Origin: Octopus sinensis
Taxonomy: Eukaryota
Direction of reading: 5' to 3'
Length of the DNA: 64,000 nucleotides
NCBI RefSeq assembly: GCF_006345805.1
Contig: NC_042998.1
Location: 61,814,001 to 61,878,000 of the forward strand
Shown: positions 1-64,000 of the stretch, one piece after another
Numbering within the stretch: the first letter of the stretch is position 1
Layout of the letters: every line of letters starts with the position of its first letter
Notes under the pieces: model-generated
What the model saw: only the letters and a program-made list of their open reading frames with translations
The model's database searches: none
What the model was told of the DNA's origin: nothing
Translations under genes and position numbers: made by a program

Positions 1-189
1 CACCAGCAGTGACCAATTCCCATCCCCACAGTTTCACACCTACACATACATACACGCACACGTCCAGTCCACCAGTCCTCTTTCACACGCACATACCTAC
101 TCTCTTATACACACACCCACCTTCGTGTTGGGGGGGGGTCATCTTTACTTTGTTATCTCCCCTACTTCTTCGCTCTCCTGTGTGACCCT

Positions 190-385
190 TCTGTCGCCAT
201 GATAGATCGTTAGCCACTACACACATTATTTTTCCTCTCCTTGTTTTTTTCTGTGTTCCTTTCTGTAGAAGAGCGTAGGCTCGAAACGTAAAGACTTTTT
301 CTATTCCTGAACATTATACTAATACATCTGTTTGTTTTGTACACCATTGCCTTCGTCTTTTGTTTTTTTCGTAAACTCTCCGTAT
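190..385 (+). mobile_element. Penelope-type terminal repeat with minimal hammerhead-like motif (259-295)
   Basis: CTTT-CTGTAGA-A-GAGC gtag GCTC-GAAAC-GTA-AAG. A second copy is at 3115-3315. The element ends in (TA)n. Confidence 0.6.
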
Positions 386-492
386 ATATATATGTATGTA
401 TGTGGAGTCATATTTGTCAAAAATAGAAATAAACAGTCTTTGACTGCTATTTCTGATTTTTCGGTATGTGGCTAAGCAACCTGTTGCTCGCC

Positions 493-546
<54 letters not shown>

Positions 547-575
547 GAAGTGCTTCCAGAAATTTTGTATGTGTG

Positions 576-652
<77 letters not shown>

Positions 653-802
653 CACAGTTGTGTGTATGATTGTGTATAGAAGAATATCACTCAAACAAAA
701 TCCAACTTTGATTTCCACGTTTTATTTATAATCTTTTAATATAATATAAGATAAGATAATGAAATGATAGAATATATATATTTCATTCCAGAAATTCTGT
801 AC

Positions 803-881
<79 letters not shown>

Positions 882-1358
882 GTTTTATTTATTATTTCGC
901 ACATTACTTAATCATAATTATATGTTTTATCTTATATTTAATCTTTCTATAAGATGTAATTTTTCTAAATGGTATAATTTAATTTTTCATTATTGAATTG
1001 ATAAAAAGTGTTTTTTTTCTAATTTATATATATACACACTCACGCACATATACGTACATAAATACATACATACATACATACATAGATTCATACATACATA
1101 CATACATACATACATACATACATACATACATACATACATACATACAAGCAAAAATACACTGTTGTTGATGTTGAAATTCCAATGAAGGAACGTTGGACCA
1201 AGGTTAGAAATCGGTTCTTTCTCTATTGGCAAGAAATCTTGAAATAAAACTGAACAAAGACATACATACATGCATACTATATACATACATACATACAGAC
1301 AGACAGACAGACAGACAGACATACGTGTGTGCGTGTGCGTGTGTGTGTGTGTGTTTGT

Positions 1359-1735
1359 GGAGGCGCAATGGCCCAGTGGTTAGGGCAGCAGACTCGCGGT
1401 TATAGGATCGCGGTTTCGATTCTCAGACCGGGCGTTGTGAGTTTTATTGTGCAAAAACACCTGAGGCTCCACGAGACTCCGGCAGGAGATGGTTGCGAAC
1501 CCTACTGTACTCTTTCACCACAACTTTTTTTCCCTCTCTCGTCCTGTTTCTGTTGTACTTGTATTTCAAAGGGCCAGCCTTGTCACACTCTATGTCACGC
1601 TGAATTTCCCCGAGAACTACGTTATGGGTACACGTGTCTGTGGAGTGCTCAGCCACGTGCACGCTAATTTCACGAGCAAGCTGTTCCGTTGATTGGCTCA
1701 ACTGGAACCCTCATCGTCGTAACCGACGGAGTGCC
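1359..1735 (+). mobile_element. tRNA-derived SINE family A (copies or relatives: 7200-7385 -, 41089-41456 +, 15190-15500 +, 29792-30080 -, 3730-3980 +)
   Basis: A box TGGCCCAGTGG, B-box-like GTTTCGATTC, and a shared tail ...CCCTCATCGTCGTAACCGACGGAGTGCC. Confidence 0.85.
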
Positions 1736-2877
1736 GTAGTATATATATATATATATACCTAGTTGTCCGGATTTTTTGCGTTCTTGTCCCATTTTGTATT
1801 TTATTTTGATATATATATATAATATATATACACATACGCGTGTGTGTATGGAGAGGTGTAAACGTGCCTGCTCCAAATATCTATGAAATCTTCAGCATGA
1901 GGTAGAAACGAGGCTGATAAGTATGAAAACTGTAGACAGTTTTGTTTATTTACTTTTATTATTTATTTATTTATTTATTTATCTATTTATTTACGTTAGC
2001 ATATCTGTCTCACTTCCTTCGCTCTGTTGGTGGTTGATTAAGCGTGCGCCCAGTTATCTGTACCCTAAGTTTAACATACATGTCTGGCATGTCGTGCCTC
2101 TGGAGGAAGATTCTACATGGTCATTGGCCATGCTAGAAATAACAGTCAAAGTTTTCATATCTAAAAGCAGGATTCGTTAGAAAATGTAATTTATAAATAA
2201 AAATTAGTAGACGAAATGGTCGTTGTTGGACAGCCTTTGATCACATGTTTGTTCAATCAGGGTTGACCTGGAGATAAGCAAAAACAACATCAACGTCACA
2301 AATACTATTAATGAAGAGAGAGAAAAACCATTTCTTACTGAGAAATTCTGCTAAAAAAAACGATAGAGGGGGAAATCCCAGAATTAAGATAAATTAGAAT
2401 TACTTTAAAAATGAAATCAGTGTGAAGTGAATCTAATGTTTTATCAGTAGAGTGACAACTAGAAGAAAGATTTTTCTTATAATTAAAAATTATCAATTTT
2501 ATTTTTTTTTACTCTAGGCACAAGGCCCGAAATTTTGTGGGGAGGAGCGCCAGTCGATTAGATCGACTCAAATACGCAACTGGTACTAAATTTATCGATG
2601 AAAAGCAAAGTCGACCTCGGCAGAATTTGAACTCAAGAACGTAAAGACAGACGAAATATCGCTAAACATTTCGCCCAGCGTGCTAACGTTTCTGCCAGCT
2701 CACCGCCTTAATTAGGCAATTATATTTAACAAAAAAAAAAAAAGGACGTCTAAGGAAAAACCAAAATGGCATGAACTTTTAGGGAGGGAATTTTCATATT
2801 CTCGAAAGCTTCCTTCCAAAAGCTTCATGTCATTCTCGGGTTTTTTGAAAGATTTGTTTATATACGTTTTATATGAG

Positions 2878-2936
<59 letters not shown>

Positions 2937-2947
2937 CGTGTGTGTGC

Positions 2948-3010
<63 letters not shown>

Positions 3011-3114
3011 TGTGTGTGTGTGTGTGTATATATCAATTTAAAACCAGTGGCCTAGTATATTCAAACATCCGAAGTTTCAGAAAAATTATATTACACACAT
3101 CCTTCTTATATGTA

Positions 3115-3315
3115 CGCCATGATGGATCGTTAGCTCCTACACGCATTTTTTTTCTCTTCTTGTTTCTTTTCTGTGTATCTTTCTGTCGAAGAGCGTAGGC
3201 TCGAAACGTAAAAGACTTGTTTTACTTCTATTCCTGAGCGCCATACTAATACAATTGTTTGTTTGTACTCCACCTGCCTTCGTCTTTTGTTTTTTTCGTA
3301 AACCTTCCCGTTATA
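3115..3315 (+). mobile_element. Second copy of the same repeat (hammerhead-like motif 3178-3215)
   Basis: TCTTT-CTGTCGA-A-GAGC gtag GCTC-GAAAC-GTA-AAAGA. Colinear with 190-385. Confidence 0.62.
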
Positions 3316-3426
3316 TAGGTGTTTGTAAATGGCTTACAACACCTTCCACGCTGCAAATTGTTATATATATATATTATATATATATTATATATATATATAT
3401 ATATATAGTATATATATATTATATAT

Positions 3427-3465
<39 letters not shown>

Positions 3466-4119
3466 AATCATTTCTAATTTAAGAAATCTTCCTTCAAGTA
3501 TTGATTTGAAATTTTGGCACAAGGCCAGCATTTTCGTGCGAGTTGGGTAAGTCGATTACATCGATCTCAGTACTTAACTGGTACTTATTTTATCGACCCC
3601 CGAAAGAATCAAAGAAAAAAGTCGACCTCGGCGGAATTTGAACTCAGCACCCAATGATGGACGAGATGCCGCTAAGTATATTTTGCTAAAACCTTTTTTT
3701 GAAATATGTGTGGGGGAGGGTGGAGGTGGAAGCGCGTGGCCTAGTGGTTAGGGTGTTGGACTCATGATCGTAAGATTGAGGTTTCGATTCCTGGACTGGG
3801 CGACGTGTTGTGTTCTTGAGCTAAACAGTATATTTCATGTTACTCCGGTCCACTTAGTGAACCAAAATGAGTAATCCTACAACAGACCGGTGTGCTGTCC
3901 AGGCGAGGAGGGGGTGAATATATGCGCCACGGAAACCGGGAAACTGGCCTTATGAGTCTGTATGACTCGGGAAAGGATCTATATCCTTTGATCGATTCAT
4001 AGATACGTACACACACTTCTCTCCTGTCAACAATAATTTTGCCAGTTTATGAAATCCTTTTTCCGTTGTTAAATCATTTACTTTCTCAAAATATCTTCCT
4101 TTTCTTTTTTAATTTAAAA

Positions 4120-4415
4120 AAATGTAAAAATAATATTAAAATAAAATAGAATAAAATGTAAAAATAATATTAAAATAAAATAGAATAAAATGTAAAAATA
4201 ATATTAAAATAAAATAGAATAAAATGTAAAAATAATATTAAAATAAAATAGAATAAAATGTAAAAATAATATTAAAATAAAATAGAATAAAATGTAAAAA
4301 TAATATTAAAATAAAATAGAATAAAAGTAAAAATAATATTAAAATAAAATAGAATAAAATGTAAAAATAACTTTAAAATAACATAGAATAAAATGTAAAA
4401 ATAATATTAAAATAA
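4120..4415. repeat. 35-bp AT-rich minisatellite (~8 units, resuming after the SINE at ~4820)
   Basis: Unit AAATGTAAAAATAATATTAAAATAAAATAGAATAA. Confidence 0.92.
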
Positions 4416-4416
4416 A

Positions 4417-4815
4417 GGGCGGCAGGAGTGGCTGTGTGGTTCCGGGTTCATCCCCACTGCGTGGCATCTTGGGTCAAGTGTCTTCTGCTATAGCCCCGGG
4501 CCGACCAATGCCTTGTGAGTGGATTTGGTAGATGGAAACTGAAAGAAGCCTGTCGTATATATGTATATATATATAAGTGTGTGTGTATATGTTGTGTGTC
4601 TGTGTTTGTCCCCCTAGCATTGCTTGACAACCGATGCTGGTGTGTTTACGTCCCCGTCCCTTAGCGGTTCGGAAAAAGAGACCGATAGAATAAGTACTGG
4701 GTCTTACAAAGAATAAGTCCCGGGTCGATTTGCTCTCGACTAAAAGGCGGGTGCTCCAGCATGGCCGCAGTCAAAATGACTGAAACAAGTAAAAGAGTAA
4801 AAGAGTAAAAGAGAG
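4417..4815 (+). mobile_element. SINE family C (copies: 42855-43260 -, 54385-54720 -, and 56820-57840 + split by an RTE tail)
   Basis: GGAGTGGCTGTGTGG head, GGTTCA.CCC box, internal (TA/TG)n and a (GAGTAAAA)n tail. This copy is inserted in a minisatellite. Confidence 0.8.
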
Positions 4816-5665
4816 AGAGAGAATAAAATGTAAAAATATTATTAAAATAAAATGAAATAAAAAAAAATTAATCTCTCGTCCATCTTTAATTGTAGATCCA
4901 CCATCACAATCGCTTTTATGCGCCATTTTCATTCTTTGTTTCACACTGCTTTTCTTTTCTTTTTTCTTTCTTTTTTTTCATCTTCATTTCTCATCTTGAT
5001 ACCCCTTTTCCTGAACCATCTATCTGCTAATTCTAACTAAATCTTCGACCCTTATCTATTTCTCCATCGTCTACGTGTAGACGGGTAACTTAAGCTATTA
5101 TCAGTTTCTCTTGTTTTCCACGTAAGAAATCATATTTCTTTTACTCTAGATCTTCTTTTTATCGCCGTTATCATTTTATTTCTTAACACTTTTGTCGCTC
5201 CTATCTTTTTTATCTCTTCTTATTTCTTGACACACATTGAAAGACAAGACAGGGGCTAATCTTCAATTTTACGACTGATAGCGGCAACAACAAGAGCAAT
5301 AACAACAACAACAACAAAATTACGAGCATGCTTGTGGTGTGTGTGTGTTTGCATGTATGTGTGTATGTAAACATGCGCACGCGCAGACACACACACGCTC
5401 TCATATATCTATATGTATATGAATATCATAATTCACACTCGCATATATATATATATATACACACATATTGTAAGCATGTATGGAATGTAAGTATATATTT
5501 GCATACAAATGTGTATATATTTTTTTCTACTATAAGCACAAGGCCTAAAGATGTGTATATATTAATTTATTGGCATGTGTATGTGTGTGTATATGTATGC
5601 ATAATATAAATCTGTTGATTTATTTATACGCATGTATATGTATGCGTGCATAATATACAAACATC

Positions 5666-5943
5666 GGATCTATTCCATCTCAGTCACAGATTTTTTAATT
5701 AATTTTTTTTAACTAAACAGTTTAAAACTTCGAATACTAGTAGAATTTCTCACGTAGAACATGGTTTACTTTAAACATTTTTGAAAAAATTTCGTATTTT
5801 AGAAGTTATTTCGTGTTAAAGTTGTCGTATTTGGGTAATTTCACCCAATCAACGACGAGTAGAATTTCGACCAATATTCGAAGTTTCAAACTGCTTAGTT
5901 AAAAAAAATAATAAAAAGTCTGTGACTAAGATGGAATAGATCC
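5666..5943. mobile_element. Fold-back/MITE-like element
   Basis: Imperfect ~70-bp TIRs GGATCTATTCCATCTCAGTCACAGA... / ...TCTGTGACTAAGATGGAATAGATCC. Confidence 0.75.
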
Positions 5944-6833
5944 CACATATCTCAACGTGTCTATGTATACGTCATATAAATGTTAGTATCTATACGTGTA
6001 TGTGTTTGTGTAATAAAGTAATATATGTTGGTGTGCTTAAACGTGTATATATTTAGGTATATATATATTAATTTGTTGGTAAGTCATTATGTGTGTATAT
6101 GTATGTGTAATATAAATATATTTGTATGCCATTACGCATGTATATATAACCGTTGGTTTATTTATACGTATGTATATGTACGTGTCCATACATATATATC
6201 GGTTTGCTTTAGCGTGTGTATGCACTTATAATAGGTTAAACTATATTTAACAGCTTTTAATTATAATTTCCTAATTAGTAATGGTCTTGTGAAACCCAGT
6301 TTCTCAAGATCGTTGACGAGGTAATTAATTACGTATCCTAAGGTATTATGATATAATTATTAAACTTTTAACTAAAGTTTCATAACAGTCAACTTAGAAT
6401 ATATCCGCTACCCCACCATCATGTATCTGACTATGGTATCTTAATGGATTTCACTATCGGGAAAAATTACCAAACACTAGTTTTGAGAATTAGCACAAAC
6501 AGCTTTCCAAGAACTATTTCAAAGAATTAGAAACAAACAACTCAAACAGTGACAGGATGCTGCCAACGAAATTTATTCAGAATCACATAAGTTCTTGTGT
6601 TTATTGAGATATTTAAAGATTCTTCTTTCATGTTTTCTACAAGTACTTTTTTATGGCTTTTCGAGAAATACAGATTTCAATTAAATATAGATTTCAATTA
6701 AAAAAAAAATAGAAAATATCGTTGTCTTCCTGCAGATTCTCCTCATCTGAAGAATTTATTAGTTTCTCTTGGTTATTATTGCCTTTGCAGAAATGACATA
6801 GACAGTTGCTGTTATTATTGTTGTTGTTTTCTT

Positions 6834-6915
<82 letters not shown>

Positions 6916-7471
6916 CAAACAGGACTCACGCCATTAGCCACAAACAATAATCTCCAAGCTATTCTGAGCTACTAAGAATGCGTGTGACAACTTGAAGATT
7001 CACCCACCACACGCGATAGACTGCGGTTGCACGGGCGCGAAAGCTACGTTGTTATCCTCATTCCGTAAACGGTGGCTTTTAACGGGTGGAGAGCTGAACC
7101 ATCCTGGGGTACAGAGAATTCGCAATCTAGATAGGGTCTGAAAGTTTACCACACCATAGTGGGTTACACCATGATTCCTCTGCTTTGTGGTAGAAGTAGG
7201 AAGAAAGAGAGAGAGAAAGTTGTGGTGAAAGAATACAGCGGGGTTCACCACCCTTCCCCGCCGGAGCCTCGTGGAGCTTAGGTGTTTTTGCTCAATAAAC
7301 ACTCGCAATGCCCGGTCTGGGAATCGAAACCGCGTTCTTACGACCGCGAGTCCGCTGCCCTAACCACTGGGCCATTGCGCCTCCACTTGTCGTTGTTGTC
7401 GTCGTCGTTGTCGTTATTATTTATTAGAGGCGGCGTGCTGGTAAAATCATTAAAGAGTTGAAAAGAATGCT

Positions 7472-7571
7472 NNNNNNNNNNNNNNNNNNNNNNNNNNNNN
7501 NNNNNNNNNNNNNNNNNNNNNNNNNNNNNNNNNNNNNNNNNNNNNNNNNNNNNNNNNNNNNNNNNNNNNNN
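7472..7571. other. Assembly gap
   Basis: 100 consecutive N. Confidence 1.
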
Positions 7572-7709
7572 GCGTCCAATAACACAGTACTTGTTCCACG
7601 TCCTCGCGTGTTTTTTTCTTGCTGTTCTTCTTGCTTAGCTTGACTATATATATACCCCACATTATATATATATATATATAATATATATATAATATTATAT
7701 ATATATATA

Positions 7710-7747
<38 letters not shown>

Positions 7748-7782
7748 ATATATAACATACAATACATACATACATACATACA

Positions 7783-7815
<33 letters not shown>

Positions 7816-8613
7816 TTAGATTCAGATGAATATGGTACTTAAGTTGAGGCAGCAGAATTTAGTACGGTATTATCCATATTAAAATCAATATAAGCAAGAA
7901 GGATATCCAGAGGTAATGCAGTACAATCGTTTCATGCATAATAATTCAAAATATATTAGACTAAAAATTATATATTTACTTATTTAGCTATTATCAATAA
8001 AAGACTGATGTTTGGTATCAGCTAAAGGAATATTTAAGTTATGGAACAATCATATCTTACACTAATCTTTTTTTTAAAATTAGGTTTAAGAAGTTATTAC
8101 TCCCTACATGATATTTATAGTTTCTTAGTGGTACTTGTTTAGAATGGTTATATATATAAAGGTCCTTATAAATACTAAGATCAGGAGGGTAGAGCTATTT
8201 AGGAAAGAGATAAATCAAGTAATTTCTAAAGATCATTTCAAACAATATTGTCTTATTGTATAAAGTAAAAAATTTAGGGTAATCAAGATTATTAAGAATG
8301 AAATTTTTACAAAAGGATAAAACTTCTTTGAATATTTTGAGTATATACCAAATTTTTACCACAATAGAGGGAGGAAAAGAAAATTGCAAAGAAATAGTTT
8401 AATATTTATTTATTATTACTTATCTAAATATTAACTTATTATATGGTTTCTATGGAGATTGATCAAATTGGATTTAACTTGTATTTAATAAGGGAGCAAC
8501 TGAGGTTAAAGAACATGTTAACTATATACTGATTTAATTAAATTGAACTATTTGAAGTTGTACAGATACCGGTATTACTTTATATAAGCTGAGTACGAAT
8601 TAATAGGGGTACA

Positions 8614-8654
<41 letters not shown>

Positions 8655-8806
8655 TACATATATATATATATTAACAATTGAGGATAAAATCTTTAAAAGA
8701 AATTATCAGTAGTCAGCGTGTAGTTTTGACCGCATTGGTCCCTCTTAGCGTGTTGGTATCTACGAATAGTAGTACCCTCAATATAGTATATATATATATA
8801 TATATA

Positions 8807-9130
8807 AACTTAGATAAACTTAGATAAACTTAGATATGCTTCGACCAATGATTGGTCCAGGCCATGTCTAACTTAATAGCACACCACTGATAGGATTATT
8901 TGAATCCTGTTAAGTCAAGTTTTGTTTATGGTCCATTCAAGTAGTGAGTTTTTGTTGGGTGAGTTGTATCCAATTATAGGTGGCTTATCTGGTATTCCTT
9001 GAAGGAATCTATCCAGACTCCGTTTAAAGTTGATGGGATCCTGTTCCTCTTTGATCTCTTTCGGGACAATGTTAAATAGGGCATGTTGAGGAAAAGAAAT
9101 TATGTTGTAGTGTACATGTATGCTGTGATC
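8807..9130 (-). mobile_element. CR1-group LINE 3' end
   Basis: LFNIVPKEIK...FKRSLDRFLQGIPDKP C-terminus, with an (AAACTTAGAT)x3 tail on the + strand. Confidence 0.65.
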
Positions 9131-10683
9131 TTGAATTGGGCAAGGGACGTATGGCCCGTGGTCCCAGTCTTGATATATACATATATATATATATACATAT
9201 ATATACACATATATACATACATATATATGTTATCTATGTATGTATATGTACACACGTGCACACCCACATACATGCATCACACAGTTCTTTAAAAATCGAA
9301 TGTGCTTCTATATATTCGCGTGCGTGTATGTGTAAATGTGTGTGTGTGGTGTGTGAACAAGAACATATTCATATACATCTGTTTATGTACGTGCGCTTGA
9401 GTATGTGTGGGTATGTGGGTGAGTGTGTGTCTGTGGGTGAGTGTGTGTGTGTGCGTACGTTTGTGTGTGTATAAATCTGTACGCATATATGCATCCATTC
9501 ATACAAGCATACCTATCTAAATATACCGATCGTACATCTTTATTTATTGTGGGACAATAACTAAACTGAACTCTTGTTAGCATTAACGAAGAAACTTGAT
9601 CGTTCCCGACAAAAGTATTCTGTCTGTCAAGGAAAGGTGTAGATGGGACGAGAATACTATTTAATGAATGTTCCTAATGAGCCTTGCCCTTCTTCCCAGA
9701 CATCATACTTAAGTCGCGTCTCCGATAGCAAATGTCAGTTTAACAGGAAGTATAAACAAGATGGCTGACATGTTGAAGGAGAACTCTTGAAATTGTTGAG
9801 ATGTTTCCTCAGTTAACTTACTAATACCTACAAAAGTTTTTCATTCAGACCTGAAGGCGAGGTGGGCGCCATTTGATCGTCTGCTTGACTGTCTAACTAA
9901 AAAAACTAATCAATTCTCAGTCAATTGGTTACTGTGTTGTAGATGTGATGTTGTTATCGCTGCTGCTGCTACTGCTGTTGTTCTTGTTCTTGTTCGTGTT
10001 CTTATTTGTGGCGACGGTAGTGGTGGTGGCAGCGGTGGTTAGGCCCAGATCAACTCTGGACGACCAGACTTATGATCAAAGCTATTTAGCCATGATCATC
10101 TTTTATTATAATTGACTGACCAAATGAGGTCAAATTCCGCCGGGGTTGGCTTTTTGCGTTCTGAGTTTAAATACCGTTGCAGTCAACTTTACCTTTCATC
10201 CTTTCGAGGTCGATAGAATAAAGTAGCAGTCAAGTAATGGAGTCCATTACCTCAAAATTGCTGGCCTTGTGCCAAAATTTGAAACAATCATTATAAATAA
10301 TTTGTTGTTGTTGTTGTTGTTGTTGGTGTTGTTGTTGTTGTTGTTGGTGGTGGGTGGTGGTGGTGGTGGTTGTGGTGGTGGTGGTGGCGGCGCCGGCGGT
10401 AGTGGCAGTGGTTTTCGTCGTCGTTGTCGTCATCGTCGTAATGTTGTTGACACTCTCGAGTTTTTGAATTTCCTTCCACTACGATCCTTCCAGACGAATT
10501 AGATACTATACAATACCAAAAATATCACAGTGAAAATCAGTGATGTTATGGTAAATTCCATTCCAGTTATATTTCTTTCTTTATCTATTTATTTATTTAT
10601 TTTCTTACTTATTTACCAATTCACTTCACTTTCTACATCTATAAGGCCTATAGAATAATACATTAAATTTTTCTCAGACAAAA

Positions 10684-10727
<44 letters not shown>

Positions 10728-10777
10728 ATGTTTTCTGCTGTTACTGAAAGAGCCGGAGCAAGTGAATCGATAAGTGA

Positions 10778-10863
<86 letters not shown>

Positions 10864-12818
10864 CGATGATGATGACGATGATGATGACGATGATGATGAC
10901 GATGATGATGACGATGATGATGACGATGATGATGATGATGATGATGATGCAGTACCAGCCAGTGGCTCTCATGGATTCTGATCTTAACTGATTGGAAGTG
11001 TTATCATGTACATTGTTTTGTCTTGGCACAAAATGATGTGCTATAGCAAATATTCTGCTCAATACCACAGATTTGCTTGACAGTTTTTTTACCTTAACCA
11101 GTTGACCATGTCCCTTAGTGGCTGACGATATGTGCATCTCTGACCACGAGCAGAAGTAGTGGGTGAACATCATAGCCATGTGTTGAGAGGGATTCTTTGC
11201 GGTTTGAATAATTCACCTCTGGAAACATGATTGTTTCGTTCAACATCCTTAAACAATCCTTATTCAGAGACCTTTTGAGCGGGATGGGCTACTCGACCAG
11301 AACAAAATTCTAACTGGGCCATATATTTACATATATTTACATATATTTACAAACATCGGGAACCCTCTTAACTCAAAAAGTCTTGTCGTTTTGTTATCGA
11401 CCGGGTTGAACTCTCTCAAAAACTTAAATTATACATACATACATATACGACTTCGATTGAATCCCAGGAAGACATGCCAAATATAATGATCTGCAATCGA
11501 GAAAAGAAATTATCATTTGCCCGGCTGATGTCAACATAATGTTAAAAATTAGTGAAAAAGAGAAATCTGCCGTTTCTCCATCCAGACTGTTTTAGATTTT
11601 TACTAATAATTATTGCAGAATTTAGCAACCAGGGCTGTCGCCAAAACCCTGTAATCTGCGGTCGCAGGGTTCCTCCGCGGTTGAAGGGCCCCATGTTAAG
11701 ATCAAAGTACGTAGATGAGTCGTTTATTTATTTTGGTTAAGATGTTGAACAAGAATTAAACTATGTTAGGTGAAAATTTCAAGAAATAAAATGGTAATAC
11801 ATTGTACCTGCAAAAGGTCTTGTAGAAATATTACATTGAACTACAAATGTGTACCAGACTTTGTGGATTGTTTCTGAGATCTATTGAATACGAACTTAGC
11901 TCTCGGCTTCATTATTTTGAACTGATCGAAGATTTCGGGATGCGAAAAGTGCGCTGTGTGTTTGTCTTTGAAAGTTGCCTGGATTATAAAAGTGCTCTTT
12001 TATTCATATCTGGAAGTTTTACTTGTTGAAATTTGTAATAGACCTAAATAAATGTAACAGGTTGTACTTTTAAAGATGTTGTTTAGGATAACGTGAAATA
12101 TTGAACTTCAGATAGAATAAAGTAAAATATAGCCATGAATAAAAGGTGCGTAGATTATGAATTTTGATTGAAGGGATGAGACCTCGAAATAAAAAGATTC
12201 GAGGGGTGGGCTCTAAAAGTTACGTTTACGTAGTTCTGATCCTCTTAAGGATGGAGGGATTCGCAAAACTAGACAGAATACGCCTTGTCAACAGATTATA
12301 GCTACAAGCAATAAAAGACACTGTCAAGATATGTAAAACATTTAAGAAGTTCAGCTTGCAATAATTACCCCAAATTCGACGCTATCATGTTTGCACTTAC
12401 ACACACATGCATGTATATATATGAATATGTGTATACATGCAAACATACAATTATACATACGTATACATTCATACTTGACTACTAAATTCCAATGAAGGAA
12501 TCTTATTTCTAGAGTAGAAGATGGCTATTTCTCCATTGGTACAGCAAAAAAATCAATAAAACCAGGAAAATATACATACATACACAAATACATATATACA
12601 CATGCATACATACATAAATACATACACACATATATACATGCATACTTCGTTGCATACATGCATTTATACATACATACATACATACATACGTACATACATT
12701 CATACATACACAGATACATACATGCATTCATACACACATACGCCTACATTCATACATACATATATACATACACAGAGAGCGAGGAATAGACTTTAAAAGA
12801 ATTGATGTATATAAGAAG

Positions 12819-12853
<35 letters not shown>

Positions 12854-13659
12854 TTCTCTTCTCTATCTCTCTCTCTCTTTCTCTCTCTCCCCACATACGC
12901 ACACACACATACGCGCGCATGCACACACACACACGCACACACACACACACACACTGTTTATGACTTAGAGTAACCCAAGAATATGAATAATAATTAGCTA
13001 CAGCGTAAAAGTTTAAGAGAATCACTTCCTTTATGGCGCACGTTCATATATGTCTGTGTGTGTTTGTTGTGTGTGTGCGTGGGTGCGTGCGAGTGTGTGC
13101 GCGTGTGCGTAAATACATACATACATACATACATACATAAAACATACATACATACATACATACATACATACATACATACATGCATACCCTGCAGCTGGTT
13201 AATATTCTGGGTGTGATGATCTAAGCAGAAATAACCATAAAGCGCCGAACTAAACTCTTTGTTATTTTTAATATCTTCTCTTTTCGCATTCTTGGTTCTT
13301 TCGGATTTTGCCGGCGCCAAGAGAGTTTTTCATCTTTCTTGTGGCAATAAAATTAGTACCAGTTATTAACTGAGGTCAATTTCATGTACTAGACCCGTCT
13401 GCCTTCTAATTAATTTAATTGGGAGGGGAACATTCTGAAAGACGTAGCCGTATTTCGTCTGCCGTTACGTTCTGAGTTCAAATTCCGCCGAGGTCGACTT
13501 TGCCTTTCATCCTTTCGGAGTCGATAAATTAAGTACCAGTTACGCACTGGGGTCGATGTAATCGACTTAATCCGTTTGTCTGTCCTTGTTTGTCCCCTCT
13601 GTTTTTAGCCCCTTGTGGGTAGTAAAGAAACAAATATTTAGTCATTCCGTCTTACTCAG

Positions 13660-14255
13660 TGTCACGGGGGTTCAGATGTGCCACTGATGATCAGGTAGAC
13701 GTAGATTCACAGATATTCGTTCTGTACCGCAGATGTTTGGTAGTGCCACTGACGGTCGTTCTGCACCGTAAATGTTTAGTTTGTGCCACAAATGTTCAAT
13801 GTGTGCTGTAGATGTTCAGTGTGTCATAGATTTTTGGAAATGTGCTGAGGCTTGTATTGTGCCGCAGGGGTCGCATATATTTGGCCGTGCCACTGAGGTT
13901 TGTTTTGTGTCGCTGATGTTCAGTCTGAGTCACAGTTATTCAGTTTCTTTCACAGACGTTTGTCAGCGTCACACATGTTCAGATTGTGCCATACATGTTT
14001 GGCAGTGTCATTGAGATTTGTACTATGCCGCAGATGCTTGGCAGTTCCACTACGGTTCGGTGTATGCAACAAATGTTAAATTTGTGCTGCAGATGGTCAG
14101 TTTGGCAATGTTACTGAGATTCTTTCTGAATGAAATGTTCTCTCCGTGTCGCAGTTGTTCATATTATGTAACAGGTTTTCACTCTGTGTGACACATTTTC
14201 CTTCAGTGCCAGCCGATATTCAATCTGTACAGCAGATTCTCAATCTGTGTCAATA
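13660..14255. repeat. Degenerate ~19-20-bp tandem array
   Basis: Recurrent GATGTTCAGTNTGTGCCACA-like units. Confidence 0.75.
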
Positions 14256-14548
14256 AGTACTCACTGATGATATATGAACCATCGTTTGTATGATTCTGAT
14301 CCTGGTAAGAATGGGGGAAGGTCTGTAATGCTAGTCAACCTCGTCGGATTGGTTTTTGTTGTAGCCAGGTACATATTTTATCCAGTTTTCTTTGCCGACA
14401 TTCTAACTGCTTCTAGATTTTGTTTACGGTATGTGAAAACATACCCATTTCACGCCATCATTTATGATATGCACTCAAAAAGTTGCTGCTGTTCCTTTCA
14501 GAATCCTAATTACAGCCGTTTGGCTGTGGCTTAAATATTGCAATACAG

Positions 14549-14601
<53 letters not shown>

Positions 14602-14657
14602 CGCGCGCGTGTGTGTATGTGTGTGTATGAGTGAATGTATGTATGTATGTATGTATC

Positions 14658-14697
<40 letters not shown>

Positions 14698-14851
14698 CAT
14701 ACATACATGCATACATACATACATACATACATACATACATACATACATTAATGTATACATATATATAATATATATATGTGTGTGCGTGTATACATATATA
14801 CAAACATTATGAATGTGTGTGCGTGTATGAATGAATGAATATATGTATATA

Positions 14852-14984
<133 letters not shown>

Positions 14985-15804
14985 CATATACACACAACAT
15001 ATACATATATGTGTTTGTATTTAAATACGCACACACGTGTGTGTGTGTGATCAATAGAATAAGTACTAGGCTTACAAAGAGTAAATCATGGGGTGGATTT
15101 GTTCGACTAAGGGCGGTGCTCCAGCATGGCCACTGTGAAATGACTGAAACAAGTAAAAGAAATCTATATTGGTATGTATGCGTCTGTGAAGGTGCATAGC
15201 TTAGTGGTTAGGGTGTTTGGCTCACAATTGTAAGGTTGTGAGTTCGATTCCCAGTGACACATTGTGTCCTTGAGCAAGACGCTTTATTTCATGTTGCTCC
15301 AGTCCACTCAGCTGGCAAAAATGAGAACTACCTGTATTTCAAAGGGCCAGCCCTGTCACATTCTGTGTCATGCTTATTGTCCTTGAAAACAGCACTAAAG
15401 GTACGCATGTTTACGGAGTACTCAGCCACTTGCACATAAATTCCACAAGCAGGCTGTTCCATTGATCAGACCAACTGAAACCTTATCGTCGTAACCGACA
15501 AAGTTCTACTACAGTTGATGCATCCATCTACGCATGTATAAATACTTAAGTTTGTATACACGTGTATATATATATATGTATGTGTGTGTGTACGTGCGTA
15601 TGTGTGTATGTATGTATGTATGTATGTATGTATGCATGCATGCATGTATGTATGTATGTATATAGTTAAAGGGAGGAGAATTTCGATTATCTCCACTTTG
15701 TAATGCAAAATATATATATATAAAATAAAAGAAGGAAAATGCACACAGTTTATATAGTTTTAATATATTTTTTAATATATTTTATAAGTGTAAGAGTATT
15801 GTGT

Positions 15805-15840
15805 CTGTCGACCGGTTTCACTTTCGCTAATCATGATACT
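15805..15840 (-). ncRNA. Minimal hammerhead-like motif (A3-U8 variant)
   Basis: Minus strand reads TATC-ATGATTA-GC gaaa GT-GAAAC-CGGTC-GACA. Stem I is imperfect. Confidence 0.5.
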
Positions 15841-16100
15841 GAAATTATTGTAATTTCGTATTTTCTGAAGATTTTGGTCCATGTTCTTGTAAGGAAGTTT
15901 GTGAATGAATCACAAACATACATACATACATACATACATACATACATAAATACATGCATGCATACATACATACATATATACATACATGTATGCATACATA
16001 CATACATACACACATACATACATACATACATACATACATACATACATACATACACACACACACATACATACATACATACATACATACATACATACATACA

Positions 16101-16132
<32 letters not shown>

Positions 16133-16354
16133 CACACATGTACATACATACTTTCAGAAACTGTTATGCTATAGTATTGGGACCTCAATATGCGTCTTGA
16201 TTAAAATCTACAGTGTCTCTGTATTAACTATACATCGTTTTAAATCAGGTTCTTTTCAGTTTATTGACCCCTTTCACTAATCGCTTTGCACATGAAATAT
16301 ATTTTCCATATAACTGCAAAACATTTATCCATATATTTACTACATATGTGTTTT

Positions 16355-16411
<57 letters not shown>

Positions 16412-16567
16412 GTATGTATATGTATGTATGTTGTATGTATGTATGTATATATATATATATATATATACAAAATTAGAAAATGGAGAAACATACTTATCTA
16501 GCAGTATATTGGATATATGTTATCCCATGGTGGGTTGAATTTTCAACCCCTATCTCATTTTATAACC

Positions 16568-16625
<58 letters not shown>

Positions 16626-16679
16626 TGTATGTATGTATGTATGTATGTATAAGGATGAAAAGAAACACACGAGTTGATA

Positions 16680-18250
16680 TATATGAAAAAACAAGTCAAG
16701 ATAGAAGAAGAAGAAGAAGAAGAAGAAGAAGAAGAAGAAGAAGAAGAAGAGAAGAAGAAGACGAAGAAGAAGAAGAAGAAGAAGAAGAAGAAGAAGAAGA
16801 AGAAGAAGAAGAAGAAGAAGAAGAAGAAGAAGAAGAAGAAGAAGAAGAAGAAGAAGAAGAAGAAGAAGAAGAATGAATGAATGAAAGTAGTGAGGTGTTA
16901 AATGACTTAAAGTTGGCACGCTGTGGACTACAGCAGTGATTGGGGCTGCTTTTTAATGAATTCTTAGGAATGTAATATTTTCGTGTGTATTTGTGCTATT
17001 CCAAGGCCGAGTAGGGTATGTCGTTTGTCGTAGAGGCGTTCAGAAGGGGCCTGTATTTTGTAATAAAGAGAGCTTACTTAACAATTCGTTGGCTCCAAGT
17101 TGCATCGTCCCTGAATTGGTAGAGGGGAAAAATCCTGAAGCTTGGAGTTTTGTCGTTGGCGCAAATGTCTATGTGTTGGCTGAATGCTATTTTTCTGTTT
17201 TGGGGAATTTTTATCTGGGATCTGTGCAGGGCCATTCTTTGACGTAGACTATTTTTTGTTTGGCCTATGTATTGCTCTTGACATCCAGAGCAGGTTAATG
17301 TGCATATCAGGTTCTCCGAAATACATGTGAAGTTGCTTTTCACTGTGAAACGTTGTCCCTGTTTGAAGAAGAACTCTGATCCCTCAATTAGAAAATCGCA
17401 TATCCCACAATTGGGTCTTCCACATATTTTTACTGTCGGCTTCTGTGTTGTTGAGCGTATTCGGGCTTTTTTTAGGAGACTTTTCATAGATTTGGGCTGT
17501 CTCTTGATTTTTATGATAGTATGTGTTTGGAGGATTAAGTTCATTCTGTGGTCCTTTTTTAGCAGGGGTATGTTTTGGAGGATGGTGTCGAAGGCTTCAT
17601 TGTTAAGAGGGTTGTGTGTGGAGATGTATGGTAAGGCTTTCGGTTGTAAATTTTTCTTTAATTTGGGATGTCTGAGTTCCTGGATATTGAGTTGAAGGGC
17701 ACGTTGAATGCATATGTCAATTAGTGAAGGTGGGTAGTTCCTGGTGATGAGTGTATCTTTTGATTCATGTAGTCGTGTGTCTCTGGCGTTTGCATTAGAA
17801 ACTATAGTACATATCCTTTTTGCTAGATTGAAGGGGATATTCATTCTGGTGTGTCTGGGGTGGCATGAATTGAATGGTAGATATTGCTTGGAATCTGTAG
17901 GCTTATAGTATATATCTGTTTCTATTACGTTATTAAATTTCTTAATGAGGATGTCGAGGAAGGGGAGTTGTTGCTGGCTATATTCCATCGTGAATTGGAT
18001 GTTTACGTCCAGTCCATTTAAAAATGCTCACCGACAAAGAATATGACTATATGACCAATTTCACAAGTAAAACCAGCCAATTCTAAGATATCCCCAAATA
18101 TTCTTTTAAAAATTTTTTTCTTTTAATTTTTCTAAATTTAACTATTTAATTGTTACAGTTGAAAAAGTCTCAATGACTGAAACCGGTACTGAAATGTTCT
18201 TTATAAAATTATTTTAGCATTTTCTATCTTGACTTGTTTTCTTCATATAT
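16680..18250 (-). mobile_element. 5'-truncated Penelope-like element (RT C-terminus + GIY-YIG endonuclease) with inverted termini
   Basis: ORF 17988-17074 contains LPFLDILI, YYKPTDSKQYL..SCHP, CxxxxCxxC and LTCSGCQEQYIGQT. The frame continues past a premature stop into ALFITKYRPLLN. TTCTATCTTGACTTGTTTT at ~18221 is inverted at ~16687-16705. Confidence 0.9.
18156..18191 (+). ncRNA. Minimal hammerhead (U3-A8 variant) in a Penelope terminal repeat
   Basis: CAG-TTGAAAA-AGTC tcaat GACT-GAAAC-CGGTA-CTG, with palindromic ACCGGT stem III. It sits directly beside a Penelope RT/GIY-YIG ORF. Confidence 0.7.
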
Positions 18251-18251
18251 A

Positions 18252-18287
<36 letters not shown>

Positions 18288-18383
18288 TGTATGTATGTAT
18301 GTATGTATGTATGTATATGTGTGTGTGTCTGTGTATGTGTATGTATGTATTTGTGCATATGTATGTGTGTATGTATACACTAC

Positions 18384-18459
<76 letters not shown>

Positions 18460-19349
18460 TTATTCATGGAGTGTATATGACTTTCTGCTCAAGTGTAAAT
18501 TGAAATGAGGAATCTCTGAGACTAGTTGCAAATATAGGCACTGACTTGAGGTAGATACCTTTGGAAGAAAAGAATCTCCTGCTATTAACAGCTTCGTTTT
18601 TGATTCCATTCTATACAGAAACCAAAGAATAAAGGAATTGTAGATTCATTAGCGTTATATTGTAATGATCACACAATAAAATGAAGGCACCAATGATATA
18701 GTTCAGTAATATAAGCAACAACAACCACACCAACAACAGCAACGACAAAAACAAAGACGGCTCTAACAGCAGAAATGACAACGTGGGGGAAATTGGAGAA
18801 AAGATAAAGTAGAGGTACAAAGTGTAGTAAAGAAAAAAAATTAAGGGGGTATAAAAGGAGAAATAAACTAGAAAGTGAAAGAAAGAAAGAAAGAAAGAAA
18901 GAAAGGAAAGTATCAATGTAAAATGAACCGAAAGAAACCGGCGTGGGGTGCATAACGAAAAGAAAAGAATGATAAAAACGAGTGTAAAAGAAAGTAACTG
19001 GTGGGTAATGGAACTAAAGTGAAGTTAAACATATTGTCTGTTAATGACAGTTATTTGATTACAGCCTTACTTTCTATTTGGTTTACATCGGCATCCATGG
19101 TAAACGATGAATTTCAACAATTTCCACCATTTTGTATTGTGTTCATGGAATGACATCCATCTACCGCCATTGTGGTCATAAAAGAAATTATCATTATCGA
19201 CTTTGCATTTCATCATCTCGGGAAACGATAAATTAAGTACCAGTTGAGCACTGGGGCCAATGTAATCGACTTTTCCCCTCCCATGAAAAACTACTGGCCC
19301 TGTGCCAAAATTTGAAAGCGTTGTTGTTGTTGTTGTTGTTGCTGTTGTT

Positions 19350-19636
19350 GCCTTTGCACAATTTCTTTCGCTGGGGATGTACTACGGTGCCAGCTGTTCA
19401 CTACCACTAAACTAAGGTAACACCCCTTTGAAATAGGGTATGAACTAAGCTAACACCCCTCTGAAAGAGGGTATAAAAGGCGAAATACACCATCCAGAGT
19501 ATTCGAGTGGTTCCAAGCAGTGCTGTTTTCTGCAAGTGCTCCACCCTTATTGCAGCCCCTATTTGTTCCATGTACTTCTCAAGATTTTTACTCACTGTTC
19601 CCAGGGTTCCGACAACTATTGGCACTACTGCCACCT
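19350..19636 (-). mobile_element. R4/Dong-like 3' fragment
   Basis: VVPIVVGTLGTVSKNLEKYMEQIG...LQKTALLGT. Same family as 20390-20610. Confidence 0.85.
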
Positions 19637-19841
19637 TTTCGCGAAAGGACGAAAGGCAAAGTCGATCTCGGCACAATTTGAACTCAGAACATAAAGACAG
19701 ACGGTCATAATATGCACACATTTCTCATGGCACCAGTACACTGTTTACAGATGCTTACATTTTTTGTTTTCCGTGAATTTTTCACGGGTCTAGCTACTTA
19801 TTAATATTATTGTTGTTGTTGTTGTTGTTGTTATAATTATT

Positions 19842-19875
<34 letters not shown>

Positions 19876-19876
<1 letters not shown>

Positions 19877-20130
19877 GTTTTTTCCTTCTTTCTTCAAATT
19901 TTCTTCCGTTTCTCGCCGAGTGTTTTCCATACACCTAGGGCAGAGAAGGGCATTGTATGCATTCCCAGATTACACGCGCAAATTCACAGATAAAATATGT
20001 ATTTAAAAATTAATAAATAAATAAATTCATGGATGGATGTTATTTTCACAACGATAGTGCTCTTCTCAGTACATGAGCCGTTCCAGTTAATACGATTTTT
20101 TGCACTTCCTGTAGGGATGGTAAGCCTGGA
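19876..20130 (-). mobile_element. R4/Dong-like 3' fragment (second family)
   Basis: LQEVQKIVLTGTAHVLRRALSL* plus 3' UTR, lying between (TAA)n tracts. Confidence 0.75.
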
Positions 20131-20133
20131 ATC

Positions 20134-20165
<32 letters not shown>

Positions 20166-20280
20166 GTTGTTGTTGTTGTTGTTGTTGTTGTTATCATTAT
20201 CATTCTCATCATCATCTACTCGCAAGAAGTTATTATTATTATCATTATTGTTATTATTATTATTATCATTATTATTATCA

Positions 20281-22440
<2,160 letters not shown>

Positions 22441-23664
22441 GGCTAGCAGATCTGTATTCGTCTGTTTTTTTTTTTTGATAGATTTATCTCCGAACGTAGT
22501 TTTTTGTGGTGTTTTTTAAACTTATGAATGGTTCACTCTGTCTGTGTTAGTTCGAAAAAAGGAAAATGAAATAAGAAAAATGTTTTGATTTTGTGTTTGT
22601 TTCGTTTATGGCACGTGCTTTCATGTGCATGAGTGTGTGTCCTGTAAATTTCACGTAGTTGTGTAAATATCGGAATGTATGTGTAGTCCTATGGGTATCA
22701 AAGTGTATATATGATTGTGTAGACATTCGAGTGTATGCGTAATTACTCAATTTATGTACTTACTACTTTGTTTCGTTTCTATTTTATAATTTGTAAACTT
22801 TCCGGTGTTGATATCGCGTGTGTTTCGCACATGTTTCATTGAGACACCGTGCGTAGGAGAAACTGTCGTTAAAAGGCCGCTTCCTTCAAGTCTTCCACAG
22901 GTTCCTTTATCTAATTCCATCGATGGATTAGATTTGTTTTTGAATGGGGAGCCCGGTTTAGTACATCCATGTTGTTATTCAGTGCCATCATCATCATTAT
23001 CATCATAATTATTATTATTATCATTATTGTTATTGCTATTGTTACTACTGCTGTTGATGTTTTTGTTGTTGATACTGATGTTCTGCATTTTCGTCTTGTT
23101 CTTGTTGTATTTGCGTTTTGTATTATACGGAAATTTCTTAAGACAACTCCGAGAAAACTGAATTATTGCCAAGTTTTACCGTTTCACGCATACATACATA
23201 AATACATACATACAAGCATACATGTGTGTGTGTGTGCGTTTAATATTTAATATTTTACAAGCAAGGAGCTTCAAAATATTCGGCCCTCTATTCCAATACA
23301 TGGGTTAGACAAAATGCTGCAGAAGTGTCCGATACGAGACAACGGTGGCGGCAGCGAGTACTAATGTACGCTCTCGGCCCATCGCCATCGTTTTGCACAT
23401 GGTGTGCACGGCGATAATTACAACATATAGTTGAGTGGAATCTGCACAAATATGTAAGCATTGATGAACACCGAATATCACAGGGCTATCTCAGAGATAT
23501 AATCTTCGGTGGAGTTCTTGGAGTGTCCAAGTTCCACGGTCGTTTACATTTCATCTATGCCTTTGTCTATGTTACTGCTCATTTTGCTAAATCGGGATTT
23601 TTATGCATTATATTCTAAATATATGTTGCAGCTGTATTTGTATTTTCTATATTATTATTATTAT

Positions 23665-24082
23665 ACGTTTGACTTTTGCTTTATATTTGTACAAGTTCGC
23701 TCCAAGTCTCACCCAGAGAGCTCAAGGGACAAGTTAGAAGTTCATGTAGGTGTTATGCCTAGGGTGTCATATATTTGGTTTTGCACATAATATTGTTCTA
23801 GAGAATGTTAAGGAAACAAGATAATTATGAGTTTGTTTTGAAATTTGAGATTACATAGACAGTATTTACGTAGGATATGGACAGTTCCCATGAGCACTTT
23901 ATTTTGAATTTCTGTAATTTTGGGTTTCCTGATATCTGAGCTAGGTAGGAATCAGCTCCTTTTGCTATCATTCCTAGAGCACCTATAACAATAGGTATTG
24001 TTTTAGTCTTGAGGTTCCACATTTTGCCTATTTCTATTTCAAGGTTTTTATACTTGCTCATCTACATCTTTATACTTGCTCA
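23665..24082 (-). mobile_element. R4/Dong-like 3' fragment
   Basis: SKYKNLEIEIGKMWNLKTKTIPIVIGALG. Confidence 0.85.
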
Positions 24083-24091
24083 TTATTATTA

Positions 24092-24468
24092 TTCCTTTGT
24101 AACACTGTGTAGGTAAAAATGCCCCGGAGTCTTTAGTCATCTGTCAAGTCACAACAAGGACCTCAGACAGATAATACTCCCCTTAAGATGTGCGCTGTGC
24201 CCAATACGGCTGCTTTTTGCGAGATATCAATCTTGCATCGGATTTCCAGTTGCCTTAAGAAGTTTTGAACTGTCAACAGGATTGAGCTCAACACGCCAAT
24301 CACCACTGGTATCACTTTTACATTACCCTTTCACATTTCATACAGTCTTACCATTTCCACTTTCAATTCGGAGTACTTGGGTTTTTTTCCAACCTCTTTA
24401 CTCACAACATTCGTGTCCTTTGGTATGGTTACATCAATGATCTGACGATATTTGTCTCACTTATTCAA

Positions 24469-24470
<2 letters not shown>
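24092..24470 (-). mobile_element. R4/Dong-like 3' fragment
   Basis: IIDVTIPKD, VIPVVIGVL and QKAAVLGTAHILR, with stops and frameshifts. Confidence 0.78.
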
Positions 24471-24532
<62 letters not shown>

Positions 24533-24534
24533 GC

Positions 24535-24567
<33 letters not shown>

Positions 24568-24587
24568 TATTATTATTATTATCACTA

Positions 24588-25020
24588 TTCAGTAGTTTTG
24601 ATTTTATAGCGTGCTTTCACTTCACTACTGAGCGCAGCTATGTGTGCCTTGGATATGTGCTGTGGTTTGCTGTGATGCTCTGATGGTTAATGTATTGAAA
24701 GTGTTTTGCGTAGGATGTGTGCAGTGCCCAGTAGTGCAATTTTCTGTATGTTATATATATTTGTAAGTCCTGGTATTTTTTTCATGTATTTGTCTAAATA
24801 TTTTTTATCATACCTAATACGCCTACTATGATAGGAAGTATTTCTGTTTTTAGATTCCACATTCGAGTTACCTTTGTTTCCAGGTCTTTATATTTTGAAA
24901 GATTGTCCATTTCTTTTAGATACACGTTGTCATCTGCTGGTATTGATACATCAATTAGAAAGCATTTTTTCATGATCTCTGACAACTATATCTGGCCTAT
25001 TGGCGTTGATTTCTCTATTT
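24588..25020 (-). mobile_element. R4/Dong-like 3' fragment
   Basis: CFLIDVSIPADDNV..KE...LSKYKDLE...MWNLKTEILPIIVGVLG. Confidence 0.85.
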
Positions 25021-25025
25021 GTGTG

Positions 25026-25086
<61 letters not shown>

Positions 25087-26009
25087 CATCATCATTATTA
25101 TTATTATGACGATGATGATGATTATCATTTCTATTGTTATAACTATCGTTGCTGTTGTTGTCGTTTCTATTTGCAGAATTTTGATTTGATTTGAAGCCCA
25201 ACAAAACCTCTACACAACTGCTCCAAATCCATATTACGATTCCCTTAACGAAGAAGGAAAAACAGCAACAGACCCAAACTTTTCCAAGTTGTTGTTACTG
25301 CTGTTTGTGCGGCCGCTGCTGCTGCTGCTGCTGCTGTTGTTGTTGTTCCGTTTGTTTGCTATAGCTTTGGGCGTGATTTTCGAGTTTTGCTTTGAAAAGT
25401 TTTCCAGTCAAAAGATGATAATGGCTTTGTTAGAAAACCGCAATGTTCTGACAACAACATAACACAGTTTACGAGAAACATTCTCTGGGAAAGACCGTTG
25501 CTGTTGTTGTTGTTGTTGTTGTTTGTTGTTGTTGTTGTTCCTGCTGCTGCTGTTGTTGTTGCTGTTGTTATTATTGTTGCTACTGCTGCTGCTGCTGTTG
25601 TTGTTGTTGTTGCTGTTGTTGTTGTTGCTGCTGCTAATACTACACCTACCATTGCTGCTGCTACTGCTGCTGCTACTACTACTACTTATGCTTCCACTAC
25701 TAACAATACAATTATTACAAATATTGGTGTTAAAGTTAATGATAATGCTGCAGTGAAGGTCGTAGAGCAAGAAGCAAGTTCCTCTCCCACTTGTTGTTGT
25801 TTGGCTCTAGGTCATCATTGATCGAGCAGAAACTGTAATCAAAGGCATTCCAGTTATGACCTTCTTGATTTTTTAAGGTTGTGTTGGACTATATTAACTA
25901 GCGTGTTCCTTCTTTATTTAAGTAACGTAGAGTGTGCTTTGGCTGTTATTTTTAGTTGGTTGAGTAACCATGTAGAGGTTCCTTGTTAGCTTTTAAGTGT
26001 TTGCTGGAT

Positions 26010-26290
26010 GCACCTTTTTTCTGCACCAACAAAGACCTCTTAACCACCCACACCATAGATCTAATTACCAAACCATCAAATATTCCTTCACCATATCGGG
26101 AAAGAGGCCTTCATCACACCAGGAGAGAGCCCTTCATCACTCTATCAAAAATTACCCTCACCACGTCACGAAAAACATATCTCACCACACCAACAAAATC
26201 CCTTCTCCAGGTGACAAACGAGGCTTTTATAACACCACCAAAAAGCCCTTCACTATATCATCAAAAATCGCCCTCACTACACTAAAAGCC
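26010..26290. repeat. Degenerate ~21-23-bp tandem array
   Basis: Recurrent CCCTTCA(T/C)CACACCACCAAAA-like units. Confidence 0.65.
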
Positions 26291-26880
26291 AGCCTACCTT
26301 TTCTCTGCAATAAATGTATTACTAAAAGAAACTATAAAAATAATAGCTATACAAGACATAAATGATTATTTTCCAGTCATAATGTAGCAGAAACAATATT
26401 TTATTTTTATCTTATAATTATTTATTTGGTTTTGTCCCATTATATCGTAGTTGTTATTGTTATTGTTGATGAAGTGTCTCTCACCGAAACGTTAAAATTC
26501 TATTTTATTCTTACGATTTTTGAAGTTATCTAAATTTGTGACATTCACACCTCTTTTCTTTCTTTCCTATTCGTTGTGCAGCCTCACTGACATAGCCTTT
26601 TCAAATACATATACTGACAATCATCGAGCTTGTGCTTGTGGTTCTTTTATAGTGTTCTAGGTCTTTTTGTTCTTGCGGGTTTTCTGGATTGTTCTTGTTA
26701 TTCTTGAGGTTCATGTGATTCTACTTTATTTACTTTTTTGTATTTATTCTTGATTTTCTTTTGTTTGTTTTTTTTTTATTTATATGTCCCGGCGCCACGC
26801 TCGCTGCACGTTTGTGGAACAAACAAACAAATATAAACTACCAAACTCGCATCATCATCATCAGCAGCAGCAACAATAAT

Positions 26881-26923
<43 letters not shown>

Positions 26924-27167
26924 CTAACATTATAACTACCACCAACATCGCCATTATTTTCTTCACTCAGTCAACATTATCACCAGCATCAACATTATCA
27001 ACTTCATCCTCGACATCGTCATCTCATCATTATCATCACCGACACCATCATCATCACCATCATCGATATCACCATTATCGTCATCATTACAATCACCAAC
27101 ATCATCAGCCACCAGATGAAATCGAACGAAATCAAATGAAATCCGATCGTCAAAGCCAGCCAGAGCC

Positions 27168-27649
27168 ATGACGTCACTGTATTCCGTCGACGACAATCAC
27201 CCGTCCACGTTAATTATGTCATTATGTCAAAACAAGTCTTTACTGACGATGATGGACTACGGCGAAACGAGCAACAGCACAAACAGCAACCACAACAGCA
27301 ACAACAGCAACTGCATGAACAACAACCACACCAGCATCAACAACAGCAACAGCGACAACAACACCAGCGCTAACAGCAGCAACAACAACAACAGCAACAA
27401 CAGTAGCAACAACAGACTTGAAATGATTATTGTGCCGAGCATCTACGCCGTCGCCATTGTCGGCGGATGTATTGCTAATGGCGCTTTAATTACTCTTCTT
27501 TGTAAAAATCGCAGACAGAAATACAACAGCACAGGAATCCTGGTGCTCAATCTAGCCATTGCCGATTTGCTATTTCTTCTATTCTGGGTACCATTCCATA
27601 CGATTATCTACACTATGTCCATATGGCCGTTCGGAGATTTCATGTGCAG
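27168..27649 (+). CDS. Class A GPCR, galanin/allatostatin-A receptor-like, coding exon 1 (N-terminus, TM1, TM2, ECL1)
   Basis: Reads ...GGCIANGALITLL...NSTGILVLNLAIADLLFLLFWVPFHTIIYTMSIWPFGDFMC, with the LAxAD and WPFG-x3-C motifs. Donor AG|GTTAGT at 27649/27650, phase 2. The start ATG is uncertain because downstream in-frame ATGs exist. Confidence 0.92.
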
Positions 27650-28317
27650 GTTAGTGGCAACAGATATATTTTTGTTGTTGTTGTTCTTCTTCTTGTTATT
27701 ATTATCGTCGTCGTCATCAGCATCATCATCATTGTCATAATTACTATTGATGTTGGTAAGACGGCGAACTGGCAGAACCGTTCACATATCGGACGTAATG
27801 CTTAGCGGCATTTCGTCCGTCTTTTTGCTCTGAGTCCAAATCGCGCCGAGGTCGACTTTGCCTTTCATCATTAAAATAAGTACCAACTTCAGATAAAATA
27901 AGTACCAGCTGAACACTAGGGTCGATTTAATCGATTAGCCCCTCCCCCACAAAAAATTCAAGGCCTTGTTCCTATCGTAGAAAGGATTATTATTATTAAT
28001 ATTGAGTTAGCGAACTGGCAGACTTGTTAGAGCGTCAGACAAACTGCTTCGCGGCATTTCTTCGGACTCTACCTTCTTACATAGCTAGGTATATACCCTT
28101 CCGTCTTCTCTACCTCCCTCCCTCTCTCCCTACCTACCTACTTACCTACCGACCAGCATACTTATCTTCCTGTTCACCTATATTCCTCCCCCCTCCCTAC
28201 ATAACTACTCATCTCTACTGAGCTTCTGTCCGTCTTTGTTAAGCATGCTTCTGCATATGTATTTGCAGGTTTAAGCCAGATTTTTTCTGTAAAGACAGTC
28301 AGTTATTAAATCTCTAA

Positions 28318-28358
<41 letters not shown>

Positions 28359-29554
28359 CGCCGCTAACTCGAGTCACTACAGCTTGGCAACGGTGTCATC
28401 GCAGACATTGCTTTCGGAACACAATGAGCCAAGACAAACACCACAAAAACCATAAAGCATCTAACAGTTCCATCAATACGCCGATCTGGATTGGTATCAT
28501 TTTTATCGGTCTTGAAAAGATGAAAGGCAAAACTGACTTCGGTGAGATATAAATTCTATATAAAGGTACAAGGCCTCCATCATTCAAGATTAACCATGAA
28601 CCTGTAGATGTTTGTACTGGCCTGAGGAAGACTGGGTCTTATTTATGTATCCATGTTTCCTCTTTCAATTCCACTGATGCTTCACCAAGAGAAAGGCTAA
28701 CGATGGTAATAGCGGACGGGGAAGCACAATCAGGTTCCCGTGTCTAGGGTTCCTTGAGACATGTAATTTATTTTAAGGGTTACGCAAGGGTAAAAAGATT
28801 GAGAAACACTGCTCTAAGGTGTCCACCAGCTCTACTACCTACTAACCTTCCTTACCCACCTACTCACCCTACCAATTTACCTACATACCCATTACCTACT
28901 TAACTACCTACCTATTTGCTCACCTACCCATCTACCAATTTACTAAACTACCTCCCTACCTAACTATCATCCTACATTCCTTTTTACCTACCCATCCATT
29001 CATCCAGCCATCAAACCTTCTTACCAACATACCCACCCGCTGAACTATATTCTCACCTACTTACCAACATAAACTATCGTATTCTAAAATTTTGCCATAA
29101 AGTCCTATCCATTCAATTACCAACCTACCCGTTTACCCAACAATCTAGCCACTCGCCCACAAGCACACCTTTCTGTTCTCTTCTATACAGAAATACACAC
29201 GTACTTGCGCATGCACCCCCACACCCACACACAAACACGCATGCATAATATGTATTACATATTTACGAATGCACGTTCGTACGTATGTCATTATTTAGTT
29301 TATTTCAAGATTTCTTGCCAATAGAGAAAGAACTGGTTTATAACCTAGATCCAAGGCTCTTTCATTGAAATTTCAACATCAACAACAGGGAACCTTTGCA
29401 TGTATGTATGTATGTATGTATGTATGTATGTATGTATGTATGTATGTATGTATGGATGGATGTATGTATGTATGTATGTTTATGTACAGATTTGTATGTT
29501 TTATGTATGTATTCTCATGCATATATGCATATCTTGATATGCTCACATATATTT

Positions 29555-29770
29555 GAATGATAAACTTTTGTAAAGTTTCACAGATTTTTACAGTTCCAGT
29601 GATGGATTGGATCTGTAGTCTTCGAATTAGCTTTCTCCTTTCTAGTTTTGAGAAGCCTAATTTCTCAAGAATGGTATTTAGGCAGTGTGTTTACATATCC
29701 CAGGGCCCCAATAATTACAGGTATAAACCTGAACTTGTAATCTGGATAGAGTAACTGCAAATTTCTTAAT
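29555..29770 (-). mobile_element. REL-type (R4-like) 3' fragment in (TACA)n
   Basis: FIPVIIGALGY...LEKLGFSKLERRKLIRRLQIQSITGTVKIC. Related relics lie at ~12250-12360 (+) and ~30450-30920 (+). Confidence 0.7.
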
Positions 29771-31244
29771 ATGTATGTATACATACATACGTGGCACTCC
29801 GTCGTTTACGACGACGAGGGTTCCCGTTGATCCGATCAATGGAACAGCTTGTTCGTGAGATTAACGTGCAAGTGGCTGAGCACTCCACCGACACGCATAC
29901 CCCTTCACATACTTCTCAGGGAGATTCAGCACAACACAGAATGTAGCAAGGCTGGCCTCTTGAAATACAGGTACTACTCATTTTTGTCAGCTGAGTGGAC
30001 TGGAGCAACGTGAAATAAAGTGTCTTGCTCAAGGACACAACGCGCCGCCGGGAATCGAACTTGCGACTCTAACCACTAACCACACACTCATACTCAATTA
30101 TACACATCCATCCATCCATCCATCCATCCATCCATCCATCCATCCATACATACATACATACATACATACATACATACACACGTACATATACACACATACA
30201 TTCATACATGCATGCATACTCACACATACACACATTCATACAGACATATACGCATACAAACATATTCATACATACACACATGCGTACATGCAGGCAAGCA
30301 TACACGCACGCACACATACCTGCGTACATGCATACATATATACATACATACATACATGCAGACATACACACATGCACACATGCACACATTCACACATCGC
30401 GCGTACGCACACACACGCACACGCACGCACGCGCGCACACGCACACACACCTACATGGTACCCAGACGCAAAACTTCGCTACCAAATAGAATCTTCACAA
30501 AAGACAGATGCTAACAACAAATCTAGGTTATGTAATAGTGAAACCAAGGACATTAGTCACATTGTTGCCGAAAGATATAGAATGGCGTTTAGATTCTAAC
30601 TTTTCATTAGACATGAAGTGGTAGACAGAAAAATCTAGAACTAAGAGAGAAATAAAACAATATAACAACGAAGAAAGGTGAATATACTGAAGACGGTCGA
30701 TTGAACGATAATGAGTGGAAACTAAGAATGAAAGCAGCAATCAAATTATATCACAAACAGATCTGATTATGTTGTTTGTGACCACGAAGTAAAAGATATG
30801 CTTCGTTGTGGAAGTCATATTCCCGCTCGTCAAAAATGCAGTAATAAAAAATATGGGAGAAAGGAAATATGGTCGAGTTACTCATGAAGATTTTGCGAAA
30901 TGCACGTTCAGCTTTTAATATCAATTTATGGATATAAGCCTTTATATCCAAAAATAAGGGTATAAGGCTGTGCTTGTATTTCAAAGAGAATCTTAGTGAT
31001 GATCTTAGAATGGCTGAACTTGGATTCTTGCAAAGAATTCAGCTCCGTAATTCATTTGCTCCAAGTTCCAGTCCTTGCTATGATATGGTGTTTTGTGTAC
31101 CTCAACGATCCTGAGAGCTATACTAGCAGAACACAAGCTCCTGGAGTGCCTCCCATGCTGGTCATATCAAAGGGTAGAAGCCAGACTAAGAAGGGTCACC
31201 TCTTCCCAGAGGTAAAAATGGGTTTTCATCCGGCCAACATCCCT

Positions 31245-31670
31245 ACATGTTGTTTATAACGCCCTAGACTGCTGTAAACGTACCGAAATATCCTTTTGTG
31301 TTGACGACAAATATTGAATAGCATCGAAATTCCATTATCGGTTGACAAAACTCCATCAGTACAATGGTGGACGGTACTACTGTATCACGAGATTTCACCG
31401 TAACGCGGATCATCAGCTTTTCTCGACTCTACCAGTTGTTTGGCCAAATCATTCTATGTCGGTTTGATTGATATTCTGTCTGACATTCGGCTTGGTAATC
31501 TGCCATTCATGATCCGCGATGCAGTGAAATCACGTGATACCATCCGCTGGTGTACTGGCGGGCTTTCGTCAACCGATAATAAAATTGCGATGCTTTTTAG
31601 CATTTATCATCTACACGAAATGATTTTTCGGGACTTTAACAGTAGTCCAAGGCGTTGTAAACAAAACATC
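31245..31670. repeat. Long imperfect inverted repeat (MITE-like) in the GPCR intron
   Basis: Arms of ~160 bp, e.g. ATTATCGGTTGAC/GTCAACCGATAAT and CGCGGATCAT/ATGATCCGCG. Confidence 0.75.
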
Positions 31671-31695
31671 CAAGTTTGGTTGTATATACTAATTA

Positions 31696-31890
31696 ATTTA
31701 CATTATTTACATAATAATAATAATAACATCGAAAAATACCTTAGAAATGAGAATCCAGGTTCGAAATTTCCCCAAGACACCTCATGGAGGCTGGAGGGTA
31801 TATCAGCCGAAACGTTGATGAGGACAAATATCCACCAAATGTAAATAATGTAAATAATGTGCATAATTCCTATCTTTTAAATATAGAACT
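31696..31890 (+). mobile_element. Headless copy of the 33152 element tail
   Basis: Colinear with 33300-33490. It retains GGCTG/CAGCC and GAAACGTT, but the core is mutated to CTCATGG. Confidence 0.75.
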
Positions 31891-32108
31891 ATACCAATTG
31901 ATATTCGTTACAAAAGTTGCTTCTGTCATTAATAGATAGAGTGAATAATATATTCACTGGTATTACAGAAACGGGTTCCCAGCGTCTTCCTACAACGCTC
32001 AACTAACCCAGAATGCACTGATTATCGCTTATGGTGACACAACCGTACTACGGGGCCGCGTATTTTTTTCTTTTTTCTTTACGGATATATGTACTCACAC
32101 TCACCAAC

Positions 32109-32260
32109 ATGGGGCCAGTGAGCAGAAAAAATAAACGATGGAGACGAATGTATTCTCTACAAGATAAAATAGAGATAATCAAGAAACTATGTGACGATGA
32201 AAGCTTCGCTTGCTGTGGGCCGCGAATTTGGTGTAAATGAACCGCAATGAGCCGTCGTTC
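32109..32260 (+). pseudogene. pogo/Tigger transposase N-terminal HTH relic
   Basis: RRMYSLQDKIEIIKKLCDDESFA, frameshift, AVGREFGVNE. This resembles a CENP-B/psq-type HTH. Confidence 0.6.
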
Positions 32261-33151
32261 CGTTTACAAAGTACGCGGAGATGATTCATTTATCACTGAT
32301 TCATTTATCACTGCTTCTTATTTCTTTTTTTTTTTTAACCAAATCTCTTGATAAACAAGGACAGATGTACTATAGTGGTAGATCGTGAGTAGAATCATTG
32401 AACCGGAATTGAAAGATTAGTAAAGAGACTGTGAAAATGCGGGTCCCGTAGCATATTCCACTCTTGCTACTAGATTAATCCGCCTCTCCAAACAGCTTTA
32501 TTAGATACTTTTAGTGTAGATATTAAACCGAAATCTATGCGCGGAATTTTGTCAATGAACAGGCCGTGGTCTCAAAGCGACGAAAATATTTTGACAAATT
32601 AAATTTAAATGTTGAAGTGAATCTAACGGTTTTTGTGTGTTTTTAAATGGCTTATAAACACCTTCCACGCTGCAGTTGTTTTTGTTTCAGCACACAATCT
32701 CAGATCAGGTTACTTGCTATGCAAGTATATCTCCGTAATATGACGGCAACGTTAACAAGATTTTGAAATTTACGTATTTAGTCGGAAAGTTTGATTTTTA
32801 ACTCTAACCCTAGCATTTAATATGTTTATAATCTTAACGTCTAATTTTTATTATCTTAATGTTTAATCGAAAATGAAAGCATTTCTCTCCTTTACGATAG
32901 AGTTTCGCGTGTGTAATACAGGGAGTTGAAAAACTTTAATTAACTATAATTATCCATTAGTAGGCAAAACCTCTCATGGGATGTGTTTAAAATCTGAGAA
33001 CAACAAAGATAACTTCAATGAATTAAGTTGACCGAAACCATTATACAGTATGATATTGCAGAACGGGCATGGGTGCTTCTTTAAAACCATCTGATGAAAG
33101 TAATTAACATGTTTCAGAGTTATTAAATCTCCTCAGTGAATTATATTCTAT

Positions 33152-33266
33152 GCCATATGCCCACGGGCATATGGCGTAATGGTTAAGAGCGCGGGCTACT
33201 AACCCCAAGATTTCGAGTTCGATTCCAGGCAGTGACCTGAACAACAACAACAACAACAACAACAAC

Positions 33267-33312
<46 letters not shown>

Positions 33313-33490
33313 TCGAAAAATACCTTAGGAGTGAGAACTCAGGTTCGAAATTTCCCCAGGACACCTGATGAAAGCTAGAGGGTATATCAGCCGAAACGTG
33401 TTAACAACAAACAAGATGAGGACAAATATCCGTCGAATGTAAATAATGTAAATAATGTACATAATTCCTCATCTCTTAAATATAGAACTG
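33152..33490 (+). mobile_element. tRNA-headed SINE-like element with a hammerhead-containing tail
   Basis: A-box-like TGGCGTAATGG and B-box-like GAGTTCGATTCC, then an (AAC)n(AAT)n linker, then GACAC-CTGATGA...AGCC-GAAAC-GTGTT (33360-33402). A headless copy is at 31696-31890. Confidence 0.7.
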
Positions 33491-33529
33491 TATTATATAC
33501 TATTCAGTCAGCCAGTTTTAGAAGTGATC

Positions 33530-33593
<64 letters not shown>

Positions 33594-33741
33594 GTGTGTG
33601 CGCGCGCGCGCGTATGTGTGTGTTATAAAATATCAATACTGTTCAGGAAGGGCTCCAGGTGTCGCTCATGGCCTTTGGTAAAGGCATGAACCACACCACT
33701 ACAAATATCACCTTTTCTGTGTGCAAATGAATTTATTATTC

Positions 33742-33801
<60 letters not shown>

Positions 33802-33847
33802 TTGTTGTTGTGTTGTTGTTGTTGTTGTGATGATGATGATGATGATG

Positions 33848-33881
<34 letters not shown>

Positions 33882-33941
33882 GGATGATGATGATGATGAT
33901 TGCTTTTCTTTCCCTCAACTTTTTTTTCTTTTAATTTCCAG

Positions 33942-34692
33942 ATTTATCCACTACATGCAGTTCTCTAGTATGTTCGCCAACGTCTTCACACTGACCGCCA
34001 TGGCAGTCAACCGTTACGTCGCCATACGTTTCCCGATTTGGACGAGGCTCCGTCGTAACCACAAAGATGTCGTCATTATCAGTCTAGTCATTTGGATTGT
34101 GGCTCTTTGCCTCGGCATTCCATCGTCCCTTATCTACACTACTGTGGAATATCAAGGAAACTTTTACTGCACAGACTCCTTTCAAGATAAACGCCATTTA
34201 AGGCCGACATTTTTCCTTCTCAATTTCTTAATCGGTTACGTAATTCCACTGAGTACTATTCTGATTCTTAGCACCCTCACTGTATGTAATATGTGGAACT
34301 CAACCAATATGGAAGGCATAAACGCTGCTGAATCTCTTCGCAACAAACGTAGAGCTACGAAAATCGTAATATCTCTGGTTTTAGTATTTGCCTGTATGTG
34401 GTTTCCTTACCATTTGTTTTGGATATGGGTGAACTATTTCCATGACAGCTTCGAATGGTCGTATGCATTCTATTACTTCCAAGTATTTGCTTATTTGTTA
34501 GCTTTTACGAATTCTGCTTTAAATCCATTGGTCTACGCGTTCTGCTCGGAAACTTTCCGAAAGAAATTGTGCATTTGGTCGAAACGCAAGCAAGATCATT
34601 CGTTCCTGTCTCATTCGAGATTAACTAATCATTCTATTCGATCAATCCCTCAAAATACTCAAGAAATTCCAATGGACAAAATATCTCTGTAA
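33942..34692 (+). CDS. Same GPCR, coding exon 2 (TM3-TM7, C-tail)
   Basis: Pyrimidine tract and TTCCAG acceptor end at 33941, and the phase matches exon 1 (MC-R-FIHYMQ). Motifs: TLTAMAVNRYVAI, TM4 W, GYVIP, CMWFPYH, NSALNPLVY. Stop TAA ends at 34692. Spliced CDS is 1233 nt (410 aa). Confidence 0.95.
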
Positions 34693-34959
34693 ACAAACAA
34701 AAACAAATAAGCATATACTTTGTCTTTTTTTTTATCACGACTGCTGAACAATAGCATCATTGGTTAAAAGTCACAACGTAACAATTACTGGTTCACTATA
34801 TTTATAACGGCGACATGCTCCATGTCTGTAACTCAGTATAGAACAAATATTGCAAAAAAGCACTGGGTTTTTTTTCTTTTTTTACGTTTTTGTCGCCTGT
34901 GTATATATATCTTTCACCCATATACATCGGCAATAATATTTAAAATTCATGTACAGTTA

Positions 34960-35351
34960 AATGAAGGAAAGAAAATGGAAAGTTGAGATAATAATAATTA
35001 TCTATTATTTAAAAAGAAAGGTAATCTCTACTTCTTGCAGCCGTTTCCATTAGTGCTCAATAAGAAAATTACAAATTTATGCTATAAATTTGCATCTATA
35101 TGTTATGAGCATAATTTCACCATAGAAAAAGAGTCTGCTTGCATGAACAGAAAGGTCAGCGTGTAATATCTAAAGTTATATCATTTTCTCTGATGAAATT
35201 GTGCTCATAACATATAAATGCAAATTTATAGCATAAATTTGTAAGCTTCTTATTGAGCACTAATGGAAACGGTTGTAAGAAGTAAAGATTACCTGTTTTT
35301 TAATGATAAAAAAAATATTATTATTTTAACTCTCCATTTTCTTTCCTTCAT
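34960..35351. repeat. Inverted repeat with ~170-bp arms
   Basis: ATGAAGGAAAGAAAATGG...TAGAAAA / TTTTCTCTG...CCATTTTCTTTCCTTCAT, with a ~50-nt spacer. Confidence 0.9.
35185..35282 (+). ncRNA. Putative type I hammerhead ribozyme with long stem II
   Basis: Stem I TTTCT(35185-89)/AGAAG(35278-82). Core CTGATGA 35190-96. Stem II ATT-GTGCTCA...TGAGCAC-T-AAT. GAAAC 35266-70, then GGTT-GTA with predicted cut after 35277. The closing pair of stem II is a non-canonical A.G. Confidence 0.68.
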
Positions 35352-35587
35352 GAATTTTATTCTAAATATATAACTATTGATTTAAAGAATTTTCATTTCC
35401 CAAATATACTAGGTATAGAACCAGTATTTCCTTGGGTGTAACCATCCCTTTATGAGGTTAACATATCCTCTAGGCAACTTTAATAATTAACATACATACA
35501 TACATACTTACATACATACATACATACATACATACAAACAAACAAACAAACAAACAAACATAAGAAAAATAAGGTAAAGCTCAAGTT

Positions 35588-35809
35588 TAGTTTATTTTAA
35601 AGTTCCTACTCGCGTTTCACCATTATGGTTGTTTGGAGCTCTGCTATGGAAGTTTCAAATGTATATAAAAGCCCAACCACGCCGAATCCAAGGGATCGTG
35701 TTTCCTGACGAGCCAGCGTGACTGAGCATCTACATACATTTGGAATTCCTAGCATAAGGCTCCAAACAGCCAAATGGTGAAACGCGCGTAGGAACTTTAA
35801 TATAAACTA
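35588..35809. repeat. Inverted repeat with ~95-bp arms
   Basis: TAAAGTTCCTACTCGCGTTTCACCATT / AATGGTGAAACGCGCGTAGGAACTTTA. Confidence 0.88.
35700..35795 (+). ncRNA. Putative type I hammerhead ribozyme with ~59-nt loop II
   Basis: Stem I GTTTC/GGAAC. Core CTGACGA 35705-11. Stem II GCCA(35712-15)/TGGT(35775-78). GAAAC 35779-83, palindromic stem III ACGCGCGT, GTA cut site after 35790. Confidence 0.72.
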
Positions 35810-35910
35810 GTGTTTATCCTTATTATCCCTACAGTTGCTATGTAGCTCATAACTGGTAATGCTATTCAGCGTAGAAGTTACTTAACAACTATACAGAAAG
35901 CAGATGGGGG

Positions 35911-36229
35911 CGGACGTCGGATTTAGGAAGCACCAACAAGTTGGAATTTCTTCGTTTTGACGGGTTTTCTCAGATTTTTTTTTTTCACAGTGCCCTTGGA
36001 AAAGCTCTAGACTATCTTTTTAGCAAAATCTCCCTTTAATCATACACCATTTCGTCTGAAAATATCTACTTTTTTTTTTTACCGAAAAAGCATATTTCGC
36101 AAATTTTTTATTATTATTATTATTATTATTATCCAGAGCATTTCCAAGGGCACCGTGAAAATAAATGAAAAATCCTCTTCAAAACGAAGAAATTCTAACT
36201 TAATGGTGCTTCCTAAGTCCAATGTCCGT
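35911..36229. repeat. MITE-like inverted repeat with ~100-bp arms
   Basis: TTAGGAAGCACCA..GAATTTCTTCGTTTTGA / TCAAAACGAAGAAATTC..TGGTGCTTCCTAA, and GTGCCCTTGGAAA/TTTCCAAGGGCAC. Confidence 0.85.
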
Positions 36230-36758
36230 CGAGACGGGATTATAATAATCTAGGTGGAGGTCTAAACATAACCGTGACAATCATACATCAACTTGTACGT
36301 TACGTACAAGGTAACAGTTGACAATGGCTCGAAGTTTCGCCATGGATCGCCTTCGTAATACTGTCTGATTCTTTAGTCCTTGATGCTATTTATATGCTTA
36401 GGTTCGGCTTATGAGCAGAGTAGAAATGAGTTGAACGTACTATAAGAATATAATAAGTATTTAAAACAAAAGAATTTTTTACCGTTTGACTAAGCCAACC
36501 ATTGGCAAAACTTCGAAGTTCCTATCAACATTTTCCTTGAAACGATAAATTTAATACCTTTCCTAAATGCATTGAATCATCTTTCTGTGAACATTTCACT
36601 GTTTTTATGTACAACTGAACATAAAAAAATCCACATTCACATATAATATATACATACATACATACATACATACATACATACATACAAACATACAATACAT
36701 ACAGATATATGTGTGTGTGTGTATATAATATAATATATATATATATATATATAATATA

Positions 36759-36801
<43 letters not shown>

Positions 36802-36963
36802 ATATAGTATACACACACACACACAAATACTCATATATATTGTGGTGCTAAAGTTATTGTTACTACTCGGGGTGTTTCGGTTGTCCCTATTTATTATACT
36901 CTGTAAATGTACCTACCTACCAACATACATACATACGTATATATTCATATATGCATGTATGTA

Positions 36964-37030
<67 letters not shown>

Positions 37031-37031
37031 A

Positions 37032-37063
<32 letters not shown>

Positions 37064-37660
37064 CACTATGCACACACGCACGTAATTGATGCACTTACAG
37101 TCTCTTTCTACCAAATTCCCCTCACAAAATATTTGCCAAGTTGATAATATAGTAATATGCGAACATACGTTTACTGAAAGCGTCACACAATGAGATCGAA
37201 CGCGGAAGTTTCTAAGCGAAATTCTTAACTGCACTGTTGTCCAAGTTACCACGCATTTGCATCGTGAAAGCTAAAAAATAACCCAGATAAGTTTTAGAGT
37301 CATTTTCATACATATTATTTCGACGCAATCTCCAATAACAGATGAACTGTGAGGTTTAATATGGCAGGAACATGACTTAAAATGCTTCCCTGTTGCTGAA
37401 ATTGAAACCTACTGCCTGCTGTACTCTGTATTTTTGAAGTAATACAGCCAAGTGTCATCTGCGAATGACACTGGCTTGGTAACATGTACTATGCTTTTGT
37501 TCATTGTTTTTGGCGATAATGTAGTCGTGAGCCGACATAAAAACCTCTGTCCGGTCACCATCAAGAACACGACAGCTGGAGAGAGGGGGAGAGAGAGAGG
37601 GGAAGAGAAAGAGTGAATGAGACAGAGAAGGAAGAAAAGAGAGAGAGGAGTGAAAGAGAT

Positions 37661-37692
<32 letters not shown>

Positions 37693-40355
37693 TTGTACAA
37701 GTGTTGGGTTAAACTATTCATTCACAGCTGTTTAGACTGGAGCAACGTGAAATGAAGTATCTTGATCAAAGACACAACACCCTGCCCGGTATAGGAACTG
37801 AACCCCAAATTTTATGATTTTGAGCCGAACACTCCTAACCACTCGGCCACGTGCTACTTGTATTTTATATGTAATTAATTTCATTTAACTTTACAGGATT
37901 ACCTCCCCTGCCTTTGTTGATTATAATTACCCATTAACATAATGTAACATTTTTTTTTTGTTTCCTTCATAACTGGTGAAACTTTTATTAATATTTTTGG
38001 TGGTTTCCGACCTCATGTATGTTATCGTACACTACATTATTATAATTTTATTATTTTATACTTTTTCCATGTCAAACATTTTTTACAGATTTTCTTAAAA
38101 CTAACTCTATTAAAAAAAGAAAAAACATTGTGATCTTAACTATTCAAAGACTTCATCTACAAGAAAACAACAGTTAATATATTTAATGAACTAAGCATTA
38201 GAAACGTAATAAAAGATAATTATGCGATCAAGACAATATTAATACAATGTCCTGCATGAAAGGCAAGATATGTTATTCATACAAATAATCTAGTGAGCGT
38301 TGAAAATCTAATCAAAAATAATTATATGACAAGGAAAAAGCAATATTAAGTCAATGGCTAATGTTATAATTAATACAGTAATTATAACAATTCTAGATAA
38401 GTTTTTGCGTTAATGGATCTGCTCCTCGATGCATAAACTTTACCATCATTGTCGAAGTAGTGATAAGCTAATCACGTGCCAAATTTAAAATGCTGAACAA
38501 GGGACGGTTTAAATAATTAACGTATTTTAATATTAACTTACTGGCGTATGTTAGAACATAACTCCAAGGTCGATAACTCTGCTTTCTTCAGTTTTGTTTA
38601 CTTGACAATGAAAGATCAAAATTCGACCAGTTGAATACAACAAAAGTGGTTTCCTGGTTTACGGATCAAATGTGTGTGTGTGTTACGAAGATATCACTCT
38701 CTTGTCTCTACACACATAAATACCCTTATCCACCAACAAGTCTACTAAATTTACAGGCCATCTACAAGGCGGTAAACTACCCACCAAATTAGGTTCTGAT
38801 TATTCGATCTCGTTACAGAATACAATAACAGTCCTCTGTGGTCAAGCTACAGAATTATTATTGCTCTCCATATTTCCAATATATTCTGTACTAACAGCAA
38901 ATATGTCATCTCTCTCTTACAAAAGATTCTTCTCCGAAACGTTAGACTGCTCACTTTCTTCACTGCAGTCTATACCATTCAACTTTTTGAATATTTCGTA
39001 CCAACTTTTCTCCACACAGACCATCACTAGTATTCTCGGATTCTGCTGTTTTACTGCAAAATTTTTAGGGTTTTAGCGAGGTGGAAAAGGTACATGTGGT
39101 CAAGGCCCTTATAATATTATAATCTTCTGATTTAATAAGAGTCGTGATAAAGAACATCAAGAAATACGAAGACAAGTTAAGATTGACTGCCACATTAATT
39201 TCGCCGCTAAAAGAAAATACAGCAACTGGTATACATGAATAATTCTGTTTATCAAAATACATAGGTCCAGCGTGTTTCTTGAAGATGAAGATTTTCGCGA
39301 GAAAAACATAAAACTGGCGATACGAATCTCTCTTGACAATACCCTCTTCACAGTAAATGCACAGCGGAATAAAACTGCTCTCTCTCTCATGTCGAAGATC
39401 CGATCTCTACCGTGACTACCAACCTCACTGAAGAATACGCAGAAAAGCTTCCTCTAAATAGCTGATGATGACGCGCTTAGCTAGTGGACAGTCCGCGTAA
39501 AGCTAGGACTCGACCGTCACGTGATAAGCCTTAATGTAGGTACCTAAAGGTAAAAAGTCAAAATGTGTGTACCTAAAGGTAAAGAGACAAAATATGGGTA
39601 GCTAAAGGTAAAGAGTGAACGTGCTTGCTACCGGTTCTTATATTATGTTCTTACATTATCAACTAGGAAGATTTGACAGGAATCTTTTCGCCATGAACAT
39701 TAGGAATGTAAGCGAAGTGACTTCTAGCTGGATAATAAACTATACTAGAACAGTGTAAAGTAAAATAAAAACGCTGGTTCCTATTTAACGAAGTCGAAAA
39801 CACCTCTACTGGGCCTAAATTTTTTTGTTTTTTAAGGACAGAAATATTAATCATGTGACATTGATATCCTGAAATGAAAAGCTAACAGCTGATGATTAAA
39901 AGGAAATCGTAGTTTCCGCAAGCGTGGAAGTTCCTTTTTACTATATAATGCAGCAACAGGGATTGTAAATGAATCCTTTAACGAAAGTTATACGAGACTC
40001 TTGATGGAGTTTGATGCAAACATGACATTTATGATGGTTTCTGAACTTGTAGGCTTTGTTTACTTATCGAATTTGTTAAACATGTAACAATAACACCATG
40101 AACGTCGGATTCATGGTTTGGAAAGAGACTTGTGGTTGTGATACAGCTATGTAAAATTTTAATAAATTCAACCTGAGGTTATTGTCATTGTTCTTATTGT
40201 TGTCAGCGTCATCAATATTGTTGATGTTGTTTTGCTATTGTTGTTTAATTTCAGTTTAAAAGCTCAAACCCGGAGCAAATTAATCATCCGAGGCATTCCT
40301 GGCCATATATTGAACGATCATTTTCCATTCACAGAGCAGAAATAGAATGGTTTCA

Positions 40356-40577
40356 AGGCGGCGAGCTGGCAGAAACATTAGCACGCTGGGCAAAATGCTT
40401 AGCGGTATTTCGTCTGCCGCTACGTTCTGAGTTCAAATTCCGCCGAGGTCAACTTTGCCTTTCATCCTTTCGGGGTCGATAAAGTAAGTACCAGTTACGC
40501 ACTGGAGTCGATGTAATCGACTTAATATCCCTTTGTCTGTCCCCTCTGTTTAGCCCTTTGTAGGCAATAAAGAAATA
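40356..40577 (+). mobile_element. tRNA-derived SINE family B, MetaSINE-like core (>10 copies, e.g. 2515-2710, 13440-13630, 27760-27990, 40630-40848, 43955-44168, 55995-56205, 56385-56588)
   Basis: GAGTTCAAATTCC B box, central GACTTTGCCTTTCATCCTTTCGGGGTCGATAAA..AGTACC-type motif, and a 16-bp TSD AGAAATAGAATGGTTT at this copy. Confidence 0.85.
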
Positions 40578-43500
40578 AGAAATAGAATGGTTTGTTTGTC
40601 TTTTAATTGTAAAATAAGATCCCTTTTCTTATTTCTTTACTGCCCACAAGGGGCTACACACAGAGGGGACAGGCAAAGGGATTAAGTCGATTATATCGAC
40701 CCCAATGCATAACTGGTACTTATTTAATCGACCCCGAAAGGATGAAAGGCAAAGTCGACCTCGGCGGGATTTGAACTCAGAAAGTAGCGGCAGACGAAAT
40801 ACCGCTAAACATATCGCCCGGCGTGCTAACGTTTCTGCCATCTTGCCTCCTTTTCTTTTAGATGTGGTAACTTTTTAACCAAATTACACAATTTCGGGTA
40901 TTTTTCCTGAAATGGTTAGCTTTCTCAGTATTCTCCGCAAAATATAGTTTTTATGTGCTTCAGAATAGGGTTGCAGGAGAAGGAAGTCACACTTTAATGT
41001 TATCACAGTAGTTTGCAGGCTCGTTTCTGAATTTCAAAGTCAGAAAGAAGGATTTGTCCATTTCTCCTATGTTGTATGGTTCAACTGTGGAGGCGCAATA
41101 GCCTAGTGGTTACGGTAGCGGACTCGCGGTAGTAGGATCGCGGTTTCGATTCCCAGACTGGGCGTTGTGAGTATTTATTGAGCGAAAACAATGTTCCAAG
41201 AGGCTCTGGCTGCGGATGGTGGCGAACTCTGCTGTACTCTTTCACCACAACTTTCTTCCTGTTTCTGTTGTACCTCTATTTCAAAGGGCCAGCCTTGTCA
41301 CAGGCTTTTTCTCTGTCACGCTGAATCTCCCCGAGAACTACGTTAAGGGTACACATGTCTGTAGAGTACTCAGCCACTTGCACGTTAATTTCATGAGCAG
41401 GCTATTCCGTTGATTGGATCAACTAGAACCCTCGTTGCCGTAACTGACGGAGTGCCATACTACTATAGTTCAACTATAACTTGTTCATTCTGACGGCGTA
41501 TTGTAGAAGCACCAAATAGTCTCTGGTGCTTTTTACTTCTTTGAACATTTCTCAAATTAAGCAACACTGCCCTTCTTTCATGGCTTCGTTTTTTGTTTTT
41601 TTTCTGCGTTCTCGATATTCTGCTTGCTTTTCATTGTTCGTTTCTTTTGCCGCATTCAACTCCCCTCTCTTTCTCTCATTCTTTCTCCCCCTCTCTCTCT
41701 TTCTCTCTCGTTCCATATGTTCGGCTCACTATTTCCCTTCCATATCTTCGTATATTGATTTTCTCTTTTAGACTGTATTCTGCACTTTCGGTTGCAATTA
41801 TTCTGGCCTTTCTTCTTCGTCAATTTTGTTTAGAACGCAACTTTTTTTTTTTTTTTTGTCTTAGTCTAAAATGTCTCGTGTTGCTTCAAATTTCCATCTT
41901 GTTCCAAAATAAAAGTTTAAATAGGATGAGAAAATATAATTAAAAGTTTAAAACTTCGAAGGAATTTTAAAAAAAGAAAAGAAAAGATACCTTATAAAAG
42001 ACTGGTAATACTTTCCTTACAACAGATAAAAATAATAGTTCGAACGGAGTTGCTTCCCTTCAAAATCGTCCGTATCGTCTGCTTCCAGTCTTCCATTTTG
42101 TTCCATAACGAAGACTTGTTTAAATGTTAAATATAAATAAAATTTACAGAAGTGTAAACAGACAACGGAAACTAATAAAAGATACCAAGAAACTGTAATC
42201 CTTTCCATACTGTCTGCATGATTAACTACGACAGATAAAAATAATAATCGAAGAAGTTTGAGCAAAGTACCAGTGGAAATTGTACGTTTTTAAAATTTTC
42301 TAATTTGTATTTTGAAACATAAATTTATATAACTTCATGAAAACTGTTTCATTGATTGTCAAAGATTTTTAGGGCAATAAGATTGAATTTATATTAAAGA
42401 AAATTGTTTCTCCTTTCCATTGCCGAAAGTGTTAATTATGGTTTACTAATTTTTCTACCATTTGTAAGGCTCAGGTATGGCTGTGTGGTTAAGCAGTTTG
42501 TTTCCCAACAATTTTTCAGATTCAATGTCACCGCACACTAGTCTCAAGCTGTGATCAAAGTATTGTGTAGATTTGGTAGCTAGAAAATGAAGGTTCATAA
42601 TGTACATACATGTGTGTATCACTTTGTTTTGACATTATGTGATGATTGGCAATGTGTGTCACTGTTATATATTCAGAGTCTCTTATATCCAATCTTCTGT
42701 GAAAAACCTGTCTTGCAGTGAGGAAATATTACCGGCTGAGAAACTGGTGAGTGTTGGCAACAGGAATTGTATACATCCCTAGAATATCTGCCTCGTCAAA
42801 TTCCATCTGAACCATGCAAGTACAGAAACGTGGATGTTAAAAAAAATGATGTCCTTTACTCTTTTACTTGTTTCAGTCATTTGACTGTGGCCATGCTAAA
42901 GTACCACCTTTAGTCACGCAAATCGACCCCAAGACTTATTCTTTGTAAGTCTGTACTTATTCCATCGGTCTCTTTTGCCGAACTGCTAAGTTATGGTGAT
43001 GTAAGCACACAACCATAAGCTGTCAAGCAATGTTGGAGGGGACAAACACACACACACACACACAAACATATACACACACATACATATATATGTATAGATA
43101 TATACAATGGGCTTCTTTCAGTTTCCGTCGACCAAATCCACTCACAAAGCTTTGGTCTGCCTGAGGCTATAGAAGACACTTGCCTAAGGTGCCATACAAT
43201 GGGACTGAACCCGGAACCATGTGGTTCGTAAGCAAACTACTTACCACCAAGCCACTCCTATGATGTGGACTAAAAAAATAATGAAGTGGATGAAATATGC
43301 AGCTTTCTCATTTCCTTTCATATAAGAAAATGTGTATCTTCTGTGACGTCTGCCTGTATTTTTTTCTATTTTTCTTCAATTACAAATGGGAAATATGTTC
43401 CCTTATCTAATTTTCTTTTTTTATTTTCAATTATATTAGGAAAAAGTGTTCCCTTATTCAATTACAATAGGGAAATATGCTCTCCCCACCTCCTACATAC

Positions 43501-44540
43501 CACATGCTCAAAACATTATAAAAGATGAAAAAAAATATTTTCACTATTTACAAATGTTTTAATGATCTTAAAATGAATTTTTTTGTAATTTTATTTACAA
43601 ATGATTTAAATGTATGTTTGTTTTGTTTCTTTCTTGTTTGTTTTGTCTTTCTTTAAAACTTTCAATTGAAAAAAAAAATTGATACAATAAAGAACTTTTA
43701 ACCTTTAACCCTGTTGGTTAAAGACAGCTGACAAGTTTTATCAAATAAAAGTTTTAAAAAGCAAGGAAGAAAAATCAGCACCATATTAAATAAAGGACAA
43801 ATATTGGGAAATGATTCCTTTCCTCTTGTTAACACAAAAGAGTTCTATACCCAAAAAGATTGATAAAGTGTAGTTTGACCAATTAAAAACTACAAATGGA
43901 TGTGGAATAATAAACCAGTTCAATCCCAAATATTTGGCAGATTATAAATATTGGTTTCAAATTTTGACACAAGGTCATTGATTTGGGGGAGCGGGGTAAA
44001 GTCATTTACATCAACCCCAGTGCACAACTGGTACTTATTTTATTGACCCTGAAAGGATGAGAGGTGAAATCAACCTTGGCAGAATTTGAACCCAGAACGT
44101 AGAGACAAGCAAAATACTGCAAAGCATTTCGCCTGGCATGCTAACAGTTCTGCCAGCTCACTGCCTTAAATATCATAAGTGTTACACTACTGGAGTTAGT
44201 AAAATTACAAAGAGTTTGTTTTGTTTTTGCTTTTGTTGTTTTTTTTTATGCTAGATGATATTTCAACAATTACCAAAACTTTTCAACTTAAGCTGAATTT
44301 AATTTCCTTTCAAATAATTTTTGAAATATCTTTTTTAAATATATTTCTGCTTCAAAATGAAGCCAATTGGAATTATGAAAATAAAATGCAAAATATAAGA
44401 ATTATTTTGAAATTGGTTAAATATGAAATAGTAACCCCATAGTAACTTTTATTACTATTTTTCTGTTTTTGTTTCAGATTTTAACACTAAAATTCTGTTA
44501 TAGTCGCAAAGAGTTTAAAAAATATACAAAACAAAAAACT

Positions 44541-44900
44541 ATTGAAGATGCACTTGGGTTTTAAAAGAAATTTTGGTTTATTATTAATTTCATTTTTAAT
44601 TTATCAAAAAACCATATCAGCTTCAACAATTTTCTATTTTTCAATGGTACATAAATATATGCACAAGAAAATACATCAAAGCAATAAAACAGGCTCAAAT
44701 ATCAAATGTTCAAAGTATTGAGTATGTTTTATTGGTATGAAACTTTTTTGTACATTCTCTTTCTTTTACATTTTTATCTTATTTTATATTTATTTACCAT
44801 TGAAAAGCTAACATTGTTGAAACCAGTATAGTATTTTGATAGATTAAAAAAGATCTTTAAAAAAAACCAAATCTGTTTTAAAACCTGGTGCATTTTCAAC
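44541..44900. repeat. Old inverted repeat whose arms carry hammerhead-like relics
   Basis: ATGCAC..GGTTTTAAAA / TTTTAAAACC..GTGCAT. The right arm has ACCA-TTGAAAA...GAAAC-CAGTA-TAGT at 44796-44832. Confidence 0.6.
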
Positions 44901-46543
44901 CCACAAACCAATTTTCTTACATATAAATGCAATGAAATATTCAATACATCTGAATGAAAACTAACTTTATATAAGTTTGTTTGTGACTAGCTTACAGTTT
45001 CATGATCCTGTTTCAGTCCTTTATGTTTTAACAAAACTGCCAAGGTTTGAAAAAAGTAGAACAAGACTGAATCAAGATTTAAATTTTGCTTCAATTCTGT
45101 AAACCAGCTGCAAATAAACCACACACACACACACGAGCACATCAGTGCAAAACAAAGAAGAGGAAATAGTACTTAAATCTCAAAGGTAGAGTAAAATAGT
45201 TATTTACTGAAGCTCAAAAGATTTCACAAACTGTCACTAAGAATTTCATGTAACCACTCTTTTACATGAAACTCTAACAGTTTGTGAAATCCTTTCGGCT
45301 TTCACACACACACACACACACATCCCAAAAGTAAATAGACACCCCTCATTTTATATATATATAAATATATACATAAATGGTGAACAAGAACGATCAAAAA
45401 GAAATGAACAAGAATTATGTTGCATTGGCATCAAAAAGATAAATTCCAAATTACTAAGATATGAAGACAAATTCCTCACATTCAAAGGAGGAATATTCCA
45501 AAAGCCAAAAAGCAATATCAAGGCCAATTATATACACAGGAATGGTAATTATCTCAAACAGAAAATATAACTACATAAAAAAAAGCAAGTCTTGTGATAT
45601 TTTAAAGCCACAGCCAAATTCTAAAACAGGCTATCTTTTCTGAACAATAAAATATACCTTCCTGTGTACGCTTCTTTATATTACACATATGTATATCTAC
45701 ACATACATAAGTATATATGTAACTGTGTGTTTTTATATATATATATATATATATGCATACATATGTATCTATACATATATATAAATTTTTTTCTTTACAC
45801 ACACACACATAGTTCAAAAACATACATACACATTTATACACACACATATAATACATAAATATATACATATGTACACACATACACATTTAAATATATATTT
45901 ATATATGTGCGTATACCTGTAGATATAAACATGTCTGTGTGCAGACTATATATATATAAAATATTATATATAATACATATATATACATATACACACACAT
46001 TATATATCATGAACTACAGTAATCAAGACAGATAGCCCAGTAAGCTGGCGTTGTGCTGATATAAATTATCCATTTCCTGAGAACATTAAAAAATTAATGA
46101 ATGAAGTCAAAGTATCAAAGAATCTCTCTTCATTAAAACTGACAATTTCTGGTGTTAATTAATGGCCAAAGTCTACAAAGTTCTAAACAAAAATAAAGAA
46201 TTTAGCAAGGAATTTTGCCACATTTCTTCTTTCTAAATAGAACCTTTTTTTTTATTTTATAAAAAAACGAAAAGAAAAAATCTATTAATCTGTGAAAAAT
46301 ATGAAATATATATTTCTGGTTTGTTTACAAGCAGAAGACAATGATAGCAATTTCAAGCCAGTATTTACTCAGATCATTTAAATACGAGAAGTGTTGGTAA
46401 GGTAACAAGTTCAAACCCATGATACTGCAGAATAAACTACAGCAAATTCTTAGAATGAGTTTCAGTGACTAGGTTTAAAACATCAGTATCAAGTCCAGTT
46501 GAAGTGTATGACAAATCAGAAGACCTAATGCAAGTAAATGATA

Positions 46544-46589
<46 letters not shown>

Positions 46590-47455
46590 GGGTGTGTGTG
46601 TGTTAAGTGTTGACTGTTGGAAGAAAGTGTACTCAATACCACAGAAGAGATTAATAATATTTTAATTTTGGTCGGGACAATTTCTTACTACACGTGAGTT
46701 CCATCAGGGTTTTCACAGGGTCACCAGGCAAAACTCCAGAGTAGCAGATGACTTGACCAAAATTACATATGCATATACTGATGGAGAAGAGTACTAGCAT
46801 TCCATGTGGTAGGTTGAGAAATTTCTCGTAGCATAAAACCAATGGTAGCCTCGTTTACCCACAATTAAAGAATATTTATCTATCAATGTGGTATTGAGCA
46901 CTCAGTTTCACTGTTCAATATTAGCATAAATATATATGTATGTATGTATGTTCACATATGGCTTTGCAAACCCATCAAAAGCTCGCAAGTATGATAACAG
47001 CAGGTATAGAAAAGATGGTGAAGTAATCTAATGAAGTCGTATAAATTACAGACTCAAATGAAAATGTGCCTGCATAACACAGTCTGTAAGTATTTATATG
47101 TGGATACATATGTAAGTAAGATGTGCGTATGAAATGCGTTCGGATGAGCATGCAAGCATGCACAACACAGACATGGGATGGAGACAAATTTTTTTACATA
47201 ATTGATTTTTTTCTTTTTTGATACAGATATTATTCTGGGCTCCCATTCAGATGAAAAAAAAAATAATAATAATAATAACTTTGGAGATAATTTTGGTAGT
47301 TTTCTGTCAAGTGACAAGATGATAAAATTAAGACGAACAAACAACATATATTTAAAATAGAGAAATTAACAACAGTAGTGAAGTTTAAAACAAAAAAATT
47401 ATTAAATTTGTTGTCAAATATCAACTATAAAATCTTAATTATTTATACCCATTAA

Positions 47456-47666
47456 CCCTTTAGCATTAAAACTGGCCCAAAAATTCTACCTGTTTTATAT
47501 TCAAACTGGCCAGATCCAGCCTCTCACACCTACCCTACAATGTCATTCTAAAAATAAACAATCACATCATTGAAATCTCAAAGCTAAGAGATAACGAATG
47601 ATTAATTTTTTAAAAATGCGAATAAATAAGTTTTACATTCGGCAGAGTAATCTGAATGCTAAAGAG
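47456..47666. mobile_element. piggyBac-type MITE
   Basis: TTAA|CCCTTTAGCATT ... AATGCTAAAGAG|TTAA. Confidence 0.85.
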
Positions 47667-48586
47667 TTAAATATCTGATGGTTTTTATGAAGAAGCTTTG
47701 CAATATTGTCCAAACAATGGTTTCTACGAAGCTCTGGATATCTTAAATATCCAACACAATTTACAAAACTCTGGGATTTTATTCCAATAACTAAATGATG
47801 GTTTCTCTGAAGCTCTGGAGATATTAAAAATCCGACTGGATGTATGAAACCCAGAGAAATTATTCAATAGCAGATGATTCCGATGAAGAAATTCTAAGGA
47901 TTTTTCCCTTGTTTATCTCAAACTCAAGTTCTCGATGTTTTTTTGTTGGGTTTTCTTTTTAAGGTCTTTTTGTTTCTATTTTTTTTCCCCTCTTCATAAT
48001 TCAAATAGAAGAGGAAAAAATGAAAAAAATGAAAAAAGAAAAATAACAAAGAACAGAATAAAGACAATTTACTTTTAGAAAATTTGATAAAAGTTCAGAT
48101 GATATAAATTGGACTCTGCAAATATTAACATAGTTTTAATTTCGTTTTGTAAACCACTTTTTTTTTTCAACTTATTTTTTTTTAAATTTCTTCTTTTATC
48201 TCTTATTATCAGCAACATTTAAAAAAAAATGTTGAAGAAAAAAAAAAAACAAAGAATGTACATGTACACACATGTTGCATACATGTGTTATTAGTATGTT
48301 TTGTGTGTGCGTGGTAATTAAGTGATGTGGAGGTATGAAAACTCAATCAAATATATTTCTTTAAAAAAAAAAAAAAAGACATGTTCTAACACCATTACTT
48401 TGGTGCAACACAAAGTTTGGCAGTCTTTTCTTTCTTTGTTTTTGGTTTCTTTTCATGTTTTTGCTGTTTTTTTTGGCCATTGGTGGCTTGGTGGCTTTCA
48501 ACTAGATATATCTTATTACTAAAATTTCAAAATTTTCTAGAGTTTATTTTATCATATATACATATATATTTTATAATATACAATGT

Positions 48587-48620
<34 letters not shown>

Positions 48621-48820
48621 ATCTATATATATATATACATACATACATAAATACATACATACATACATACATATATATATATACACACACTTAATTTATA
48701 TATATATACACACATATATATCTATTTATATATTATATACTATACATGTGTTTTACAAATATATGATACAAATATATAGTATATGATAAATATGTGTGTA
48801 TATGTATGTATGTATGTATA

Positions 48821-48878
<58 letters not shown>

Positions 48879-48882
48879 CATA

Positions 48883-48930
<48 letters not shown>

Positions 48931-49090
48931 GTATGTATGAATGAATACATACATACACACATATATGATGTAAGCAAATATTTGGAATTCGTTCTTTCAG
49001 TTGTGGCCACCGACAAAAAATTTTTAAAAAAAAGGAAATTTCTGACTGCATCACCTCACTTGTTTCACATCATAAAAGCAGTCCACCAAA

Positions 49091-49195
49091 TCATCTTTGC
49101 TCTGCCTTGTGTTTAGGGGGACGAAACAAACCTTTGGCTTTTTTGCCACCTGCCTTCCAATTTCGCCAGCTGTTGACACGTTCTTTACGACTTTC
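49091..49195 (-). CDS. DNAJC8: DNAJC8 last coding exon
   Basis: ttgcAG acceptor, then ESRKERVNSWRNWKAGGKKAKGLFRPPKHKAEQR* (compare ESRDGRVDSWRNF...RPPKVKMEQRE). Confidence 0.94.
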   Translation of the reverse strand, partial: ESRKERVNSWRNWKAGGKKAKGLFRPPKHKAEQR

Positions 49196-50059
49196 CTGCA
49201 AATAAAATAAACCATGATCAATTGATCATCATCCAATATTCAAAGTGATAGATTTTATCTCTTACTTGTTTCAATCATTAAATTAAGGCCATGTTTAGGC
49301 ATTGCCTTGTAGAATTTTTAGCCGAATGAAGCAACCCCAGGCCTAATTTTTTTTAAAGCCTGGTCTTATCTTATACATCTCTTTTGCCAAACTGTTAAGT
49401 TATGGGGATGTAAACACACCAACAGTGGTTGTCAAGTGGTGGTGAGGGAAACAAACATGCACATACACAAAAGGCTTCTTTCAGCTTCTGTCTATCAAAT
49501 CCAATCACAAGGCTTTAGTGAGCACGAGGCTATAGAAGACACTTGTCCAATGTCTTGTGGCAGATTTTCTATGGCTGGATGCCCTTCCTATTGCCAAGCC
49601 CTACGGTTTCCAAGTCAAGTGATATTTCTCCATGACCAGACATGTTTTTATGGAAGATTGAAACTGAAGAATGCTGCTTGCATGACGGTGATACAACTCT
49701 CAAGCAATATAAAGGCAAAGAGATGGTAACAGATACATGCACATATACACATAGGACAGACCTCTTTTTAGTCTCCACCAACAAAATCCACTCACAAGGG
49801 TTGGTTAGTTCAAGCCTAAAGTAGAAGACACGTGCCCAAGATGCCAAGCAGTGAGACTGAAACCAAAACTATGAGCTGGGGAAGTAAATTTCTTACCGTG
49901 CAGCCACACATCACACACAAGGTCCAGCAGAGCATAAGTGTGTATAACTTCTTGCAAGTACAATTGCTTAGATTCAAGAGACTAACTGTAAATTCATGGC
50001 TACATACATACATATATATACATATATATAAATATATATATACATAGATATATATATAC

Positions 50060-50090
<31 letters not shown>

Positions 50091-50099
50091 CACATATAT

Positions 50100-51228
50100 C
50101 ACCTTGATCACCTTGACCGACCAGTCCGTCAGGCGTCCATTTGACACCGCTGGTCACAGCACGCTGTCTACTCCTCTCTGGATCGCGCCTTTCTCATCCA
50201 CGTCATCCCAATCCAATCGTCCTCCTGAAATCGTAACTCCACCGTCGTGGAGGTCTTCCAGGTGGTCTTTTCCGCTCACGCGGGTACCACTCGACAACTG
50301 CGTGCGTCCACTGATTATCGGTGAGCCGGGCGACGTGCCCAGCCCATCTATACTAGCTGCGTGTATACTCTGCGATGACATCTCCCACGCCGGACTTCTT
50401 TCTGATAATCTTGCTACTTATGTGCTCTCTCAACGAGATACCAAGCATTGACCTTCCCATGGCTATTTGAGCCGTTACCAGTCTTTGCTCTTCTCTCTTT
50501 GTGGTAGCCCATGTTTCACTACCATACAGCACAATGGACCATATATTTACTCTAACACAACTGCTTGAGCGAAAAAATGAGTACAAGCTGCCTCTTTGTG
50601 TTGCGTTTATAGATTATGAGAAGGCCTTTGATAGCGTCGAAGGAATCGAAACGCAATATGTGCAGCTGCTCAGAGGCAAATTCCGGATGCACCACCGACA
50701 TAGCTCTACTGTCATCACCCATACGAGTGCCGGTCGAGAAGGGAGTGAAACAAGGAGATACAATCTCCCCAAAACTTTTCACTGCATGTCTCGAACAGAT
50801 CATCAGAGGCATCGACTGGCAAGGTGGTGTCAACATCAATGGCGAGCTCCTCACTCACTTCCGTTTCGCTGACGACATCGTACTCATCGCTGAAAACATG
50901 GATCAGCTTCAGACCATGCTGACGGAGCTCGACATCAAAAATTCTGCAGTAGGTCTCAAGATGAACCGCATGAAAACAAAGTTCATGCGGTCAGACAATG
51001 TACCAACAGGTCGAATGGTGATCGGCAGTGATAAAATAGAGGAGGTGAGGGAATTTGTCTACCTGGGACAGGAAGTAAATATGTGCCGGGATATCAAAAA
51101 GGAGATCTCACGGAGAGTAAGGGCCGGATGGAAGGCATTCAATAGCATAAGGGATGTGCTCAAGGGAAGGTTGGACAAGACCACCCGCGCCAACCTCATT
51201 AACAGTGCAGTTCTGCCTGCAATGTTAT
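50100..51228. mobile_element. RTE LINE fragment with 5' inversion
   Basis: The + strand carries RT (FIDYEKAFD, GVKQGD.ISP.LF, FADD) to ...PAMLY. The - strand carries the continuation YGSETW... to a (CAAGGTGAT)n tail. Confidence 0.88.
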
Positions 51229-51250
51229 ATACACATATATATATATATAT

Positions 51251-52912
51251 ATCATCATCATTTAGCATCCGCTTTCCATGCTAGCATGGGTTGGACGGGT
51301 CAACTGGGGTCTGTGAAGCTGGAAGGCTTCGTCAGGCCCAGTCAGATCTGGCAGTGTTTCTACAACTGGATGCCCTTCCTAACGCCAACCACTCTGCGAG
51401 TGTAGTGGGTGTTTTTTACGTGCCACCTGCACAGGTGCCAGACAGAGCTGGCAAACGGCCATGAACGGATGGTGCTTTTACGTGTCACCGGCACAGGGCC
51501 AGGCGATGCTGGCAACGGACACGAACGGACGGTGCTTTTACGTGTCACCGGCATGGGGGCCAGCCGAGGCTGGCAACGGACACGAACGGATGGTGCTTTT
51601 ACGTGCCACCGACACGGTTGCCAGACAGAGCTGGCACACGGCCACGAACGGACGGTGCTTTTACGTGTCACCGGCACGGGGGCCAGCCGAGGCTGGCAAC
51701 GGACACGAACAGATGGTGCTTTTACATGCCACCGACACGGGGCCAGACAGAGCTGGCAAACGGCCACGAACGGACGGTGCTTTTACGTGTCACCGGCACG
51801 GGGCCAGGCAAGGCTGGCAGCGAACACGAACGGATGGTGCTTTTACGTGCCACTGACACGGGGGCCAGACAGAGCTGGCAAACGGCCACGAGCGAATGGT
51901 GCTTTTACATATCACCGACACGGGTGCCAGACGAGGCTGACAGCGGACACGAACGGATGGGTCACTTAACCCCTTATTTCTGATATATGATTTGATTTTG
52001 ATTGTTCTCACTGGTCTTGCCGGGTCTTCTGACGCACAGCATACTTCCATAGGTCTCGGTCTCTGGTCATTTCCTTGGTGAGACGTAGAGTTCGAAGGTC
52101 GTGCTTCACCACCTCGACCCAGGTTTTCCTGGGTCTACCTCTTCCACAGGTCCCCTCAACTGCCAGGGTGTGGCACTTTTTCACACACCTATCTTCATCC
52201 ATTCTCGCCACATGACCATACCAGCGCAATCGTCTCTCTTGCACACAACATCTGATGCCTCTTAGGTCCAACTTTTCTCTCAAGGTACTTACACTCTGTC
52301 GACTATGAACACTGACATTACACATCCAACGGAGCATACTAGCTTCATTTCTCGCGAGCTTACGCATGTCCTCAGCAGTCACGGCCCATGTTTCACTGCC
52401 ATGTAGCATGGCTGTTCGTACACATGCATCATACAGTCTGCCTTTTACTCTGAGCGAGAGGCCTTTAGTCACCAACAGAGGTAAGAGCTCCCTAAACTTT
52501 GCCCAGGCTATTCTTACTCGAGCCGTTACACTTTCAGCACACCCACCCCCACTACTGACTTGGTCACCAAGATAACGGAAGCTATCAACTACTACTAGTT
52601 TTTCCCCCTGGAAAGTGACGGAAGTTGTTTTCTGCAGATTTTCAGAGGTTAATGCTCCCGAGCATCTGCCACATACAAAAACCATCTTCCTAGTTAGCCT
52701 TCCTATGACATTGCTGCACCTCTTATGTGTCTATAGCTTACACTTGGTGCATCTTATAGAGTTTCTACCTACACCTTTTCTACAGATCGAGCAGGGCCAT
52801 CTACCTGAAGGCGTTTGTGATTTGTCTACCTTCCTACTTATTACGACTTTGGTTTTAGCTAGGTTGACTCTAAGGCCCTTCGATTCTAAACCTTGCTTCC
52901 ACACCTGAAACT
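51251..52912 (-). mobile_element. RTE LINE 3' part (second family)
   Basis: FRYLG, HGSETW, RLRWYGHV and RGRPRKTW motifs. The 3' UTR holds a ~60-bp tandem array and a (TGA)n tail. Confidence 0.9.
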
Positions 52913-52940
52913 TATATATATGTATGTATGTATATATATA

Positions 52941-53005
<65 letters not shown>

Positions 53006-53719
53006 CACATATACACACATATATATATACATATTTTTTATTATACATATATATATATACATATATACATACATATACATACATATATACATACATACAT
53101 ACATATACACACATATATATATATATATATATATACATATTTTTATATATACATATATATATACATACATATATACATACATATACATACATATACACAT
53201 ACATATATATATATATTATATATATATACATATATACATATATATATACATATATACATATATACATACATATATACATATATATATACATATATATATA
53301 TACATATATACATACATATATATACATACATACATATATATATATATATACATATATACATACATATAAACATACATATATACATATATACATACATACA
53401 TACATACATATATATACATACATACATATATATATATACACATACATACATATACACATACATACATACATATATATATAAATGTGATGCTACCCTCAAA
53501 GGTACCACATGCACAGGATAATAGCAAATGTCTTCTAAATCCAGTCTATATCTTTGCCAACCTTAATCACAACTCCTCTGACACAGAGTACCTAGGAAAT
53601 GGTTACAAGACATACACATAAACAGACTGAACTCCTGTCTGAAGGAATATAAATATCTACACTGCTTAAATACATACTACGCACACACACATCTGGTCCA
53701 CAGTGTCTAGACAACTTAC

Positions 53720-53795
53720 TTCATAGTTTTTCTGCCATTCTGCTTCAACTTTTCTTTTTTCTGCATCTAAAATTTCTTCTTCTGCTTTCCTCTTC
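53720..53795 (-). CDS. DNAJC8: DNAJC8 penultimate coding exon
   Basis: Flanked by tacAG and GTAAGT, 76 nt, KRKAEEEILDAEKRKVEAEWQKNYE. Phases are consistent with both neighbours. Confidence 0.93.
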
Positions 53796-53894
53796 CTGTA
53801 ATGTGATACACATTAACCAATGAAAATATATATCATAATTAATCAATAAAAATACATACACAATATAAAATAAATCATTCCTAACGATGGAACT

Positions 53895-54350
53895 CATCAT
53901 CATCGTTTAACGTCTGCTTTCCATGCTAGCACGGGTTGGACGGTTCGACCGGGGTCTGGGAAGCCAGAAGGCTGCATCAGGCCCAGTCTGATCTGGCAGT
54001 GTTTCTACAGCTGGATGCCCTTCCTAACGCCAACCACTCCGTGAGTGTAGTGGGTGCTTTTTACATGCCACCGGCACAGGTGCCAGACGAGGCTGGCAAC
54101 AGCCACGATAGGTTGGTGGTTTTTACGTGCCACCGGCACGGAGGCCAGTCGAGGTGGCGCTGGCAACGGCCGCGTTCGGATGGTTCTCTTATGTGCCACC
54201 AGCACTGATATCACAATTACAATTTCCATAGATTTTTTATCAATTTCCATTTCACTTGCCTCAACAGGTCTTCGCAAGCAGAGTTTTGAGTCCTAAGAAG
54301 GAAAGGTATGCATAAGTGGACTGGCTACATCCCAGGTAAAGGCCACGGGT
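53895..54350 (-). mobile_element. RTE 3' UTR fragment (others at 57030-57545 + and 60950-61325 -)
   Basis: Shares the GTTGGCGTTAGGAAGGGCATCCAGC...CCATGCTAGCATGGAAA-(TGA)n type of tail. Confidence 0.8.
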
Positions 54351-56216
54351 TATGAAGCTATCAATAACAAAATGTTTTCTAATTGTTTCAGTCATTAGAC
54401 TGCAGCCATGCTGGGGCACCTCCTTCAAGAATTTCTAGTTGAATGAATCGACCCTAGTACATACTGTTATTTTATGCCTGGTACTAATTCTATCAATCTC
54501 TTTTACTGAACCACTAAGTTACAGGGACATAAACACACCAACACCGATTGCTAAGCAGTGGTGGAAGACAACACACACACTTCTTTCAGTTTCTGTTTAC
54601 CAAATCCACTGACAAGACTTTGGTCAGCCCAAGGCTATATTAGAAGACACTTGTCCAAGGTTCCATGCAGTAGGACCGAACCCAGAACCATGTGGTTGGG
54701 AAGCAACCACAGTGCCACACTTATGCCTAAGTTGAATATGGGGTTAAAGAAAAAACCTAGATTGGAGCAGCTTTTGACTTTTCCCCATCTAAAAGAGATT
54801 TTTTTTTACCAAATATCCTACATGCTTTTATATATAGGGTTATTCACTGTTAAAAATGATTTACTTTGTATCTCTTCAATCTTCTAAATTCTTATAATTT
54901 AAGAAAAGTTGTGTCAGAGGAAGACTCAGGAAAACATGGGATGAAATACTGAAGGCCGACCTCAAAATGCTGAAACTTACAAAGGACATGACAGTGGGCC
55001 AAGATATGTGGTGCATTGCTGTACTCGAGACACGCCACCACAATAGGATTGAGATCCTAAAACCAAAGTGTCACATAAAAGCATTGGTGTGGGTGCTGGT
55101 GCCATGTACAAAGCACCCAGTACACTCTGTAAAGTGGTTGGTGCTAGGAAGGGCATCCAGCCATAGAAACCAAGCCAAAACAGACTAGTGTGGACCCAGC
55201 CCATGCCGGTTCTTGTCAAACTGTCCAAACCTACGTCCATATGGAAAACGGACATTGAATTTGACGATGATGATAAACCAACATACAATTCTTGCTGATA
55301 AGAACAAAGATTCAAAATGTTACTGTAATATATAAGGTAGGACAAATGACATATTCAAAGACGGAAGGTTTGTGTTCCATAAGCAGCCTTTAACTTTTTC
55401 CCAACAAGGGGTTTTTTTTAAATCTAATATTCTACAAGAGTCTTGGTCATTGCCTCGATGAGGCCCAACACTCAAAAGGAACTCAACCACTTTGCCTTCA
55501 ATGATAATATCCTTTTTAATATAGGCACAAGGCCTGAAATTGTGAAGGAGAGGATTAGTCAACTACTTTGACCCCTGTTGTCAACTGGTACTTATTTGAT
55601 CAATCCTGAAAGGATGAAAGGTGACCCCAGTGGTATCTGAACTCAGACCATAAAGCCAGACAAAATGCTTATAGGCAATTCTGCCAGCACACCACCTTAA
55701 CAAAAACAACAATAATAATAATAATCAGTGTACCCTGGACGTTACTGTCTGCAAGTCCGAGAGCTCATGGGACCAGTTACCCAGTTTCTATGGCACCTAA
55801 AAGACAGGGATCACAGCATCCCCTACAGCTGAGTGGACTGGGGCAACACAAAGTGTTTGACTGGAGAACACAATACACCACCTGGTCCAGGAATTGAAAC
55901 CACAATCAAGTGATTGTGAGTGCAACACCCTAACCACTAGGTCACATGCTTTTACACAACGATAATAAAATAATAACAATGATAATAATAATCCTTTCTA
56001 CTGTAGGCACAAGGCCTGAAATATTGGAGTTGGGGGAGTCAATCACATCAACTCTAGTACTTGACTGGTACTTGTTTTATCGACTCTGAAAGGACGAAAG
56101 GTAAAGTCGACCCTAGCAGAGTTTGAACTCAGAACATAGTGATGGGCAAAACATCACTAAGCATTTTGCCCAGCGTGCAAACGATTCTGCCTGCTCACCA
56201 CCTTAATAATAATAAT

Positions 56217-56258
<42 letters not shown>

Positions 56259-56287
56259 TAATAATAAATGCCCTGATGTTATTTAGC

Positions 56288-56322
<35 letters not shown>

Positions 56323-56644
56323 GTAATATAGTAATAATAATAATAATATTAATAATAATTATAATTATTATTATTATTATTATTTCAAATTTTTGCCACA
56401 AGGGCAGCTTGTGGGATGAGGGAATGAGTCGATTACATCAACCTGTGTTCCACTGGTGCTTATTTTATGAACCTCAAAAGGATGAAAGCCAAAGTCGACC
56501 TTGGCAGGATTTGAACTCAGAATGTGACAGGTGAATACCACTAAACATTTCATCCAGCATGCTAACAATTCTGCCAGCTCACTGCCTTAATAATAATAAC
56601 AATAACAATAATAATAATAATAATAATGATATAGGAAACTTTAC

Positions 56645-56736
56645 CTTTCATGCATTTCTTTGGCTTCTTTCTCTTGACGCAATCGCTCTAAGTCAGCAAA
56701 TAGTTTACAAGTCTGCACATATACTGCATGTTTATG
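56645..56736 (-). CDS. DNAJC8: DNAJC8 internal exon
   Basis: Flanked by tgtAG and GTaaag, 92 nt, HKHAVYVQTCKLFADLERLRQEKEAKEMHE(R). Confidence 0.93.
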
Positions 56737-56999
56737 CTACAAATGGAGAATTACAAGTGAAAAATATAAGTACATGCTGTAGAATTATATTAAGAAAATA
56801 TAATTACATGTAGAATATAGGCACAGGAATGGCTGTGTGGTAAGAAGCTTGCTTCCTAACCACATGGTTCTGGGTTCAGTCCCACTGCATGGCAGGCACC
56901 TTGGGCAAGTATCTTCTGCTATAGCCTCAGGCTAACCAAAGCCTTGTGAGTGGATTTGGTAGGTGGAAACTGAAAGAAGCTTGTATGTATGTGTGTGTG

Positions 57000-57033
<34 letters not shown>

Positions 57034-57542
57034 GAAATCGATCAATGGAAATTGCAGATGTGTTACCAGTGCCGGTGGCATGTTGAAACTCTACTTGTGA
57101 AGACCTGTTGAGGCAAGTGAGGATCAGAATCGAAATCGATCAATGGAAATTGCAGATGTGTTACCAGTGCCGGTGGCTAGTAAGAGAACCTTCCGTTTCG
57201 CGACCGTTGCCAGCGCCGCCCCGACTGGCCTCGTGCCGGTGGCACGTAAAAAGCACCATCCGTTTGTGTCCGTTGCCAGCCTCGACCGGCCCTCGTGCCG
57301 GTGGCACATAAAAAGCACCATCCGTTCGTGGCCGTTTGCCAGCTCTGTCTGGCACCTGTGCGGGTGGCACGTAAAAAGCACCCACTACACTCACGGAGTG
57401 GTTGGCGTTAGGAAGGGCATCTAGCCGTTGAAACACTGCCAGATTTGACTGGGCCTGATGAAGCCTTCTGGCTTCACAGACCCCAGTAGAACCGTCCAAC
57501 CCATGCTAGCATGGAAAAACGGACGCTAAACTGATGATGATG

Positions 57543-57591
<49 letters not shown>

Positions 57592-58139
57592 GATATATAT
57601 ATATATATCTATGTATGTATAACTTTGTGTGTGTGTGTGTGTGTGTCTGTCTGTCCTCCCTCCATCACTTGACAACCAATGTTGGTGTGTTTATGTTCCC
57701 ATAATTTAGCAGTTCAGCAGAAGAGACCAACAGAATAAATACTAGGCTTACAAAGAATAAGTCCTGGGGTCAATTTGTTTGACTAATGGCAGTGCTCCAG
57801 CATGGCCACAGTCAAATGACTGAAACAAGTAAAAGAATAATATTTCATTATCACCATTATGGTCATCGTTATTGCTGTCATCAACACCCCACCGTTTTAT
57901 ATCTGCTCTTTGCAGGCTGCAAGGGTTGAATAAAACTTACTGAGGCACAAGTCTACAGCTGGATGTCCTCTCTGTCACCAGCTCTTATCTTTTATCTTTT
58001 GTAGCCCAAAGTACCATGCAGTGATGGAACCCGAAATCATACAGTTGCAAAGTAAACTGCGTGGATTTTAAATACAAATATAAAAGAGCAATACAGGGGA
58101 CTTTCACACTAGAAAAGAAAGCAGATGTATGATAATGAG

Positions 58140-59372
58140 GATTTCAGAACAACTTCTGTCACATTCCAAGGAGAAAAACTAGAAGTAGTTGGCAGCTTCC
58201 ATTACCTAGGTGACCAAGTCAGTAGCAGGGGTGGATGCTCTGAACGAGTAGCTGCTAGAATAAGAATAGCCTGGGCAAAGTTCAGAGAGCTCCTACCCCT
58301 GCTAGTGACAAAGGGCCTCTCGCTCAGAGAAAAAAGGTAGACTGCATGACGTGTATGAACAGCCATGCTACATGGCAGTGAAGCATAGGCCATGACTGCT
58401 GAGGACATGCGTAAGCTTGTATTGAATGAAGCCAGTATGCTCCGATGGATGTGTAATGTCAGTGTGCATACACAACAGAGTGCAGGCACCTTGAGAGAAA
58501 AGTTGGACCTAAGAAGCATCAGATGTGGTGTGCAAGAGAGACAACTGTGCTGGTATGGTCAGGTGGGGCAAATGGATGAGGACAGCTGTGTGAAAAAGTG
58601 TCACACCCTAGCAGTTAAGAGAATCTGTGGAAGAGGTAGACCAAGGAAGACCTGGGATGAGGTGGTGAAGCACGGCCTTCAAACATTGGGCCTCAGCGAG
58701 GCAATGACTAGTGACCAAGAGTTTTGGAAATATGCTGTGCTTGAGAAGACCTGGCAAGCCAAGTGAGACCATAACCTGTGGCCTATGCCAGCAGTGTAAC
58801 CAGCCTACTTATGCGTACCTTTCTTTCGTTGAACACTAAACTTTGCTTGCGAAGACCTGTTAAGGCAAGTGAAATCACAATCAAAATCAAATTCGCTGAT
58901 GTGACTGAAGACAGCACTGCCTGACTGGCACCCATGCCAGGGGAACGTTAAAAGCACCATTCAAGCGCGATCGTTGCCAAGTCCACTGACTGGCTCCTGT
59001 GCCAGTGACACATAAAAGGCACCATTCGAGTGTGATCGTTACCAGCATTACCTTACTGGCACGTGAAAAACAACATTCGAGCAAGGTTGTTGCCAGTGCC
59101 ACTGGACTGGCTCCTGTACAGGTGGCACATAAAAACCACCATTTGAGCATGGCCATCGCCAGTACTGCCTGACTGGCCCTCATGCCAGTGACACATAAAA
59201 GCTCCCACTACACTCTTGGAGTGGTTGGTGTTAGGAAGGGCATCCAGCTGTAGAAACTGCCAGATCAGATTGGAGCCTGGTGCAGCCATCTGGCTCACCA
59301 GTCCTCAGTCAAACTGTCCAACCCATGCCAGCATGGAAAGCAGACATTAAATGATGATAATGATGATGATGA
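58140..59372 (+). mobile_element. RTE LINE 3' part, diverged copy
   Basis: Same ORF motifs and 3' UTR as 51251-52912, in the opposite orientation. Confidence 0.88.
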
Positions 59373-59589
59373 TATGAAATTCTATGATTCTTTTTGATTG
59401 AGGTAAAGAGAAAAACTTGCAAATAACTATTATTACAGAGAAAGTGAAAAAACAAGAGTACAGAAAAGATAAGAGAAAACATGGGAAGAAATGGTGAGAT
59501 CAGATCTTAAAATGTTGGACTTTGGACGGGAAACCATGGAAGTATGAAGTCAGTCAAAATTCGTTATAGAGTAGATTCAAGGAAGAGAT

Positions 59590-60089
59590 TCAATACTTGG
59601 GAACAAAGAATCAAAAGGACAAATTCTTCAAAGAGATGCACAGTATGTAAGGCAAAAGGGAAATGTAAGGAAACTAGATACTGTTGTTCACAATGTGTCA
59701 TGCCACTGTGTGTGGTTCCCTGTTTTAAACTCTACCACACTAAAGTCAATTTTTGAATTCACATGATTGTAAATATATGAAGTTGATCCGACTTGTGCTG
59801 TCCAGTGATCTTATTCAGGAATAATATCGCATGAGCTTCCTGCACAGGTATAAAGTCTAGGTAAATAAACAGTACTTGCATTAAAGTGGATGACATAAAT
59901 ATAGGCCAAACGTTATCTTGCACCAAGTGCTGACCTCAATTGGCGCAATTACCATTGCCATATGCAGGCAACCGAATGAATCACTGCTGTAAACTGGTTA
60001 AAGCAGTTGATGTAAATATATGCCAAACCATTACTGTCAATGCAACCTAGTGGCTTGATGAAAAAAAAAAACCGTTCTCAAGGGGTTAA
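59590..60089 (+). mobile_element. piggyBac transposon right-end relic
   Basis: C-terminal Cys-rich domain RCTVCKAKGKCKETRYCCSQCVMPLCVVPCFKLYHT, then a ...AAGGGG|TTAA end at 60085-60089. Confidence 0.8.
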
Positions 60090-60366
60090 TAAGGTTTGAG
60101 CTTAGCTTAGTTTTCATGGGTGATGAGTGACTGAGATGATTACAACACTCCACCAAAATGGAACACTAGTCCATCACAGGGTTAACTTCCAAGGTGTGAA
60201 CTGAACTCTTTTACATCTGAGTGGACTGGAGCAACATAAAATGAAATGTTTTGCTCTAGAACACATTATCTTATGAGTGTGACTTAAATACCCCAACCAC
60301 TAAGCTACTTGCATTCATCTGGGAAAGATAATGAGAAAAATGAAAAAAAAAAAAAAGAGTACAAAC

Positions 60367-60432
60367 TTTATTAATGTCATCATCAACTATAGGTTTGCCT
60401 TCTTTCTTTAACTGTTTCCTTTTCTGTTTAGT
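60367..60432 (-). CDS. DNAJC8: DNAJC8 internal exon
   Basis: Flanked by ttgcAG and GTttgt, 66 nt, TKQKRKQLKKEGKPIVDDDINK (compare KERKKQLKKEGKP). Confidence 0.92.
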
Positions 60433-61366
60433 CTGCAAATAGAAATTAAAAAACAAAATAAATGAAACATCGGCTGATGAAGAAGTCATTCAATAAAACA
60501 AGATATTCAGGTTTGCTATTTGTTTTCTTTCATCATTTAATGGCCACTTTTACAGGCTTGCATGAGTCAGATAAAATTTAAGGCAGGTTTCCAACAACTG
60601 GACGCCTTTCATATTTCCAACACTCACCTATTTCCCTGTATCCAGACATGTTTTTCTTGAAAAATTGGAAATAAACATCACGATATGATGAAAATACATG
60701 TTTACAACCACGATGTCAAGACACACAAACACACATGCATATACAAAAATCTTTTATATTTTACTTGTTTCAGTCATTAGAGTAGGGCCATACTGGGGTA
60801 ACCCCAGTACTTTGTTTTCTTTAAAGCCTGGTACTTATTGTATCAGCTACTTGTTGCTGAACCACTAAGCTTGGGGGCCATAAACACACCAACACCGTTA
60901 AATGGTGATGGGAACAACCACAAAGACACACAAAGACGTGTCATCATCATCATCATCATTTAGCGTCCGTTGTCCATGCTGGGGTGGGTTGGATGGTTTG
61001 ACCAGTGCTGGTAAGCTGGAAGGTTGCACCAGACTCCAGTCTGATTTGGCATGGTTTTCTATGATTGGATGCCCTTCCTAATGCCAACCACTCAGAGTGT
61101 AAATGGGTGCTTTTACGTGCCACTGGCACAGGAGCCAATTTGCGTGACACCGGTATCTGCCATTACTGCGATTTTGCTCAGCTTGATGGGTCTTCTTCTC
61201 AAACACGACGTAATGCCGAATGCCTTGGTCATTGCTTCCATGAGGCGCAACACTCAAAAGGAACTCATCCAGTTTGCCTCCCTGAGGCCCAATGCTTGTA
61301 AGAAACTTGGCCACTTTGCCTCCGTGTGTATGTATGTATGTATGTATGTATGTATGTGTGTGTGTG

Positions 61367-61407
<41 letters not shown>

Positions 61408-61409
<2 letters not shown>

Positions 61410-62307
61410 CCGGGTAGAGGTTGGGGTCCACCAAGGTTCAGTCCTCAGCCCCCTCCTATTTATCATAGTCCTCCAGGCAATAACGGAAGAATTTAAGACA
61501 GGATGCCCCTGGGAGCTCCTCTATGCTGATGACCTTGCTCTAATTGCTGAGTCACTATCAGAACTGGAGGAGAAGTTTCAGGTGTGGAAACAAGGATTAG
61601 AATCGAAGGGCCTTAGAATCAACCTAGCCAAAACCAAAGTCCTAATAAGTAGGATGGTGGACCAACCACAAACGACTTCAGGTAGATGGCCCTGCTCAAT
61701 CTGTAAAAAAGGTGTAGGTAGAAACTCTATAAGGTGCACCAAGTGTAAGCTATGGACACATAAGAGGTGCAGCAACGTCAAAGGTAGGCTAACTGGGAAG
61801 ATAGTTTTCGTATGTGGCAGATGCTCAGGAGAAATAAACACTGGAAATGTGCAGAGACCAACTTCTACCACGTTCCAGGGAGACAAACTAGAAGTAGTTG
61901 ATAGCTTCCGCTACCTAGGAGACCAAGTTAGTAGCGGGGATGGGTGTGCTGAAAGTGTAACTGCTAGAGTAAGAATAGCCTGGGCAAAGTTTAGAGAGAC
62001 ATAAAAACACCATCCGAGCGTGGCCGTTCGCCAGCTTCGTCTGGCACCTGTGTCGGTGGCACATAAAAAACACCATCCGAGCGTGGCCGTTCGCCAGCCT
62101 CGTCTGGCACCTGTGTCGGTGGCACATAAAATCACCCACTACACTCTCGGAGTGGTTGGCGTTAGGAAGGGCATCCAGCTGTAGAAACACTGCCAGATCT
62201 GACTGGCCTGGTGCAGCCTTCGGGCTCCCCAGACCCCAGTTGAACCGTCCAACCCATGCTAGCATGGAAAGCGGACGTTAAATGATGATGATGATGATGA
62301 TGATGAT
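61408..62307 (+). mobile_element. RTE LINE fragment with internal deletion
   Basis: GVHQGSVLSPLLF, YADD, a Cys/His finger and FRYLG. It jumps to the 3' UTR at ~61997. Confidence 0.88.
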
Positions 62308-63276
62308 ATAAGATGGGCTCTGTTCTGTTTCCCTCTACCAGATCTACTCGGCAAAAGTAGATGACACTTGCTCAAGATGAGACACAGTGGGATTGAACCT
62401 GAACTCATGTGGTTGGGAAGCAAGCTTCTTATCACATAGTCAAGCCTGCACCTAACATATTTGCTCTTTTTGATCTAAGGCATGCATGGCCAACCTGTGG
62501 AATGCAGCCCTCAACAAGTTTCTAGGTTACTAATTTGCAGCATAACCTAAGAGTAGCAACAACTCAAATTCTATCTAATATTGAAAATATGGTAAAGAAT
62601 GTGACAGTGCAAAAATCGCACTGATACAGATAATGAAATTTGTTCTTTAATAAAATATCGATGATTTTTTTTTTTTTTACCTCAATATTTTAAACTATAA
62701 TTTATTTACACAAGCAATCATTATTATTATCATTATGAAATAATGAAAGAGATTCCAGCTTAATGTAAACTTCCATACTAAGACAAATAAAATTAAGAAG
62801 AACTGCAAAAAATTCAGTGTAAAGTGGGCAAGTAATATTTCATGCGTATGTGTTTTATCAGGCAGCCCTCTTCTTGGAAACGGTATGATGCAGCCCCCAG
62901 TTGACGAAAAGTTGCAAGTAAAAGACATCCAAGGTTCAGTACAGTGGGACAGAACCTGATACCACATGGCTGGAAAGCAAGCTTCACAACCACACAGTCA
63001 ATGTCTCTAAGATTGGTTACGGGAAACAGAGGGAGATGTTAATATCCTCAAACCAAAGACCAGACCCTAATATTTGCCAGCGAAGTGGTTTCAGCTAAAC
63101 ATACCTACAGTACTAGATAGTGGTGGTCATGGTGACAGTGTTATTTCAGTTAAACCATAGTAAGAACCAAACTAGAGACTGTTTAATTGTCAAAATATTA
63201 ATAATCGTTTCTACTAAAGGCACAAAGCCTGAAATTTGGGGTCAAGGGGCTGGTCAGTTACATGCTAGCATGGGTT

Positions 63277-63347
<71 letters not shown>

Positions 63348-63648
63348 ATGGGCTTCTTTCAGTTTCCGCCTACCAAATCCACTCACAGGGAGGCTATAGT
63401 AAAGACATTTTGCCCAAGGTGAACCATGTGGTTGGTAAGCAAGCTACTTACCACACATCCACTTCTGTGTCTATTTAAGTACACAACTTTTAATTTTATC
63501 AACCCCAAAAGTAAGAAAGGTGAAGTCAATCTCGGTGGAATATGAACTCAGAATGTAAAGATGGTCGATATGCTGTTAAGCATTTTGCTCAGCATGTTAA
63601 TGATTCTGCCAGCTCACCACCTTCACCAAAATTCTTAATAATATTTAC

Positions 63649-63743
63649 CATTTCTTCAACTCTGGAAATTGCTTCATCAATGATTTCTCGACATCTTTTA
63701 TAACCTTCTTCATTTTCAAGAGTCTTGTATGCTCTGTTCACAG
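63649..63743 (-). CDS. DNAJC8: DNAJC8 internal exon (end of J domain)
   Basis: Flanked by tttcAG and GTaaat. Translates (A)VNRAYKTLENEEGYKRCREIIDEAISRVEEM, matching the AVDKAYK region of DNAJC8. Upstream exons lie beyond the window. Confidence 0.9.
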
Positions 63744-63815
63744 CTGAAATAAATAGAGAATAATTTCAATGAGAGTAAAACACTCTTTCAAAAGATATAA
63801 TAGAGTCGTTACAGA

Positions 63816-63985
63816 CAGGGGCATAGCTAGGGTAAATGGCGCCCAGGGCAAGCAGCAAAATTGTACCCCTAACCCCAATGTTTTTTAATGGCTTAACTAG
63901 AAAATGATTTTGGCCAAACTTGCACCCCACCTCCAAGTGGCGCCCAGGGCATATGCCCTGTTTGCCCCACCCTAGTTATGCCCTG
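63816..63985. mobile_element. hAT-type MITE
   Basis: TIRs CAGGGGCATAGCTAGGG / CCCTAGTTATGCCCTG with a perfect 8-bp TSD GTTACAGA (63808-15 and 63986-93). Confidence 0.88.
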
Positions 63986-64000
63986 GTTACAGATGAAGAT

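Follow-up and report, generated by a model that had tools for sequence, protein, structure and literature searches.

Penelope-like elements (PLEs) of Octopus sinensis appear to carry type I hammerhead motifs in their pLTRs, organised in families whose 3-8 tertiary pair is U3-A8, A3-U8 or G3-C8. Selection likely keeps this pair for self-cutting, predicted to take place as a dimer; judged from sequence, this reading as a whole is given a probability of roughly two in three. The window, meaning the whole stretch of 64,000 nt that was analysed (NC_042998.1, positions 61,814,001 to 61,878,000), is microsatellite-rich and belongs to a 2.72-Gb genome. A first-pass annotation had listed several altered cores in it, and every one was found at its place. 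It had further proposed that double changes at positions 3 and 8 are family features selected for activity. The three double-change sites, 18159 and 44800 (both U3-A8) and 15834 on the minus strand (A3-U8), have the cores that prevail in three repeat families, not mutations of individual copies, and none of the three consensuses reverts to CUGANGA.

The 15805..18191 span comprises two separate insertions, each with (TA)n/(TATG)n flanks. The family A motif (18156..18191, plus strand) is composed of stem I (18156-58/18189-91), the core (18159-65), stem II (18166-78) and GAAA (18179-82); it reads CAG, UUGAAAA, a 4-bp stem II, GAAA, the ACCGGU palindrome, GUA and CUG, with a predicted cut after 18188. 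From 1,100 candidates, 40 were scored and 30 loci taken; U3-A8 occupies 31 of 32 family rows, window copy counted, and the remaining row is U3.G8. The family B motif (15807..15837, minus strand) has the core AUGAUUA at 15834-15828, a 2-bp stem II with a GAAA loop at 15827-15820, ACCGGU and GUC, the predicted cut falling between 15810 and 15809. In the window copy one stem I pair is gone (15837), and G.U replaces G-C at 10.1-11.1 (15820). The family B majority, with a 3-bp stem I, a 2-bp stem II closed by the GAAA loop and ACCGGU, gives a 31-mer with 25 exact genome matches against 0 for the control. A3-U8 is present in 33 of its 39 rows, some of them partial or duplicated, drawn from 869 candidates. 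Two runs labelled as other organisms gave 578 and 312 contigs; these show no difference above 5% at 15834 or 15829, and in them the drifted stem letters of the window copy are overwhelmingly replaced. Family C is represented by a decayed U3-A8 motif (44795..44833, plus strand; UUGAAAA at 44800) and by a second, inverted and more decayed copy (44610..44649, minus strand), also U3-A8 and with GAAA broken. Its U3-A8 majority stands at 29 of 32 rows, a figure that, as in the other two families, leans towards the window letters because the loci are the best matches to the window copies. The palindromic stem III attributed to these motifs is seen at 18159 and 15834 (ACCGGU) and at a further site, 26466 (AACGUU); the 44800 copy lacks it, having the non-palindromic ACCAGU where the family C majority has ACCGGU together with a 5-bp stem I.

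Apart from positions 3 and 8, the motif is complete: U4 G5 A6 N7, A9, G12 A13 A14, A15.1-U16.1 and H17 are present at 18159, at 15834 and in the majorities of families A, B and C. The literal C3 and G8 of CUGANGA are absent from the U3-A8, A3-U8 and G3-C8 family majorities, all of which have a Watson-Crick 3-8 pair. Three stems surround the core, and stems I and II have different paired sequences between families, a pattern of covariation. Position 17 stays a non-G in the families that were reached from the window by similarity. At the three double-change sites the family majorities, together with the excess over shuffled sequence, support the proposed selection for activity, a reading drawn from covariation; it does not extend to 26466 (26460..26500, plus strand), a single-copy UUGAUGA site with weak stems and an unpaired U3.G8. 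The suggestion that 26466 represents a family variant was rejected, as a DNA search returned only the site itself, a relaxed pattern found 2 sites genome-wide, and collinearity with the C3-G8 family F8 scored 49 against a shuffled maximum of 48, not clearly above shuffles. The site has probably decayed or arisen by chance, and it may be a worn member of a C3-G8 minimal-hammerhead family.

Shuffled sequence does not match as often as the window. The pattern ACCGGTTTC-N6-18-TNNTCA has 2 window matches against a shuffled mean of 0.01, and a structure-aware descriptor with positions 3 and 8 free has 4 against 0.16; in both cases the window count was reached in 0 of 100 shuffles. One of the 4 descriptor matches, at 17744 (G.G, antisense within the ORF described below), is probably due to chance, and 44800 and 26466 fail the descriptor because their stems are worn. 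A Watson-Crick 3-8 pair was present in 3 of 16 shuffled matches. No hammerhead was found in the best 150 of 253 Rfam matches, microsatellite matches filling those listed.

Other hammerhead-like sites and repeats are scattered through the window. The C3-G8 type I motif at 35700..35795 (plus strand; CUGACGA core at 35705) has a long loop II and a ACGCGCGU palindrome, and no relative of it was found among the loci sampled. It falls into a C3-G8 class with a loop II of 50-70 nt and palindromes of 6-8 nt that occurs at five further loci (L161, L220, L230, L264, L288) and has no link to the Neptune-type ORF used as query. Repeat family F9 is represented at 33361..33400 (33365, plus strand) by a decayed C3-G8 minimal hammerhead. 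Another decayed C3-G8 site, 33136 on the minus strand, is part of a stretch (33085-33145) that carries C3-G8 core halves on opposite strands (33091 plus, 33136 minus), the minus half with an ACAUGU palindrome; it looks like an inverted, decayed pLTR junction. The CUGACGA at 27243 was rejected as a hammerhead, having a 1-bp stem II and sitting in an open frame that resembles a GPCR exon. Two plus-strand open frames (27120-27740 and 33682-34692) are, by motif likeness, presumably related to neuropeptide-type GPCR exons. An inverted pair of short repeats (35010-35065, minus; 35240-35290, plus) is hammerhead-like, with UUGAGCA or UGAGCA followed by GAAACGG and pairing flanks; it breaks both the 3-8 pair and the NUH rule, and its relatives in locus L024 likewise form an inverted pair. 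SINE-like repeat tails at 42870-42917 (minus) and 57779-57835 (plus) have a hairpin followed by GAAAC that resembles stem II and GAAAC of family A, without the 5' core, and possibly derive from a PLE pLTR or else arose by chance. A 61-65-nt tandem repeat is joined to RTE-like LINE fragments (51414-51960, 57167-57382, 58921-59177 and 61999-62131), and 40355-40852 holds an inverted repeat of 228 nt with a 42-nt spacer and 86% complementarity, a related arm lying at 43999-44170.

The elements that carry the motifs of families A, B and C, which the first-pass annotation had not covered, are PLEs. The family A hammerhead of the window is kept solely in an inverted pLTR fragment (18095..18252, plus strand) with a (TA)n/(TATG)n end, which is 95% identical to the pLTR lying 3' of the ORF in sense orientation at three loci (L006, L026 and L027). 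At the inversion junction lies a 72-nt inverted RT fragment (18026..18097, plus strand), matching amino acids 176-199 of the L205 ORF at 92%. Next to it, a 5'-truncated family A ORF (17020..18021, minus strand) encodes the C-terminal part of RT, a CxxxxCxxC linker and a GIY-YIG endonuclease (EN). It is 88% identical to the 748-aa ORF at L205, in which Pfam recognises RVT_1 (E 5.5e-8) and GIY-YIG (E 2.7e-4, just under cut-off). The 3' UTR and tail of the element (16655..17019, minus strand) form a direct pLTR without the hammerhead stretch, the alignment to L006 jumping from 1203 to 1623. Family B has left a short pLTR fragment between microsatellites (15710..15912, minus strand); in its other copies a GIY-YIG ORF ends ~240-370 nt upstream of the hammerhead. 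In family C a sense ORF is found upstream of the motif at L106 and L109, and in families B and C and in a lineage with G-C and A-U pairs, related sense ORFs end ~160-880 nt before the motif. A single ORF with RT and, at its C-terminal end, GIY-YIG corresponds to an EN+ PLE, as do the pLTR hammerhead downstream of the ORF, the inverted truncated copy and the microsatellite flanks. The Zn-finger-like linker between RT and EN, CGRPNCGIC in both the window ORF and L205, fits the CX2-5CxxC linker described for the Neptune/Nematis clade (PMC8557442), and the host elements would accordingly be EN+ PLEs of that type.

The 3-8 pair is part of the active hammerhead fold (PMC3884650, PMC8495972), and a G8C change is rescued in part by C3G (PMC8495972, PMC11167929). 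The proposed acid is the 2'-OH of residue 8 (PMC6155905), and in the literature base 8 acts mainly through this group and its pairing with base 3. Because C3G rescues G8C and the acid is a 2'-OH, any Watson-Crick 3-8 pair could be serviceable in principle. Stem III forms solely as a dimer in prediction, and the stems of family B are short (2 bp in stem II, 3 bp in stem I). Cofolding joins two hammerheads through a 6-bp ACCGGU duplex (-8.3 kcal/mol) for the 18159 copy and for copies at L062, L301 and L102; at L232 part of the core is paired, and in 4 of the 9 copies (15834, 44800, 26466 and L250) the lowest-energy cofold is not a full hammerhead dimer. Dimer cleavage is itself a published model (PMC4209133, PMC6765202). 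Under the preferred reading, two copies would pair by the ACCGGU palindrome and so build stem III, and a helper protein together with dimer formation may make weaker pairs tolerable. Cleavage would then process tandem or inverted PLE transcripts, and may also process ~360-nt retrozyme-like repeats sharing the same machinery. Metazoan minimal hammerheads cleave poorly (PMC4209133), and those of PLEs are slow and can be protein-assisted (PMC4209133, PMC11167929).

The fold, including the 3-8 pair, might instead be maintained as a structure recognised by the PLE protein, for RNP assembly or as a template signal, with cleavage incidental or absent; this is judged unlikely. The hammerhead of the Anolis PLE needs protein to work, and insertion in vitro does not depend on it: cleavage-dead mutants still inserted, and no RNA ends were observed at the cut (PMC11167929). 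The octopus PLE families likewise show no pile-up of copy starts at the predicted cut in the sampled loci: starts within 12 nt of it number 1 in family A against the L006 reference and 0 against L205, 0 in F2, 1 in F3 and 3 in family B, bins past +50 being noise and two references extending into microsatellite. Protein recognition leaves less reason for preserving a pair that belongs to the active fold (PMC3884650, PMC8495972), or for the non-G that the window-derived families keep at position 17. In addition, 2 of ~21 segments of the retrozyme-like tandem repeats begin exactly at +1 from the cut; the two are U3-A8 carriers, and the hint of cleavage is weak and post hoc.

A relaxed-core scan extended the result to the whole genome and recovered all four Watson-Crick pairs as families, including G3-C8, which the first-pass annotation had not named. 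With the tail N6-18 GAAAC SS GT H, which defines the palindromic-stem-III (ACSSGU) class, and with reversed patterns as controls, there were 17,590 exact matches with any 3/8 pair (control 3,065). U-A accounted for 12,470 (control 206), A-U for at least 1,485 (275, narrower tail), G-C for 168 (108) and C-G for 235 (271); these counts are approximate because two cores can share one anchor. The four pairs together make up ~82% of the 17,590. The C-G count is not above its control, although it includes a real tandem family, and it does not show C3-G8 to be rare overall because C3-G8 hammerheads shaped otherwise (GAAACGUU, long loop II) exist outside the count. As had been foreseen, searches requiring CUGANGA would miss these families, since 235 of the 17,590 class matches are visible to them. 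Conservation of UGA, A9, GAAAC and H17 among pattern matches is not independent evidence because the patterns fixed these letters. In the first 90 de-duplicated matches on one contig (C1), with 3 and 8 free and the nearest core taken, 76 were paired: 61 U-A, 13 A-U, 1 C-G and 1 G-C. Among the 14 unpaired, three belong to a stemless repeat and two are one inverted pair of an otherwise U-A family. This stemless repeat, C3.U8-looking and recurrent at 4 loci, was rejected as a hammerhead family, being without stem I or II, and its rows remain in the tally. Every one of the ~10 hammerhead-shaped lineages in this unbiased sample has a paired majority; the G-C and C-G families were reached through searches aimed at those pairs.

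Close relatives can differ in their pair. Among loci from pair-specific searches, one cluster at >=78% identity mixes G-C (7) with A-U (7), and a ~360-nt tandem-repeat cluster at the same identity mixes C-G (8) with U-A (2). An unbiased search of the G-C/A-U lineage, with 8 free and 3 as A, G or U, gave 208 matches (control 0). A hand count of the first 100 found 60 A-U, 32 G-C, 2 A.C, 2 G.U, 2 U.C, 1 A.G and 1 G.G, against ~22 expected under independence for each of A.C and G.U. The 2x2 table gives a Fisher p of ~1e-20, with few events underlying the copies, and what the counts prove is the existence of two subfamilies, not of many events. The two forms occur in runs of three organism labels, where the shares of G>A at 3 and of C>T at 8 run in parallel (74/77%, 61/54% and 29/34% of depth, unphased). 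In a protein tree of ORF fragments (33 rows, reduced from 37 by dropping 3 long tips and the single A.C copy), the pair label requires 5 changes where the least possible is 2; a single A-U clade is rejected (p-AU 5.6e-68), and U-A is united in 0 of 200 bootstrap trees. With 3 of 30 inner branches starred and two long tips, this tree is poorly resolved at depth, and the number of independent switches is therefore uncertain; the estimate is four to six, each ending Watson-Crick and counting the C-G/U-A switch of the tandem repeats. For the G-C/A-U lineage, a DNA tree built from 37 of 43 rows (the other 6 overlapped too little) has G-C rows at its base, and switches inside the lineage are uncountable on it because truncated copies with unrelated flanks blur the tree. 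MAFFT alignment across families misaligned the core.

These patterns might also come from founder effects and AT-biased mutation, in which master elements drifted at 3 and 8 and a coincidental pairing was amplified by copy number, the ribozymes being dead. Such an origin is improbable. It would suit the ~35% G+C of the window, the fact that C-G to U-A and G-C to A-U each take two transitions towards A/T, the non-independence of copy counts and the weak deep tree. Moves among the U-A, A-U and G-C lineages require transversions at both sites, however, and the paired majority of all ~10 unbiased-sample lineages stands against the 3 of 16 shuffled matches that are paired; stems I and II covary as well. 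It is very improbable that A3 was fixed as part of an A3-U4-G5 start codon with U8 following: the Anolis PLE ORF does begin inside its hammerhead (PMC11167929), but in 46 of 51 A-U copies the frame opened by the AUG is closed within 30 codons, a test limited because copies soon run into microsatellites past the motif. Moreover, sister variants differ in frame with the length of their stem II, and GUG is found in sister copies. Selection on the 3-8 pair for self-cutting remains the preferred reading, with lineages crossing a transient wobble or mismatch before a new pair would be fixed. A bolder version, in which one PLE clade cycled position 3-8 through all four Watson-Crick pairs several times independently, all of them cutting in vivo as protein-assisted dimers, is offered tentatively, at somewhat less than even odds.

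The contribution of this window is the presence of all four pairs in one genome and the switching between close relatives. Lunse et al. 2017 reportedly treated PLE hammerhead variants directly. Natural U3-A8 is an accepted variant published in 2011 (PMC3088659) and reported in PLEs in 2014 (PMC4209133), where a dedicated U3-A8 descriptor is given. The minimal hammerheads of PLE pLTRs described there share with the octopus motifs the pLTR position, the type I order, a short palindromic stem III, inverted pairs and many families per genome, and the Schistosoma variant (Cervera and de la Peña 2014), with ~1,300 hits, shares U3-A8. In contrast to that work, the octopus also has A3-U8 and G3-C8 family majorities, U3-A8 dominates the ACSSGU class, stem II is 2-4 bp instead of 7-8, and the unpaired base after A9 is usually absent; the accessible part of the published alignment contains C3-G8, U3-A8 and one U3.G8 only (PMC4209133). 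Perreault et al. 2011 (PMC3088659) describe the natural covariation from C3-G8 to U3-A8, 2-bp stems II and weak palindromic stems III, all found here; in its accessible part that paper names U3-A8 alone at the 3-8 pair and has no repeated switching inside one retroelement clade. The Anolis Poseidon PLE (Frangieh et al. 2024, PMC11167929) has a hammerhead in its pLTR, and in tests of the 3-8 pair there cleavage was rescued in part by C3G/G8C. G3-C8, natural in the octopus, was met in the literature covered solely as such an engineered variant, and the octopus ORFs, unlike Poseidon, have the CxxxxCxxC linker of Neptune/Nematis type (PMC8557442). Full-text literature searches, whose reach falls short of establishing absence from print, turned up neither A3-U8 nor G3-C8 as a natural family. 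Non-LTR retrozymes (Cervera and de la Peña 2020, PMC7229834; bioRxiv 10.64898/2026.07.22.740005) are ~360-nt tandem repeats with a type I hammerhead, as are families F4 and F5, both outside the window; here U3-A8 stands throughout F5 (9 of 9), and F4 has both C3-G8 (8) and U3-A8 (2). The ~360-nt retrozyme-like repeats at L190, L155, L286, L250 and L277 are arranged with inversions like those of PLEs and have two preferred 3' ends.

PLE hammerheads are slow in vitro, and insertion did not require them in the single reconstituted system (PMC4209133, PMC11167929). That a tertiary pair linked to the active fold has been compensated repeatedly is evidence from evolution for the importance of the catalytic conformation. 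Sister subfamilies whose motifs are nearly the same apart from the pair (G-C and A-U, C-G and U-A) provide ready-made test constructs. Since a CUGANGA descriptor finds so small a part of the class, hammerhead censuses and statements that an element has no hammerhead need a paired N3-N8 descriptor. If the bolder version proves true, the cycle would include A3-U8 and G3-C8, which have mostly been known as weak mutants made in the laboratory; self-cleavage would be under selection in PLEs even though it is dispensable in vitro, and CUGANGA-based counts would miss almost all hammerheads of the ACSSGU class in such genomes.

Follow-up and report, generated by a model that had tools for sequence, protein, structure and literature searches.

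It has been reported that truncated hammerhead ribozymes of Penelope-like elements (PLE) are widespread, occurring singly or as opposite-strand pairs 100-700 bp apart, and PMC4209133 characterizes PLE hammerheads as inactive in monomeric form, with low activity as dimers. The metazoan pseudo-LTR hammerheads treated there (min-HHR and short-helix-III variants) resemble the octopus motifs studied here: they are of type I, with a helix I of 4-5 bp, an enlarged helix II and a short palindromic helix III, and they comprise many truncated copies, opposite-strand pairs and high variability among copies. Insertions of endonuclease-bearing (EN+) PLEs carry an inverted 5'-truncated copy and show a bias towards microsatellites (PMC8557442, in its account of insertion structure), and PMC11167929 reports no RNA-seq ends at a PLE hammerhead site. 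As far as these two sources describe them, EN+ PLEs share with the octopus elements the 5' truncation, the inverted 5'-truncated copy at the 5' end, the microsatellite ends, two alternative 3' ends and, for our family A, a C-terminal GIY-YIG-like domain upstream of the hammerhead. Two further systems are relevant for a position behind a coding region. In the rodent Clec2 genes, as described in PMC6765202, a hammerhead lies on the mRNA strand between the stop codon and the poly(A) signal, a placement that may also apply here, where the first AATAAA past the stop is at 36160; however, the Clec2 ribozyme is discontinuous, with shown cleavage and lowered expression, whereas the octopus motifs are contiguous, high-copy, antisense-paired, limited to a 2-bp stem III and known from sequence and folding. 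Finally, the inverted-repeat 3' UTR hairpins edited by ADAR that are discussed in part of PMC9989829 are, like the octopus pairs, long imperfect intramolecular duplexes in transcribed sequence, although each octopus pair comes from one insertion event and its editing is hinted at by one run.

The locus lies in a window of 64,000 nucleotides of Octopus sinensis (contig NC_042998.1), whose positions are used throughout. By protein similarity, its gene is a galanin-receptor-like rhodopsin GPCR with two coding exons: exon 2 is 99% to an Octopus bimaculoides protein named galanin receptor 2b and 76% to an Argonauta galanin receptor type 3-like. The features of the gene and of its 3' side are as follows.

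27168..27649, + strand: GPCR coding exon 1, from the N-terminus to the start of TM3 (open reading frame; 7tm_1, E 4.5e-12)
33942..34692, + strand: GPCR coding exon 2, to the stop codon (7tm_1, E 1.1e-34)
34955..35135, - strand: inverted 5'-truncated arm of element A; stops at the fixed 3' end of the family, 3 of 11 core positions changed
35185..35282, + strand: sense hammerhead of element A; stem I 35185-89/35278-82, CUGAUGA 35190-96, A.G at 10.1-11.1, long helix II, GAAAC 35266-70, GUA 35275-77
35283..35480, + strand: remainder of the element A pseudo-LTR, with the longer 3' extension common to other copies
35490..35560, no strand: (ACAT)n/(AAAC)n microsatellite, at the 3' end of the element B inverted arm
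35562..35694, - strand: inverted arm of element B, 5' core broken
35700..35795, + strand: sense hammerhead of element B; stem I 35700-04/35791-95, CUGACGA 35705-11, G.U at 10.1-11.1, partly decayed helix II, GAAAC 35779-83, palindromic stem III, GUA 35788-90
35796..35904, + strand: remainder of the element B pseudo-LTR, interrupted at about 35905 by the third fold-back repeat (loose ends of other copies at 35904)
35911..36228, no strand: third fold-back repeat, arms 35911-35981/36158-36228 (77%)
36195..36638, + strand: single-copy stretch past both cut sites, probable distal 3' UTR (contigs of two spliced-RNA runs, X8 record 30 and X20 record 22)

A donor GT at 27650 directly follows exon 1, the end of which appears as a spliced loose end in runs X8 and X20, and the stop codon occupies 34690-34692. 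Neither AATAAA nor ATTAAA occurs from 34692 to 36160, so that the first AATAAA past the stop is the one at 36160, inside the third fold-back repeat. The DNA depth of 36195-36638 is 36-39, similar to that of the coding exon. Two sense-strand copies of a SINE-like repeat were also found in the GPCR intron (33170-33490 and 31728-31890, both +). Within the 3' part of this repeat lies a minimal hammerhead made up of CUGAUGA, a short helix II and GAAA. The triplet is complete in other genomic copies; the copy at 33365 is two bases short at that point, and the core of the copy at 31728 is broken. Its head is tRNA-like by eye, a stretch in which ARAGORN called nothing; the same program called no tRNA genes in the window.

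A scan of the whole window on both strands, for type I cores with a stem I of at least 4 bp, returned three candidates, namely 35185-35282 (+), 35700-35795 (+) and a weak one at 11117-11240. The first-pass annotation had described the former two as type I hammerheads about 0.5 and 1.0 kb behind the GPCR stop codon, and both the description and the distances hold: CUGANGA, GAAAC, GUA and a 5-bp stem I are all present, and the motifs start 493 and 1008 nt past the stop. Both sense arms have the core CUGANGA, GAAA and NUH with A15.1-U16.1, in a type I topology (stem I open-ended, stems II and III closed); stem II runs for 3-4 bp before its first interruption, and stem III has 2 bp. The long stem/loop II that had been attributed to both motifs is a long helix II in A; in B, stem II has only about 4 contiguous pairs and the partly decayed helix II contains mismatches and a one-base deletion at 35772 that the related organism E lacks. 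The canonical G10.1-C11.1 pair is replaced by A.G in A and by G.U in B. The proposed check against Rfam did not recover the motifs, since a hammerhead was among none of the 9 matches at E<=10 in 34900-35900, nor among the 150 listed of the 152 matches over the window; the long helix II probably defeats the Rfam hammerhead models. Tight family patterns with an intact core gave 12 (A) and 8 (B) genomic matches, equally divided between the strands (6+6 and 4+4), while the reversed controls matched nowhere (0 and 0). The existence of the two type I motifs, as described and beyond chance, is confirmed.

Each motif had also been described as one arm of a head-to-head dimer with a decayed antisense core, and this is what we observed. 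The motifs are the right arms of the inverted pairs 35012-35132/35181-35301 (90%) and 35575-35624/35773-35822 (84%), and 3 of the 11 core positions are changed in each antisense arm, those of element B adjoining the inversion junction. Three fold-back repeats lie within 1.3 kb, and the inverted arms have drifted 13-17% apart. The third repeat sits inserted in the element B extension and is high copy by read depth.

Both motifs are pieces of dispersed repeats, with nothing peculiar to the GPCR gene. The genome of the same organism holds at least 566 first-look candidates for family A and at least 226 for family B, lower bounds from which the 40 candidates most like the window were scored per family. 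In the alignments of these copies the intact core is the majority state of each family. The copies are 5'-truncated; in both families one class of arms stops at a fixed position, after which comes a microsatellite, and another class is 110-150 nt longer, and arms on two strands occur at 14/45 A loci and 16/38 B loci. Positions 10.1-11.1 are A.G in 36 of 48 A arms, and U.U (19/41) or C.U (7/41) in the B arms; since the deviation is family-wide, it may be a functional variant of active elements. In this respect the octopus families differ from the hammerheads of PMC4209133, where the G-C pair is called "highly conserved" and the authors describe one bulged base in place of the symmetric mismatch found here, and the octopus helix II, at 65-70 nt, is far longer. 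Our literature search on hammerheads in octopus or Penelope found no account of these families, while supplementary tables may list mollusc motifs. RNAalifold, applied to 12 B arms, gave no hammerhead fold; this alignment was gapped out of register and its arms had been picked for intact cores, so that it does not constitute a covariation test. Many B copies (for example L026, L027, L034 and L037) have an AATAAA about 7 nt before the core of the hammerhead; the window copy has lost it at its inversion junction.

The tie to Penelope-like elements, noted in the first-pass annotation, was borne out for family A by a collinear ORF with a GIY-YIG-like domain and is probable for family B from its architecture. 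Long A copies reach at least 3.6 kb upstream, into a decayed ORF. At five independent loci (L125, L126, L127, L128 and L046) hammerhead A is preceded, on its own strand, by PLE-type ORF fragments, and in L128, L140 and L142 such fragments have an inverted A arm directly at their 5' end. The C-terminal part of the decayed ORF matches an abundant protein family of the same genome (at least 11,806 candidates, with 150 of the 11,806 scored). One of its long members, L170, has RT-like motifs recognized by eye followed by a GIY-YIG-like C-terminus, for which the closest ESM Atlas clusters are GIY-YIG ones (0.95-0.96). Pfam and PDB searches with the long ORF of L170 gave no RT name; the homologs of its RT half are without names, many of them with PF26215. 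Pfam searches with the PLE fragment of the window and with P0001 gave nothing informative, and a search for longer homologs of P0001 found none. A hammerhead with a long helix II lies 0.5-2.2 kb downstream of the ORF in 5 of the 8 long-ORF loci. Based on the same-strand ORF fragments at five loci, the inverted arms at ORF 5' ends and the GIY-YIG-like domain, family A is the 3' end of a PLE. Compared with the EN+ PLEs of PMC8557442 and PMC11167929, where the tail measures 30-40 bp, the octopus elements have about 110-150 nt between their two 3' ends, and no ORF is left at our locus.

Both families show 5' truncation, an inverted 5'-truncated copy and microsatellite-associated ends. For family B the link to an ORF is weak: of 14 extended loci, two gave weak matches on the same strand, L214 at 1.2-1.4 kb upstream (E 4e-6) and L221 at 3.7 kb upstream. 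Earlier searches for its parent gave an unrelated inserted repeat or short matches only. With the same architecture as A, family B is probably a PLE.

Other PLE-type sequences were met along the way. Five loci (L164, L165, L168, L169 and L170) represent younger PLE-type elements with long open frames. Their hammerheads have a helix II of 65-85 nt and a G-C pair at 10.1-11.1, and four of the five also show a palindromic loop 3; for long-helix-II hammerheads, these elements are better in vitro candidates than the window copies. Within the window, 17074-17988 (-) is a 304-aa fragment of another Penelope-like ORF, with a thumb and a GIY-YIG-like part by eye and no Pfam match, flanked by an inverted terminal segment and microsatellites. 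LINE-type RT-like pieces were recognized by eye at 20748-21278 (-), 50616-51284 (+), 52008-52685 (-) and 58392-58766 (+), one of which was checked and had no Pfam match.

The annotation had taken the retention of the core on the sense strand alone, twice, as a hint that control of 3' end formation or stability had been co-opted. Both window sense arms keep the 11 core bases in full, and both antisense arms have lost 3 of the 11. Elsewhere in the genome, 30 A arms out of 50 and 10 B arms out of 41 retain the full set, after arms missing the 5' core region were dropped (10/60 A, 15/56 B); an intact core together with the triplet and a stem I of at least 4 bp is found in 23/48 A arms and 5/41 B arms, and one intact plus one broken arm in 6 of 14 A and 5 of 16 B two-strand loci. 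From these frequencies, the rough chance of both sense arms being intact is 0.06-0.15, and that of the exact pattern (sense intact and antisense broken, twice) is about 0.03, a value obtained post hoc among hundreds of genomic copies. The annotation had added that two cases could be chance; with a rough post-hoc chance of 0.03-0.15, the strand pattern gives no more than a weak hint. Divergence of the window sense arms is average, with 9.2% for A against a family median of 10.5% and 17.5% for B against 15.9%, and 21 of 50 A copies and 24 of 41 B copies are less diverged than the respective window arm. At the non-core divergence of the B arm itself, zero core changes have a probability of 0.12. 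At position 10.1 the B arm of the window has G where organism E and the majority of copies have T, a change in the direction of the canonical G10.1. Across copies the core is less diverged than its flanks (A: 4.8% against 10.8%; B: 10.7% against 16.5%), which reads as selection in active element lineages together with the effect of the 5'-core filter, the two being unseparated in these values, rather than as selection on genomic copies.

The folding of the sense RNA was predicted at equilibrium and for the RNA without proteins. The fold-back fragments reach -212 kcal/mol (A) and -130 kcal/mol (B), with z values of -23 and -14, and forcing the hammerhead within them costs 107 (A) and 77-80 (B) kcal/mol in both the local and the whole-UTR context. 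In the fold-back context the predicted probability of stems I and II is 0, and no accessible hammerhead fold is predicted in the transcript. When folding was followed along the growing RNA, the upstream arm captured the ribozyme arm from the start, holding 97 of 103 (A) and 78 of 101 (B) bases at completion. Even as isolated motifs the hammerheads are not favoured by energy alone (z -1.5 for A, +0.1 for B), and forcing them costs 5.7 and 11.5 kcal/mol. As stem III has only 2 bp, a dimer is called for; the stem III duplex energies are -1.8 kcal/mol for A:A and -13.3 for B:B, and no same-strand twin was found near either motif. A heterodimer of A with B, whose stem III duplex has only -2.3 kcal/mol, was considered as well and rejected.

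Transcription of the locus was assessed by aligning 4 of 24 listed sequencing runs. Runs X8 and X20 are spliced RNA, since their contigs begin at the splice acceptor with the exon-1 loose end, and it is on this junction that their RNA status rests. The contigs of X8 cover 33939-34882, 35709-35937, 35947-36175 and 36195-36638, the second of which bridges the cut site at 35790 and the junction with the third repeat. Those of X20, which is from organism E, cover 33939-34733, 35573-35787, 35822-35934 and 36207-36638; the contig that stops at 35787 falls 3 nt short of the B cut site, within a high-copy region in which contigs tend to break. RNA contigs thus cross the cut site at 35790 and are present beyond both sites, which places the motifs on transcribed sequence behind the GPCR; none of them spans from the stop to 36638, and they show neither strand nor expression level. 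Stretches free of RNA cover (34883-35030 in X8, 34734 to about 34900 in X20, and 35277, unbridged among the listed contigs) were counted as no evidence. The contig depth of 36207-36638 against the coding exon is 8.3 vs 9.2 in X20 and 5 vs 11 in X8, contig depth being a poor measure.

In the DNA run X18 both insertions are at the same place in organism E, a related species that is about 97% identical in the exon, so both insertions predate the split from it. In the 396 nt of the B region there are 23 substitutions, plus 4 gap positions; none of the 9 differences listed out of 27 over 35573-35968 is in the core, which at about 6% divergence is expected to be unchanged half the time. The differences listed for X8 are A>G at 22 of 36 places and T>C at 2 of 36 (binomial p 4e-5), a hint of ADAR editing of + strand RNA, whereas X20 shows no excess (A>G 16/67, T>C 15/67). 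At 36295-36300 about 19 extra bases are present in X8, X18 and X20 relative to the window and X1, and for this reason X8 is regarded as a different allele or lineage from the window, with an identical coding exon.

Taken together, the locus very probably contains ordinary PLE remnants in a long GPCR 3' UTR, in which each hammerhead is captured by its antisense arm and the transcript remains uncut. Two unrelated PLE families would each have left one short insertion in what is now a long 3' UTR, in the usual PLE form of a 5'-truncated pseudo-LTR preceded by an inverted 5'-truncated copy. The hammerheads would have arrived with the pseudo-LTR and decayed about as fast as those of other copies. 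As the sense RNA is made, its antisense arm would emerge first and would capture the ribozyme arm in a long duplex, so that the hammerhead could not fold, and the 2-bp stem III would need a same-strand partner that is absent here. We infer that one transcript crosses the region and reads through uncut in cells; if there is an effect on the mRNA, long UTR hairpins acting as ADAR substrate are a likelier cause than self-cleavage. The data accordingly do not support the idea that 3' end formation or stability is under co-opted control, as the core is inherited from the family, the arms are averagely diverged, the antisense arm is predicted to sequester the ribozyme, and contigs bridge 35790 and run past both sites. 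Such co-option would make the motifs active 3' UTR hammerheads of the Clec2 kind, cutting the GPCR mRNA and removing its poly(A) signal, perhaps switched on by a helicase, an RNA-binding protein or editing, and we consider it highly improbable. The position between the stop and the first AATAAA at 36160 would suit it, as would the precedent described in PMC6765202 and the sense-only retention of the core, but the last has a rough chance of 0.03 and the sequestration would have to be overcome at 77-107 kcal/mol, with 5.7 and 11.5 kcal/mol needed even by the isolated motifs. The 2-bp stem III, with duplexes of only -1.8 (A:A) and -2.3 kcal/mol (A:B), the missing G10.1-C11.1 pair, and the helix II mismatches and 35772 deletion of B that are not in organism E also argue against activity. 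That organism E has both insertions with no core change listed is favourable, although only 9 of the 27 differences are listed and an unchanged core is expected half the time at about 6%; similarly, the X20 contig ending at 35787 falls in a high-copy stretch prone to contig breaks, and the X8 contig bridges 35790.

An early end of the transcript is the alternative that we regard as unlikely: the main mRNA would end upstream of about 35180, the downstream RNA would be read-through or a separate transcript, and the motifs would be intergenic debris. The coding exon and the elements never share an RNA contig, and several RNA-like runs hold about the coding-exon share of words only, as this reading would predict, but there is no AATAAA or ATTAAA between 34692 and 36160, and the contig depth of 36207-36638 stays at 8.3 against 9.2 (X20) and 5 against 11 (X8). 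An early end would differ from the PLE-remnant reading in UTR length only and is compatible with a transposon origin. It is also very improbable, on present evidence, that the elements have been kept for their hairpins, as UTR duplexes edited by ADAR that tune the export, stability or translation of the receptor mRNA. Octopus is an animal with heavy RNA editing, and inverted Alu pairs in 3' UTRs form analogous ADAR-edited hairpins. The three fold-back repeats in 1.3 kb and the X8 excess of A>G over T>C (22 of 36 listed vs 2, p 4e-5) are in line with such a role, and repeat-derived dsRNA is the main metazoan ADAR target according to the part of PMC9989829 concerned with it. On the other hand, X8 has no matched DNA, its contigs include 90-95% alike ones that are maybe other copies, and 22/36 refers to the listed places only, while X20 is without an A>G excess (16 vs 15 of 67). 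The drift of the arms by 13-17% is as expected without selection on pairing, and editing itself would not demonstrate function. The least probable possibility, and a speculative one, joins the two ideas: a head-to-head PLE would silence its own hammerhead via the antisense twin and so persist in a 3' UTR, with the sense cores kept as a latent switch opened by ADAR editing or unwinding. If true, this would be a rare regulated UTR ribozyme outside mammals, a transposon-derived, editing-gated ribozyme on an octopus GPCR mRNA, with a non-canonical 10.1-11.1 and a helix II of 65-70 nt.

For the PLE-remnant reading that we favour, it is important to consider that an intact hammerhead core in a cephalopod UTR is what abundant PLE debris would be expected to leave, and it is therefore no sign of co-option. 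For the octopus PLE families, our literature search gave no earlier description of hammerheads that combine so long a helix II with a mismatch at 10.1-11.1 throughout the family. Head-to-head PLE insertions of this kind should neutralise their own ribozyme and create long UTR dsRNA, which would make them possible ADAR substrates.

What the first reader, a model, noticed from the sequence alone, without database searches (positions are those of the whole stretch)
34960..35809. Each ribozyme has a built-in antisense arm: possible dsRNA/ADAR-gated switch
Seen: the upstream arms (34960-35130 and 35588-35682) are complementary to the downstream ribozyme arms, with G.U and A.C mismatches. Inference: in a + transcript the long duplex and the hammerhead fold are mutually exclusive. 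A-to-I editing, which is extensive in coleoid neurons, or helicases could decide which one forms.
Basis: inference. Interest (0 to 1): 0.7.

Follow-up and report, generated by a model that had tools for sequence, protein, structure and literature searches.

The report
Edited Penelope hairpins silence their ribozymes
Two old jumping-gene scraps behind an octopus-type receptor gene each carry a self-cutting RNA motif next to its own mirror copy, a known by-product of how these elements insert; the paired RNA shows A-to-G editing, which likely keeps the cutters off rather than acting as a switch.

Summary
The arms are real: 34942-35132 pairs with 35181-35358, and 35563-35682 with 35716-35831 (scores 259 and 126; best of 1000 shuffles 61 and 34). 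Both cover type I hammerhead motifs. Each unit is the 3' end of a dispersed, decayed repeat (534 and 169 candidates) with an abutting inverted, 5'-truncated copy. About a quarter of other copies look the same, with a tail on one arm only. This is the published Penelope-like-element insertion pattern; the first family was traced to a decayed RT/GIY-YIG-type frame. The units lie behind a GPCR stop codon. RNA contigs from one study show clustered A>G changes in the arms (61 of 81 changed places), so transcription and editing are supported. A switch is not: the duplex beats the ribozyme fold by 81-108 kcal/mol and still by 25-28 with every non-core A unpaired. Edits hit core A14, A15.1 and the cleavage base. 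Arms and cores decay neutrally. One weak counter-hint: three contigs end just before ribozyme 1's site. The scan noted such Penelope hairpins before in other genomes, there with editing scars in DNA; none were found here.

The parts
27120..27649 (+). First coding exon of a rhodopsin-type GPCR (start not fixed)
   Evidence: Pfam 7tm_1; loose end of an RNA contig of X5 before 33939 matches here
33942..34692 (+). Last coding exon of the GPCR; nearest solved structure is galanin receptor 1
   Evidence: Pfam 7tm_1 E 1e-34; phmmer E 1.6e-26; RNA contigs of X1 with 0 differences
34693..36638 (+). Likely 3' UTR; tiled by separate RNA contigs with a gap at about 35270-35708
   Evidence: no single contig spans it
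34942..35132 (-). Inverted, 5'-truncated copy of repeat E1 without tail (antisense arm 1); its own core is broken
35133..35485 (+). Sense copy of E1, the 3' end of a decayed Penelope-like element, with tail at about 35359-35485
35180..35289 (+). Hammerhead 1 (type I, long helix II, 2-bp helix III, A.G at base of helix II); site after A35277
   Evidence: core letters intact
35490..35562 (.). Microsatellite between the E1 tail and the E2 inverted copy; likely insertion target
   Evidence: target bias from PMC8557442
35563..35696 (-). Inverted copy of repeat E2 without tail (antisense arm 2; good pairing ends at 35682)
   Evidence: left end and 35683-35696 read by eye
35698..35905 (+). Sense copy of E2 with tail; holds hammerhead 2 (35700-35795, palindromic helix III, site after A35790)
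35911..36228 (.). Third head-to-head repeat pair E3 (arms 35911-36011 and 36132-36228), also edited; no canonical hammerhead seen

Best explanation
The antisense arms are inverted, 5'-truncated copies of the same repeats, likely laid down when Penelope-like retroelements inserted behind this GPCR gene, and in the transcript they form long duplexes that are A-to-G edited and are predicted to keep both hammerheads inactive. Steps: (1) head-to-head pairs with a tail on one arm recur across both families (shown). (2) E1 is the 3' end of an RT/endonuclease element (shown by homology; not shown for E2). (3) The upstream arm is made first and would capture the ribozyme strand as it emerges (inferred). 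(4) ADAR edits the duplex at many sites, including core adenosines (A>G shown in low-depth contigs; enzyme inferred). (5) No cleavage-competent state is populated (predicted).
For: E1: 9 of 37 other loci are clear head-to-head pairs (plus 1 weak); E2: 10 of 31 other fetched loci, with 8 listed singles not fetched. Tail on exactly one arm in 10 of 10 E1 pairs and 6 of 6 aligned E2 pairs (read by eye). This pattern is described in PMC8557442. A young intact element, L198, has an abutting inverted copy at 98.7%. Arm identity is 0.88 here vs 0.84-0.91 in other E1 pairs, and 0.85 vs 0.77-0.86 in E2; G.U:A.C is 71:82 and 42:40 elsewhere; core columns 0.904 vs other columns 0.906. A>G makes up 25/30, 7/12, 13/19 and 16/20 changed places; 32 of 33 listed A>G lie in arms. 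The DNA-like contig 33911-35289 has 1 difference. The energy gap is 108/81 kcal/mol unedited and 28/25 at the extreme. An X1 contig crosses site 2 uncut with A14, A15.1 and A17 read as G. Inosine at the cleavage base slowed a hammerhead about 30-fold (PMC3923133).
Against: Both cores are intact although only 13 of 49 E1 and 4 of 38 E2 aligned copies are (about 3% jointly, but the locus was picked for this and truncated copies are in the counts). No contig spans site 1, and three end 8-18 nt before it. Two contigs over the outer arm (to 34982 and 34992) show no A>G among the 31 A of 34931-34992. Editing data come from one study, at depth 2.5-6, with RNA status a guess and no DNA of the same animals. 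No coding parent was found for E2. A PLE hammerhead cleaved in vitro only with its protein (PMC11167929), which energy models ignore.
Confidence: 0.8

Rival explanations
1. Editing- or helicase-gated switch: ADAR or a helicase opens the duplex so that the hammerhead folds and cuts the GPCR mRNA.
For: Duplex and editing are real. Both cores are intact. The host is a neuropeptide-type GPCR.
Against: The gap stays at 25 kcal/mol or more with every non-core A unpaired. Edits hit A14, A15.1 and A17. The motifs are weak even alone (5-12 kcal/mol above the best fold) and of a type that showed no monomer activity (PMC4209133). No selection signal. In squid, repeat and UTR editing is mostly the ubiquitous type, not neural (PMC9068888).
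Confidence: 0.05
2. Hammerhead 1 does cut a fraction of transcripts (protein-assisted or kinetic), and the 5' product keeps a 97-bp duplex that is then edited.
For: All 3 contigs that cross loop 1 end at 35259-35269 and none crosses 35277. Outer-arm contigs are unedited.
Against: Post hoc, n=3, and the contigs are fragment-sized (204-314 nt). A35030, paired to 35283 beyond the site, is edited. Heavily edited reads fall below the 91% cut. The base of helix II is A.G, and the helix III self-dimer is only -1.8 kcal/mol.
Confidence: 0.08
3. The ribozymes are irrelevant, but the three edited hairpins themselves tune the GPCR mRNA (retention, decay or translation), or the arms were a safety catch that let sense-strand ribozymes be tolerated in a UTR.
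For: Three fold-backs in 1.3 kb, all edited. Each family is paired at only about a quarter to a third of loci.
Against: No excess arm identity and no G.U bias. Microsatellite targeting explains part of the clustering. This is compatible with the best explanation and adds only a function that was not tested.
Confidence: 0.07

Closest known systems
Inverted-repeat plus tail insertions of EN+ Penelope-like elements (Craig et al. 2021, PMC8557442); for E1 probably the Hydra clade
   Same: Inverted 5'-truncated copy abutting the 5' end, tail at one end only, microsatellite targets, hammerhead near the 3' end; CxCx5C linker in the E1 parent and its intact relative, which also has DKT and an RWR motif
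   Different: Tails here are about 80-130 nt, not 30-40; only 3' scraps remain; no RT tree was built; E2 has no coding parent found
Minimal type I hammerheads of metazoan PLEs (Cervera and de la Pena 2014, PMC4209133)
   Same: Short helix I, long helix II, tiny near-palindromic helix III; that paper also notes pairs 100-700 bp apart on opposite strands
   Different: Helix II is far longer (about 65-70 nt enclosed); the base of helix II is A.G or G.U, not the conserved G-C
Hyper-edited inverted repeats in metazoan transcripts (Porath et al. 2017, PMC5625713; Albertin et al. 2022, PMC9068888)
   Same: Clustered A>G in fold-back repeats of non-coding regions; lizard Penelope and octopus are named as heavily edited
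   Different: Here the edited duplex holds a ribozyme core, and catalytic adenosines are among the edited sites
Engineered editing-sensitive hammerheads (Fukuda et al. 2014, PMC3923133)
   Same: Inosine in the cleavage triplet blocks cutting
   Different: Artificial, trans-acting and site-specific; here editing is promiscuous and the core is sequestered

Membership tests
EN+ Penelope-like element insertion | RT plus GIY-YIG-type ORF upstream of the repeat end, same strand | tested here: met
   E1 only: copies L171, L176 and L018 carry decayed frames matching a 960-aa intact ORF (E down to 1e-17). That ORF has no Pfam RT or GIY-YIG hit, but Atlas neighbours at 0.95-0.98 carry GIY-YIG/RVT_1 in a share of members
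EN+ Penelope-like element insertion | Same ORF link for E2 | tested here: inconclusive
   Only 1 copy (L039) has an endonuclease remnant within 1.4 kb upstream, with an inverted copy in between
EN+ Penelope-like element insertion | Variable 5' truncation with abutting inverted copy | tested here: met
   young example L198
EN+ Penelope-like element insertion | Tail at one end only; microsatellite target | tested here: met
   10 of 10 E1 and 6 of 6 E2 pairs; tail longer than published
Hydra clade | DKT, RWK-like and CxCx5C motifs; RT phylogeny | tested here: inconclusive
   Motifs read by eye in L197 and (CxCx5C) in the E1 parent; no tree built
Type I hammerhead ribozyme | CUGANGA, GAAA, NUH with three helices | tested here: met
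   no Rfam match
Type I hammerhead ribozyme | G10.1-C11.1 pair | tested here: not met
   A.G in hammerhead 1 (family-wide) and G.U in hammerhead 2
Type I hammerhead ribozyme | Self-cleavage | not testable with these tools
   Site 2 is crossed by an uncut contig; site 1 is not crossed
ADAR hyper-edited inverted repeat | Strand-specific A>G clusters in paired arms, absent from DNA | tested here: met
   one study, no matched DNA
ADAR hyper-edited inverted repeat | Depletion of G 5' of edited A | tested here: inconclusive
   2 of 33 edited vs 19 of 139 background, p=0.24
RNA conformational switch | Two folds of comparable energy, shifted by the trigger | tested here: not met
   Gap 108/81 kcal/mol, and 28/25 at the extreme
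RNA conformational switch | Conservation across orthologous loci | not tested
Non-LTR retrozyme | Head-to-tail tandem units with one hammerhead each | tested here: not met
   Copies are single or head-to-head; E1 and E2 are different families

The most novel reading that the evidence does not exclude
Probability: 0.07. Interest if true: 0.75.

Novelty: new member of a known kind. Interest (0 to 1): 0.32.

Why it matters
On the likely reading this is a tidy example of how Penelope insertions supply their own double-stranded RNA and so become ADAR targets in a host UTR. It also suggests why sense-strand ribozymes can sit behind a gene without destroying its mRNA. Editing of a genomic hammerhead's catalytic adenosines did not turn up in the listings of four literature searches. 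If cleavage at site 1 were shown and tracked with editing, it would be a natural link between A-to-I editing and ribozyme control of a host mRNA.

Tried and rejected
Rfam gave no hammerhead; its weak hits are generic hairpin models. The run search listed no holder on record as RNA, so X1-X7 are guessed RNA; one shows a spliced exon joint. X5 and X7, from other studies, gave no locus-specific contig over the hairpins among the listed pieces, and the gap at 35270-35708 proves nothing. Laying at 85% was swamped by paralogues. The abundant RT+GIY-YIG family of window 17074-18027 is not the parent of E1 or E2: no E hits in its 30 loci. An editing scar in the DNA copies was rejected: no strand-biased A>G in 49 E1 or 38 E2 copies, which also argues against scarred paralogues as the source of the RNA changes. 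A heterodimer of the two hammerheads is weak (-2.3 kcal/mol). A MITE reading was rejected for E1 because its parent is coding and its truncation points vary. A tight E2 pattern found only 2 places and no coding parent. Earlier findings by place and by sequence were empty.

Full report
Observation. Arm 1 aligns 34931-35132 with 35181-35379 (170 pairs, 8 G.U, 7 A.C, 8 other, 15 gaps) and arm 2 aligns 35561-35682 with 35716-35831 (98, 3, 7, 5, 12). Scores of 259 and 126 exceed the best of 1000 shuffles, 61 and 34. Each downstream arm holds a type I hammerhead motif with cores at 35190/35266 and 35705/35779 and sites after A35277 and A35790. Rfam does not recognise them. A third fold-back follows at 35911-36228.

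Setting. The window lies in a 2.7-Gb genome; that it is octopus-like is my inference from its repeats and size. The hairpins follow the stop codon (34692) of a rhodopsin-type GPCR whose nearest solved structure is galanin receptor 1. A contig of run X5 joins this exon to one ending at 27649. Separate contigs tile from the coding exon to 36638, with a gap at about 35270-35708, so the hairpins are likely in the 3' UTR.

What the arms are. Each unit is a dispersed repeat: E1 has 534 candidates, E2 169 and E3 168, with 40 scored each. I fetched all 38 E1 loci listed; 9 of the 37 others are clear head-to-head pairs and 1 is weak. Of 31 other E2 loci fetched, 10 are pairs; 4 of these were picked because they were pairs, and 8 listed singles were not fetched. 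Pairs are over-sampled by a ranked search. Junction points vary between loci. One arm carries a tail and the other stops short, mostly at a microsatellite, in 10 of 10 E1 pairs and 6 of 6 aligned E2 pairs (read by eye, and the middle was cut). Craig et al. describe this for Penelope-like elements: an inverted 5'-truncated copy adjacent at the 5' end, a tail at one end and microsatellite targets (PMC8557442, passages). Walking upstream from E1 through longer copies reached decayed frames on the same strand. They match a 960-aa intact ORF in this genome, flanked by direct repeats that hold a similar hammerhead. Pfam misses that ORF; Atlas neighbours carry GIY-YIG or RVT_1 in 16-77% of members; its DKT and CxCx5C motifs fit the Hydra clade as described. 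A young copy, L198, has an abutting inverted copy at 98.7%, so the arm arises at insertion. No coding parent was found for E2. The hammerheads fit the minimal PLE type, which showed no monomer activity and little dimer activity in vitro (PMC4209133, parts 1-2 of 4 read).

No sign of selection. Arm identity is 0.88 here against 0.84-0.91 in the other clear E1 pairs, and 0.85 against 0.77-0.86 for E2. G.U and A.C are balanced elsewhere (71:82, 42:40) and here (14:19 over three hairpins), whereas selection on a + strand duplex would favour G.U. Core columns are no better kept than others (0.904 vs 0.906). Against this, both cores here are intact while only 13 of 49 E1 and 4 of 38 E2 aligned copies are; the locus was chosen for that property.

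Editing. In four runs of one study, guessed to be RNA, A>G makes up 25 of 30, 7 of 12, 13 of 19 and 16 of 20 changed places. Forty of 47 rows were shown; 33 are A>G and 32 lie in arms (32 of 139 A in the arm parts I counted, 1 of 169 outside). I left 34931-35029 out of that count; two contigs reaching 34982 and 34992 show no A>G there. Loose ends continue with A>G only (9, 4 and 9 changes). The contigs cross locus-specific junctions, the sets of sites differ between runs, X1's coding-exon contigs have 0 differences, and a DNA-like contig over 33911-35289 has 1 difference. That run may be the source of the assembly, and no DNA of the same animals was available. Depth is 2.5-6, where single differences may be errors; the pattern, not any one site, carries the claim. 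The DNA copies show no editing scar. Clustered editing of fold-back repeats, of lizard Penelope and in octopus is published (PMC5625713, passages); in squid, UTR and repeat editing is mostly ubiquitous rather than neural (PMC9068888, passages).

Switch or silencer. Forcing the hammerhead fold costs 5-12 kcal/mol without the arm and 108 or 81 with it. Making 25-100% of non-core adenosines unpairable, a harsh model of inosine, leaves 59-85 down to 28 for unit 1 and 56-73 down to 25 for unit 2. One X1 contig crosses site 2 uncut with A14, A15.1 and A17 read as G; X2 shares A15.1; an X3 loose end has A14 of hammerhead 1 changed. Inosine at the cleavage base slowed an engineered hammerhead about 30-fold (PMC3923133, passages). 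That A14 is essential is recalled, not from a call. Duplex and editing therefore both point to off.

Counter-evidence. No contig crosses site 1, and the three that cross loop 1 end at 35259, 35268 and 35269. This is post hoc, the contigs are fragment-sized, and A35030, whose partner lies beyond the site, is edited. Still, it keeps partial cleavage open, the more so as a lizard PLE hammerhead needed its protein to cut (PMC11167929, parts 1-2 of 4).

Novelty. The architecture and the editing are both known kinds. Editing of a genomic hammerhead core in a host UTR did not appear in the listings; the library lacks most subscription papers, and no supplements were read. The retrozyme preprint (10.64898/2026.07.22.740005, part 1 of 5) concerns tandem units, which these are not. 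Verdict: observation confirmed, interpretation partly supported, new member of a known kind, interest 0.32.

Noticed in passing
window 17074-18027 (-); L109, L120: Fragment of a very abundant RT plus GIY-YIG family (19,256 candidates, frames up to 789 aa). Its 3' end has a hammerhead-like motif with the U3-A8 core variant, read by eye.
   Followed up: partly
L197 (G000:C26:1190500-1198000) and L198 (G000:C4:78516000-78523500): Young intact 960-aa Penelope-like elements with Hydra-type motifs, 1.67-kb direct repeats and hammerheads; L198 has a 98.7% inverted copy at its 5' side. Pfam does not detect the ORF.
   Followed up: partly
window 35911-36228: Third repeat family E3, often head-to-head elsewhere (L068, L072, L077, L080), edited here, with no canonical hammerhead core; class not determined.
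   Followed up: partly
window 35259-35269: Three RNA contigs from three runs end 8-18 nt before hammerhead 1's site; cleavage or chance fragment ends.
   Followed up: partly
window 36160: The only AATAAA/ATTAAA between 34690 and 38000 lies inside an E3 arm, yet RNA contigs run on to 36638; the poly(A) site is unknown.
   Followed up: no
window 51414-51960, 57167-57382, 58921-59177, 61999-62131: Arrays of a 61-65-nt GC-rich unit beside RTE-like reverse transcriptase fragments.
   Followed up: no
L081 3613-4628: A roughly 1-kb inverted repeat with internal duplications inserted inside an E1 parent copy.
   Followed up: no
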